Source: Adineta vaga (taxonomy: Eukaryota > Animalia > Rotifera). From it: a stretch of DNA of 64,000 nt. Location: NCBI GenBank assembly GCA_021613535.1, contig CP075495.1, forward strand, positions 12,524,001 to 12,588,000, given 5' to 3'. The position numbers and the translations under genes were made by a program. The notes under the pieces are model-generated. The model worked only from the letters and a program-made list of their open reading frames with translations, was not told the origin of the DNA and did not search any database. Of this stretch, positions 1-64,000 are shown piece after piece (positions within the stretch are counted from its first letter, which is position 1; each line of letters starts with the position of its first letter).

Positions 1-2019
1 ACTTTTATTTATTGATAAATATTTTCATCTGATAATAAAATTTGGAAGACTTTATTTTATTTATTCTTAGATAGTTTATCTTTACATCTAAGAAATGATC
101 ACTTTTTCGGGTTTTTCTCTCTTTTTTTTGTCAATTCTTTCTTTGATGAATATGATTAGTCATTGGATAAATGAATGAATACAAACATGCGGTAGATGCC
201 GTCAATCTATGAATATTGAAAATGCTTTGGATTTAGATGATAGAGAACCATCAATGATAATAATATTTCGAAAATATCTTTTCTTGTAAGTATATATATA
301 TATATATATATATTTGAAAATGCATTCTTTGACTTTTCTATTGCTGTTATTTTTTCTTTGAGCAGATATGCAATCGTACCAATGCAATAGACAGAAATGT
401 CGAAAAGCAAATTATAAAAATAGTGATAAATATCAAATTATTTAGGCAGCATTAAGTATGGTACTCTACAATTTATGATGCTTGATTAAAATTATATAGA
501 TGGATACGCGATATTAACTTGGAAAAATAGTCAATTTTTATTTATTCAGCGAAAAATTAATAACAGGTATTTTTATTTTTTCAATTTCTTAAGTTGAATT
601 ATCTGATTGATAGAATGTATTTTTCTTGATACAATCATATTGAAATTAAAGGTATCGCAATTGTCAATTTTCTATTCAAAAAAATCAATCAAATGTCATA
701 CTTTTCAAACTATTCCTATAATCATCAAAGTCATGGGTCATATTTCTTCCGTTTTCTTCGGCTCATTTGTATTTTCTCATGGCATATTACTAATTAAGTT
801 GAAAAAAAAACATTATATATCATCATCAAAAGTATGATTGCATGGGTCTACGCTCATCGTTAACTGTATCATAATTACATAAATTGATGAAAAAATGAAG
901 GACATATTGTTTTTTTTTCTCATTTCGACATTCAAATATTGTTTACAGCCTCATGCAACACATAATAACTCAATATGATCGATTAAAATCAGAGTTGATA
1001 ATCTTTTGTTCAATAACTAAAATCACTTTTACATTCGTTAAAAATAGAACAGGGTATTGTACTACGCATACAACGAGAACATAGTCCGCTTGAAAAATTC
1101 TTTCAGACACTATTTGTATGATTCTTCTTATTGCTGTATTTTTAGATTCGCTAACGCTTTTCTCTCCATCGATTTTGAATTGATTTGAAAGAATGAATGA
1201 ATGTAGATTTCATTTACATGCATCAATCATCGTACGATGAAAGAGAAAAGAAAGTATCTCGGTATGTTTAGTTTGTTGTTGTTTCATATGTCATACATGG
1301 CGAGAATAGAAACCTGTTTGTATTCCGGTTTGATTTTCTATTGAACAAAAAGAAAGAAACGAAAAGTTCTTGAAAAAAAACACAGACGATCGATGAAAAT
1401 GTATAAGATTGCTTTGAAATCAGGTGTATATTTGCGTTCGTGAGTTTGTTTCAATGTTTCGATTTCACATAAGTGTTTTATGAATAGAGGTAAAAAAAGA
1501 GACTCTTGTCACATACTATTTCTTTTTTTGATCGGTCAACATTAAAAACAATTAGAAAATAAGTAAGAATGTATTTTTTAAAACTGAATTTTTTCTATCT
1601 TACTTTGACTCATTATCATTGCACTCATGTGTGAAATTAACCTTCAAAGTACTTATATGTATATATACGAAAACTAAACGTATATTTTACTATACTATAT
1701 GTATTAACAGTAGTTGTTTTCTTTTTTTGAAAATGACTTCTAAATTTTTTTATGATGGATTTAGTGATCAATTATGAAGAATATAAAATGTTTTTAATCA
1801 GCAATATAACAGATTTAGTCGTCAAAATTTCTTATCTTGATGAATAATCTTTCAGACGTGTTTGATCGTCATGAATCATGATAAAAGTTTTTGTCATATT
1901 GTGATTCAAACAAATGTCGGATGTTCAGATTTTCATACATTAGTTTTTATCAAGCTGTATGTAAGGATACTTGATGTTTGTTTTTACATTTCAGATATAT
2001 TATTCAGTAGTTCTTAATC

Positions 2020-3027
2020 ATGAGTTTTCATCCGTCTCCATCCATTGATTGCCATACGACACCAATGGAAGTCTTATCACCATTTATACAAGAAACAATG
2101 GAAAAGCAGGATCTAACTCGAATGAATGGTGGTTCATCTAATCTTGCTGGTCCAAATAGACCACGGGCTTCTTCAACTGTCGCGAAAACTTGTTGTGATT
2201 ATCATACAACAACTGGGCAATATATATTTCGATGTCCACCAGCGCGTTTAGGCAAATCAACATTTTCTGGAGAAGCTATTTGCATTTCACAAATAGGAAC
2301 ATTGGCATTTTATCAAGCATTACTTAGTGAATTCATTGGAACTATGTTACTTGTATTAGTATGTACATCCACTGGATTATCAATTGCATCAAAATCGATT
2401 CCTGATTTACACGGTGCTTTAGCTGGTGGATTTACTGTTGCTACTCTTGTTGTTGCATTTGGTCATATGAGTGGTGCTCATCTAAATCCAGCAGTCACGG
2501 TATCATTTCTAGTAGCTTCTGAAATTGATATTATACGAGCATTATCATATATTGGTGTACAATTACTTGGTGCGATCAGTGGTTCTTTCTTATTATCATT
2601 ACTAGCACCTGCTCATGCTCAAGGAAATTTAGGTTTGAATACAATAGCAACGGGTGTAACTGTTCCACAAGCCATTATAATTGAATGTATTATTACATTT
2701 ATTCTATGTTATACAGTTCATGCAATTTGTGATAAACGACGAGAAGATATTGGTGGTTCGAAAGCATTAGCAGTTGGTTTAGCAATTACTGTTGGTTGTT
2801 TATTTGGTGGACCATATACCGGTGCATCAATGAATCCAGCTCGATCATTTGGACCGGCAACTGTAATGAATTCATGGGAAAATCATTGGGTATACTGGTT
2901 TGGTCCATTATGTGGTTCTGTTCTAGCCGGAATTATTTATGCGTATGTTCTAAGACAACGACCACCTATTGTTTTACATACAAATTCTACTGCAAATTTA
3001 AATGCAAAAAAGATACCTCCAATTTAA
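2020..3027 (+). CDS. Aquaporin (MIP family, AQP4/classical-type framework), intronless CDS
   Basis: 335-aa ORF with SGAHLNPAVT and TGASMNPARSFGP (two NPA boxes), EFIGT in TM1, HWVYWFGP in TM6 and six hydrophobic segments. An acceptor (tttcag, ~1994) lies 25 nt before the ATG. Confidence 0.96.
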   Translation: MSFHPSPSIDCHTTPMEVLSPFIQETMEKQDLTRMNGGSSNLAGPNRPRASSTVAKTCCDYHTTTGQYIFRCPPARLGKSTFSGEAICISQIGTLAFYQALLSEFIGTMLLVLVCTSTGLSIASKSIPDLHGALAGGFTVATLVVAFGHMSGAHLNPAVTVSFLVASEIDIIRALSYIGVQLLGAISGSFLLSLLAPAHAQGNLGLNTIATGVTVPQAIIIECIITFILCYTVHAICDKRREDIGGSKALAVGLAITVGCLFGGPYTGASMNPARSFGPATVMNSWENHWVYWFGPLCGSVLAGIIYAYVLRQRPPIVLHTNSTANLNAKKIPPI

Positions 3028-3414
3028 ACTCTATCCTCAACATAGAAACTGAAGAATCTCATGTAATTTCCAAACTTATCCTGATAATTTCCAGCCAATG
3101 ATCCTGATATTTCAACTAACAGTCAAATGAATTAAACAAACGAACAAACATTACTATGCGCGAGTTCCTTTTTGCTTTGTTTAGTTCGTTAACATCTACT
3201 AGAGATCTTTTCTTCTTGGTCAAATAATAAACAACATTTATATATTTATTTTTCACAATAAACTACTCAGTTGATCCAATGACATAATTAATTGAGAGAA
3301 AATCATTTCGATTTCATTCCTTTATTTGAAATTTATTTCATTCATAAAGATAAATTAATTAGAAAAGAAAATCATTCAAATTAGTCCGTTAAATCTAGAT
3401 CGTATGATTGAGAT

Positions 3415-6400
3415 TCAAGTTGGTCGTGCATACATTGGTAAATGATATTGATTATAATTAAGATATCTTAACATAATCTCTTCAATTTCATTCTTATAAC
3501 CTTCGCTACGAAATCGTCGAATAATTGCTTTCTTTTGTTCTTCACTAAACTAAAATTTCAATGAATTCTTTTCAATCTATTCAAAAATCAATTCTATTTT
3601 CTTACTATAATATCTTGATCAATTGCTGATTCGAGTGATCCGGTAATTGATGTTTCACTATTTTTCTATAAAAAAAAGAAGCAATTCTATTTGGAAACTA
3701 TGATTTGTTTATATATTTCTCTATACCAAAGTTTTTCTTAAGATATCACGAATTTCATTTCGAACATCGGTAAAACGATCATGAAATAAAGCAACTGTCC
3801 AATTCTCTTGAAAATATCTGAATAAAATAGAAATATCAATAGTACATGAAAGATAATAATCATTGAATTCATACGTAAATAGATCAGTAATAAGACCTTC
3901 ATTGTAACGTTGTCGAAGATTATTAAGTAATCGTTCATGTAAACCATATAATTGAGAAAGATTATAAACATCAATTTTCTAGAATTATTTTCAAAAACCA
4001 ATATTTAGATTTAGTTGATATTTGAAAGAAAAGAAAAGTAAATCTTACATCATGATGAAGACAAACAATAGTACGAACAATTCCAGTTGAATCGAGATGA
4101 AGACGAAAATAATTATTTTTCTCATTTGTTATTATATCAATACCCTAAAAATAATCAATTGACTTTTTCTCAAACCAAACATTCGTATTGAATATTTACA
4201 TAATTTTCAATCTTTTTAACAATTTCATAATTAACTGTAGGACCAGTTTGACAAACATGTAAATAATGAAGATTTCCTAGAATAAAAAAACAACATAATT
4301 CTTTAGTAGTTTGCCTTCGATTAACTTTAGAATAGTATTCAACTTGACGAATCTAGAGAACAGTTCATGGTCAGTAAAGATAAACAAACCTGGTAGAACA
4401 GCATAAATACGTTTTGGTTTCTTATATAATGGAATGAGTGGATGTTTGCCAGACGGTGTTTTTGGTGGTGTAAATATAGGATCATATTGTGCAAATAATT
4501 CATTGGCAAGCTAAATAGAATTTCACATAAATATTCATTACGAAAAGAAAAGATAGTATTGAACGAACCATATTTCCAACTTCTTTTGAATTAAAACATG
4601 TATGTGACCAATCATCTCGATGATAACCACGTTTAAATTTTGTTAAAGATCCACCAGCATAAATTATTCGATCATTAGTACGATTATGTTCATCGATTAC
4701 CAGTCGTCCATCGAAGACCAATGAACTTTGATTAATAGCAATAAATGCATCATAATTAACTTGTTTATTAACAAAACAAAATAGTGTCTTCAAATGAAAA
4801 GATGTATATAATGAATAAAAGATCAGAATTTCGTTTTCATTACCGTGCATTTTAAATTAAGATCTTTGCCTTGTTTCTTATCATGTGAACGGAATACAAC
4901 ACGTTCAACTGGTTGATTCATATCAATAGCATCATGACTTCGCCATTCATCCATCATATAATCTTCATGTATTTCAATATTTAATTCTCGTAATTCTTCT
5001 TGTACAGTTTTTAATACTATTGGATCATTAAAAGCATTCATCTACCAATCATACAAAGAATTCATATATATATATTATAAAATAAAGAAGAAAACAATAT
5101 GTCTCACATTTTGATGTTCAGGAGGAGTGATAAGTTTGATAGAAGTCGATGGAATTCCATTAGCTAAAAGCGCATTAATACAAGAATAGGATTCAAGTGT
5201 TGCTCCATAGATCAGAATTGAATCTACGAAAAAACATATTTCATTTTCTACTTCAATAGTATAATCATTTACGTTCGGTATGATGATTCATTTGAAACCA
5301 TTTCAAAACCATCGCAGCATCAAATTCATCATTAATAGTTAAGACATTCGGTGGAGCAGGTTCTACAAAATAGAAGTCGACCTTTTTTTTTCTCTAGAGA
5401 AAAACATTCAAAATAACAATACCGAATAAAATACGATCAATTCTAGATGGTACAATTTTTTTATTCAATGGATTGACGACAATTGTCTTCAATGGTGCTG
5501 TAACATGATATTGATTGCCTGTACATAACAGTAAATGATCATAAGGTACGACCGTTTCATCATCAAGTATAGCCAATTTCATTGGTCGATTAAGACTAAC
5601 TAATTTGGCACAGATAATATTAACGTACGAACGAAGTGAAAGTCGACTTAATTCTTCAGTTTCATATTCCAAGCTGCCAAAGAACGAGATAATAAAGGTT
5701 AATTTCATTTGAAGCTTTTTTTTTCAAAACTTACTTTGATGGTAGAAATAAATTTCGAGAAGATGATGGTGGAAATTCACCTGGCATACCATGAGGTGAA
5801 ATCAATGTTAGATTATTGAAACGAAGATAAGGACTAAAAAAGAACGAAAGTATCGTTATTACAGGATTTGGAATATGAAGAAAGATACTTACCACATAAT
5901 GAGAGCTTCCAAAACAGCCAATCCTAAGAAAATATTCGAATAAAATACAAATTCAAACAGATATTCATTCAACATACCAACAGTCGATGCACCAATAACA
6001 ACGATTCGTGCATTGATTGTTATCTGTAAAATAAAATGAATACTATTTATTGGACGCATGATTTTTATTTCTATCATCTATACTTTTGTTTCCATCAGAA
6101 GTTTCATCGCTGTCATAGTTAATGAAAATGGACTATGTGATAAACTTGCTAATCGTCCCAGAACACAATCAGTTGGTGCATTCATTTTCAATTCTTCTAA
6201 ATTATACTCAACTAAACGACGCGGACGTACTGGTACTAAATAATGAATCGCATAAGTTGGCGAATGATGTTTGAGCATCTAAAAGTAGCATAATAATAAT
6301 CATAATAGTGTATTTGAACGACAAGGACATAGGTCATACTTCATCATCTGCATAACGTGGAAAAATTGGATAGAAAACACATGTTTTGTTAATTTTGCGT

Positions 6401-9060
6401 AGAATTTCTTTTAAAAATAATCGAGTCATATAAGCAAAGATCGGATTGATTACAAAATGATACAAATGAATATGATCATTACGCTTATGTAAATTAAAAT
6501 AAATGAAATCTTCAACATTATATTGTGAACGCAGATAATCAACATTCTATAAATAGAAATCATTCGGTTTTTTTTGAAAATATGTAACTTATGAAGACAT
6601 AGATAGTATACGAACTTCTTCATTACTGAATATAATTACAGCACTTGTTTGATTCGTAACATTAACGATATAAGCATCCAGAAAAGCATTTGTATCCTAT
6701 GAATATAATTATATATCAGAAATAGATAAAAGAAGAATGAAGTTCTTTCAATCATCCACATGTTTCAATAAAGTTCTTTTGTCAAAGCTAGATAATCGTC
6801 CTTTTTACTTGTATCTTTATGAATCTACTTACACTTCGTTTACGACTTCGTACAGCATCCAAAAAATCATTGATAATTTTCTCACGAGCCGAGAAATGTT
6901 CTGTCAATCGTTTGACTGTATCAAGATGTTTTTCAGTAGCACGTTCAATAGAAATTTCACGTAATAAACCAGCACGATGAAACAAATATAATTCTTGTAT
7001 ATTCGGTAAATGTACACGTGGTGGAATACGCTGTAAACATTTTTTTTAGAAAAGAAAAATTTGTTTAAAAGAACGATAAAACATACAATAAATGATTGTA
7101 AAAGTGGAAATTCTGGAACCATTTGTGGAATGGAAATAATACAATAATCACGATCAGGAAACATATCAAATGCTTTTTGTAAGAAATCAAAAGAACTATA
7201 ATAGAGAAGAGAAAAGTAATGTTTGATCTGGAGATTTGAATATTAACTTACCGTTTTTCATAGACTTCACTGATACAAAATAATTGAATAACAAAAGCTT
7301 TTTCTTTGCCGAAAAATTTCGGTGTTTGACTAATCAATTTTGGTTTGATATATTTCGATGGATCTTCTGCTGCTAACTATAACAATACATAAAAGAAAAT
7401 ATGTATCATTTATATTGATATGAAAAGAAATAGAAAACTTCGATGACTGACGAGTAATTTACCTGTGCTTTTGTCATTTTTGCTCGTTGAGCAGATGTAT
7501 CAGTAATTTCTAAAACAGCATCATTATTATCATTGTCAACATTGTCATCTCTATTGAAAAAATAAAACAAAAAATAAATATTTATTTCCAATACATTATT
7601 ATCAAAAACATACCCATTTAAATGAGTTAAATCTTCAGCTGATTTATTCGATGTTGTCGTTGCATAATCTGATGCTGTTAAACTATTATGATCTAATTGT
7701 CCTCCATTTGATTTCACTTGTTTATTATTTTTATCTGAATCCGTTGCTGTTGCAGCATTATTTGATAATTGATGTGATAGTTCATTAGTATTTCCTCCTG
7801 TTTCAACAGCTCGTTGCATCGCTTCTAATGCTGGATTAGATTTAACATGAATATTTGTATCGTCATGTGATACATTTTCACCATGTGTGTAAACATCAGA
7901 ATTAGGTAAATAACCTTCTGTTTCTTCTATCATTTGATGATTCCATTCATCGTTTGGATGTGATGAACGTAAACCATGAAAAGCTGATAGAACATAGATT
8001 TCATTGAGTACATCGACATTCACTTCTTTTGATATACTCATAAAACCAATAGCATAACCATTATACTGAATTGAAAACGATAATTTTTTTAGAGAAATTT
8101 TTCTTTCAAAGTAAAATATTACTTCTGCAATTAATGCTTTATTATCTTCATCTTGTGATTCAATTAATTCAGCAACGAAAAAATCCCCATACGTTTGTCG
8201 AAGAATTTCATTATATTGATTAAATAATGGAGCAAGATCATCATTATCTTGTACTCTAGAATGAAAAAACAAACGATATTTTTTCGATGTGTTATAAGAA
8301 TAAGAGTGAAGATCATATATATATATATATATCTTTACCGAGCTGTTCGAATAAATAATGCTGGAAAATGATCTTTACGATAACAAGCCATCACAGCACA
8401 TTTATTATCCGATCGTTCACTTTCAATGGGTCGAAAATATTTTGCTAAAGCACTTTCTAATAGAAATATTCAATATTCGTATATATAGTTATGAAAATAA
8501 AATCTATGAACAAACCCGGTGTTATTTGTGAAGGTACACAGAGAAGAATTTGATTGATTTCTGGTAATGCTCGAAAAGTCACATTAAGTATTTCTTCTGC
8601 ACATCCTTCCGAAAAATCCGGCTGAGAAACAAATAAATGCAAGAAAAGTGTATTAATTGCATTGAATTTGGATGTTTCAGCTGTCTTATCATATGAATTT
8701 TTCTTCCACCATTTCTCTTCCCAATCATTCGATGGTACACCATGTACATTTGGATAATCATAAAATGCCGCTAATGCATATACTTCATCGTCATTATCAT
8801 CGAGTGTTAATGCAAATATTGCATGTTCCCTGTGAATAAAAAAAAACATGAATTTCATTTTCTAATAAGACATTTACTTACAAAATAGAGGAAATATTTT
8901 CTTCTCGAATAATACGTCCAAAAACATCAGTTGTATATGTTTGAACAAGTTCTTTCGCTTTTCTTGCATCACGTGCTTCTGTTCGACGTGCATGAATATT
9001 TAGCGATGTTCCTGGACGTGATAATTCTCTCGATGGAGCCAGAAAAGATGGTGATTGCAT
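3415..9060 (-). CDS. CFAP61: Cilia- and flagella-associated protein 61, multi-exon
   Basis: Exons encode ARRTE, NTLFLHLFV, VQDNDDLAPLF, FPDRDYCIISIP, PVRPRR, INARIVVIGASTVG, YDHLLLCTG, LVFDGRLVID and the C-terminal YLNYNQYHLPMYARPT*. ATG at 9060, stop at 3415-3417. Confidence 0.92.
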
Positions 9061-9940
9061 CTTTTATTTTTCTGTCCGAAATCTACAAATGAGAATACGA
9101 ATTAATATGATGATCTTCTATATCTTGATTGTAATCATAAAAATTATTTCAAATGACAATAAACAAAAGAAATACATATTAGACAAAATTGTTTCTCGTT
9201 TTTTGGTTTTTCTATGTTCAAGAAGAAGAAGAAAAAAAACGAAACAGAAAGAAAAACAAAAGATACGCACTGATACAGAGTTTTATCACGCATTTCGTTT
9301 TATTGGTTTGATATGAAAGCACAGAGATGATGTTGAAGAGAATAGGGAGATTTCCATATTAATCAAAACAAAAAATAGAACGAATATAATTACATATCAT
9401 AGAAAAAACAAATTGTGAGAAGAAGAAAAAAACCTAATGCCTGTGAATAGAAAATAGATGGAAGAAAACAGGATAGTAATGAGAAAAGAAAAATAAATCT
9501 CTCGATGTTTAGTAGATGATATTTTTCGTATTAAATAAAATTGAAAATAAGAATATTTTTCATTCTCATTTACAGACAAATTATTCAATTATTTGTTGTT
9601 GCTGATACTTTGTTTTGAATGAAAGAATTTCTCACACGGGTTTCTATGAATCGAATAAGTGAAAAATGTGATTATAGGAGAATATGATTTCTTTTTTTTT
9701 CTTGTATCAATGGACGGTTGGTGAAAAGAAATAAGACTGAGATCTGACAATTATGGTGGAAAAAAAGAACACCTTTAACGTGCAAAATAGAAAACAAACA
9801 AACAAAAAACAAAAATAAAATTAGGAAGCGATAGACCAAGGGGAAACGCGAGAGAAAGAAAGAAAAGAAAAACATCACACGAAGAAGATGAAATAGTAGA
9901 GAATATATAATGAACATCGCTTGATTGGTTGTACAGATGA

Positions 9941-12857
<2,917 letters not shown>

Positions 12858-15800
12858 TGAAACGAACGAAAGAAAAAAATATGTATAAGTTCAGACGACA
12901 ATGATGATTGTAACTAAAAAAAAAGGAAAGAAAACATTCAAGGTTTTACAATGAATTATATAGAACATTTCATTAATTATTCATTTCAGTGAAAATATTT
13001 GAAAATAGTCTGAACTTTCTGAATAACTCTGACTACTCACTAAGATAAACTATGGATTATTGTTAAGAGTTTCAATCATTTGTTATAGATCAGATCAAAA
13101 TTGAATATCTTTTGAACATAGTTTTGTAAATGCTTTAGTAAATAACTTAAAAAAATCTAAAATAACCGATAGATGTATGTATAGTTACAGAATAGAAAAT
13201 ATACTCGTTCCGAAACTTACACATAGAAAAAGTAATTTTTCTTTTTCTTCCTCGGCAAAACATAAACTAAGTTTCATAGGTTTGCCTTGTCTAGTGTTTT
13301 TTTCTCTCTTCTACTATTAAACATTATCGTCATATTACAAGTGTGCGTTCCCTCTTCTTTTTTTAAAGTGAACATGCAAAAATACTAAGAAAAATATTTT
13401 CCTTCTAGTCTTTCTTTTGTTCTCAATCTCAAGTTAAACTTCCGATCGGTTTTCTTGTTTTTAAACATACCTGTTCAATCGCAATGAAATGTTTAAAAGG
13501 GAAATGTGCTACTATTATGACAAGGTCAATAATCTAATGTTGTTTTTTTTGCTGTCTGCATGTGAGTGTACTAAAAAAATGTCACACATCAACAAAACTG
13601 AAGGAGGGAAAGAGAGGGGGGAAAAAGACGAGAAGAGAGAATTGCATTTGTAAAATGTGATTAAGAATAGAGACGACGACGAGTAACAGAACAGGACACT
13701 TTCTCTGACACATTTTACCTTCTTTTTAACTTGAAAGTATATATCTTCACATTGCAAACGTGTGTTGAAACGTAAAGAGCGAAAAGATTGAAGGCAAGAT
13801 TGGCGAATAGAAACCACATACTAACAGAATCGAAAAGGCAGAGTACGTTCATCAAGGTCTTCTATCGTCTATTTTCTTTTACCTAATAATGATACGGTCG
13901 TCGTCATATGTTTATGACATGTCTACCTGTTTTTCGAACTTAAAAGTCCTTAAATTAATAGAATACTCGGCAAGTAACTGCATTATCTTCTATGTTTATA
14001 TGTGTGTATATAGTCTTATCTTATTAGCTTCTTTTTTTCCTTTTATTTCAATATGTTGTTATTTATTATCGATAAAAACCTTCGAATCTCTTCCGAGAAG
14101 TAATATACGTGACAGAAAAAAAAGTCAATCTCTTTTTCTCTCTCAGTATATAAAGAAATAAAATGGCTTAGTTTAATCATCCTAGTTTCATTCTTTTTTT
14201 TTCGCTTTGTGTACTGATGTATTCACAGATGTTATATTCATATGAAATGAAATGAATAATAGAGGAAATATTTCATATTTAAACTAAAAAATTCCTGATG
14301 GAATCAGTCAATCGTAATTATCTATCTATTTTCGGAAATAAAGTTCATAATAAAATGTATTTACGTGACTATGATAATCTTCTTTGTCTGAGAAATTTAT
14401 CCTGGATATAAACTGATTGAAAGAAGAAAAGGAAATAAAAGAAAAAAAATCAAAGAGTTTGCGTGTGTAGATGAAGCACAGTCTGAGAAGATCTGGTTAC
14501 ATGACGCTACTTTTGATCTTCTAGTCTTCCAAGCAAGCGTATATCTATATGTTGAAAATCAGATTAATTTATCATAAATAGAGAACAGGCAAGGGGATCA
14601 CCTACCCGTCTTCTTATTTTTTTTCCTCAATGTCGAAGATAAATGCAAATGGATATAGCTTAAGAGTATGTCCTAATCGTTGATCTCGATTATCCTTCAG
14701 TAACTAAACAAAGAAGAACATCACTAACATCAGTATAAACGCTGACGCAATCCAATAACGGTAGTAGGTGGAGAAATGAAGGAGGGACAACAACATCGCT
14801 CATCGTTCGTTCAACAATTTTCAACGTGCCAATTCAATAAATTCATGTATTGATTTGCTTATTCGTTCGGCTTACAATCGAGAATGACAACGAACGATAA
14901 GAGAAAGAAAAAAGAGAAAAAGAAAAAGAAACAATAGGACCAGATTAGTGTATTACCATCTCAGAGTAGTTATAACATTGAACTAACAAATATACAAAGA
15001 AAAGAACGACAACGATTTTCATACTCATTACATATATTTTTCTTTCAGATGATCAACATATATATATATATATATACATTTATCCGTCAATGATATCTGA
15101 TTACCATCGAACACTTACAAGGTCAATTTATATTTCTCTTCAAGCAAAACAATAGTAACAACGGAAGTATTCGAACTCACTTCATTATCAAGAGTACCTA
15201 TTGTTCAATATTAAGAAAGGAAAAGAGAAGAATTTTTAAGATTCTTTTCTTTATTTATAGAAAAAGAAAAGAATCGGCATATATATTCGAAATTTCGCAT
15301 CTAAACGAAAAGTTTTACAAATTGCTCTCGAATAAATGTCAAGTGAAAATGAGATGTTTTTTAAAATAAAAGATTATATTTTCAGAATAAATTTGAGATC
15401 TATTCAAATGATAGATAGACTCTTATGTCTATGATAGTGTATTTAATCAATACTCTTGAAAATGAACATGAAGTGGTGTCTAAGATGATTGAATTATAGG
15501 ACGAAACGAATACACATACCTTTTGACCTTTAACAGAATAATTGTGATTGATGTGTAATTAATAATTATTCATCAATTTCAACAAAACGATCAATCAATT
15601 TTCTATAGTTAACTTGATATTGATAATAATATACACATAAATACATTGAAGTATTCTACAACAGAAAAAAAAATGTCATTAGAAATCGAAATACAAATGA
15701 TCTGCAAAAGATAATCCATGTATTTAAGAAGAATGAATGAATATGTTTAGATTAGATTGATATAATATGAATAGAAATATCAGATCTAGTCAGTGTTTGA

Positions 15801-16971
15801 TTTGTGTATTTACATGAAAAATGTAACAGATGCTTCTATGATGGCCATTACTTAACTGGTTACTGTGCATACCGAAAGAGGCAATATGTATTATTTTCAT
15901 TCCTACAAGAATGACATCTCTGTTATAAGAATGTAACGATGACTAGCGCCATCATCATCATCATTACTGAATAAAAATGATCGACAATATAACGAATGTA
16001 TTTTTCTTATACGTTTCAATAATATTGGCATGTACTGTTGTCACTTATAGCTACTTCTCTGAAGACAAATATATCGAAAATAGGAAGAAACTCTTGACAT
16101 AATCCAGTTAAAGAGAGTCTGAAGTAATGGGAAAAGAAAAAGAAGACTATACTTTCTGAGAGTTAACTTCTTTAATATAAAGAGCAATCAGATAAGTCAG
16201 TGTAATTAGGTAGAGAAGAAAATAGCAATTCGAGTACGCTTGAATTAATTGTCATAATTGTTCGTGATGCAGTTGTTAGTTAACAGATATGACTCTATAA
16301 TTTAAAAGTGAACAAAGAAATGCCACGATTAACTTATAGCTTTTCTTTTTAAATAAAAAATCAAATCAAAACAAAGCAATGTTTCATTCAAATCTTCATT
16401 TTAATATATAGAAGGTTAATGGTACGATTTAAACAATTTATCACGCTGAACATTGAACAAAAAAACTAAATATAATGATAGTTCTTGAGTACAAAATATC
16501 ACCTAATACTATAATCAATATCTATATATATATATTCATTTCAAAACATATCATTAAGAAAAAAAAATCATTAGAGGGATATTTTTACCAGATTAAACCA
16601 ATCATAAAACTGATGGGATGTCGTAGTACTGTTTATACTCCGACAAACAATGTACACACTAAAATATTCTTCTCGAACAATTGTGAGTGAAATACTTTTC
16701 ACTCGAAGAAATAGATTGATATGCGTTTATCTGCCGCATCATAGTTGGGTTGAAACTATATTTTCATATGATATAAAAAATAATCGTAATGAAACCTTTC
16801 TGATGGATAATTTTCGAATATTTATTTTCAAACTTGCTTTTTTCTCGTATAATAAAAACAACAGCACTACCTCGACACACGCAAACACATATATATATAT
16901 ATATGTAAGATTGTGTAAATAAGTGCTATTTATTTGTTTCAGTTGAAATTTTAGTACAATTTATTTTAAAT

Positions 16972-17484
16972 TTATCGTCGTTTGCCAAGAAGAATAGCTT
17001 CATTCGGTAAATAACGTCGACCTAAAAGTACAGCTTCATCAGGCAAACGACGTTTACCAAGAAGAATAGATTCTGAAGGTAGACGACGTTTGCCAAGAAG
17101 GATGGATTCTGAAGGTAACCGACGTTTGCCAAGAAGGATGGATTCTGAAGGTAACCGACGTTTGCCAAGTAAAATTGATTCTGAGGGAAGACGAACACCA
17201 CGTGATGCCATTTGACGTTTTCCCAATAAGAGACTATAGATTTCTTCGGGATTAATTTCATTGAAATCTGAAGCTGCTTTTTTCGAAAATAGATCATAAT
17301 CAAAGATTTTCGCTGCACTAGAATCATCACTATCATCTTTGTTAGATATCGAAATAGCATGCATTGAATCAATAAAAAAAGCCAAACCTTTGAAAAAATC
17401 CGAAGGAAATTTTTCATCAATAAGGTTCTTTGTAAACTTACTCATGATGAAAAGAATCGTGTAGATAATCGAACTGGAAACCAT
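16972..17484 (-). CDS. Neuropeptide precursor encoding seven C-terminally amidated ...LLamide peptides; one probable 54-nt intron (17388-17441)
   Basis: Repeats of (R)LPSESILL-G-KR with a Gly amide donor and dibasic sites. Removing gtaagt...caaag restores a hydrophobic signal peptide, MVSSSIIYTILFIMSLAFFIDSMHA. Confidence 0.92.
   Translation of the reverse strand: MVSSSIIYTILFIMSKFTKNLIDEKFPSDFFKGLAFFIDSMHAISISNKDDSDDSSAAKIFDYDLFSKKAASDFNEINPEEIYSLLLGKRQMASRGVRLPSESILLGKRRLPSESILLGKRRLPSESILLGKRRLPSESILLGKRRLPDEAVLLGRRYLPNEAILLGKRR
16975..17195 (-). repeat. Coding tandem repeat, about six 36-bp units (RLPSESILLGKR)
   Basis: Recurrent cgacgtttgccaagaag...gattctgaaggta on the + strand with a 36-nt period. 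Confidence 0.9.
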
Positions 17485-19779
17485 TATGAATGAGTTAGTG
17501 AAAAATATGTTGGTAGCTGATGAATATTATAAAAATGTCGTGGCAGAGAATAATATTCTATTCTAGAATACATGCATACACCTATATATATATATACACG
17601 CAAGTTTTGTGTCTCTTGAGAACATAAATATGATTATCAGCAAGCTTCGTTTTATTTCCTTTTTGTTCAATTTTCTTTTCTTTGTCTTATTAACTTATAG
17701 TTTAAGATGAAATCCAATAGAAACGGGAGAATAATGGTAATTACTAACGAGATGACATTCGAAAAAACTCATATTTTCTTTCTGTTCAATTAATAAAAAG
17801 CAATATTGACAGAAAGATTTTTCTGATGAGTTATGTACTATACTGTTATTTAATTTACTATTCTTCTGCGTAATATCGAACTATGTAGAAAGTACCTACT
17901 TGATACGTTCAGAATCTTTCTATTTTTCTTCAATGCTGAAAATTGATGTATATGAGACTACACTGTATTACTCAACAACTCTTCACTAGATAAAAGTCTT
18001 CGGAGAATATTTCTAACCAAAGCTAGTCAGTATATTTTGTTTTTATAAACTTCATTTATTATAAATAACTATTCGTTCGTGTATAAATAAAGAATATCTC
18101 TCTTGAGTGAATTGTTCTATTGGTTATTGCATATGTTTTGAAACAAAATATTCAATAAAGAAAACACACCTAGTTCGGTCATTTTGTTCTACTATCTCTG
18201 TTTCGTATATTGTTCGTAATACGAAAATGAAAAGAAAATTATTGGTTCTTGAGGGTGTTTTTATTCACAATATTATATATACTAGGCGCATATCTTTAGA
18301 GACTAAAGTTGGATTTATAACTCGTATACCTACCGAACTTATTGGCATAGAAAGTACTCATAGAACATGTCACTTTTATTCTTACAAAGACTAGCATACA
18401 AAAAAAGAGTGTTATTAATTCTAACACGGAATGGATTGACTTTTTTTCTATTAAACGAATAAAAGAAAAAGAAGAGTGAAGAAAAGGGATACTCTATTTA
18501 ATTATGTAATTTCTGGCGTATCTATCAATCATAGTATTTACAATATAACCAAATTAATTGCGAAACAGATTGTTACAGCTTTAGACAACACAAAGTTGAA
18601 TTTTCCCATTGAAAAATATTCATAGAAAAAAAAACTTACATTACTTTAAGAAGGAAAATGGAACGATTAAAAATGCATCCTAATTATTTTTGGAACTGGT
18701 TCTTGTTCAGTTCATCTCGATTACCATTTCCTACAAGATCCTTAAGCAGGCGAGCTCTATCTAATAGTGCACTCCGATTTTTCGTAGCTAGAACTACAAT
18801 CCAAAACACATTATTTCAAAGGCACGACTTATCAAAGATTCCACCATTTCTGCCATCATTTTTATCCTGCAGTATTCTATAGTGGAGAAATTTGGTTCAA
18901 ACACATCGTAGAATATAGATAAAAATATTCAATAATAGTTTAGAGAACAGCGAAGAACACAATGTTTTCTTTCTACAAACGAAATTAAATGATCTTGAAT
19001 ACGTTTTTTAGTTTGAAGCATCCGTTATTAGACATTCTTATATGGGGAACATCGAAGAACGTGATCTCAGCTTAATTGAATCTGTTTGTGTTCATTTTAG
19101 AAAAGAACGAACAGAAATTCATTCTATTGGCTTTTGGAACATTTTAGAACGTGCTTTCTATCCGAATAAAAAAAAACAATTTTTGTACAGAGAAGAAAGT
19201 ATTTCTCGATATTCGAATGTAGTTGACTTTGGAATGTTTGAAAAGAACAAATGTGAAAAATTTCGTCTAAAAGAGACAATCTTTTAATTAAAAAACAGGT
19301 TTTTAGTCGACATGTGAATATCTAGTGCTGTAATAGTATACAGAAAACTTTGTATCAAACTTATCATGCAAAGAAATATTTCGGGTCAACTCATATATAG
19401 CTCTCTTCTAATACAGATCTATGATTATAATCTGGATCATTCTAATAGCTTTTTTTATCAATTTATGTGATCTTTCATTGTTAAATAATAAATCATGGGA
19501 ATGAATGGAGATGCTTTGGCCACAACTAGCTCATTCTGTTACTAAAACATCTATGCATGATCTGTCTTGCCATCAGCAATTATCATGTAACAAATATATT
19601 GTATCGTATGAAAAACGAAAGTGAATATGTATTTAATTGACCGAATTAGTTCGAAATCTTTGTTTAGTTTATGTATGAAAAAAAAAGACACGTATATATA
19701 TATACACACAAGTACAACGACAGAAAGGATGAATACAGAGAGAAAAACAAAATATGAAAGAAAAACAATGATAATACTT

Positions 19780-22700
19780 CTAACTTATTTCATCTAGTCT
19801 AATCTTTTTCGATAATTCATCATTTGAATGATCAAATGTTCGCTTTAAATTTGTTTTATTTTCATCTTGAGTAACAATATTTCCAAGTAGATCATTGAGG
19901 CATTGTCGAATCAATTTTTGCTCATCGTTCTGTGAAGATAATTTCACTTTTTTAGTCAATTTCTTCTTCTTTTTTTCTTCTTTTCGTCGACGTTTTTCTT
20001 CACGACGCATATTTCGTTCTTCTTGTTCAACTTCAATCTGAAGTAATAATAATTCATCTTCTTCATTTAAATCAAGTAATTTTGATAGATCATTCATATC
20101 AGTTATATCATCTTCAAACGCGTTTTCGGATTTATTATTGACTGATGATGTTTCACGTGATGAATGCTAATAAAAGAAAAATGGTAAAAATGATCATTTA
20201 TTCTTTTGAATAAATTTTTATTCTTACTTGTGATAATCGATCATCAGGGTTTGATAGAGACGATGAACGTGACCATTGTGCACTGCCCGTTGAACTTAAT
20301 GAATGAGAGCGTTGTTGTCGTCGTCGTCGTCGATTTCGTTCTTGTCTTCTGAAATTGCTTGTATCGATCATTGGCGACGGACTACGTTCACCGGATGGTT
20401 TCCTTTTTTGTTTAAGTAAATCACCTAATGATCCTTTCTTTGGAGGTCCAACTGGTACTTTATGAAGTAATCGAGGTGGTAAACCATACCGACGTTGTTC
20501 TCTCGATGATAATTCTGCTGCTGATAGAGGACGATCACCATCAGGTAAAACAAAATCATCAATATCAAGTAAATCTTCGATTTCTTTTCGAACATCATTT
20601 TGTTGTTGTTGCTGTCGATTTGCTGCTCGTCGAGCTTTCAAATGTGCTTGTTGACTATGTGTTAAACCGGTGATTGGTTTAAATTCAAATTTTGCTGTTG
20701 TCGAACCAATCGGTTGAAAAATTTTACCACTTTGATCGGGAAATGGTAAGAATTCATCATCTTGTTCATTTCGACGAAGACTAGCTAGTTTCTTAATACT
20801 TTTAAAACCTTCATAATAATCATTGACATCTTCATCACCACCGACTACGACAGGTGCAGAAAGACTATTTTGAATGAATGTTGATTGTGCATTTTCTGTC
20901 ACAGCATGCATTTGAACCGGACGAAATTTACTATTTGGTAAAGATCTAAATAAATATTCAATGATTAGAAAACATGCGCTATGATGTATGAATATGTGAT
21001 GAAGGTTTAAATTGAAAATAAACTAACTCATCAAGAGATTTTTGTAAAAGGAATGTGGAGAAAACACATGTATCTATTACTGTATAGTAAGAGATACTTT
21101 GAGAAGAACATAATATCAACTAATCTATTGTTTCTGAAAGTGATAGTAGAGGATTGATTATTTCATATGAATCTGTATCGAGCAAGAATCGATATGACTA
21201 AGTTTTCTAGTTAGAAGCACTAATATTGGGCCATCGTTGCGGTTCGTGATTGTGGCCATGAGTTAAAAAAAACCTTATATGACCTTTTTCTGATATACTA
21301 TATATATTCACCATGGAGGTCAGATGTCGTTTTCGTCAAGAATGAAACGAGTCCGTATCCAGACAACAGAAGACTATTTTGAATCGATCTACATGTCTGA
21401 TCTCCTGACAATTTTTTTTAGGAAATTTTTCATCTACATAACTATCACATACTTCTTATTTGCATCTGCTGGAGGTGTGCTAGTCGTTGCTGTATTTGCG
21501 ACTGCTGAAGCATTGTTATTTGTTTGATCTAACGATGATTTCAAATTTGGATATACTAAAAAGAAAAGAAAATCAATTATGATTGATCAAGTAAAGTTGA
21601 AATGTTTTTATATCATTTAAAATTGAACAAAAAAAGTGAATTTTGAAAAGAATCTTGCTCAGCAAATATTATCTGAATAGATAATTATCTTCAGAAGAAA
21701 TGTGTCAGATTAACGTGAAGAAATAAAACATCATAGCAAGAGAAAATAGTGCTTTTGTTTGTAATAAAGACTGTGAAATATACATACATGAAAAGAATTC
21801 TTGATCATCTTCATCCGTACTGTCCTCCGTGCCACTTGATGAAGTCATTGGTTGAGCTAAAAATAAATGAAATAGATATATTGTTTTCATAAGAGTACTT
21901 CATTTAATTATTCTTATTTACCTAATAAAATAGCTCGAATACGTTTCTTCGATAGGATATCGAGTTGATCGAGACATTTTGCTTTTATTTCGTCAAGAGG
22001 ATGTGTCTAGAATAAATGGAAATGTTAGTATTTGTTATCCTTGATCGCAAAAAAGGAATCTTCTTTACATATATTTAAAATCGCATAAAAATCAAACGAC
22101 TCGCATTGAAAAATGTATACTTACGGTAAAAGTACACAAATTATAATATGAGACAAAAGAAGAGAAAAATCTTTATTTCCCAATTATATCTGAAAGATAG
22201 GGGATGATGATATTATTAATATATATAGAATTATATACATATGTATATTTTGAATCTCTCTAAAATAAGAAACTTTCGTCGAAGATTCGTTCGATGCTGT
22301 GTTTTTCCGATCGTATGAATTCATCTAAAACAAGGATCGATTATCAAACGAACTTGATTATAAGTATTGAAATTAGACCAAAAAAATATTGTGAAAAATA
22401 AATGAAACAAATATATTAATATTTGTCTACTCATGAATTTCTTTTCATCATAACAATCATAATAATAATCATAATAATAACAGTGAAAGTTTTTTTCTAA
22501 AGTTACCTTCAATACATCTGGTAAAATAGCCTGAAGTTTGTAACCACGAACACAACGAAACATTTCCAGGAGCATACGTTCACGATCTTTGATATAATAA
22601 CCTATAGGTTTCAGATCTTCATTTAAATTAAGCATGCTTCTATCACTATCATTGCCATCGGATCGATGTTGTTCACTATCACTCGAACCAACTAATTGTC

Positions 22701-24959
22701 CAGCAGCATTGAGCTATAAGAAAAGAGAATGTTTTTCTTTTGTAAAAATCGAACTTCTTCTTACTTTTTTAGTTGATCGTTTACTCGTTTTTTTAAGTTT
22801 TCGCTGACGTTGAGAATTTGTACTTGCATCACTACCAGCATCTTTATCTTTCGAACGATCTGTACTTGAACCGGATGAACGATGACGATGTTCATTTGTA
22901 TCGGAATCTCCACTTGATTCATCTGATCTTTTCATACCTTGGGATTCATAATCATCATGTAAACCAATTGTTTTCATTTGCTATAATGAAAAAAAAATAC
23001 ATATGAATTCATGTAAAAGAAAACAAAAAAAAAAGATTCTTCTTTCACTTACTAATCGTCTAGCAAGACCATGAATTTTCTTTTCAACTTCTTCAACATT
23101 TGAGGTCGAAGTAGTAGTGCTACCAGCTGCTTGTCTTTGTTGAATTCGAGCATAACTTTTGAATTTTTGTACTTCTTCTTGTATTTTTCTTGATCGTTCT
23201 CGTTTACTATTGACAGCAGCGGCTGCATTAGCTAATGTATTAGCAAGCATTTCTGGATTATTACCCTGCATAATATCAACTAATAACGAACTTAAATGAG
23301 CTGGATTGCCCATAAGTTCATGTGATCCTGGTGCTTGTTTCGAATGTTGTGCCATGGCGGTTGATGATGGACGATTTCGATTATTTTTTGTTGACGAACG
23401 TTTTTGTTCAGTGGATGTTTTATGCGATGGTGAGGACTTTGATTTATTGGATGGTTTTTGATCGTCATCATTATTATTATCATCATCACGACGTCGTCGG
23501 CGATTATCATCTGAATGCGAAGCTGATGAAGAACTGGAACTACGTCGTTGTTTTGATCGTTTCTCTGCTGCAGCAGCTGCTGCGGCTTTTTCTTCTTCTT
23601 CTTCGTCGGATGCCGTGAAAATATTTCGTCCAAGTAAACGAAAATTAAAACGCATTTCACGCGGTATATGTTGAACAGGAAAAGATGCTTGATATAAATT
23701 ACTAACTTTTTGTCCTGAACTTATTTTCTTATAATTATCTTGAAATTGTTGATAAAAACGATTATTTGGATTATTTGGATTGGCAAATTTTTGTCCACCT
23801 GGTTTTTGTTTTTGTTGCTGCTGTTGTAGAAGACTGAGCATATTCGCCATATTATGAACATAAGCAGGATTATTCATTGAATTGCCACGACCACGAAAAT
23901 TATTTGATGGTGGTCGATAACCACCAAGTAACGATTGAGGTGGACTATTGCCACCACCACCTCCGCCACCACCTGATCGACGATTACCATTGTTATTACG
24001 CATTGGTGGTCCACCCATCATGGGTGAAGGCATAAAAGGCGGCATTCGACCACCACGTCCATGTAAACCTGGTGGTAGATAATGACGCGGCAGATTTGGA
24101 GGAAAATTTGAATGTGACATAGGTGCATAAATATTTTGCATGTTTGCACCTGAACGACGTGAATTTTTATGACGATAACGTGTTGGTGTTTCACGAGATG
24201 ACGATCTAAATAATAGAATGTTATATACGATATTAAAAAATAGGCGAATGACTTTGGAATAAAAAAAAAGTATCAGAAGAAATAAGATTCAATCCTCTTC
24301 TTGTATATAAAATTTGAAAACTTAGCAATGATCAGTAGAGATGATAAAATCATTATGAAAAATCATATGTCCCTATCTCTTGGAACTTCATCATATCATT
24401 GCTCTCAAATAGAATCGAACCCATGACCATGAAGAAATCTACTTTACCCACTGAACTATAATAACTTATCGAATAAATGAAATTCGATTTTAATTGTATT
24501 AAGAAAAACCGTAAGAAAAGAAGATAGACACTATGTAAGCCAGACTAACCTGTCACTTGATCTATCGCTACGTGATCTTGATTTTGAACGACTTCGTGTT
24601 GTATTATTTCGTTTTGGCGATGATTCAGATGAATCATGTTTTGAACGTTGTGACTTCTTTTTATTACTGGAAGATTTCTTATCATTATTACGTGTGTCGT
24701 TTGATGTTGAAATTTTTGATTTATCTTTAGGATTTTTGTTTTTAGTGGGTTTTTTTGATGAAGATGATGTTGTATTACGTTCGTAGTCATCTGATGAGCG
24801 AGATGATGAAGAATCAGAACGTGTTTGTTTATTATGTTTCGATTTATGATGACTGGACTTTGTTTTTTTCTTTTTCACATTTTTCGATGACGCTGATGAT
24901 GAAATTACAGTTACTTTCGACGATGGTTGATGAGAACCTGTTTTGCTATCTGTACCCAT
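19780..24959 (-). CDS. CAAP1: Large low-complexity (SR-, PGM-, K-rich) protein containing a CAAP1 (caspase activity and apoptosis inhibitor 1) domain, multi-exon
   Basis: DLKPIGYYIKDRERMLLEMFRCVRGYKLQAILPDVLK splices to THPLDEIKAKCLDQLDILSKKRIRAILL (~21921-22006), matching the CAAP1 core as recalled (LKPVSYYI...KLQKMLPDVLK...CxEQLELLS). The flanking ORFs join through GT-AG introns. Confidence 0.78.
24410..24460 (-). other. Degenerate tRNA-like / SINE-head remnant within an intron
   Basis: The minus strand reads tagttcagtgggtaaag (A-box-like) ... gggttcgattc (B-box). There is no complete cloverleaf. Confidence 0.35.
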
Positions 24960-25290
24960 GAGAGAAAGAGAAAGAAATTATACAATCGAGAAAATAAAAT
25001 TAAAATCTAAAACAAAAGAAAAACAGTGTATAAAAGTTGTTATTATTATTAGTTAACAAAGACGTCGCACATCGTAAGAAAGATAGAAAGAAATAGAAAA
25101 CGAGTGCAAATAAGTGAGACATCTTTGAATATCACGTCTTTTTTGCCTCGACGCTGGTTTCATCTTTTTAAACACCAATGAAATAATTTTCGTGCGTTAG
25201 AGGTCGTTAGTTTCGAAGAAAAAATAGAATAGAGCAATCAAATCAATAAACAGCTGAAAGATTGAATTGAATCAATCTGAATATAAAAAT

Positions 25291-26051
25291 ATGCTAGCTC
25301 GTTGTTCAATCGTTACAAAACGTGCATTTTCAAAAGATTTACTTCCATCACGATGGAAAAGATCAGATTCAAATCGATATTGGCGTGCTCAGTAAGATAT
25401 TAGAATAGAGATCATCAACATGTATTTTCTATTTCAATTTATATTTCAGACATAATTTACCAAAAGATGATGATGAACATGGTCCACTAGCTGATCTACC
25501 TGATTATTCTTATTTAAGTAAATATTTAGTTTTTAATCGTTGCAATGAAAGATTTTCATCAAATTTGATCATTCTGATTATTAGATAATGAACCATCACA
25601 TCTATCAACAGTACAACGTAAAAAATATGATTTTAATGCTTCGATTGTTCGACGTGTTCATGAACTTGATGCAGAATTAACTGAAGCAAAACGATTATAT
25701 GCAGAAAAAATAACATCAGCTATGGCAGATTATGATAAAACGGTTCAAATTGCTAAACATATTAAAACATCGAGAAAAGCAAATATTCAAAGAAAAACAG
25801 AACAACATCAAGCACTTCCATCAATTTCTTCATCGAATGAATATTCATTTCAACCGAATTTACTCAATGCTCTTCGTGAAAACACAACATATAATGAAGC
25901 TTATAAAGAAGTCGTCGATCCAGTTGGTGCTATTGTACCAAATAAACTCATGAGTATCGAACGTCCACCTTATAAACATACAGGTGAACGACGTCGTTTT
26001 CATAAAGTATTTACAATTCGTACACCAAGAGTTCGAATGTTTCCGAAATAG
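25291..26051 (+). CDS. MRPL52: Mitochondrial ribosomal protein mL52 with C-terminal extension, 3 exons
   Basis: Exons 25291-25391, 25450-25517 and 25585-26051 give a basic presequence, then YWRAQHNLPKDDDEHGPLADLPDYSYL...IVRRVHELDAEL, matching the WR..GPLTxLPDWSY motif of mL52. Confidence 0.82.
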
Positions 26052-26249
26052 AACAAAAAATAAAAATACAATAGATAAATCACTTTTATTCGTCAGAAAT
26101 TCCACAAACCAGGAAGAAACACACTAGATATGCATTTTCATATTCTATTCATTGTACGATAAAATATCATGATTGAACATTTGATCTATCATTCTTAAAT
26201 TCATCAGTTTTTCAAGTAGAAAATTATAGTTCATTCGTTCTCTTTTATT

Positions 26250-26885
26250 TTATTTCTTTTCCATATTCAGTAAAGCTTTTAATTGTGTACAAAAATGATA
26301 GATTGGAAAACCAACGACATTAAAATAATCACCATCAATCTTTTTTACTAATGTTGCACCTAACGATTGAATACCATAAGCTCCTGCTTTATTCATTGGT
26401 TCACCTGTTTCAATATAGGCTCGAATTGTTTCATCATCAATAGATCCAAATGTGACATTCGTCGTTTCGAAAAATGTTCTCATCATCATATCTCCTCGAC
26501 ACAGACATACACCAGTACATACTTGATGTGTATTATTTGAAAATATTTTAAGCATACGAAAAGCATCATCTTTATCAGATGGTTTTCCGTATACATCATT
26601 ATCTAATGAACACATTGTATCAGCTCCAATAATAATGACATTTTGTTTCTCATTCTCATTCAATTTCAATTCATTATACACATGACGACATTTATGTTCA
26701 GCAGTATCAATGACATATTGAGAGAGATTTTCTTTATATGATAAAAGATCCAGATCTTCAGCAAAATCAGAAACAATGATCTCAAAATTTAAACCAATCG
26801 ATTGAAGTAATTGTTTACGTTGTGGTGAGCCACTTGCTAAGATAATTCGTTTTTGTTGAAGAATATGTTTCAATGGTTGTAACAT
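26250..26885 (-). CDS. Maf-family dTTP/UTP pyrophosphatase (ASMTL N-terminal domain/YhdE-like), intronless CDS
   Basis: IILASGSPQRKQLL, IIGADT, YGKP, HQVCTGV, GEPMNKAGAYGIQ and GDYFNVVGFP motifs. Confidence 0.95.
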   Translation of the reverse strand: MLQPLKHILQQKRIILASGSPQRKQLLQSIGLNFEIIVSDFAEDLDLLSYKENLSQYVIDTAEHKCRHVYNELKLNENEKQNVIIIGADTMCSLDNDVYGKPSDKDDAFRMLKIFSNNTHQVCTGVCLCRGDMMMRTFFETTNVTFGSIDDETIRAYIETGEPMNKAGAYGIQSLGATLVKKIDGDYFNVVGFPIYHFCTQLKALLNMEKK

Positions 26886-26932
26886 CTAGAAGAAAATATA
26901 AAAATCATCTTTCTATTTCGTTTTTTTTCCTT

Positions 26933-27637
26933 TTAAAAAATACAATAGTTTACAAAAATAATACACAAAGGAATTGTTAAATTATCAAGATCGGACGGAC
27001 TTAAAGTTTCGATTACGGCTGCACTAAAACACAAAACGCAAATTTGCATCAGATAAATTGATTGAAAATCGATCAGAATGCAAATATAGAAAGCAGATGC
27101 AATCGTTCCAGCAATAAAAACAGTTAACAAGCCATTCAAGGACTTAGCTCCATAAATTTTCCTTTGATTACCATAACGAACACCAATCACAGCGGCTAAA
27201 CCATCACCCCATGTTAATGTAGCTATAATAACCGAACCTAATACTGTTTTATAGTAAACAGTACCACATAGGATCATAACAAAATTAAAAAAGAGTGGTC
27301 CACGTAAAAGTTCACTTTTTCCACGTTTTCGTGTCATTATATCAATAACAACATTTTGTTTTTGATTTTGACGTGAATGATATTGTCCTATCCATAGAAG
27401 TATACAAGTCCACAGAATATTTGGAAATATATTTAGATATTTTGAAAGATAACCAGAATCATTATAGAAATAAAGAGCGAGATAAAGTGTACCAGCTCCA
27501 ATATGAGCTACTTTTCGTGAAACTTCATTTGTAATTGCATTTTTACTATTCAAATAATATAATAAAAACACAACACTAAATGTAATACCAGTAACAATTA
27601 TGGAAACAGTTGCATTATGAATAAGAGTGAAAATCAT
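26933..27637 (-). CDS. CTP-dependent phytol/farnesol kinase-like membrane protein (VTE5/FOLK type), intronless
   Basis: SRKVAHIGAG, MTRKRGKSELLRGPLFF, WGDGLAAVIGVRYG, KSLNG and DLDNLTIPL parallel the recalled VTE5 motifs SRKLVHI, VTREG..ELLKGPLFY, GDGIADIMG, KSWAG and DDNISVPL. Confidence 0.85.
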   Translation of the reverse strand: MIFTLIHNATVSIIVTGITFSVVFLLYYLNSKNAITNEVSRKVAHIGAGTLYLALYFYNDSGYLSKYLNIFPNILWTCILLWIGQYHSRQNQKQNVVIDIMTRKRGKSELLRGPLFFNFVMILCGTVYYKTVLGSVIIATLTWGDGLAAVIGVRYGNQRKIYGAKSLNGLLTVFIAGTIASAFYICILIDFQSIYLMQICVLCFSAAVIETLSPSDLDNLTIPLCIIFVNYCIF

Positions 27638-27793
27638 GATCTAGAAAATATAAACAATAGATTAGTAAATCTTAAGAAAACGAATTTATTTAATCGAAAG
27701 TTTTTTTTCTCCTTTAAACATATATTTATTATCGGAAATAACTTTTTTTCAAAGGAAAAACAAAAGAACATTAACAAAAAAATAGTAAATATA

Positions 27794-30700
27794 TCATTTA
27801 TTTCTTTTCAGTGTTCGTTGTTTTTCGGCATGTTCAACAATTTTTTCTTCAACACGTAAACCTTTACGTCGACGAACATCATTCATATATTTTTTTGCAC
27901 GATTTTCAAAATCTGCTTTTTCACCAAAATGAAGGAACTCTTCTTCAGTTTGAGGCTCCCAAAATGGATCAAGTTCAATGATTTCCCAATACGTCTTACC
28001 CGATATTTGTGGCGATGCTAGACCACTCGCTTTCTTACGCATTTCTTCAGCAAATCCAAAACTTTCTGCAACTGGCAATTCTGCTTTTATGATAAATGTA
28101 CTTGTACCTTCTTTCATATCTTCGTTTAATACACGTCCATTACGTTTATTTAAAACTGCATATGCACGACCTAGGAAAGCAAAGAAACAGATGCTATCGA
28201 AAACAATAGTTTTCTTTGTATACTAACCTAATGCTTCAGCATTGACCATAGTTTCACATTTAAACATAGCAGCAACAAGTCGTCTTGGTTGAGAATCGAA
28301 TGCTTTTCGACAACCATCACGAACAGTTGATACTATCTGGCCTGACAATGGTCCTTGTGTAAATACAATCTTTGATTTATCAATAACACGACGAGGTTTT
28401 TGTTGACTTTGTAATGTTGATGATTCATCACTCGTCACACTTAGTGTTTCAATTAGACTCTCTATTTCGTCAACTGGATTAGTTACTGCTGTTGTATTTG
28501 TCGCTGAAAGATCAGTATCATTTGTATCTACTGTTTCTGATGATTCTTCCTGATTACTAACAATTGTATTTATTGTCAATCGTTCAATAATAAATCCCAC
28601 ACCCATCAATGGTTCTTCACATAGAGATCCTTTAGCTGTTGCTAATTGAAAACCATTAACAATACTTAAATCATAATCATCTTTCATTAATGAACTATTT
28701 GTAGTTATTTTTTCTTCATTATTTAATACATTTGCCCAAATGGTTGAACCACGATGTCTATAGATACTATTTGGAATACGATTAAATAATAAATTCGGAC
28801 CAGATTTATGTGGACCAAATGACCAAATTTCATCAACTGTATTTTCATTCCACATCTTATCATTTGCAGCAATAAATTCTTCGTTTAATCGTTCTCGTAA
28901 TTGTCGAATTTCATTAAGTGTTTGATCATTTAATTGAACATTTGTTTTTCTATCATCACGTCCTTGTGCTTGTTCAATGACTGCAAGTAACGAAGTATTT
29001 TCATCTAATAGACAAGTAATACCAGCAGGTAAAGGTACTGCTCGAATTTGAACTATACATTGTTGATTTTGTGTACTTAATTCAATTAATCCATCCTCTA
29101 GATAAGCAAAATTATTCTATCTTGATTTTCTTATGTAGAGATTTAGACAAATACCTAATAGCCACGGTGGTCTTTCTTTCGTTGTTTTATTTGATTTCAT
29201 TTGTTGATGTTGATTTGCGAGTGATTCATTCAAAAAATCGACTTTCGGTGGTGGAATAATAGTTTCACGAAATGGAATAATTGGTGCTGAAACATTGATT
29301 TCAATACGAGCATATCTACAGAAAAAAACATATATGTAGGTATTTCTTATCTTTATTCAAATGATTTACAGACATTTTTGTCAGATCATCGATACATCGT
29401 TGTAAATGTACTTCACCGGCTGTTGAAAGAATATATTCACCAGTATCTTTCAATGTACATTCAACTAATGGATCAGCTTGATTTAATAATTTCATACCAT
29501 GTCGAAGTTGTTTCATTTGAGCTAAACAAATAGTAAAGGAAATTATCATGAGTAAAAAGAAAGCTATGAATATTTACAAGGATTTTTTGTTTCAATTGCT
29601 ACACGAACAATTGGTGAAACTTCAAAATGAAGACCAGTAAATGATGGACAAAAGATATCCGTTGATAATGTTGCTGATTTCAATACAAGAGAATCCAATT
29701 GACCAATAGCTAAATTAAATAATTGATTATTTGATGAAGAAAAAGTTATGATCAAACGTACCAACGATATTTCCAGCAGGTACTTGATCAAGTACGGTAA
29801 ATTCACGACCCATCATTAAATAGAGATCTTGTACAATAAATTCATGTACATGATGAGAAATACTACGTACAGAAAGTTCATTGAGATCCTAAATAATAAA
29901 AGTATCAAATATTGTTCGAATTCAAAACAAAAAAATGATTTGATAATTCTTACTTTTCCCGCAAATAATGATGGATCATGACGTGGACTAAGAACGAAAA
30001 TTTTTTGTCCTCTTTTTAATCGTCCACTGAAGACACGTGCAAATGCAAGAAATACATTTTCATACGTATTTTCATTGGAGTCTGTTTTTGCTATTGCACT
30101 TTCAACACTATTCTCTGTTGTAGATTGAACTGTTTCTCCTATTGGATTTCCATATTCTTCATTTGGTGTTGTTGTTTTATTAAGTTGTTTCTGTTTAAGA
30201 AATTCACGTCGTTGAGCTATATCTTCTGCAGTTAATGGTCTATACGAAAACAAACTTAGCGATTGATAGGTTTTCTATTTATCTAACTTTTGTCGGTTTT
30301 GTGATAGAGCACTATTATGCACAGAGAATAATTTGGAAACACAAACGATCACTGGTGCTTGATCATCACTTGAACAATCGATAAATGCTGTGGAAAGTAA
30401 ATTTCCCAAGCTAATAATCAAACTTGATTTAGAAAAAAATCTTACCCTGTTTCAAACGTTGTGTTTCTGGTAATAATGTATCAAATCGACGACTTTTATT
30501 ACACATTAATTGTTCGATTTTATCTGTATTCAATGCTTTTGGATTTGGAAGTTGAGTAACAACCATATCTATATAATTATAAAAAGTACAATCTATGAAA
30601 TTCTTTCGATTCAATGAAAATTTCACTTACCGAAAACAGCTGAAGCTACAGGTAACCATTGATTGAAAAGTAAATGTAATGGAACACATGGATCACTATG

Positions 30701-32149
30701 TCCAATATCTCGTGGAATTAATTTTGCACCAATAGATGCGACAATTTTTTCAAGCTTTTCATTATCACTAAAAATCGAAATTTATTATTCAACTAGAAAA
30801 AGAATTTAAACAAATACAAACCGTCGTGTAATAATAGTTTCATAAACACTCCAAATATTTTCAAGAATAAATTGAACAAACATTGGTTTTTGACCTTTAC
30901 TCTACAAATGAAAAAATAAAGACAATCAATTTATTCAAAATATGCTTTTTCTTCAATTGATTGATTACCTGTGCTCCTTTAAAAACTCGTTTGCTTTTTC
31001 TATCGAAATAAAAATCACCCCATAGAGTTTTCATTAATACTTCGCGTTTAATTGATAATTTTTTTGCATATAAATCTGCGAAATGATGAATTCTATTGAT
31101 ATAAAAAGAATATATTTCAACTGGAAACATGAACTTCAATCATGATTTACCCAAAACCCCATCCATCTAATGCACTAGCAAATAGAACATTATTATAATG
31201 TGGTGAAAAACACATTTGAGCTTCATTTCGCGCCCAATCATCATCACCATCATCAACAATATCATTATTTGTTTCTTTCTTAATCTAAATAAATCATAGA
31301 TAAGTTTCAATTAAACATTAGATTTTGATATCTACTTCTTCATTTGCTTCTTGATCAACCTACAGCAAGCAACAATAGAGTATTTATTCAGAACAAATTC
31401 TTTCTCTTACACTTTTTTCTAATAGTAACGATGTAAATTGTTCAGCAACAACTGCATTTATATTTTCTAATATCCCTCGTATATGTAAATAAGCTTCGAG
31501 TGGTGTCATTTTCAATCCAATGATTAGACGATCAATTTTATTGAGAACTAAAATAATACGTAAATGTTCTAGCCATGCTTGTCGAAGAGCAGCTAACGTC
31601 TAAATTAAAGTTTTATTGTTTTATTAATCCATCATTGAAATGTAATAGTCATTACTTGAGGACAAACGCCTTCAACAACATCAACAAGAATAATTGCACC
31701 ATCACAAAGACGAACAGCAGTAGAAACTTCGGATGAAAAATCAACGTGTCCAGGAGTATCAATCAGATTAATTAAATACTTCTTATCCTCTAAATAAATT
31801 TGATCAACTATTTTCGTTATAAGAATTATCGATTAAATGAGGTAAACCTTTCTCATGTACGAGTGAAACAGCACTGGATTTCATTGTAATACCTCGCACT
31901 TGTTCAGCTTCTAAACTATCCATTAAACGTAACTACAGAAAATGATTTATGATTTCTCGATAATAATTTCTGTATATTTACTTTGCCGGCTAATCGTGTG
32001 GATATAATTCCATTCGAAGCAAGTAAATCATCAGCTAATGTTGTTTTACCATGATCGACATGCGCCAAGATACATATATTACGAATTAATTCAGTATTTT
32101 CTTGTAATTCAGAAAGAACCTCGGATGGATAAGTTATAGTCGGTGGCAT
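27794..32149 (-). CDS. EFL1: Elongation factor-like GTPase 1 (EFL1/Ria1), multi-exon
   Basis: [78 protein letters not shown] and the C-terminal [14 protein letters not shown]. Confidence 0.96.
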
Positions 32150-32443
32150 TGTTGTCTGAATCTAGTTTGCTTTAGTTCTTTCTTTCTAAATAAATGATCG
32201 AGTTTTCAATTTATATAAATCATGACACAATAACTATGACGGATGTTGTAATTACGTAAGATCGAGAAAAAAGACGAATATAGGCATGATTCTATTTACA
32301 CTCTTTCTTCAGAATGAGAGAAAAAAAAAGAAAATAACGCTGACAGGAAAAAGTAAAGCAACAAAAAGAATGTCGAAGACAAAAAAAAGAGAAAACGGGA
32401 AAATAAGACTAATATAATAAGTGATGTCTGATCTTGTATTGAT

Positions 32444-33298
32444 TCATTTTCGATACCATTTCTGTAAGGTATCATAACGTTTTATTTTTCTTTGTAATTG
32501 TAGAACACCATAGAGTAATGCTTCTGCACTTGGTGGACAACCAGGAACATAAATATCTACGGGAATAATACGATCACATCCGCGTACCTAATATGAGAAG
32601 AAAGAAAACGAATATTTTTAAGAATGCTAGTTTGAAATAGATAAGAATTCAATAACATACGACTGCATACGAATAATGATAATAACCACCACCATTAGCA
32701 CATGAACCCATAGATATAACCCATTTTGGATGAGGCATTTGCTCATAAAGTCGTCGAATAGCTATAGAAATATTAGTTGTGAATAAAAAAATTCTTCTTT
32801 TTATGTTGAAAATCTTTGTTTACCTGGTGCCATTTTATTCGTGAGTGTACCAGCAACAATCATAAGATCAGCTTGACGTGGACTAGCACGAAAGACAACA
32901 CCAAATCGATCCATATCATAACTAAAATTAATTAAGAATAATAACTAAAATCAAATGAATAGATATCGAGAAATTTACCGTGGTGCAGCCATGTGCATCA
33001 TTTCTACGGCACAACAAGCAAGACCAAATGTCAATGGCCAAATAGATCCACGTCGAATTAAATTTTGTACATCATCCAAACGAGCTAATGCAACTTCAAC
33101 TTTACTATCACCATAATGTTTGCCTGGTGCATTCTTATAAGGTGATAAATTTGTTACTAAGTTCTGTTCTTGTGCATTTTGAATCGGTGGATTAGTTGTT
33201 TGTTCAACAACAGATGATGCAGTAGCTGCTCCACGATTCGATATAATAGATGGTAGAGTAAGTCGAGAAAATGGCAAAGAATAACGTAAGAGTGCCAT
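32444..33298 (-). CDS. NDUFS7: NADH dehydrogenase Fe-S protein 7 (PSST), 4 exons
   Basis: Presequence followed by [53 protein letters not shown] and WYRK*. Confidence 0.97.
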
Positions 33299-33694
33299 TG
33301 AAAGAAAAAGATCTAAATAAATAATAAAGATTTATATTATGAAAACAATCTCGAATTTTCTATTTTATGAGTTATTCAAGTTCAAAATAGTAATGATCAA
33401 CAAGATTCATTCGCATTCGGTGTCGGTGGCGATATTTTTTTCTTTTCCATAAAATATCATCTGTAACTTTTTATTGGTAAACATATTTTTCGATAGATGT
33501 CATTCGTATTCGACTCTTTGATTTATTTTTCAGACGACGAAGAAGCATATGGCATATTTCATATCAGAGAATGCCAATAAAAAAAACGAAATTCCTTAAA
33601 TAGTTACACGTTCTTTCGACAAGCAATGCTATAATAATGATAATCTTCGTAGAATCATATTCACATATTTAATTCTTGTGAACGAGTAACAACG

Positions 33695-34101
33695 ATGCAT
33701 CTGGTAGTATCACTGAATTTTATTTTCATTGCATCGATTTCGTTGTGTTACAGTGATTCGAATGTGACTGGTGAGAAATGAATCTTAATTTATCATTCAT
33801 AACAGATTACTTTGATCTATTTGTTTTTTTTTCAGAATTATCACCGATTATTTGTAAAAAATGTTCGCCTTGTTGGAATATTTTCAGTGAAAATTTTGGT
33901 CCTTGTACTAATGAAACATTTCAAATAAGCTTCTTTAATAATGTTCAACCAGTTTGTACTGATACATTAGTTTTACTTATTATCATGTTTCTTAGTATTG
34001 TTATTCTTATTCCTACGTGTCTTTGGCTTTGTTATCTCTCGATTAAACGTTGTCGAAATGCCGATGGAAAATATATTGTCAACGAACGCCTTATTATGTA
34101 A
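33695..34101 (+). CDS. Small Cys-rich type I membrane protein of unknown function, 2 exons
   Basis: Exon 1 (33695-33770) encodes the signal-like MHLVVSLNFIFIASISLCYS. Intron gtgag...ttcag (33771-33835). Exon 2 has CKKCSPC...C...C, a TM helix and a short tail. Confidence 0.65.
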
Positions 34102-34857
34102 TCAACACATTTAACAAATTTAGTATTTCGTCATTTTTTTTCCTATTATTTTATTTACTCATGAAAAAAAAAGAAGAGATTGGAATTATGTCGTTTTAAA
34201 AATACGATTGAATAAAACTAAATCTGAGTGATAATTAAATCGTATATGATAGTTCGAATAGATAACTGATTCAAAGCGAAAAAGTTTTGTATCTATACAA
34301 AGATTTGGCTTCAACTGATAATACAGCATATTAACAAAGTCATGTTATTTGTTTTCTTGAAATAATCTATTCTTTATTAAAATGAACATGACGAATGACT
34401 TAATCTGATATGTTGGAATATGTTATAGATTGAATAAAATCAATATAGAATGTTTATTCTATCAAATTAACCAATGATGTCGGCAGTGAAATATACACAA
34501 TTGATGGATGATAGGTGATGCGAGCGACAAAGATTAATTGTACATATCATAATCGTCATTGATCAATCTATGAATAATTTCGTAATATGATAATTATTAC
34601 CGTCAAATTTTGTACGGAATAAGAACGTACTTGAAGAAATTTTTCACAAATCTATTGTCATTTAATTGGTTAAAGAATCATTTCAGTCAATTGTTATTAC
34701 GTATAGTCACGGTTGAATTCATTTCGTTCGGTATTATTCAGACTATTGTTTCATACATAGAATAATAACCTTTTGTCCCTTTCGTTGAGATATTATTTAA
34801 GAGAAAAATTACAAAAAGAAAACGTAACAAAACAATTATAATGATCATTTCTCTTGC

Positions 34858-35520
34858 ATGTTACGATCAATAGATATGCCACTCCTATCATTCTTTTTCT
34901 TCTTGCTGTTCATACAATATTCCTTATCTATTACTGCTAATCAGTTTAATTCTAATTGTTCTTTATTATTTAATATACAAATAATAAATCAATCAGATAT
35001 AATTCAAACTAGTTTTCCTGTGAAATTGATCGGTAATTATAATTTAACATGTGGTATTCCAAATTCTATTGCTTATTATAAAATTACACCATTGAATACT
35101 CTTGTTATTGAAAATAAACAACACCAACAACAGAATGATGATATAGATTCAATGATTCAACTGCATACAACTCAATTTGAATTTAGTATATCTCAATCTT
35201 CAACAATTCGATTATGTATTTTACCATCGGATAATGATGAGGATCAATATTTGTGTCGACAAATTCATATTGGTATTAATAAATTATATCATTTTTGGAA
35301 TTTACCAATGAGAATTTTTTATATATTTTCAATATGTTCACTTGGCAGCTATCATATTTTATATTTTCTACGAAAGAAATGGATTAAAGGCGGAAAAAAA
35401 TCGAAACCCAAATCCAAACCCATTGTTGCTAGACTGTCACTATCTGATGAAAGTAAACATGATACATTTGAAAATGAAAAAATTAATGAAGACATGTCTG
35501 GCGAAGAAGAAGATGAATAA
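34858..35520 (+). CDS. Uncharacterised single-pass membrane glycoprotein
   Basis: 220-aa ORF with a signal peptide, N-glycosylation sequons (NCS, NQS, NLT), four extracellular Cys, a TM segment and a basic-then-acidic tail. AATAAA at ~35517 and ~35571. Confidence 0.7.
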   Translation: MLRSIDMPLLSFFFFLLFIQYSLSITANQFNSNCSLLFNIQIINQSDIIQTSFPVKLIGNYNLTCGIPNSIAYYKITPLNTLVIENKQHQQQNDDIDSMIQLHTTQFEFSISQSSTIRLCILPSDNDEDQYLCRQIHIGINKLYHFWNLPMRIFYIFSICSLGSYHILYFLRKKWIKGGKKSKPKSKPIVARLSLSDESKHDTFENEKINEDMSGEEEDE

Positions 35521-35662
35521 TAAAACTTTTATTGAATTATATGTATTCTTTTTCTAATGATAAAATCTCAATAAAAAGAAAAAGAAAATGTTTCTCTTAA
35601 TCTAGATCTAAGATATAAGGGTGAGCTAGTTAGTGTACGTAAATAGGTAAACTAATATTCAT

Positions 35663-36887
35663 CTATTCTTCTTCTTCTTCTTGCTCTTCGTTTTGCTCTT
35701 CTGTTGCTGCTGCAGGTTCTTCTTCAGTAGCTGGTTCTTCTGCAGCGGATTCTTCAGGTGCTGGTGGAGCTTCTTGTTCTTCTTCCTCTTCAGCTGGAGG
35801 AGGAGGAGGAGGCTAAAAGAATAAATATCCAATGAAGGCAACACGGTTTTATTAACTTTCATAGCTACGTACTAAATCTTCCGATTTCTCTTCGGACTTT
35901 TGTTTTGGAGCAGCAGCAGCACGTCTAGGTTTACGTGCTGTACTATCCTCAGATGATTCTGCAACTTGTTTTATTTTCGCTTTTGGACGTTCAGATACAA
36001 AATCTGCTTTTTGTTTTTCTGCAGCCCAGACATCACGACGATCTTTGTATGTACGACGATCAGTAACTAAATATATTCGATTCAGATATAAATTTGACGT
36101 ATTCAGAACAAGAAACAGATTACATACCACGTTCGTATCGACTGAAAAGCGATACTTTTGCCTAGAACATAGTAACGAAAAGATATATTTCGTTTAGAAA
36201 AGATTTGAATCAGAAACTAACTGGCGCTTGAGATGTTATATCATTAACACCGGTAAAGCTAGAATTGATCATCAAACATTCTAATGTGTACATTATTTTC
36301 ATGGATGATATGAATACTTACAGACCACCACCAAGACCAGTATGAACAATATTGGATTTACGTGTTTTTGCTTTTCTACAAAGAAGTAGAATAATCCAGC
36401 TAGAGAATGAAAAGAAGAGAAAATAATCAAACCCTTTTTCAATCTGACGAGCACGTTCACTTAATTCTACCATCTAAATAAATAGATTTTCGTTTAATTA
36501 ATCAACATGAAAGATATTTTAATAACTAACATCATATTTTTGTCGTTCAAATCGTTCAGTTAATTCATAAATACCACCATGTAATTGTTGAAGAAGCTCA
36601 TGAAATTCTTTAGCCTTTTGAAGAAGAAAATACGAAAGAAAGAATTCGAACAAAAATCAATAGACTCCAAATAAACCTTTTCAATAAGATAGTCTTTTGT
36701 TTTGCCATCTAATTGCAATGATGGTATTCGTTGAGAAAGTATAGATTGTTTTTCTTGTTCTAATTGTTCAGATGATTTTTGTAAATCTTCCTTGGCTCTA
36801 AGAACATTACTAAAAGCTGAACCAGTAGCCACTAAATATGAACAAATTATTACAAGGAAACTACGTTCGTCAATTAATAGACTTACT
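35663..36887 (-). CDS. Troponin T (invertebrate type), apparently only the C-terminal TnT2 half plus an acidic tail, multi-exon
   Basis: Spliced product EKAKEFHELL...YELTERFERQKYDMVELSERARQ...KVSLFSRYERVTDRRTYKDRRDVW, plus a P/A/E-rich tail ending EEEEE*. The 5' end is uncertain. Confidence 0.85.
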
Positions 36888-37510
36888 CTTGTTAGAGATC
36901 GACTGTTATAATAAGAAAATAATGAATGATATTTGTGACGAAAAGAGCAAGATTGTTGATACTCCTTCTTTTTTTGATAGATAGAAAGCAGAGCGAGAGA
37001 AAAAAAGAGGAAGGGATGGAATCAATCAGATTTATCGTTGTATCTTGTGCAGTGAATAACCTATACATAGTGTATGTAATAAAAATACGAACATATGTGT
37101 TATTTTGTCGTAGCTTTTTTCTTTGATTTGCACATCAGCAACATATATTTATTCGGATAAAAAAAGTACTGTTCTATATCGAGCAGTAAGATATATGTTC
37201 TTCAGACAATGGTAATATAAAAGAATGATTATACAGTGTACATAATAAACTGAGAAAAAAGACAGAAAACAAGTTAACATGTGTACTATCACACGAATGC
37301 ATCTTATGCAAAATGTTTTCTCTTCGATAAAAAGAAGTTATTTTGGGTCATGGGAAGTGAAGAAACCTGGCTCACTTCATATAGAAAAAATAAGCCAATC
37401 AGATTGAAATCTACACTTTACTGCTAATACTATGGTTTCAACAATTTGCTCGTACATGCTAAACTAACTCTAATCATGGATTCCTTGTATGGAATAGACG
37501 ATATCTGATG

Positions 37511-37553
37511 GAAAGTTCTGGAAGGTTCTGGGAAATTCCAGAGCGTTCTAGAA
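37511..37553. promoter_or_regulatory. Heat-shock-element-like nGAAn/nTTCn array (may be repeat-derived)
   Basis: GAAagTTCtgGAAggTTC at 37511-37528 is four perfect alternating units, followed by TTCtaGAA at 37546-37553. Confidence 0.35.
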
Positions 37554-39253
37554 CGCTGCGATCGATCTTTTATGGCTCTGAAAAGTTGTAGAATATTGTA
37601 GCACTATTTAATCCTTGATTCTAACCTTTGCTAGGGCCAGACAAGTGTGTTTTATTATAGTGATAAGAGCCAATGCACGAATAATCGGTATAATATGAAC
37701 TAATGGACTCCACTTAGGCTTACATCAACTTAGGTTCACTTCATATGACCGCATTCACCCATTGCGGATAATTACTTGAATTACGTAGTTTTATTTTAGA
37801 TAGGAGTAAAGGTCAAACAGCATCTTATCTTCAATCTCCAAGAGCTGTTCGTTGTATGTGTGAAAACATTTACTAATTAAATTGTTAAATAATCAAACGC
37901 AAAGAACAACCATCATAAAGTAAGCTATATTTATAAAAATTTATTTAAATGGATTGATTTTAAACTATTTCTTTTGTTTTTCAAGTGTTACCTTTAATTT
38001 TATTCCTTCATTTCGTCGTTATTTACCGACACAATCGTCAAATCTAACAACAAACAATGATATACTCTGAATTAAAATCATATAAACGCTTCACAGTAAT
38101 GCCAATACTGAGTCTAAGTCAATACATATATATACATGCATACATACAATTAAATGTATTCGACAAGAAACAGTCTTGGGTGATTTTAATGTACCTGAAA
38201 CACTACTACAAAGGAAGCTGCTGAATATGAATAAAGTTTTTTTTTATCAAAACCAAAATTTCGTTATTTAACATTATACTTCTGGTTTTATCTTCTTTGT
38301 ATCTTGTTTTGCAGCAATTCGAAAGAGAAGAAAATGAATGAACAACAGTATTATTTATTGATCTCAAGTAGCTTTTCGACAATGATCATACTTATTCAGT
38401 ACATAATAAATGTTAGCAGTGAAATAGGGAACAATTTTTCAAATTCCGTATAGAAAACTGTTTGCCAAAGCACGAAATATGAATAATCTTATTTAAAAAG
38501 TTTTGTTTTGGACAGAGAAGTTTATTTAATGACTATATAATAACTATACTGAATTGCTTTCTAAATACTATATTTTCACTAGAAGTAATTACAAGCGCGA
38601 CATCTACTGACAGATTAACTCTCATTCAGAGTTGTTATTACGGCCGATCAAGGTATAGACATATTTTAAGGTCTTTACAGGTGAATGTATCTTATCCTAG
38701 TCTTCTGCAAAAATTAATAATCAGTGTAAATAAGCAGCATAACGCAAATAATAAGATTGACACTCTTCAAATATATTGTTTGAATTTTTTTTATGATATC
38801 GAACTTTTAAATACTAACAAAAACAGCAACTTCATGAACAGAGTGATCTCCGATGTCTTTTACTAAATTCTAGATAAATTTTTTATCTTGCTATTATACA
38901 TTTGACATCAATTTAGCAAAGTAATCATATATTTGTTTCAAATTCAATGTCGATGTTTTCAAATACCTTCATCTAATAGATAATATCAGCAAAACAAGAT
39001 TAATCTAACTGTATGAATATTTAATTTCTTTACGAAATCTGTTAACATAATGAAGATTGTTTATTTGTTGATTATAATAAAAACAAACTTTATCTGGTAC
39101 TTTAAAAAGAAAATATTTATGAATAAGTAATAAACTCGTCTGTATATTGAAGCTTTTATTGTTTCACAAAATGAAATATATCAATAATATAATACATTTT
39201 TTTGTCATAGTAATACGCTATTAAACATGATTTACATTAAAGAAAAGGCAAAA

Positions 39254-41003
39254 CTAGAGCCACAAAGTAACAGTTTTCAATACGTTACATGAATAAACAA
39301 AATGACGCAATTGAGTGTTTCTTTCAAGCCAATCAGGTGTAATAAAATCGGTAAAATCACGGTACATGATCGTAATTGGACAATAGATCACTATTTTTTA
39401 TGTTGTTGTTGGTATTTTATTTAAAAGTTTCGAGATATTCAAATCTATATCATGAAAAAAACTGAGATATTCTATTTGAGTAAAAGAGTGATACAAAGCA
39501 TCGATTTCATTTGAGGTTAATCTTTTTTCTACAGTTGTAGCAGTTGGCAAAATGAGAGATATTTCTAATCGACGAATATTCGACCAATATGAATAAAATA
39601 GCGATTTAAGAAGAACAAGAGGAAGATGAAGAGAATATAAATGAGACATAGTGGATAGCTATGAATTGAGCAAAACTATCGGTGTTAAAGATCGGATTAC
39701 TGCCTCCAGTAATAATTAATCTAGTAATTCGTGACATATCAATATATGGAATGACAGTATCCAATAACACACGAAAACTTATCTTAGAATCACGAGTATA
39801 TAATTCGTCAGAGTTTTTCAGTCGACATAAAAGTTCATGATCTATTGGATATTCTATATTAATATCCAAACGTTTAACATTATTAAGTGGTTGTATTGTT
39901 GGCCCAGTTGATTTTGTTTCGACAGGTCCTTTAATAGCATAAAATGGGTAAGTATCCAAAATGTATGGTAATGAGTAAAGTAATGAAAATTCACTAACAG
40001 TACATCGATCATATCCAGTATACCATTGTTTCTTTTCTAACCAGAAAGGAGATTGAAATGAATCAGGTAAAATTGGTTCCTTGATCCAAGTACTTGCGTG
40101 AAAATTAAAGGAAAATTTAAATGAAATTATTTTAGTCAATATTTGTTCCCATGCAGCACCATTAGCCATATCATGGTATGCATGATCGGCAGTAATTGTC
40201 GAATCAGTTAATTTTTTCATTGGATATAATAATTGCTCGATAGTGGAGAAATAAAGATTACAAATATCAAGTGATAATCGTTTTAAATTTTCAGATGAAT
40301 CCATACGAAATATATGAGTAGGTTGATTTCGATTGAGTGTTGTGTGAAGTGTACGTAAAAAGGGTGTCACAGAATATAATTGTTTCAGATCGATAGATAT
40401 ACCAATTAAAGTCATATGTTCAATTGAAGATACTTGTTTTTCATCAAAAGCAAAACAGGTATTAACAACCCCATAAGGAGCGCTTCTTACATAAACATTT
40501 TTGAGTGACGTTGACATAAATAATATATCTTTCAGCAGATATGACGTAAATTCATCCATATTGTGGTCAACAGAATTATAAACTAAGTCGATGGAAAGTG
40601 AGACGAGTGATGTGAGAGATTTGACATAATTTTGTATTAATTTCCACATAATATGATCAACATGAGATAAATAAAGCGATTTTAAATTAAAAAAGATTTC
40701 ATTAATAGCTTCAAATCGTAGAAAAAATTGTTCTATTGTGAATGGTATTGTCACATCATTACAGTCCGATAATGATAATGAAACGATTTGAGATGATAAT
40801 GAAATTAATTGATTACAGAAAAGATCAAATTATCTTTTTCTTTTTATATATTTGAAATTAAGTCGAAAGTTAGGATAACTAGAAGATATTAAATGAAGTC
40901 GTTTATTTACAAGCCTTATAGAACGAAGTATGTCAAAAATTGTAATATAATTAAAAATTTTGTGAATTAATTCCACTGGAAGATTGCTTAAATAATCTGA
41001 CAT
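39254..41003 (-). pseudogene. F-box/LRR-like gene (bdelloid-expanded type), disrupted
   Basis: ATG at 41003 gives the F-box-like MSDYLSNLPVELIHKIFNYI. In-frame TAA at 40830-40832, a frameshift near 39655 and a second in-frame TAA at 39398-39400. The frame continues to ...VTLWL* at 39254. Confidence 0.85.
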
Positions 41004-41490
41004 GTTTTTGTTAGTTAATAATAATAATTATATTAAATATAACTTTTTTTTAAATATTTGTATTATGGATGATAGGTAATAAACAGTATTTGTTGTGTTG
41101 CTTGTCTAGCTAACCAGATGAGACAAGACTAAAATAAAAAGATTAAATGTATATGAGAAATATAAAAGTTGTTTAATTAAGGTAGTTAATGCGAACAAAT
41201 GACATATCTCTAAATTGCATCATATTTCAATTGAAAGAAAATATTGAATTACACAAGACTGATATATTCTTCTGAACTTTCTAACAACAATGAAAATATT
41301 TTAAAAAAGAATTTTTTCTCAAAATAAAGGATACATAATACTTATATATAAACAAAACAAAAAGATGTACAGAAAGATGTTAAAAAGCGAATTCGAATTG
41401 AAAAACAAATTTTATACTATTTTCTTATATTTATGATATGAAAAATCTTTCGGAAACGGAAATATTTTACAAAATGATAACCAGTCTAAA

Positions 41491-41892
41491 CCTATTCTCT
41501 CGACTGAAGGGAGAGTGTATACGAAAAAAATGGAAATGCGTTTGTCTGTTTGTTTGTCGCAGGTCAAAGGTTAAAGGTTAAAGGTCGAAGATCAAAAAAA
41601 CATCATTGAAGGCTAGTTTGATATCATCATCTTGGGCGAGCAGGAACCAGGGTGTTTGGTGAAACCATCGGTGGAAGTAATGAATAGGGTGTTGGGTGAA
41701 ATTGATTTCACGATAAACAACTTAGTTTTTAACTTTCGAACGTTAATACATGTTTCAGCGATAACATGTGAGTCGTTTTCTCGTATATTAAGTTGCCAGA
41801 TCAATTGGTCTCACTATAGGGACAAGCTAAAAATACCCGTCGTCCTCAGTCGAGGGTCAAGTTAGGCGGCACGACGAGCGTTACTTGTTTTT
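41491..41892. mobile_element. Putative non-autonomous Helentron-associated (HINE/DINE-like) element
   Basis: Subterminal inverted repeat ctcgactga (41499-41507) / tcagtcgag (41846-41854), a 5' hairpin ctctc...gagag, a tgtc/tgtt microsatellite, (aaaggtt/c) tandem units, a 3' stem cgtcgt...acgacg, and a T-run at the end. GC is higher than the flanks. Confidence 0.55.
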
Positions 41893-43024
41893 TGGTAGGC
41901 ATACGATATTATCGATATTCAGTATTCATTGATATAAGCAGCATGTCTAACTTCTTGTTCCATTTTATTTTTAAAACAGTATCTTCATGCTCATATCGAT
42001 TCTCAACAATGCATTATCACTTGCTGTTTATTCATCAACATCATATGGTCGTCAAATCGATTAGTGTTTTTATAAACTTTATTTGATATTATCATCATTA
42101 ACTATCGTGTATGATTTATATGGATATGTTTAAAATCAATACCGACATGTAATTTACTATTGTATGAATATGATTTACTTTCAATGCACGGTTTCTATGT
42201 AATTACTTATTTCCACGTATTTATAAGGAATCGATGATCTACATGGTCAAAGATTGATTATGGTCAAGAGCAAAGATTAAATAACACTACACATAATAGA
42301 ATAAATTTTTGTCATGCGCAATATCTTTCAGTCGAAATTATTCATTTCTTAAAGTGAATGGTTCCTCCCGTTTGTAGACCGAAAACAAGTAGAACGAAAA
42401 CATTTTCTGGGCCCTGTCGTGTCCGAGAACACGTTATATAAGAAACGTATCGAGGTTTGTTTAGATTCATATATACGAATTATGATAAGATACAGCAAGT
42501 ATACGTCTGATTTACAGTGAGTGAACGCAAGAGAGAGTGAATTTTCAGTTTGATTTTATCGATATTCACGTAAGTAACATATCAAAGTATAGATTATACG
42601 AAATTGTGATATCATGTAATCATCTTCCCTTGTTTCTACCGATATCATTACTTACTGTTCTATAGGGTCAGCCTTTGCTTATTATAATCTTTTATGCAGT
42701 ATATACATGAACGATTTTTTAAATCTTAGATATACATGAAACATGGCGATGGACTCGCAATCAATCATTATTTTTGATTTTGGATCAAGTAAGTCATTTT
42801 GTTTTTATTGATAATCAACTTTGTTTTTTCATAAATAGGTCATACGAAAGTTGGAACATTTGGAGATCTTTCACCATATGTTTCAGTTGAATCAATTATC
42901 GGTGCTGATTCTCGGCATAATGTTACAACTGCAACAAATAATATTATGATTGGAAAGAAATGTAGAGAAGCAAAAAGTATGTTCATCAATTTTATCAATT
43001 ATAGAAATGTATCTTTTTTTCATA

Positions 43025-43466
43025 CAATGGTCTATTTGAATTCTTTCTGAATTCAAAGTCACAAGAGACCATACGATTTTTTTCACAGAACCCTGAGTAT
43101 ACTGGTCTAAAGCTAACAATTGATTTTATTTAATAAATGACAGACCCTCTTATATACCAAAGTGATGCTACTCACCATTGCTCATATTATTTTTCATGAT
43201 CCAAATAATTTCGTTTCACCCTGGCTAGACATAATTCTAGTACTATATTCATTGAGTCACTTTAATTGATGATTAATGATAAAAATGTATATACTCTATT
43301 AGATATTTTCATCTAAATTCAATTCTGAAGTCTACGAATCTAAGGATGTAAGGGTATACGGGTCGAAGGGTATAGAGGTTTGTAATTATGAAGACCCATG
43401 ATTTCAATCGGAAATGATATCTGTTTCTTCTTTTCTTAATTCAGAAAGAATTCAAATAGACCATTG
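43025..43466. mobile_element. MITE with perfect 29-bp terminal inverted repeats and TA target duplication (Tc1/mariner-like)
   Basis: caatggtctatttgaattctttctgaatt (43025-43053) is the exact reverse complement of 43438-43466. TA lies at 43023-43024 and 43467-43468. No transposase ORF. Confidence 0.85.
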
Positions 43467-44048
43467 TATGTGTTTATGACTGACAACATTCGACCTGGGG
43501 CGACCACTTCTGAAATCATTTGAAATCAGGAAATCGGTTTTTCTCCTCTTGATATTAACTTTATTTTCTTTTGATGAACCATTCAAGTTTTTCAATTATT
43601 TAGCTGTCGATCGTATCATCGAATACAAACACGTCTGCATGATTCAATTAAATTATCGTCCAGTCAAATTTTTATTATTATATTTATCTTTTATTATTAT
43701 TATTATTTGTATTCTAGTTAGTTACTTATTGTCTTTATGATTCACAAGTATTTTTACTAAACTTTTTTTTGAATAAATCTGCAACACATTAAATAGCCTT
43801 CGATTAGGCGAAAAATATTTACATCATACCACGCATTGTATATTCTAAATATAGCAGTAAGATCAGCATCCATTTTAGGTTGTGGAGCTTTTATTATGTA
43901 AAATATTGGAGAGATTTTAAGAAAACAGATGCCATAAGAATAATGAAAAATTTAAGATTTTCTGCGATTTATATGCAAATATTGATAAAAAATGGACTTA
44001 TAGACTTCAGTTTGGTTCATTCTGACTTTGTTTCACTTCACATGACCG

Positions 44049-44603
44049 TTATTTTGTCATGAATAAATTTCGACGTTGTTCGAGTACGGTTTGAACATCT
44101 TGTTGTTGTTGACTATGCATATGTAAAATAGTTTGTTGAATAGTTTTTGATTGATTAATAGCAGCATCAATAACTGATGTTTCATTCAAAGTATGAGGAA
44201 TTTGAGCAGCATTGCCATAACGTTGTGGAGCAGGAGCTTTTGATAGTGATGGTACACTAGGAATTATTCGCGGTGGTGAAGTTGAAATTGTTTTTTTTGT
44301 TTGAATCACAGGTGGTGTTGAAGTAGTAATTTTAATTGATAACTTTGGTTCTGACGGTATGATAACTGATGGTGGTGGAGGAGATGGAGGAAGAAGAGGT
44401 GTTGATTGTTGTTGTTGTACAACTTGAGGAACTTCATTAACCAAAGGTTTTGGAATAAGTAATGGTAAGACGGTTTCGGGTGTTATGGATTTAATATTCT
44501 TGGTACTATTGTCAGTAGTGTCATTTACATCAATAAATTCAAAGATTTGTTCGTTTGATAAACCTGTATCATCAATAATTTCGAAATCATCGTTGTCCGC
44601 CAT
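44049..44603 (-). CDS. Proline-rich, probably disordered protein with an acidic N-terminus (possibly truncated)
   Basis: 184-aa ORF with codon usage like neighbouring genes and an acceptor (tgcgtag) 11 nt upstream of the ATG. No recognisable domain. Confidence 0.6.
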   Translation of the reverse strand: MADNDDFEIIDDTGLSNEQIFEFIDVNDTTDNSTKNIKSITPETVLPLLIPKPLVNEVPQVVQQQQSTPLLPPSPPPPSVIIPSEPKLSIKITTSTPPVIQTKKTISTSPPRIIPSVPSLSKAPAPQRYGNAAQIPHTLNETSVIDAAINQSKTIQQTILHMHSQQQQDVQTVLEQRRNLFMTK

Positions 44604-44892
44604 GTTTATTTCGTCTACGCAATAGAAATGTGAAAAAAAACAGAGAGATATATACTTTCTCCTTTTTATGTCATCGATGACTAATGATTAAGTTATTTCA
44701 CAATCGTTATGCAAATCAACATTTCACCTATAGCAGCCAACAATAATGTTTATTCCTCCATCAGTAAATATGATTCATTAAAAGAGTTTGATTTTCTAGT
44801 TCTACTAGCTTGATTAAAAGTTTATTTTTTTACGAAAAGGAAAATGTTAACCAACAAACTATATATTCGAAAGGTTACTCAGTAAAAAATAG

Positions 44893-45372
44893 TTAGTTTT
44901 TAGTATTTGAATCTGGTGTACCAAGTGCGATGGTAAAATCAGGATATTTTTCTTGAAGAACTGTTTTCGATCTTCTATGATCAGCAGGACCATATGCCTA
45001 TAATAAAAGCGAAAGAAATATTTGGTATCACATATGTACACATTTCAATATTTTTAGAGAAGCTTTTCATACTTCTGATTGATCGAATAAATTGATTTTC
45101 TTCTTTTCAAAATCCACTTGCATTTTACCACCACCTAAAATATATAGGTCATTTGGTGCGCCAGCTTCAATTTGGAGTTTTTGAAATATTTTTTCTGAAA
45201 AAAAACAGAACAATATCAGATGAAAGATGATAGTCATGGGAAAGATTGTCTTACCATGATAATCAAGATTTGGATCACCACGAATCATATATTTTTGACC
45301 AAGTTGGGCAAGAATATATTTGAATTTACCAGATTTTGAACCAATATTAACAAGTGGAAGTAATTTACTCAT
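44893..45372 (-). CDS. PHPT1: 14-kDa phosphohistidine phosphatase / Janus-Ocnus family, copy b, 3 exons
   Basis: GKFKYIL, IRG..DYH, LGGGK, AYGPADH and KYPDF. Stop at 44893-44895. Confidence 0.88.
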
Positions 45373-45801
45373 AGTTATCTACAAGAAATAAGAAATTTTA
45401 TCAAAAAATTTATACTATTTTGACAGACGATTGATTTCTGTATGTCTTTCGAATTTACCGCAATCGACGGTTCGAGTATACGTTCAACAAATAGACCCCT
45501 AATTGTTCTTAGTTTTACGAAGGTGTATGATTACAAATGTTCGAATTGAAAAGAAAATCGATGATTGATATGAACATAATTATCTGAAGTTTATTAGACA
45601 AACTAATTTAAACAAATGATTCCTTCTACAAGATGTTTTACATCAGTAATAGGAACAAAATTGTTTTTTTTCTTTTCTAATAAGTAAAATAGAAAATATC
45701 AAACATTGCTTGTTTATTCTGCGTATCAATACTATAGCGAGATTACGATATGTATAAAAAATCAATTACTAAACTAAATGCTGCTGCAAAAAATGTGACT
45801 T

Positions 45802-46260
45802 CTATTTGTCATCAGAATCAGCTGGTTTATCGGTTGAAATAGTAAAATCTGGATATTTTTCTTTCAGTAATTCTTTAGCTTTGGCATGATCAGCAGCACC
45901 ATATGCCTATAATATATGAACATGAAAGAATTGTTTCATTCGAAAAATGATAATGTTACTTGAGATTCACCAAAGACATTGATTTGTTTTTTATCAAAAT
46001 CAACAAGAACTTTTCCACCGCCTAATACTTTCAATTCATCTGATGATTTATCTCCAACTTCTTGTTTTAGTTTTTCAAAGATTTTATCTATTCAAAAATA
46101 GATATTCATTGACAAAAATCCAAGAATTCTGAAAAGTAATTTATATACCATGATATTCAAGATTTGGATCACCACGAAGAAGATGTTTTTGTCCTTGTTG
46201 AACTAGAATATATTTAAATTTACCAGATTTGGATCCAATATCGACAGTTTGTGAACTCAT
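45802..46260 (-). CDS. PHPT1: 14-kDa phosphohistidine phosphatase / Janus-Ocnus family, copy a, 3 exons (absent from the ORF track)
   Basis: Spliced: MSSQTVDIGSKSGKFKYILVQQGQKHLLRGDPNLEYH/DKIFEKL...LGGGKVLVDFDKKQINVFGESQ/AYGAADHAKAKELLKEKYPDF...DDK*. Confidence 0.9.
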
Positions 46261-46388
46261 TTTTACGATTATCTGTAATGTATATAATGCAAGTATTCAT
46301 ACATGCATACGAGAATAAAAGAGATTATTATTATTTTATTTATATAAAATGGACGGATTTATAATTAATTATTATTTTCAAAAACAAA

Positions 46389-49300
46389 TCAGACTGTTAA
46401 TCTCGGACGGCTGTCGTTGGACGATCACCTCTTGTTTCTTTTGATGCTTTTCTAAAATTTATCAAAGAAAGAAGTTATTTCAAAGAAAGGCGATTAAATC
46501 ATTTTATACTTCTTTCTTTCTTTTGCGCGAATCTTCTTCTTTCTATCCATAAAATCTCGCATGGCATTCTCAGCACCCTTAGCTGTATAAGCTAAGTAAA
46601 CATGAGTTAAATTCAAATCATCATTCTACAATGAAAAAAGAAGAGAGAATCGTATTTATTTAATTGAGAGTTTGAGAATTCATACCTCAGGTTTCTTTGA
46701 TTTTTCTTTATTTTTCATATTATTACCAGTATATGCAATTGATCTGAGACTCCATTCTCCGAATTGTTCAGTCCAAGTTGCATTGTCTTGAATCAATTTC
46801 TTAAATAACCGTAAACATATTTGATTTCAAATGAATCATATAACAAAATTTTACATACAAGATAATCATCTGGAATGTAACTTTTAATAATAAATTCTTG
46901 TTTTTGTAATTCACGAAATGCTTGTGAATTTGCTTCGATTAATTCTGTACGTTGTTGAAGATATTCACGTTCAAGATCCATTAACTAATATAGGAATGAA
47001 TGGATTTCAAAATATTTTTCCTTTTTTAAATTTACTTCTCGTTTTCCATCTTGATATTTTTTACCGAAAACATTCAATTTTCGTGTTAAATCTTCTGCTT
47101 CTTCTTTCAATGTTGTATATTTTACTTGAACATCCAATGTTTCAGCCTATACAATATATATCTGATAGAATAAAGAAATCTATTTATGTTTGAATATGAG
47201 CAACCTCTTTTTGTTGTAATTGTTTTCGTAATTGTTCTTCATTTTGAACACGTTTTTCTAATTCTTGTTCACTTTCTTCTAATAATCGTGCTTGTTTGTC
47301 TGCTTTATCAAGTAAATTTTCACCACCAACGATGTACATTCCTTCTAATCGTCGAATTTTATCTTGAAGATCATCTTGTTGTTTCCTGAAATACGACATC
47401 ACATAGAGAAATGCATACAAAGTTTTTAAAGATGCTTTACATTGATTGAAGTTCTTCTTGTTTTTCTATAAGTGCTCGAGCAATTTTATCTCTTTCTTTT
47501 TGAGATTTTTCTGTATCAGCTTGTAGTTTTCTTCGTTCTTCTTCGATTTCGCGTTCAATTTCTTCTTTACGTTCTTGTCGTACATGTAATTGACGTTTAC
47601 GTACTACACGTTGACCATTTTCATCAATTTCACTAACTTCAGAACCGGAACCATCATCATCCTCACCACCAGCTAATTAAAATAGAAAGTAAAGTTCTAA
47701 ACTGTAATATAAGTAATATAAACTAACCATCTTCTGCTTGTTTACGTAAACGTTGAAGTTCATCTTCTAAGTTTCGAAGCATAGCATCTTTTGGATCTTC
47801 ATTAACACGTGCATGATTCTTGATATTCTTAGCTCGATTTGCATATCTATTTAGAGAATAATCGAAATAAGGCTCAGTCAAATTTTCAGTTTTACCTTAG
47901 TGTATTCAATGTTTCATCGTAATTATAATCGGCTGGACCAATATTTGCAATCTAAATAAAAATTTGTTTCAAATTAAACAACTGAAAGATGAAAATTCTC
48001 TCTATTCTATTCAAGAATATCCAAAACTATACCATGGCTGTTTTTGAATTTCCACCCAGGGAATCTTGTAAAAGTCGAGTTAGTTTTGAATTACGATACG
48101 GTATATGTGTTGATTTTCCATCCACGAGTGCCGAAATGACATTACCCAATGTTGATAATGATAAGTTAATTTTTGTTGCTTCTTTCAATGTATTTCCTTC
48201 AGCACCCGATTTCGATTGTCTTTCACTACCCTAGATATAAAAACAGATAAAATCATCTACATAAAATATCTCAACTTACTGCTAAATCAACCATATGTAA
48301 TTTACCAGCTCGAATACGTTTGGCACCATCAGGACCAGTATCACCACATTCAACTGTTATCGTAAATATAGCATGCGATCGACTACTACGTTCATTCATC
48401 AAAGTTTGACCCGTATGACCTAGGATAGAAAATAGTTTGTTTGAAAATATGAATGAAATATTACGTACGATTAAAACTGCCTGAACGCATGATTGTTTCC
48501 ATATCTGTTGCTGATTTACATATATGACCTGTTAAACCATCAGCATAAACGCCAACATTTGGTCGTTCTTTAATCTTAATTACAATGCATATATATATAT
48601 ATATTTAATACTTCGAATATCTCATTCAATAGAATAATTTACTTCTAAACTTTTATCACGATCTTTACCAAGTAAATCACGAACTTCTTCATTATAAATC
48701 TCAAGATATGATACACTAACTAAATAGCTGAATAAAACGAAACAGACAGATAAAATATTTTCGATATAAAAATCAATCTTACTTAACATCTTTGTTTGCT
48801 TTGGAAATTTCAAGAAAAACATGTGCAAATGAATTCGGAATAATACCATAGTTTTTTATATCATCTTTCTTTCCTTCCATTGTAAATGTTTTGCCTATGA
48901 AAAATCGAAATATGCCTTAAAAATTTAAAACTAAAATCGATTTATCACACCAGTTCCTGTTTGACCATAAGCAAATATTGTTCCATTATAACCTTCAAGT
49001 ACTGCATCAACAATAGGACGAGCAACCAAATTATAAACATCAACTTGTTTCGAGTTTGGACCAAAGACATGATCAAATGTATACGCTTTACTCGTTTCCT
49101 CATTTGTTCCATGCGCTCCTCGAACATCAATTGATCCTGCTGATTCGTTTACCTAAAACAATAATATCATGATTTAATATCTATCGAAATACAAATCGTA
49201 ATCAACTAGTATGACGAAATTATATATGCACTTCTACATTCTTTCGTGAAACTTTTATTCTTGTCACAAGAAACAGAAATAGATGTATATTTACATAAAC

Positions 49301-49480
49301 AATTTCTTTATGATCATTGTCCAATTCTTTATCACTCATCGGTCGACATCGAACCACTACTTTAACATTATTGGCATTTCCACTACTTGCTGATCGTTTC
49401 TTTTCCTAGATAGAAAGAAATTCAAATAAATTTTCACATAACATAGAAACAAATCGAGATCAACAATCACCAACCGGCAT
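46389..49480 (-). CDS. KIF3A: Kinesin-2 motor subunit KIF3A, multi-exon
   Basis: [79 protein letters not shown] and the KIF3A-type tail [15 protein letters not shown]. Confidence 0.95.
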
Positions 49481-50138
49481 AATTATAACGTTTTCAAAAT
49501 CTAAAATCAGAAAAGAAATGATTTAAACCAATCATTTAGAATACTTAGCTTCTTCTTTTATTTTCATAATCAATAGATAAACGATACATTAGGAAAAGCG
49601 AAGTATACAAGGTTTTCTCTTCTCTTCTGTTTAGGTTTTTCTAAGAACAACAAACAACAACAAAAGAAAGAAAAATCATAACAACATAAGAAACTGTGTC
49701 TTTTTTTAATATAGAATAGTTTTGTCCATATCAACTCTGCTACAAACGAAATCAATGAGGATAAAGAAGTGAACAAAGTATATAACTCGACGAATAGAAT
49801 AACAATAAAGAAAAAGCTGTTTTAGAAGACTTAACATACAAAAGCGAGTAAGAAATTTGAAGATATTTATATAGGATAATATTTACATACACAAACACGC
49901 AGAAATCGTGTGCTTGAATATAGTTGTCATGTACACAGCAAAAGAAAACAGGTAAAATTGCGACGTTTGAGATATGAGGGAAGAAAAAGGAAACATCGAT
50001 GATTCATGTCTATTTCTCTTTCGTTCACTGTTTTAGTAGAATTTGTATTTATATATATATTTATATATATTCGACAAAAGACAATCGTTGATTGCTTGAG
50101 CAATATTATGAAAAACGAATTATACAATGAACAAAATA

Positions 50139-50352
50139 TTACGTTGAAGATTCAGTTTCTTCCGAGCGATCATTGATTGTTTCTTTAGGCGTTTCAGTAT
50201 CAGAAATATTCTCAATATTCGATTCCGGAATAGATGAGTTTGTATTCTGAACTGGTTCATCAGATGATTCAGTTTTAGTAGATATTGGTGGAGGTGATAT
50301 CGACGCTGTTACCAAAGATGATGTAGCAGTCGGTGAATTTTGTTGTTGTTGT

Positions 50353-50383
<31 letters not shown>

Positions 50384-53300
50384 CAAGTTCATATTCACTA
50401 ATTAGTCGTTTTTTAAGTGAATGTGGATTATTTGATGATATAGATGTTGTTGGAGATGCTGCTGATGAGACTGGTGAAATAGCTATCGGTGGAGTATTAC
50501 TAGTAGGATTATTTTGTATTGGGGTAATAGATGAACTTCGAGTGTTCGATGGTTGGTCAACATTTATTGATAAAGATGATTCATATTGAGAATCGGATGA
50601 AGATGAGAGTGCCTAAATGAATTATAGATCAATTATTTCCATGTGTAGTATTCAAATTGTAATCTATCGCAAGATACTGTAGATCGTTTCCGAAAGGTTC
50701 GATATATGATAAAGCTTTTTCAATAAGTTAGTCAAATCTCCGTTTTATTACTCTCATATTCTATTCGAGATATAAGTTTTATGGTATCTGTGTTATAATA
50801 TGAATATAGAAATAAAATAGATTTTTTTCAAACTATTTGCATACTTGTTGTGCTCTTAGAGCAAATTTTCCTTTTGACAAATGATCGAGAGGTGATGATG
50901 TAGATTGTTTTGATGGTGAAGATTGCTGTTCATCTATACAAAAAAATATATTAAAATTTAATTGTATTGATAAACACGATCCTACTTTTATTCATATGAT
51001 AAGCATAACGTGGATGAACAAGTTGATTATTTGCTGCTGATGGATATTGTGATTGTTCCGTGGATGACCGTGTTGAAGGTGAAATCGGACTTCCTTGTGT
51101 TATTGAACCTGAACTAACCATAGTTGAACGTGATCCAAATGAATGTTGATATTGTTGTTGAACATAGGATTGCCAATATCGATCAGTAGTAGATGCTGTT
51201 GAGGATGGTGATGACGATGACTGATTACTTGAATGGTGAGTCATTTTAGAATGTGGTTGTAAAGCAAAAGGATCTCGAACATTCGTTGCTGATTCATGTG
51301 TTGAATGTAATGACGAATGATGTTGTTCATTACTTGATGTTGATTCATCTTTTGGTGACGTACTATATAAGAGGAAAAAACAAAAAGATATTTCTTTATA
51401 TTTCAAGTCTTTCTTCGATAATTTACCGCATTCGTTTTGATGGTTGTTGTTGATTTGCGGATGAACGTTGCGAATGTTGTGCAGTGGGCGATAATCGACG
51501 ACTTTGAAAGATTGTAGCTGATTCTAAAGAATTAATAACAGTAAATCGAAAATTATTGACTTCTTGTTTTCATTAAATTACCGTCAGTTTTTGATAACGT
51601 AGGACATTCTCGAATGAGCTCACCACGAATCAAATATTCTAAATGACTCTTATCATTGGGTGATGCTGCACGTTTATTAGCTGGTTCATTTGATGCTTCT
51701 ATTAGATTAAAAAGAGAAATTTTAAAGATACAAAAAGATTAAAGATTTGTACCATTAGCATTCAATGGTTGCGCTTTACCATCAGCATAAATTCCATTGG
51801 CACCCATTAGCATTCGCATAGTGATGGAACCTCGTGATCGTGTTGCTAAAAGAAAAGTATCAAATACAAAGTGATTGTTATCATTTTTCTAAATCATACA
51901 TTCACGTCCACCAGTACTATTGTTTCGTTCTAATCCACTATTATCATTACTCGAATGAACTTTTGATGCGCCAACCGTACTGTTTTGTACTTTTTGATTG
52001 ATTTCTATTGATCGATAATAAAATGAAAAATTAAATAGGATAAATTTCTTTTCTTTTCTTACCAACATATTCTGCTTTTTCTAACGGTTGATTAGAAAGA
52101 ATTTTTTTAATTGAACTATCACGACGTCTTTCTGGTTGTTCATTATCCATGGATGATTTATTCACTAGAAAATTAATCCATAGATGAAAAAAGATTTACG
52201 TTAGAAAAGTTGTCGTACTATCTTGATTTGAACGCGATTTCGAGCCACCTTCGATATACGTTTCACTCAGTTCACGCTAATTGATTAGATAAAAACGAAA
52301 GATAAGACTATGAATTAAAACAAAGAAATATTAATATACCATCGAATCTGAATCTTCATCACCATCAATTAAAATTGGTTGATTCGTAGTCTAGAAACAG
52401 AATATGAAAAGTATATATGATATTGTTAAATAATATCGTTTATTTTACATCGACAGGTTTTGTTCCTGGAAGAGAAATACGTGATAATTGATTATTGGAA
52501 CTATCTGATGCCGATAAATCAGTATTCAATGTTTTATTATCGTTATCTAAAGAAAATCAAAACGTGTAAATATGTCTAAGAATATAATTCGATCGTACTA
52601 GTTGATGCAACAAATTCATTAACATTTTGTTTCATAAATTCTTGTATTGATATCGGTTCTTTCGAATTTCGTATTGATTCGTTATGATGTGAAGATGAGG
52701 ATGGTGGACGTTGTTGAGAATAGTGAGGTTGCTGATGATGATGTGGTGATATTGTACCTACAGGAGAATGATGGAACTTATAAGCTGATCCATGATGTGG
52801 AGATATTTGAGACGATGGACCTAATGATGTTCGATTAGTTGTTGTAGCTGTATATGGATGATGAATATTTGCATGAGACTTATGAACATTAACCGGTTGT
52901 CTGATGTACGCTGATGATGAGTTATCGGAAGAATGACTCGGATAATGTGAAGATGAATTTAATTTTTCGTGAGATGATGATTTCTAAAATGATGAAAGAG
53001 TTTATTAGTTGAAGATGTTGTCTTTAAAAAGAAATAAAATGTCAAAATATACATGATGAGGATGTGTTTCGATACGTGAAAAATGAATGGCCGGATTTTC
53101 GACAGCTGAACGTGATGAATTAATACGATGATGATAATCGTCTGGAGATCTGGAATAAATAGAAAAATATATTTTTCTAGACGTATCCAGTTATCCAAAA
53201 CTAGAAATGCTAAGATCATCGTGACCTTGTCCTATACTGATAGAACTTTAAATATTCCTATGTTAATATGATACGTCTATGTAGCATATTCTATATATTA

Positions 53301-56300
53301 AAGAGACAACTACAGACCGAAGAGAAAAGAAGCAACACAGAACAAGAAGTTCTGTGATAATCTCTTTTTCTTTTTCTTTTTCTTTCTCTAATGCCCATGA
53401 CAACTCTAAAATACTAATCATGTTTTTCTCTTGTCATAAAGAAAATCTATCACGTTTTTTTCTTTCAAAAAGATAAAAAGATGTTAATCTTTTCTTTTCT
53501 CTTACCTTGGATCGTGATCTGCAGTCGGAGGCATACGTGTTGAATGTCGAGATAATTCATTGGTTCCAGAAGTAGGTTTTAAATGAGAATGTATTTGTTG
53601 AGTATTATTTACATTTTGTGTGCGCCATATTGGTGTCGAATAATCACTGGTAGGATATCGTACGTGTTCTTAAAATAAAACAAAGCATACATTTATATAA
53701 AGAAAAAATTTGTTTTTTTTCGATTATTATTCCATTTACCAGGATTTTCATGTGGATGTCGTTTAGATGGTTGCGATAGATATGCTGAAGATTCAGGTGG
53801 TGAATGTGTTGATCCATAAGGAAGATGACGACTTGAACGGATATTTTTTAATTGTTCATTATTTGTAGCTGCAGTAAAATCGTGCATAAGACGAGGATCA
53901 ACGTAAAAGGAAGCACCGGGTAATGAATTGTAATAATGTGGATAAGGCAAAAGACCACTGGCTAATAGTTCTTGTGGATGCATACCAGATGAAGCAAGAA
54001 TTTGTGATGCGGCCAGAATTGCTGCTTGTTGCTGTTGAGAATGATGTGAATGTGATGACGACGATGTTGATGATGATGTTGATTGTAAGGAAGGATTTGA
54101 TGATGAAGGATGTATTGCTGTTGGTGGAGGAAGTAAATGTTGAGTATTTGATGCTGATAGAGATGGCGGTTGAGATGGAGATCGTTGTTCAGATGGATGA
54201 CGAATTTGCCTGAAATAAAACAGGTGTTGCATCTTATATGATCAAATGGTCTGAATAAAGAATTTGTCAGACGTTTCTCAGTTGATCAATCAATTGGAAT
54301 GAATGTCAGAGTCATTCTGACCTATTCTTTGGAATTTTCTAGGACACATTAAAACACAAGAGGAGAAGTAATGAAACAACAAGACATTTGAATAACTCAG
54401 ACAGAAATGCAAATGACAGTATTTTATGAATAGGTTTAAATTTAGAAATCTTTTGTTTGATTTTATACGATAATAACATACATGAAGTTATATAAGTACA
54501 GTGTGTAAGAAAATTTACACTTTTTTTTTGCTTTTCTCACTTTTTAGAACAAGAAAAAAAATCAAACAATGAATAATAGCATCGAGTCAAAGAAGCATTC
54601 ACTACTATCAGCATAGAAAATTTATAACGAAAAAAAAAACCTTTTCCTCACCAAAATCTTTCCCCTTCTTATTCATACATATAGACACTACCAGTTCGTT
54701 CAATCGAACGGATTACTGCGGACAGCAGTCATTTAGTTTTAAAATAGATTTGGTAATTGAAAAGAAAATGTCTTGTTTTCATTATTTCTTTTGATTGAAA
54801 CTGAAAATCATGCCATATATAAAATGACACTCTTGTGAAGTGCTTATTTCACTTGTGGTAATAGAAGCGTATAGCCTATGCATGCACTCAGCATCTTTTG
54901 GCAGGAGAAAATAAAAATTTGTTAGAAAAATCGTTTGTCATAGAAATGATACATTCATTTTAATGGTTCCAGATATAGAACAATTTTTGTACAGATGTAG
55001 TCATTATAATACAAACGAATTAAGAGGTCATATTTATGTAAATTCATTTTTGTTGAAAAGCTGACTGAAAATAACTATTCTATACTTAAAATTTTGATCT
55101 TTTTAAGTCAATATTGTCTTTACAAGAATAGTGTACAGAAATCGATCTTATATTATCTTACCGTTCATGATTGGGCGAATGTGTGGTAGTCAAATATCTT
55201 GATGTAACAAAATCTGCTCGTAATGTTTCATATGTATCTGTATTTGATGTATCGATTCCCACGGATTTATTTGTATTTGTTGGTGTTGGTTGACTATTCA
55301 TTGAAGATGATTTAAGCTGCTGTTGCTGTAAATATTGTGATGAACTTGACGATGATGATGCTGATGCTGAGAAATTACTAGGCGTTCCTTGTTGATGACC
55401 ATAATGACGCATATAAGCAGCTTGTTGTGAAGTATATAGATGTTGTTGATCGATTATTTTTGAAGAGTTCATATGTGTTGAAGGATGAGTTTGATCATTT
55501 CGTGGACTAGGATAATGATGTGGATGCATATTTGAATGATTAGGTGATGTATCAATTGAGATTGGTTTATTTGATGGTGATATAGGTGTTCCACGCATAA
55601 TTGAACCTTTACTTGAAAATGTTTGTTGATTATGAGAATGAACGGGTGGTGAATGTGATTTAGTAAGTGTTACAAGCGGTGGTGGCTGTGTAGGATTTGT
55701 CGTTGTTGTTGGTACTTGCTGTTTATTTTGTAAAATATTTGGATTCGTATTAATAGACAAGTTTTTCTCTGTTTCATTTAATGTTTTTGATATTTCTCGT
55801 TCAATAAGAGAATTGATTGTAGTTATATCAGTTGATGGTAAATTTCTTGATATTTTTTCTTTTTTCTCTTGATTTATAGATATTTGATCACCACGTTCGA
55901 CTATGATCATTTCGTGGGGTGAATCATTACTATCTTCATTGATTATTGTCTTCTGTGGATCGTCTTCATTATCTAAATATTATTTAAATAGAGAAAAAAA
56001 AAGAAATAAAAATAAAATCTTTTCAAACGAATATTACCGTCATCATTTTGTTCTTTTTCTCGTTTGGATTGTATTAATCGACGTGATTGATCTTCTGAAC
56101 CTGAGATGCTCACATTATCTTCATCAATATTCTATTGAAAAACGAAAATTTCTTTATTGTAACTATTGGTCTTGTAAACAAAGTATCTACCTGTTCATCA
56201 TCGATTAAACCATTTTTCTTACGATGTTTTTGATAAAATGCTCGACAACTTTGTTCACTACGATTAACATAGGCGGCTATCTGAGGCCAATTATCACTAT

Positions 56301-59300
56301 ATTTATGTAACGCTTTCGTAAATGCATCGATTTCATTTTCTGTCCATTCTAGAAAAGGAAAAGCATATTGGTTGAAAAAAAGCAAATATTTATTTTTAAT
56401 AATTTACTTTCGTCATGTTTTGAATTTTGTTCATCTGTTATGGTTGATGGATTCTTCGATGATTCATCATCTTCATCATCTTCTTCTCCATTATTTGGTA
56501 GATTTGTTGTTTGTCTTTGACGTACTTGTATGATTAATTTTTCATAGCAACGTGTACAACATCGTTGAACATTTTGAGGAATTTCTGTTATGAGAAAAAA
56601 AATACATGAATCTTCTTTTAGATAGATCCTTCAATCTACTTACGCAATGAGCGACGTATAGCTTCTCGATTGTCTTTAGTTAATTCGTTCCATTTGTTTG
56701 GAAATGCACGTAAACGATTTTTACGATTCTTTTTTTTACCTAATTTTTCAGTCGTACATGATAATAATTGGCATCGACTACAAACAACATGTAGTTAATA
56801 AATACATAAGACAATACGATGAAGAAAAACAAACAAACTTTTTATTAGATCGTTTATCGTCAGTTCCATCACCGGCATCTAAAAGACAAGTAGTGTAATG
56901 ACTTTATCATTTTATGAAGAATTCTTCGGACTTACTTGTTTCACGTCGATCTTCATTACTAAATAAAAGAAAATATTATAATTATAGTGGTTTTGTTTTC
57001 TTATATATTATTAGAAATGAAAGACGAATATGTAGATAATTAAACATCTTTTGGAACTTACAAACTAGTCATACATGCATCAGTAGACCATTGTTTTATT
57101 CGGTGTCTTTTTTTTACAGAAAAATACGAGAATGTTGAATGTCTTTCACACGCCTCAAAAACAATCTCGATGTAATGTCGTTATTTAAATGTTTAGATTT
57201 TTTCGATGAATCGCTTCTTCACAAGAGAATGAACTACCCTATTTTATACATTGTTACAATCTAGTAACTTTTTTTTCTTTACATAACAGCCTATCAAAAG
57301 TGTCAGCTACACAATTTTTATTCGAAATGTATTTAACATATGGTGCTTGCATATTCATTATATCTCGTACGCATGATCTCAATGTCGGAAGTTTGTTCTA
57401 CTTTTGAATATTTTAGAAAAAGGTTCTGATTATAACGAATATCTACTTACTTTTCCAAACGATCTAATGATCGTTCCATATCCTATAAAAATCGAGAAAA
57501 AGAAATTTTTCAACAAGTAATACATTCAACAAACTTGTTCTCCTCCAGTAATTGCTGATTGTCCAAGAATTTGTTGTGATGACGATGAGACAACTGTATT
57601 TGAAGATGTTACTTTTGTCACTAATGTTGTTTCAATAGTTGTCGATGAAGTAACTGTTGTTGTCGTTGTTGTAGCATTATGCTTTGCACGTCGTCTTGTT
57701 GCTTGTGTTTGTTTACGTAATAAATTCTTATAATTTTCCGTTTTCTTTGTCATATAATAAAACTGTACACATTGTTCGGTGGTTTTATTTTCCAAAAATG
57801 ATGATATATATCCAAAATTCTTCGGTGATTGAGTAAATTTTTCAATGAAAATCTGTTTTTCTTCTGGTGACCAACATGGCATTTTTGTACGTTCTTTATA
57901 AAATTCCGCTGCATCACGTCGAATTAAACCATTTTGATTTAAATACTGATGTTTACGTTGCCATTTATCATAGATAATAGGTGGAATAATTGATGATTTA
58001 CGTAATTTTTCTTCTTCAAGTTCAAGTTCTTGTTCTGTTGGATTCGTATTTAATGATAGCTGCTGTTCTGATGTTAACGAATCAGTTGTATTTGTTTGTT
58101 TCTTCTCTTTATCTTCACGTGTTTTACGTAATTCTGGAAAAGTTTTTTCGAATATTTCACGATATGTTGTGAGATCTTTATTTGAAATAATCTTTTCTTC
58201 TTTATCAATTGATTTTTGCCATTCTTGATAATTTTTATCATATTTATCACTTTCAATTTTGATTTGTTCTTGTGTACTATCATATCTTTTTTTAAATATA
58301 TTTTTCAAACGAGTTTTCATTAGATGTAAATATCTAAAGAAAAGAAATTTTGAATTCAACTAGATTAATATTTTAAGAAGACAAACTGTATTCGAATTCG
58401 TCGTAATGATTCGAGATCATTTGGTTCTTGATAGAGTGGCATAGTTAAATCCATATTATTATTGAGATGATTCAATATCTTTTGACTATCTTCCGCTTTT
58501 TTCTAAAATTAAAGATCAAATTATTTCATTTGAATATTATAGAGAGAAATTTCTATGATAGAAGTCTTCTTGTTGGTACATTTTATTTGAGAGATATTCA
58601 AATAGGAAAATTCTCTGGTTACAGTTTTTATAATAAGATTGGAATGCTAACAAAACTATTCCAAGAATTTAATATATATATCTGAATACTAAAAATAGTT
58701 AAGTGCAAAATAAATATTTCTATTTTCACAGTTAGATATTACATTCGATAAAAGTACATTTTATAGTAATAAAAATGTAGTTCGAATCTACTCAATAATC
58801 TCGTTTAATTTGTTTTTCTTCGTTAACTAGTAATGAATTGACACTTACTCTATTATCATGAAGAATTTTTTCAATTAATGTTTGTGAACCATTCGTTTTA
58901 AGTAAATCATCTTGATCATCATTATCTTCATCAGCAGCTGATCGATCTGCTTGACTTTTTATTTCACTCTAACAAAAAACAGAACAATCATATCAATATT
59001 TGTTGATCAAATAAGATTTCTTACTTGACTACGTTTAGCTCGATGAAGTTTTTTCATAGTTATATCAATTTCTGACTCTAGTTTAGATATTGCATTACGT
59101 ATAATTGTTGAATCTCTCATATGTGAATCATTTTTTGGATCATCTGGTGTTGGTGATATAGCCTCAGTTTGTGGTTGATAAACTTGTTGTTCCTAAAAAT
59201 TAAAAATCATATCACTGATGAATATTATTCATATTTATCACAACAAACCTTTTTCACTTCAATAGATAATGGTAATAATTGTGAATTAACTGATGGATTA

Positions 59301-59700
59301 GTACCACCAGTTCCAGCACCTGTTGGATAGCGTGATCGTTTTGAATGTTCATCCACATGTGGTCCCATTGAAACAGGTCCTAATGTTGGATAATATGAAG
59401 CTATTTGTGCTCTAAAAAGAAAAACAAGATTCTATTAGAATATGAGTAAAACAAAAAAGAAACCAACCTTTCTGGACTACCGAAATGACTATGATAACCA
59501 GCAAGTAATGATGGACGTCGATTTAATGCCATAGGTGATTCAACAGTCGAACCAGTGTTATATCGAACATCACGCTAAAAAACGAATCGAGTTCATTATA
59601 TTTTGTTATGAGACAAAACGAAACGTTGTCAACATACCTGTTGATATCCACCTGGATAAGAAAATTGAGCCGACGACATGAATGGCGATTGTCGGGCCAT
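50139..59700 (-). CDS. NCOR1: Nuclear receptor corepressor (NCoR/SMRT/SMRTER family), multi-exon
   Basis: RRPSLL, PQTEAISPTP, SANT1 (WSPEEKQIFIEKF..PKNFGYI..CVQFYYMTKKTENYK), SANT2 (WTENEIDAF), GSI motifs (GSIMRGTP, GSITQGSP), a CoRNR-like LEYLIRGEL and an LSD-like ENISDTE near the C-terminus. The symbol denotes the family. Confidence 0.9.
50341..50382 (-). repeat. Poly-glutamine (CAG/CAA)n tract in the last NCoR exon
   Basis: (tgt)n(tgc)n run on the + strand. Confidence 0.85.
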
Positions 59701-61185
59701 GAATTATTTCTTTCTTAGAATAGTATTAATTGTTCATTATCATACAATACAAAGAAAATCGTTTCCTTGATTCAATTAATAGAATATAACGTAAAGAACA
59801 GTGCTTAGACAAAAATAAAGAAGAAAACCTAAATCGTTGATGAATATTACATTATCTAAATGAGGAAATAAACAATAATAATAGTTGTAATAAATTAGTC
59901 TTTCTAGTACGATATACAATATTTATTTGATAAAAATAAAAACATGAATATTGCATCATGTTGACAGTAATAGACTAGCTTGTCATACTTATTTTTATAA
60001 AGAAAGAAAAAGAACCAAAAATAGTAGTAGTCTAGCATCGTTTGTCACGCATATAATATCTGTACCTATACATGTCTCTAGGTAATACAACGAGTAGCGA
60101 CACAATCAACCATGATGCCTCTAGAAAAGAATAAAAAATAACCAACCAGCGAGATTGATTAGTTAGTTAGCTAGGTCACATTGGTTACTTTTTATTAGTT
60201 CATCATTTCGCACGAATTGTATTCGATAGATAGATGTCACTATTCAACGTTATACTGATTCTTAGAGGATGCTGGAAATGTTCAAATGAAAATCAAATAC
60301 TATGGGGTAAAAATAAAGAGTTTGCAAACGATTTTATTCAACTTTTCTATTCTGAAAAAGATCAATGAGTGAAGACTACGATTTGAATATCAATAAAAAA
60401 TGATTGCAAAAAAAATCCATCATGTAAAAGATGAGTAAAATGGATTAAAGGATTACTTACTATTCCGCACTATTATTGTTATAAAAATAAATATACATTT
60501 TCTAATCATATCTTTTTATATGTCTGTTATCAGTCAATATAGTCAGTCTAAAAGCAATGTAACTCGCGTCTTTTGTTGAGTACTTCTTACATCTTCTCAT
60601 TCCTGTTCTGTTTATCGTTATTTAAGTAAAGTACTTCTCAAAGAGCTGACGGAACATAGAGTCTGAATCACTAGTGATACATTATCTAAACAGTAGAGAT
60701 ATATGTAATATTATCTAAAAATTAATATTTTATGATATTTTACTAAAAAATCTATTGTTTAGTGTTTGTAATTTCATCTTTTTTATTGTTAGTTCACGAT
60801 AGAATGATATCGAATGAACAACTATTTTTAGCGTATGTCCCTACTGAAGGATTATTATAATATACTTCTTGGAATTTCTGGAAGTTAACCGATTAAAGTT
60901 ATGATTTTTCTGGGAATTTCCTTATTAATAACATCAAGCTAATTATTATTTACTGGAAGTCAACATTTGATACGGCACAAATATCCATTCTCATAATCAT
61001 TGTTCTACTATTCTTATCGTACAAATAAAGTACTTTGTAAATAAAATATTCATAATCATATTTAAAGTCTTATCAACAACTCTGATTTCAATAATTAACT
61101 ATTCATAGAGAATTATCTTTTCATCTTTGATATTCGCAACTATTATGAAATTTTATTATTTATGCAATAAAATAAAACTAAAACT

Positions 61186-63171
61186 TTATATATAATCAAA
61201 TAATGTTTGTCGTAAAAATAATTCTTTTCCTTTTCTCAATTGTTCTATATCGTCTCTAGTTGCTAGAATTTCTGGATGATCTTCAGATTGATATGTATCT
61301 AGTAAAATATTAAGTGCATATTCGGATTCATTCAATGCATGTTTAATTGTTTGTTTATCACTTGATGAACAATGTGCAAGACCATTTCGTGTCTTCGCTA
61401 GATCAGGATGATTATAGATTAATGATTGTTTTTGAATATTGAAAGCTATTTGAAAATTTTTCTTCGCTTCAATAATATTATGTTGACTAAAGTATGTATA
61501 ACCAATGCCAAGAAATGATCTAGCTAGATCAGGATGAATCGATGGTAAGAGTGTCCGTAAAACTTCATTTCCTACTGTAAAATATTCAAATGCTTGATCA
61601 ATTTGTTGTGTATGAATTAAATTAATAAAACCAAAGACTATATTCACTCGAGCTCGAAGAAGTTTATCGGTTGCTTGAGATAAAATTTTCAATAAAATCA
61701 AACGTATTTTCGAATAATCATTCGACATCGTCAATAGGTAAAAATAAACTCGTAATAAATTTGTCTCATCACAATCTTCAGGTAAATGTTCAAGATAATA
61801 TTTCGCTTGTTCATAATGATTTTGACGTAAAGCTAATTCAGCTAATTCTTGATAATGATTACTTGATTGTAACCATGTTTCTGCTTGAATATAAGCACCT
61901 TTATATATCAATATTCGACCAAATGCATGATAAATATTATTTAATTCGATTAATTCCTTTAAATAATAATCATATAAAGTTTGAATCGATGAGTTGGAGT
62001 CTAATGTGGGACATAGATTTAAACAAATTAACCAATATGGATCGGGTTCATCGATATATTCAATTCTAAACAATTGATATCGACCGCCAAACCAGAGAAC
62101 TGTTTCTTCATCTCTTATTCGTCCATATGGAATTGTTTCACGTATAGTTGAATCAATATTGATTTCAAATACAACTTTATGTTTATTCTCGTCAATAGTA
62201 TGAATAGAATTTAATGTTGTCTGTCGATTTGTATATGTGAATAATGATTCCGTTATGATAATAGTTTGACCAATACGATGTTTCATAGCATCGAATTCAT
62301 CTGCAGTTAAGTATTGACCATGATAAGTAGTAAATTTCGTTTGATCTTTATTAATTTTTTCTTGTTCTACTATTAATTGTTTATGAAAGTGTCGTATGAA
62401 CCAACGAAGTTTCCATAATTTCATTAAATCATTAGAATTGATATCTAGAAATACTAAATCTGATCGATACCATTCTTGAATTGTTTGATCGGGATTAAAA
62501 TAGAGTTGTGGCATTTCTGCATGATCTGATTCGTTATTATTCTGATGTGTTTCACAATAATCAGTAAAATCTTCAATACCATCATCTGAACTTTGAAATA
62601 GAAGATTTACTGCAAGATAATCAAATATATTATAATCATCAGTAAAGCGTTCTCGTCGATATGGTTTTAGTTTTGGAGATTCTGGTAACGATGGTTGATC
62701 ATCTTGTTGCTGCTGCTGCTGCTGCTCTTCTAGTTCTTGTTGCTGTTGTTCAAAAGTATCTTGCATATCGAACTGCATACATTGAACAATTTTATTGATT
62801 TCTGAAAAGACACATCGAACTTTATCACATGTTTGTGCCCATCGGCCATGTTTTACTGTATCGAAACAAAAAATATAGATATATTTGATTTGTATCAATG
62901 GCTGTAAACGATCACGTACAAGCATTTGACCATATTTTCCAGAAGTAAGAATCGATAAACAAGGTGTTTTAATATCCATCGATTCGATTAAATCAAGACA
63001 AGCGTCTGGATTCGTAAATATAAAAACATTGTCAAACAATGAAAGAAATACTTCTTTAACTTCATCTTCTTCTTCAGCAGTATCATCCAGCCAAATAAGA
63101 ATTTGTCCATGATTCTTAGTAGTTTGTGATGCATCAGTAATATCTCCGCGTGATCCAACAGATACTGCCAT
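61186..63171 (-). CDS. Intronless receiver-like + degenerate ADP-ribosyltransferase-like + TPR protein (bdelloid-expanded architecture)
   Basis: N-terminal ILIWLD...TSGKYG...IYIFC module, polyQ linker, central YHGQ...IGQTI...VVFEINID...EETVL, and kinesin-light-chain-like TPRs (HPDLARSFLGIG, HPDLAKTRNGLA). First ATG at 63171 (the ORF track starts at a TTG at 63183). Confidence 0.8.
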   Translation of the reverse strand: MAVSVGSRGDITDASQTTKNHGQILIWLDDTAEEEDEVKEVFLSLFDNVFIFTNPDACLDLIESMDIKTPCLSILTSGKYGQMLVRDRLQPLIQIKYIYIFCFDTVKHGRWAQTCDKVRCVFSEINKIVQCMQFDMQDTFEQQQQELEEQQQQQQQDDQPSLPESPKLKPYRRERFTDDYNIFDYLAVNLLFQSSDDGIEDFTDYCETHQNNNESDHAEMPQLYFNPDQTIQEWYRSDLVFLDINSNDLMKLWKLRWFIRHFHKQLIVEQEKINKDQTKFTTYHGQYLTADEFDAMKHRIGQTIIITESLFTYTNRQTTLNSIHTIDENKHKVVFEINIDSTIRETIPYGRIRDEETVLWFGGRYQLFRIEYIDEPDPYWLICLNLCPTLDSNSSIQTLYDYYLKELIELNNIYHAFGRILIYKGAYIQAETWLQSSNHYQELAELALRQNHYEQAKYYLEHLPEDCDETNLLRVYFYLLTMSNDYSKIRLILLKILSQATDKLLRARVNIVFGFINLIHTQQIDQAFEYFTVGNEVLRTLLPSIHPDLARSFLGIGYTYFSQHNIIEAKKNFQIAFNIQKQSLIYNHPDLAKTRNGLAHCSSSDKQTIKHALNESEYALNILLDTYQSEDHPEILATRDDIEQLRKGKELFLRQTLFDYI

Positions 63172-64000
63172 GTAATCTTTCAAATTTTCTCCAACTTAGA
63201 ACAAAATAAAACGTGGTAGTTATGTTTTTTTTGTTCTGTTCTTTACACTCAGTATCTACATTTACTGGAGTAGCGCAATGTTATTTGTCAATTGAGTCTT
63301 TTTTCTTCCTTTTCTTTCGGCCTTGTTGGAAAAAATATAAGTAGGTATAAAAATCTCCTACTAAGACTTTTAAAAAGTAAACACAAATAGTTTTGTTAAA
63401 TTTAAATAATATGGGAATTTTATTTTGAAAGAAAAAAAGATTTGATCAATCTATTGTTTGTGTTTTCTTGTTTGATTTCTTCTCTGCCAGTAAGACATTG
63501 TAATTATAGAACTCAGTTAATGAATAGTGTGTACTTATTCGATTTTTTATGATTATTAAACTTTGATTAAAAAAAAAGAACACGTCTGTAGTTCGAAAAA
63601 GATGGAATGCAGATTGATGGCACAAAAGAAGAAATATTTTGAAATATTGATTTATTCATCTATCCTATGATCATAGTAATAGAGAATGTACATATACCGT
63701 ATGTTTATTTTAACACGATGTAATAACTTATGTATATAGCAATTCATTGCATTTTATAATATCTATCACATCATTTTCTTAGTTAAAGAAATTGTGATTG
63801 AAAATTCTATATAGCATCGTTGATACTATCAATCCAATAGTATATATCTATATATCGAGTATATACGATTTCGTGATGATTAATATTCATTGAGAATTGG
63901 AATTCATTGATGTATGTGAATACATACGAATATGAGCACCAAAGAATAATACCGTCTAGAATTTAATGTCCGATAAGAAAAAAACAAAACACTTCACTCT

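Follow-up and report, generated by a model that had tools for sequence, protein, structure and literature searches.

[quoted passage not shown] An operon of nematode type had been proposed here in an initial annotation of this DNA. The operon reading was strengthened by SL addition at three downstream acceptors, by upstream ends that abut acceptors where these ends were seen, and by conservation in two families, but the nematode analogy was wrong: junction 1 (NDUFS7/EFL1) appears to contain no intercistronic DNA and lacks the canonical AATAAA of an SL2-type operon, and the operons of Ciona and the rare SL1-type operons match it instead.

The window, the whole 64,000-nt stretch that was analyzed, corresponds to C2:12,524,001-12,588,000 of a 100.8-Mb assembly in six contigs/chromosomes; its base composition is ~30% GC, its introns measure 50-70 nt, and its genes have orthologues in Adineta and Rotaria. 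The features of the cluster, in the direction of its transcription, are as follows.

33299..33694, unstranded: head gap between NDUFS7 and its divergent neighbor (ATG at 33695, plus strand), a candidate promoter with conserved motifs at ~33501 (GACATCT), 33461, and 33408
33313..33314, minus strand: putative NDUFS7 SL acceptor, a YTAG 6-14 nt ahead of the ATG in all species compared, outside the RNA alignment range
32444..33298, minus strand: NDUFS7 (complex I PSST subunit), four exons, identified by exon-wise tblastn to PF01058 orthologues
32286..32318, minus strand: conserved block of the NDUFS7 3' UTR, near-invariant in six bdelloids and containing TGTAAATA (32300-32293; Pumilio- or CFIm-like)
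32179..32187, minus strand: junction 1, EFL1 SL acceptor (AG at 32187-32186) coincident with the NDUFS7 poly(A) site, from an SL end in run X16 and a poly(A) end in run X6
27794..32149, minus strand: EFL1 (ribosome-maturation GTPase), multi-exon, single copy, identified by Pfam on exons
27641..27730, minus strand: junction 2, with AATAAA at 27730 and 27690, EFL1 RNA to 27662, a spacer of ~20 nt, and the kinase acceptor at 27642-27641, from X16 and X6 contigs
26933..27637, minus strand: phytol/dolichol-kinase-like membrane protein of 234 aa, intronless, single copy, with homologues named phytol/dolichol kinase
26886..26932, minus strand: junction 3, a 47-nt gap with the Maf SL acceptor abutting the ATG, from the SL end at 26887 in X16
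26250..26885, minus strand: Maf/ASMTL-type dTTP/UTP pyrophosphatase of 211 aa, intronless, animal-type, single copy (PF02545, TIGR00172)

The initial identities of all four genes were upheld, by domain matches for Maf and EFL1, orthologues for NDUFS7, and homologues for the kinase, the spliced genes being searched exon by exon. NDUFS7 is 78-88% identical, exon by exon, to its syntenic orthologue in A. ricciae, and its last intron is spliced in four RNA runs. The exons of EFL1 matched GTP_EFTU, EFL1, and EFG_C in Pfam, and at least 14 of its introns are among the RNA joints listed. Maf matched PF02545 (E 1.5e-59), and its best named non-bdelloid matches are animals; the exact Maf protein had no record in the contig index. 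EFL1, the kinase gene, and Maf are single in the genome, and NDUFS7 alone is duplicated, with a second copy on C5; chromosomes 2 and 5 of A. vaga are homoeologous (PMC8494291). Recomputation returned the same ATG positions (33298, 32149, 27637, and 26885), the same stop-to-ATG gaps (294, 156, and 47 nt), and the same AG acceptors at 33313 (14 nt before the ATG), 27641 (3 nt), and 26886 (0 nt) as first annotated. The AATAAA reported after EFL1 is present at 27730-27725, and a second one, absent from the initial annotation, was found at 27690-27685. The proposed layout of poly(A) signal, spacer, and acceptor held only in part, as a canonical AATAAA occurs at one of the three junctions (junction 2) and the other two lack it.

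We searched the genome with the published 23-nt rotifer SL exon (PMC3795323, Table 1) and found 59 near-matches, compared with none for the reversed control. In those loci that were inspected, a GTAAAT donor comes directly after the exon, which fits the expectation for SL RNA genes, and the SL RNA introns vary. The bdelloid SL of Pouchkina-Stantcheva and Tunnacliffe (2005), as far as that study is relayed in PMC1925144 and PMC3795323, has the same 23-nt exon and serves as the 5' leader of many mRNAs. More than 50% of bdelloid mRNAs receive the SL (PMC1925144); thus, an AG ahead of an ATG carries little weight by itself. RNA evidence was taken from assembled contigs of four runs, each belonging to a different study, aligned over 26700-32690; the run records do not state RNA, and the runs were treated as such because their contigs skip introns. 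In run X16, an identical 9-nt loose end was observed at 32187, at 27642 (in two contigs), and at 26887. Once the AG common to leader and genome is added, this end gives the final 11 nt of the SL, placed precisely on the acceptors 32186, 27641, and 26886; this 11-mer does not occur in the 64,000-nt window. Three in-register SL 3' ends at predicted AGs are not attributable to chance. Thus, the SL addition that had been predicted for the downstream acceptors was found at all three, and all the SL ends listed come from this one run. In run X6, a kinase contig also stops at 27642 with five extra letters, the sequence of which is unlisted. The visible 11 nt are those of the main SL; eight genomic copies differ from it at exon position 10, which is outside these 11 nt. 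A long loose end at 26825 matched a gene on C1 over 19 nt by chance and was discarded; the other long loose ends were likewise treated as noise.

At junction 1, two AGs had been put forward for EFL1, at 32186 and 32162 (36 and 12 nt before the ATG); both are present, but the RNA uses 32186, where the SL end sits, and 32162 was dropped. The NDUFS7 contig of run X6 terminates in 11 A at 32179, and the A-rich genome sequence at this point (AAAGAAAG) allows the cut site to be bounded only to 32186-32179. In this one run, the 3' end of the NDUFS7 mRNA is therefore located at the EFL1 acceptor, with internal priming possible on the A-rich stretch; internal priming at 32179 would itself need RNA extending beyond the EFL1 acceptor. 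RNA reaching past the NDUFS7 poly(A) site is also needed for a 3,924-nt contig of run X2, which links spliced NDUFS7 to spliced EFL1 across the gap and which, as a contig, represents overlapping RNA and not one molecule. No AATAAA was found between the NDUFS7 stop and the last 200 nt of the EFL1 acceptor in any species compared. In this respect the cluster copy of NDUFS7, which has no canonical AATAAA near its end, is unlike the solo C5 copy, in which AATAAA lies ~70 nt past the stop and the next gene is ~1.4 kb away. Gap 1 measures 284-314 nt across six bdelloids, and both its TTTAG acceptor and its A-rich leader are conserved. The core of the conserved 3' UTR block is retained in the solo C5 copy as well. 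A structured RNA in this block was considered and rejected, the consensus fold being weak and the covariation term unfavorable, and Rfam gave no match over 25500-34500 at E<=5.

At junction 2, the longest EFL1 contig (X6) ends at 27662, which is 23 nt past the second AATAAA and 20 nt short of the kinase acceptor; no poly(A) is listed at this end. The SL end at 27642 was present in two X16 contigs. Gap 2 measures 99-156 nt in three Adineta species, 219 nt in a metagenomic bdelloid, and 1,516 and 1,229 nt in two Rotaria species, where it holds no convincing ORF, and this variation in length indicates that junction 2 is the least constrained. At junction 3, the gap measures 35-49 nt and the TAG-ATG is invariant in six of six bdelloids, despite a kinase that is only 62-69% identical. 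Kinase contigs extend to 26921 in three runs and to ~26911 in one, and the Maf acceptor is then 25-35 nt away. From the end of the upstream mRNA to the next acceptor, the distances are thus ~0, ~20, and <=35 nt at junctions 1, 2, and 3, respectively.

The four genes follow one another in the same order in A. ricciae, A. steineri, Rotaria sordida, R. sp. Silwood1, and a bdelloid represented by a 2.8-Mb metagenomic contig, so that the conserved arrangement spans two bdelloid families, and most of these five other bdelloids have the same divergent and convergent neighbors. In Didymodactylos, Maf lies 1.8 kb after NDUFS7 with neither EFL1 nor the kinase gene between them, and in Brachionus the neighbors of Maf differ. 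As a separate observation, A. ricciae has a convergent gap of only 39 nt. The motifs of the head gap align in five to six bdelloids, and GACATCT is found ahead of SL RNA genes as well as ahead of the NDUFS7 copy on C5. We propose from these alignments that the head gap may act as the promoter. None of its motifs was found in the three intergenic gaps, a weak and partly circular test in which 0.75 GACATCT matches are expected by chance.

The kinase gene probably differs in provenance from the spliced host genes that flank it. Its best non-bdelloid matches are from Chlorobi/Ignavibacteria/KSB1 (35-39% identity, top score 145 bits), and homology to a Ca. Thermochlorobacter protein is full-length, at 36% over 228 aa; Euglena, the best named eukaryote, scored 89 bits, and plant VTE5 scored 82 bits (E 4.7e-18). 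No named non-bdelloid animal was matched, nor was any Pfam or NCBIfam family. In a quick ML tree, in which most rows are unnamed, the bdelloid kinases (support 100) group with Chlorobi/Ignavibacteria/KSB1 (SH-aLRT 85). Homology predicts a phytol/dolichol kinase-like membrane kinase of the VTE5/FOLK/DGK type, which was probably acquired from bacteria by horizontal transfer and is now expressed through the host SL. The kinase is not dependent on its position in the cluster, as indicated by solitary copies in A. steineri and on a metagenomic contig.

Other explanations of these data were weighed. The unit might consist of two operons with two genes each (NDUFS7-EFL1 and kinase-Maf), or be a hybrid in which the kinase also has its own promoter near the end of EFL1. 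Junction 2 is the only one with a canonical AATAAA and the only one of variable length (99-1,516 nt), conserved blocks lie within the long gap 2 of Rotaria, and kinase copies are found alone elsewhere, all of which would suit such a division; however, EFL1 RNA in A. vaga stops only ~20 nt short of the kinase acceptor, gap 2 is just 99-156 nt in three Adineta species, and it is free of any head-gap motif, so that we regard a divided unit as unlikely. Four independent genes, with promoters buried in the 3' parts of the genes upstream and the SL replacing only a short outron, would be in keeping with a leader that more than half of bdelloid mRNAs carry (PMC1925144), with nearby convergent gaps that are tiny too, and with conserved noncoding blocks in gap 1 that could be promoter elements. 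This arrangement appears quite improbable, because the Maf promoter must then sit, in six species, within a fast-evolving (62-69% identical) and probably foreign coding sequence, because gap lengths and gene order are conserved across families, and because NDUFS7 RNA ends right at the EFL1 acceptor, which is a hallmark of Ciona operons.

We considered it highly improbable that the acceptors serve cis-splicing, for example by removal of a 68-nt intron so that kinase and Maf become fused, or that the SL ends are assembly artefacts. Public gene models do fuse the kinase with Maf (P0038) and EFL1 with the kinase, and a donor-like GTAAAT lies 108-126 nt ahead of the EFL1 acceptor in all species. 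Against this, no kinase-Maf joint is among the RNA joints listed, and at three sites the loose ends agree exactly with the SL. The kinase-Maf cis-fusion was rejected on the evidence of contigs from three runs that are unspliced over 27135-26921, spanning the proposed donor, together with the GT of this donor being missing in the five other species.

If the four genes form a single operon, one RNA polymerase II unit would start in the head gap and cross all of them, additional weak internal promoters being possible. The spliceosome would join the 23-nt SL exon to the AG ahead of EFL1, the kinase gene, and Maf, the three sites where SL addition was observed, and so give each downstream mRNA its cap. 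The 3' end of each upstream mRNA would fall on the following acceptor or shortly ahead of it: that of NDUFS7 on the acceptor itself, as seen in one run, that of EFL1 probably ~20 nt before it, and that of the kinase at a point bounded to the last 35 nt. At junction 1, and probably at junction 3, the branch point and pyrimidine tract of the acceptor would lie inside the upstream mRNA, which suggests that 3'-end formation competes with trans-splicing. One precursor would then probably yield either the upstream or the downstream mRNA and not both, as proposed for Ciona, and weak poly(A) signals would permit read-through.

Among known systems, the operons of Ciona intestinalis (Satou et al. 2006, PMC1488885) likewise consist of co-oriented, unrelated genes; their downstream genes receive the general SL, with the main form of which the visible 11 nt of the rotifer leader agree. 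In Ciona, as seemingly at junction 1, the upstream poly(A) site is directly at the downstream acceptor, and AATAAA is usually absent (16 of 18 in Ciona; PMC1488885). However, Ciona operons mostly hold two genes, whereas the rotifer unit has four and mixed junction types, and unresolved precursors were cloned in Ciona, whereas the rotifer locus is known from contigs. Oikopleura dioica, as far as it is portrayed in PMC1488885 and PMC7986045, has a single SL and 23-30 nt of intercistronic DNA, similar to the ~20 nt of junction 2, but its upstream cistrons are described there as lacking AATAAA, of which junction 2 has two. The SL2-type operons of Caenorhabditis share the SL at downstream genes and the grouping of functionally unrelated housekeeping genes; in contrast, their intercistronic region is ~100 nt, compared with ~0, ~20, and <=35 nt in the rotifer. 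They also use a dedicated SL2; the 11 nt visible in the rotifer agree with the common SL. Nearer to the rotifer unit than the SL2-type are the rare SL1-type operons. In the chaetognath Paraspadella gotoi, a related gnathiferan, a 2025 account (PMC12460157) defines operons by gaps <250 bp plus the SL and describes no operon-specific SL, and the SL sequences given there differ from that of rotifers. The account lists rotifers in passing among the lineages with trans-splicing or operons, and a search of it by terms found no rotifer operon data. Simion et al. (2021) mention neither operons nor trans-splicing, and no description of rotifer operons was found in the rotifer and bdelloid literature covered, which included few subscription papers. 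The locus would thus represent a known kind of system, the SL-resolved operon, in a new phylum.

If this finding is confirmed, rotifers would join the animals in which operons have been demonstrated. The locus combines the SL at every downstream gene with conservation in two families and includes a gene that is probably foreign, and it offers a conserved, compact test case with three junction types. It also explains the fused gene models in public bdelloid annotations. It bears on whether SL trans-splicing and operons had a single origin in Gnathifera; chaetognaths have both, and in the monogonont Brachionus, an EST study reportedly detected no SL. A second question on which it bears is how acquired genes come to be expressed in those animals that are richest in horizontal transfer. 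We tentatively suggest, as a possibility that we hold with some doubt, that bdelloids have a genome-wide operon system in which operons may serve as landing pads, where an intronless bacterial gene that lands between host cistrons would need an AG acceptor and no promoter; if true, this would help to explain the domestication of many horizontal transfers in bdelloids.

The unit is bordered by a divergent gene at its head, which was retained in 5 other bdelloids and gave no Pfam match, and by a convergent MRPL52-like gene whose position next to Maf is conserved. The features considered here, inside and outside the unit, are:

Window 33695-34101: divergent gene (112-115 aa in relatives)
Window 32286-32318: near-invariant NDUFS7 3' UTR block
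Window 25722-26051: last exon of the MRPL52-like gene, ending 198 nt from the Maf stop
L023:8485-10000 and L064:8772-10000: Rotaria EFL1-kinase gaps, enlarged to 1.2-1.5 kb
L021:10001-10705: stand-alone kinase of A. steineri, again with TAG just before the ATG
L065:10001-10711: stand-alone kinase of a metagenomic bdelloid

The NDUFS7 3' UTR block contains TGTAAATA, which by its sequence may be a Pumilio/CFIm-like site and is similar, too, to the 5' splice site of the SL. Across the six species the EFL1 acceptor lies 108-126 nt downstream of this element, and the core of the block is retained in the solo C5 copy of NDUFS7. The two enlarged Rotaria gaps share non-coding blocks, and that of R. 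sordida still has an acceptor-like site at the Adineta position. In Didymodactylos carnosus, NDUFS7 is followed by Maf with neither EFL1 nor the kinase between them (L025:7981-11200), and the kinase homologue search returned no match from Didymodactylos; the arrangement is either an older state or a loss.

Public annotation merged EFL1 and the kinase into one gene in A. steineri (L062:4134-9951), and the kinase and Maf in Rotaria sp. Silwood2 (protein P0038); such merging of neighbours into single gene models is the usual mis-annotation at operons.

The SL exon is present in 59 copies on C1, C2, C4, C5 and C6 (loci L009-L018 of G000), many paired head-to-head with a spacing of ~131 nt. Its first base is a genomic T in all copies, whereas the published SL begins with G, perhaps a cap-derived base. 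Eight of the 59 copies carry C>A at exon position 10, and the SL RNA intron occurs as two variants, one at the C1 and the other at the C2 loci; together, the position-10 change and the intron variants suggest a possible hidden specialisation of the SL.

Follow-up and report, generated by a model that had tools for sequence, protein, structure and literature searches.

A putative isoprenoid-alcohol kinase gene of probable horizontal origin within a conserved, native gene cluster of bdelloid rotifers

The window, by which we mean the whole 64,000-nt stretch of Adineta vaga DNA that was analysed, contains four co-oriented and tightly packed genes, the third of which encodes a short kinase. The features of this locus are as follows.

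32444..33298, minus strand: NDUFS7 (Oxidored_q6-type), the first gene of the cluster, assigned from its ORF and sequence and from PF01058 on the orthologues in Adineta ricciae, Rotaria and Didymodactylos.
27794..32149, minus strand: EFL1 (elongation factor-like GTPase 1), a native multi-exon gene, assigned from Pfam matches on its exons and from introns removed in RNA.
27638..27793, minus strand: EFL1–kinase spacer of 156 nt with the EFL1 3′ UTR and poly(A) region, as judged from the ends of EFL1 contigs.
27641..27646, minus strand: TTCTAG acceptor that lies 3 nt before the kinase ATG, a probable spliced leader (SL) trans-splice site; the X3 and X6 RNA contigs end at 27642.
26933..27637, minus strand: intronless kinase CDS of 234 aa plus stop, assigned from the ORF, homologues, motifs, an AlphaFold model and joint-free RNA contigs.
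26921..26932, minus strand: very short kinase 3′ UTR, ending in an A-run; the X1, X3 and X6 contigs all end at 26921.
26886..26891, minus strand: TTCTAG acceptor of Maf, directly before the ATG and SL trans-spliced, as seen from the loose end of an X3 contig.
26250..26885, minus strand: intronless CDS of the native gene Maf (dTTP/UTP pyrophosphatase-type), assigned from PF02545 (E 1.5e-59).

The kinase ORF runs from ATG to TAA, and both of its neighbours share its orientation. Spacers in A. vaga are 294 nt from NDUFS7 to the EFL1 ATG, 156 nt from EFL1 to the kinase and 47 nt from the kinase stop to Maf, which lies downstream. The EFL1 exons, searched separately, matched PF25118 (EFL1) and PF00679 (EFG_C), with the last exon ending at 27794 and the ORF of the N-terminal exon starting at 32149; the orthologue models in A. 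ricciae and Rotaria comprise 1130–1132 aa with GTP_EFTU, EFL1 and EFG_C. The nearest non-bdelloid matches of Maf are animal proteins with 47–52% identity. EFL1 and NDUFS7 are intron-rich; Maf is also intronless, a feature that is thus not unique to the kinase within the cluster.

The gene order NDUFS7 > EFL1 > kinase > Maf is kept in A. ricciae, with spacers of 99 nt (EFL1–kinase) and 49 nt (kinase–Maf), and in Rotaria, with a kinase–Maf spacer of 42–44 nt and an EFL1–kinase spacer of 1.2 kb. Adineta and Rotaria share a conserved EFL1 3′ element, the first ~85 nt past the stop codon, which makes up most of the 99-nt spacer of A. ricciae. An earlier note, written from the A. vaga sequence, had described a 234-aa intronless ORF with kinase motifs between EFL1 and Maf and had placed it inside a native cluster. 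The ORF list, the family alignment and RNA agree with that description, and the conserved order in Adineta and Rotaria, together with the animal relatives of Maf, bears out the native setting. The note had further proposed looking in other rotifers for the locus without the kinase: in Didymodactylos, NDUFS7 is followed by Maf with neither the kinase nor EFL1 in between.

All of the motifs named in the earlier note were located in the protein, namely SRKVAH (residues 40–45), TRKRGKSELLRGPLF (102–116), GDG (144–146), KS (165–166) and DNLTIP (218–223). In a family alignment of 73 sequences from bacteria, archaea, algae and plants, the kinase carries the consensus residue at 7/7 invariant and 12/12 nearly invariant columns, which include H45, G113, G144, D145, G146, E210 and N219, and R41, K42, R103, E109, L111, P114, K165 and D218. 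It thereby contains the full family motif set (RK..H; R.....E.L.GP; GDG.A...G; K..(E/D)G; E; DN...P). The AlphaFold model (pLDDT 92.8) has ~8 helices, the first of which begins at residue 2. The best Foldseek match of this model was CdsA (4q2e; E 0.16, prob 0.90), and VIA-align gave a Z of 8.1 to CarS (5guf; rmsd 2.5, 101 aligned) and of 7.7 to CdsA, values that helical proteins reach by chance; these two CTP-using intramembrane enzymes were the best natural structural matches. With a dN/dS of 0.09–0.38, the gene evolves under purifying selection. Judged from the sequence and the model, it is probably functional, and its product is predicted to be a short, multi-pass membrane kinase of isoprenoid alcohols.

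Assignment to the phytol/polyprenol ("diacylglycerol/polyprenol") kinase family is made through significant, full-length homology to automatically named family members and is qualified accordingly. These include proteins of Thermochlorobacter (1e-48), Ignavibacteria, KSB1, Micrarchaeia and Hodarchaeota named 'diacylglycerol/polyprenol kinase family protein', as well as the plant proteins 'probable phytol kinase 1' of Gastrolobium and 'Phytol kinase' of Riccia. The kinase had no Pfam match up to E 10 and no NCBIfam match up to E 1, and a PDB sequence search gave nothing useful. A precomputed PF01148 (CTP_transf_1) match is present on only a few of its bacterial relatives, and the PF01148 profile, run over the genome, found CDS1-like genes only. 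A weak PF01148 match on contig 3 was considered as a further gene and discarded, there being no credible gene at the site.

Plant VTE5 and FOLK are the only family members of known activity, namely the CTP-dependent phosphorylation of phytol or of farnesol and geranylgeraniol, with CTP as the phosphate donor in the characterised plant proteins. The rotifer protein shares the family and the catalytic motifs with them; the plant enzymes, however, comprise 300–390 aa with an N-terminal extension of 70–150 aa, whereas the rotifer kinase has 234 aa and no extension, and plant matches align to it only from their residue 73–156 on. The plant proteins also form their own clade with Chloroflexi-type sequences. 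Short bacterial and archaeal proteins (Candidatus Thermochlorobacter aerophilum RFM23285.1 and Ignavibacteria MAGs), annotated as phytol kinase or phosphatidate cytidylyltransferase, resemble the rotifer protein in length (224–239 aa), in the missing extension and in the motif set. Unlike these relatives, the rotifer gene lies on an animal chromosome and has host GC; a splice acceptor precedes its ATG, and its 3′ end is eukaryotic. The original label 'VTE5/FOLK-type' therefore needs dividing: the protein is a short member of the phytol/polyprenol kinase family, but its architecture is the short bacterial one, and plant orthology is contradicted by the rejection of a clade with VTE5 (AU p 1.4e-6).

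That the gene might be the rotifer's own dolichol kinase, possibly as a xenologous replacement of DOLK, is barely plausible. DOLK belongs to the same superfamily, and UniRef automatically names the A. ricciae and A. steineri proteins 'Dolichol kinase'; animal DOLK/SEC59 and the rotifer kinase also have the C-terminal GD..A..G, K..EG and DN motifs in common. Animal DOLK/SEC59 is, however, much longer, the rotifer kinase being half the usual DOLK length, and a separate multi-exon DOLK-like gene lies on contig 6, with DIDNLTLPI in its exons. The DOLK-type C-terminal motif (..GD..AS..G....WPG.K.T.EG..) was found in this contig 6 gene and is absent from the kinase, which has GDGLAAVIGVRYGNQRKIYGAKSLNG instead. 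The kinase is thus additional to a canonical DOLK-like gene and does not replace the animal's dolichol kinase, and the contrast with dolichol kinase that had been drawn at the outset holds.

Homology searches with the kinase returned 42 bdelloid-type homologues with 56–69% identity; Ignavibacteria and Chlorobi came next, at 35–39% (E ~1e-34 to 1e-37). In an exhaustive profile search, a single bdelloid cluster was followed by Candidatus Thermochlorobacter (1e-48) and then by archaea, algae and plant VTE5. No non-bdelloid animal homologue occurred among the named matches of these word-indexed searches, many matches being unnamed representatives, and neither Brachionus nor Didymodactylos yielded one, though the database searched does contain Maf from both. 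An exact-sequence look-up of the protein in public contigs returned no record, and a scan of bacterial genomes with bdelloid-specific peptide patterns found four distant loci only.

In a careful maximum-likelihood (ML) tree of 56 rows, the bdelloid proteins formed a clade (100/100) nested in a larger one (100/100), whose other members came from Chlorobi, Ignavibacteria, KSB1, archaea and a second group of algae. Outside this larger clade, across a 100/100 branch, lay plant VTE5 and Chloroflexi. FastTree recovered a group of bdelloids, Chlorobi and Ignavibacteria with a support of 93. The AU test rejected a clade of bdelloids and land-plant VTE5 (p 1.4e-6) and did not reject one of bdelloids and algae (p 0.149). 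Horizontal acquisition before the split of Adineta and Rotaria is well supported; as far as sequence comparison indicates, the gene most likely came from a bacterium of the Chlorobi/Ignavibacteria group, an alga being the less likely source. The initial proposal of a foreign gene among native genes thus stands, given the nesting within a non-metazoan tree, the lack of an other-animal homologue in our searches and the linkage to native genes. Contamination was ruled out by this linkage and by conservation across species. With bdelloid foreign genes in general, the kinase shares non-metazoan origin, expression and conservation among species; it differs in sitting among core native genes and not beside other foreign genes. 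It is a single-copy gene on a chromosome-scale contig, and its GC content (30.4%, against 30.3% in the window) shows that it has acquired the host base composition since transfer.

Two other origins were weighed. That the donor was a eukaryotic alga from the second algal group, the non-plant one (Heterosigma, Phaeothamnion, Euglena longa and MMETSP transcripts), is distinctly unlikely. Algae are bdelloid food, their proteins are likewise short (223–264 aa), and the AU test tolerates the grouping; yet the ML tree recovers the algal clade as monophyletic (98/96) to the exclusion of bdelloids, the algal proteins score lower (25–31% and ~1e-28) than those of Chlorobi and Ignavibacteria, and the FastTree grouping also points to the latter. 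Descent from an ancient eukaryotic or animal gene that was lost in nearly all other animals is very improbable. Algal and plant family members are eukaryotic, and the long bdelloid stem of the ML tree (0.91 substitutions per site) blurs placement. Against this, the kinase is nested among prokaryotes in the tree, finds no named match in a non-bdelloid animal despite the Brachionus and Didymodactylos proteomes in the database, is missing from the syntenic NDUFS7–Maf locus of Didymodactylos, the deepest bdelloid sampled, and is intronless beside EFL1 with at least 15 introns. Transfer of the kinase together with Maf as a fragment of a bacterial operon was dismissed as well, the closest non-bdelloid relatives of Maf being animals and the two genes not being adjacent in Thermochlorobacter or in one Ignavibacteria contig. 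The Thermochlorobacter homologue directly follows a UbiA prenyltransferase gene.

The suggestion that the kinase is expressed was confirmed by RNA contigs from four runs (X1, X3, X5 and X6) of three studies, which cover it at 26921–27135 and 27204–27642. These contigs show that the gene is intronless: they run through it without any splice joint, while in the same four runs 15 GT..AG introns were removed from EFL1. EFL1 contigs end at 27755 (X1), 27770 (X5) and 27662 (X6), and RNA coverage in the four runs was nil at 26888–26920. An in-frame fusion of kinase and Maf through a 68-nt intron, as in a fused model from Rotaria sp. Silwood2 (P0038), was rejected, no such joint occurring in the four runs. 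A loose end at 26825 in X1 was also set aside; it maps to another chromosome, and the contig is probably chimeric. The kinase and Maf yield separate mature mRNAs.

The 5′ end of the Maf mRNA is defined by an X3 contig whose alignment stops at 26887, leaving CTTGGTAAG loose; the reverse complement of these letters (CTTACCAAG), followed by AG, is the 3′ end of the spliced leader. The rotifer spliced leader thus forms the start of the Maf mRNA; it is joined at TTCTAG|ATG and was recognised by 9 nt of its tail together with the shared AG. SL RNA genes (TGCTTATTACAACTTACCAAGAG|GTAAAT) numbered 59 in the genome and 0 in the control. The acceptor hexamer of the kinase is identical to this proven Maf acceptor, and a pyrimidine-rich AG acceptor 0–3 nt before the kinase ATG is conserved in A. 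ricciae, in Rotaria and in L026 and L038. Past 27642, the X3 and X6 kinase contigs carry 3 and 5 unaligned letters, respectively, and the X5 contig has a non-SL tail, ATACGTGTCGT, at 27637; the spliced leader was not seen on kinase mRNA in the four runs. SL-joined reads would read ...CTTACCAAGAG at 27640 for the kinase and at 26885 for Maf.

In the RNA runs used, the kinase mRNA ends at 26921 and about 33 nt remain up to the Maf acceptor at 26887/6, too few to accommodate a promoter for Maf alone that lies outside the kinase gene; Maf would then have to be co-transcribed through the 3′ end of the kinase. For the kinase, operon-type, promoter-free expression from an upstream promoter is likely, a reading that draws on the trans-splicing of Maf, the identical kinase acceptor and the A. 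ricciae spacer, which consists mostly of EFL1 3′ sequence. Trans-splicing by itself is no proof of an operon. In the mechanism we propose, a bdelloid ancestor would have taken up the kinase horizontally before Adineta and Rotaria diverged, and the gene would have become the third of the cluster. Kinase and Maf would be transcribed from an upstream promoter, that of EFL1 or of the cluster, and the kinase mRNA would be made like that of Maf, at its own TTCTAG acceptor. With the upstream promoter shared, the foreign gene would therefore have needed only an acceptor and a 3′-end signal to be expressed. The whole of this explanation, a foreign kinase in a conserved cluster, upstream-driven expression resolved by the spliced leader and a role in isoprenoid-alcohol salvage, we regard as probable.

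Its most serious competitor, although an unlikely one, retains the foreign kinase and gives it a compact promoter of its own, in the EFL1 3′ UTR or spacer or in the last EFL1 exon, with the spliced leader only trimming the 5′ end and the tight spacing reflecting compaction. Nematode SL1-type genes with their own promoters offer a parallel. No RNA contig bridges EFL1 and kinase or kinase and Maf in the four runs, as an own promoter would predict, but assembled contigs drop rare precursors; word depth also differs between EFL1 and kinase contigs, contig depth being a poor measure. Rotaria retains the kinase behind a 1.2-kb spacer, which could hold a promoter, whereas ~85 of the 99 nt in A. ricciae belong to the conserved EFL1 3′ element, and the Maf spacer of 33–47 nt in all species examined leaves no room for an external promoter of that gene. 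A 2021 review stated that operons were not reported in rotifers (PMC7986045), which favours the own promoter. In other bdelloids, kinase and Maf lie together on the Logan contigs L037 and L038, whose libraries could be of DNA or RNA.

A precedent for upstream-driven expression is the flp gene of Hydra, a horizontally transferred gene in an SL-resolved bicistronic operon that was shown experimentally (PMC3273482). Both cases involve a foreign gene downstream of a native one in an animal with SL trans-splicing; the Hydra operon is demonstrated, whereas polycistronic RNA in the rotifer is deduced, and the rotifer cluster has four genes, spans two bdelloid families and holds its foreign gene internally. 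The locus is a compact, testable case of how a promoterless foreign gene may come to be expressed via SL trans-splicing, and Maf, trans-spliced 33–47 nt behind the preceding gene, provides concrete evidence for operon-like units in rotifers. Horizontal gene acquisition by bdelloids is already established (PMC3499245, PMC4632278, PMC5916493), and our literature search found no paper tying a phytol/polyprenol kinase to bdelloids. With bdelloid transfers and a foreign gene in a Hydra operon already known, the kinase is a new and instructive example of known principles.

To our knowledge, no phytol, farnesol or geranylgeraniol kinase gene is known in animals. The rotifer enzyme may phosphorylate phytol, geranylgeraniol or farnesol in free form, whether dietary or released by turnover; a conserved, expressed bacterial-type kinase would add lipid salvage to the capacities of a grazer of algae and bacteria. 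A fuller picture, in which bdelloids have genuine SL-resolved operons, the bacterial kinase is an internal cistron and a native DUF92/TMEM19 (VTE6-type) kinase completes a two-step salvage to prenyl diphosphates, is possible but tentative. For the second step, the genome contains a candidate on contig 3 (11551029–11551898), its single gene of the DUF92/TMEM19/VTE6 family.

An intronless 234-aa ORF (the kinase), which the earlier note had placed between EFL1 and Maf, was confirmed at 26933..27637 on the minus strand, with both neighbours on the same strand. The kinase is a single-copy gene on a chromosome-scale contig, its GC content is 30.4% (window, 30.3%), and the spacers measure 156 nt from the EFL1 stop to the kinase ATG and 47 nt from the kinase stop to the Maf ATG.

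Genes of the kinase locus (window coordinates)
26933..27637, minus strand: kinase CDS, 234 aa, ATG to TAA, from the ORF listing
ATG 32149, last exon ends 27794, minus strand: EFL1, upstream neighbour, PF25118 and PF00679 on its exons
26250..26885, minus strand: Maf, downstream neighbour, intronless, PF02545 (E 1.5e-59)
32444-33298, minus strand: NDUFS7, 294 nt upstream of the EFL1 ATG

All motifs claimed for the protein are present and coincide with invariant or near-invariant columns of an alignment of 73 sequences from bacteria, archaea, algae and plants. On homology and motifs, we assign the window gene to the phytol/polyprenol kinase family, and we infer its substrate and nucleotide from the plant enzymes. 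The kinase had no match in Pfam or NCBIfam, and public proteomes automatically label its orthologues as dolichol kinase, phytol kinase or phosphatidate cytidylyltransferase. Among the matches of a word-indexed search, 42 were bdelloid-type, with 56-69% identity, and came from Adineta ricciae, A. steineri, Rotaria spp. and many environmental contigs; next came Ignavibacteria, Chlorobi-like, KSB1 and Chloroflexi sequences (25-39%). When 1.84 billion representatives were searched exhaustively with a profile, one bdelloid cluster ranked first, a cluster with the named member Candidatus Thermochlorobacter aerophilum second (E 1e-48), and archaea named 'diacylglycerol/polyprenol kinase family protein' after that; further matches were transcripts of algae (Heterosigma, Phaeothamnion, Euglena longa, MMETSP) and VTE5 proteins of land plants, labelled 'phytol kinase'. 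No solved structure related by sequence to the kinase was found. From the family alignment, AlphaFold produced a confident model (pLDDT 92.8, pTM 0.90, ~8 helices). Its top natural structural matches were CarS (Z 8.1) and CdsA (Z 7.7), both intramembrane enzymes that use CTP, at scores that helical proteins can reach by chance; CdsA was also the top Foldseek hit (prob 0.90).

In a careful maximum-likelihood tree (56 rows, LG+C20+F+G4 PMSF), the bdelloid sequences grouped with 100/100 support, their stem being long (0.91), and the divergent environmental copies P0424 and P0425 were nested within this clade. This clade sits in a 100/100 clade with Chlorobi, Ignavibacteria, KSB1, archaea and a second algal group, with plant VTE5 and Chloroflexi-type sequences on the opposite side of that branch. 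A clade of bdelloids and land plants was rejected by the AU test (p 1.4e-6), and the earlier label 'VTE5/FOLK-type', after the plant phytol/farnesol kinases, gives way to a bacterial type. The bdelloid sister group within the larger clade was a polytomy, and a clade of bdelloids and algae was not rejected (AU p 0.149). Chlorobi/Ignavibacteria proteins came closest both in similarity and in architecture (224-239 aa without an N-terminal extension), and FastTree grouped them with the bdelloids with a support of 93. Two fast-evolving metagenomic kinase copies inside the bdelloid clade (L026:4582-5268 and L027:1001-1705; 45-49% identity) have contigs richer in GC (38-41%); no Maf was found within 583 nt downstream of the L026 copy.

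The family profile, run over the whole A. vaga genome, matched the window gene and two further places.

Other matches to the family profile in A. vaga
contig 6, about 3684400-3685730 (L035:895-2208), plus strand: canonical multi-exon DOLK-like (dolichol kinase) gene, exons with a 35-residue stretch and DIDNLTLPI
contig 2: 15372089-15373225 (L034:682-1818), plus strand: second intronless ORF, 378 aa, polyprenol-kinase superfamily

Because the genome carries a separate multi-exon DOLK-like gene, the window gene is an extra kinase and not the animal's own dolichol kinase. In the contig 2 ORF, only the C-terminal 86 residues matched the profile (hhalign prob 97%), with GDGLAEPIG retained and DN changed to DS. 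Its look-alikes in the protein atlas were 'Dolichol kinase' clusters, mainly from Oomycota, and it may be another foreign gene.

Two word-indexed searches yielded no non-bdelloid animal homologue of the kinase; the same database yields Maf proteins from many animals, including Brachionus calyciflorus and Didymodactylos carnosus. The proposed horizontal acquisition is thus supported, with its donor side corrected to bacterial-type. There is ample published evidence of horizontal transfer in bdelloids (PMC3499245, PMC4632278, PMC5916493); none of the papers searched linked a phytol kinase to them. Capture within a native gene cluster was also supported. A. ricciae and four Rotaria sp. Silwood-1 assemblies show the same order, NDUFS7 > EFL1 > kinase > Maf, and contigs of equal length among the kinase and Maf matches suggest that kinase and Maf share one contig in ~18 more bdelloid-derived assemblies. 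Didymodactylos was sampled to cover the deepest known divergences in the class (PMC7943196). In D. carnosus, NDUFS7 is followed by 1.8 kb and then an intronless Maf CDS (L022:7981-11200, L023), with no EFL1 or kinase similarity between the two at that locus. The annotated Didymodactylos Maf model (268 aa) includes extra upstream exons, and Brachionus Maf is intron-bearing with different neighbours. Given the order common to A. ricciae and Rotaria, the kinase was acquired before the Adineta-Rotaria split. It is under purifying selection, with pairwise dN/dS of 0.09-0.38 (dS near saturation), ~2x the Maf values.

The Thermochlorobacter homologue, from a phototrophic member of the Chlorobi, is encoded immediately after a UbiA-family prenyltransferase gene, a neighbour that would fit isoprenoid-alcohol recycling; the Ignavibacteria gene context was uninformative. 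The A. vaga genome has one gene of the DUF92/TMEM19 family, to which the plant VTE6 phytyl-phosphate kinase belongs, so the rotifer could conceivably salvage phytol, geranylgeraniol or farnesol in two steps.

RNA contigs from four runs (X1, X3, X5 and X6; three studies) were aligned to 25600-31500. The runs are RNA, as their contigs lack 15 EFL1 introns, all GT..AG on the minus strand. The kinase was covered in 4/4 runs by contigs 26921-27135 and 27204-27642, with no joint; its mRNA ended at 26921 in three runs, in an A-run 12 nt past the stop codon, and no RNA contig covered 26888-26920. The X3 Maf contig ends at 26887 and continues as CTTGGTAAG. Reverse-complemented and extended by the shared AG, this tail reads CTTACCAAGAG and so matches the rotifer spliced leader (SL) at its 3' end. 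A pattern search of the A. vaga genome counted 59 copies of TGCTTATTACAACTTACCAAGAG with GTAAAT after it, versus 0 for the control pattern. From this match and the SL genes in the genome, Maf is SL-trans-spliced at TTCTAG|ATG, 33 nt past the kinase mRNA end, so that Maf transcription starts inside or upstream of the kinase gene. Many SL RNA genes form divergent inverted pairs with a spacing of ~154 bp and cluster on contigs 2, 5 and 6; one example lies at contig 1: 2551160-2551336 (L002:1500-1680). A 255-nt loose end inside Maf at 26825 in X1 maps to contig 1: 1801961-1801990, and this contig is probably chimeric.

The same hexamer precedes the kinase ATG (TTCTAG|ATCATG), and A. ricciae, Rotaria and environmental bdelloid contigs conserve pyrimidine-rich AG acceptors 0-3 nt ahead of both ATGs. 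Kinase contigs in X3 and X6 reach two bases into the acceptor AG before ending at 27642, and 3 and 5 letters past that point are unaligned; X5 carries an 11-nt non-SL tail, ATACGTGTCGT, beyond the kinase ATG at 27637, possibly adapter. EFL1 contigs end at 27755-27770, and at 27662 in X6, 20-130 nt ahead of the kinase acceptor. Directly past the EFL1 stop, Adineta and Rotaria share a conserved stretch of ~85 nt, which fills nearly all of the 99-nt A. ricciae spacer and is probably a 3'-end processing element; in the alignment of this region (A3; window 27710-27793, minus strand) it reads TTGTTAATGTTCTTTTGTTTTT ... TTTGAAAAAAA ... TTATTT.CGATAA. The EFL1-kinase spacer is 1.2 kb and AT-rich in Rotaria sp. 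Silwood-1 (L014:6772-8000), with no convincing ORF, and 99-156 nt in Adineta.

Taken together, transcript ends, acceptors and spacers are most economically read as an SL-resolved polycistronic unit. Accordingly, the promoter-free expression route proposed earlier is plausible and partly evidenced: Maf is trans-spliced and the kinase shares its hexamer, but neither SL on kinase mRNA nor precursor RNA was observed in the contigs of the four runs. Hydra offers a demonstrated case of a foreign gene within an SL operon (PMC3273482). According to a 2021 review (PMC7986045), operons had not been reported in rotifers, and a 2025 chaetognath paper reported none for rotifers. Two Logan contigs from other bdelloids, L037 (1478 nt; kinase and Maf) and L038 (1968 nt; last EFL1 exon, kinase and Maf), retain unspliced spacers and would represent polycistronic precursors if their source runs are RNA. 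L037 ends 12-18 nt past an AATAAA downstream of Maf.
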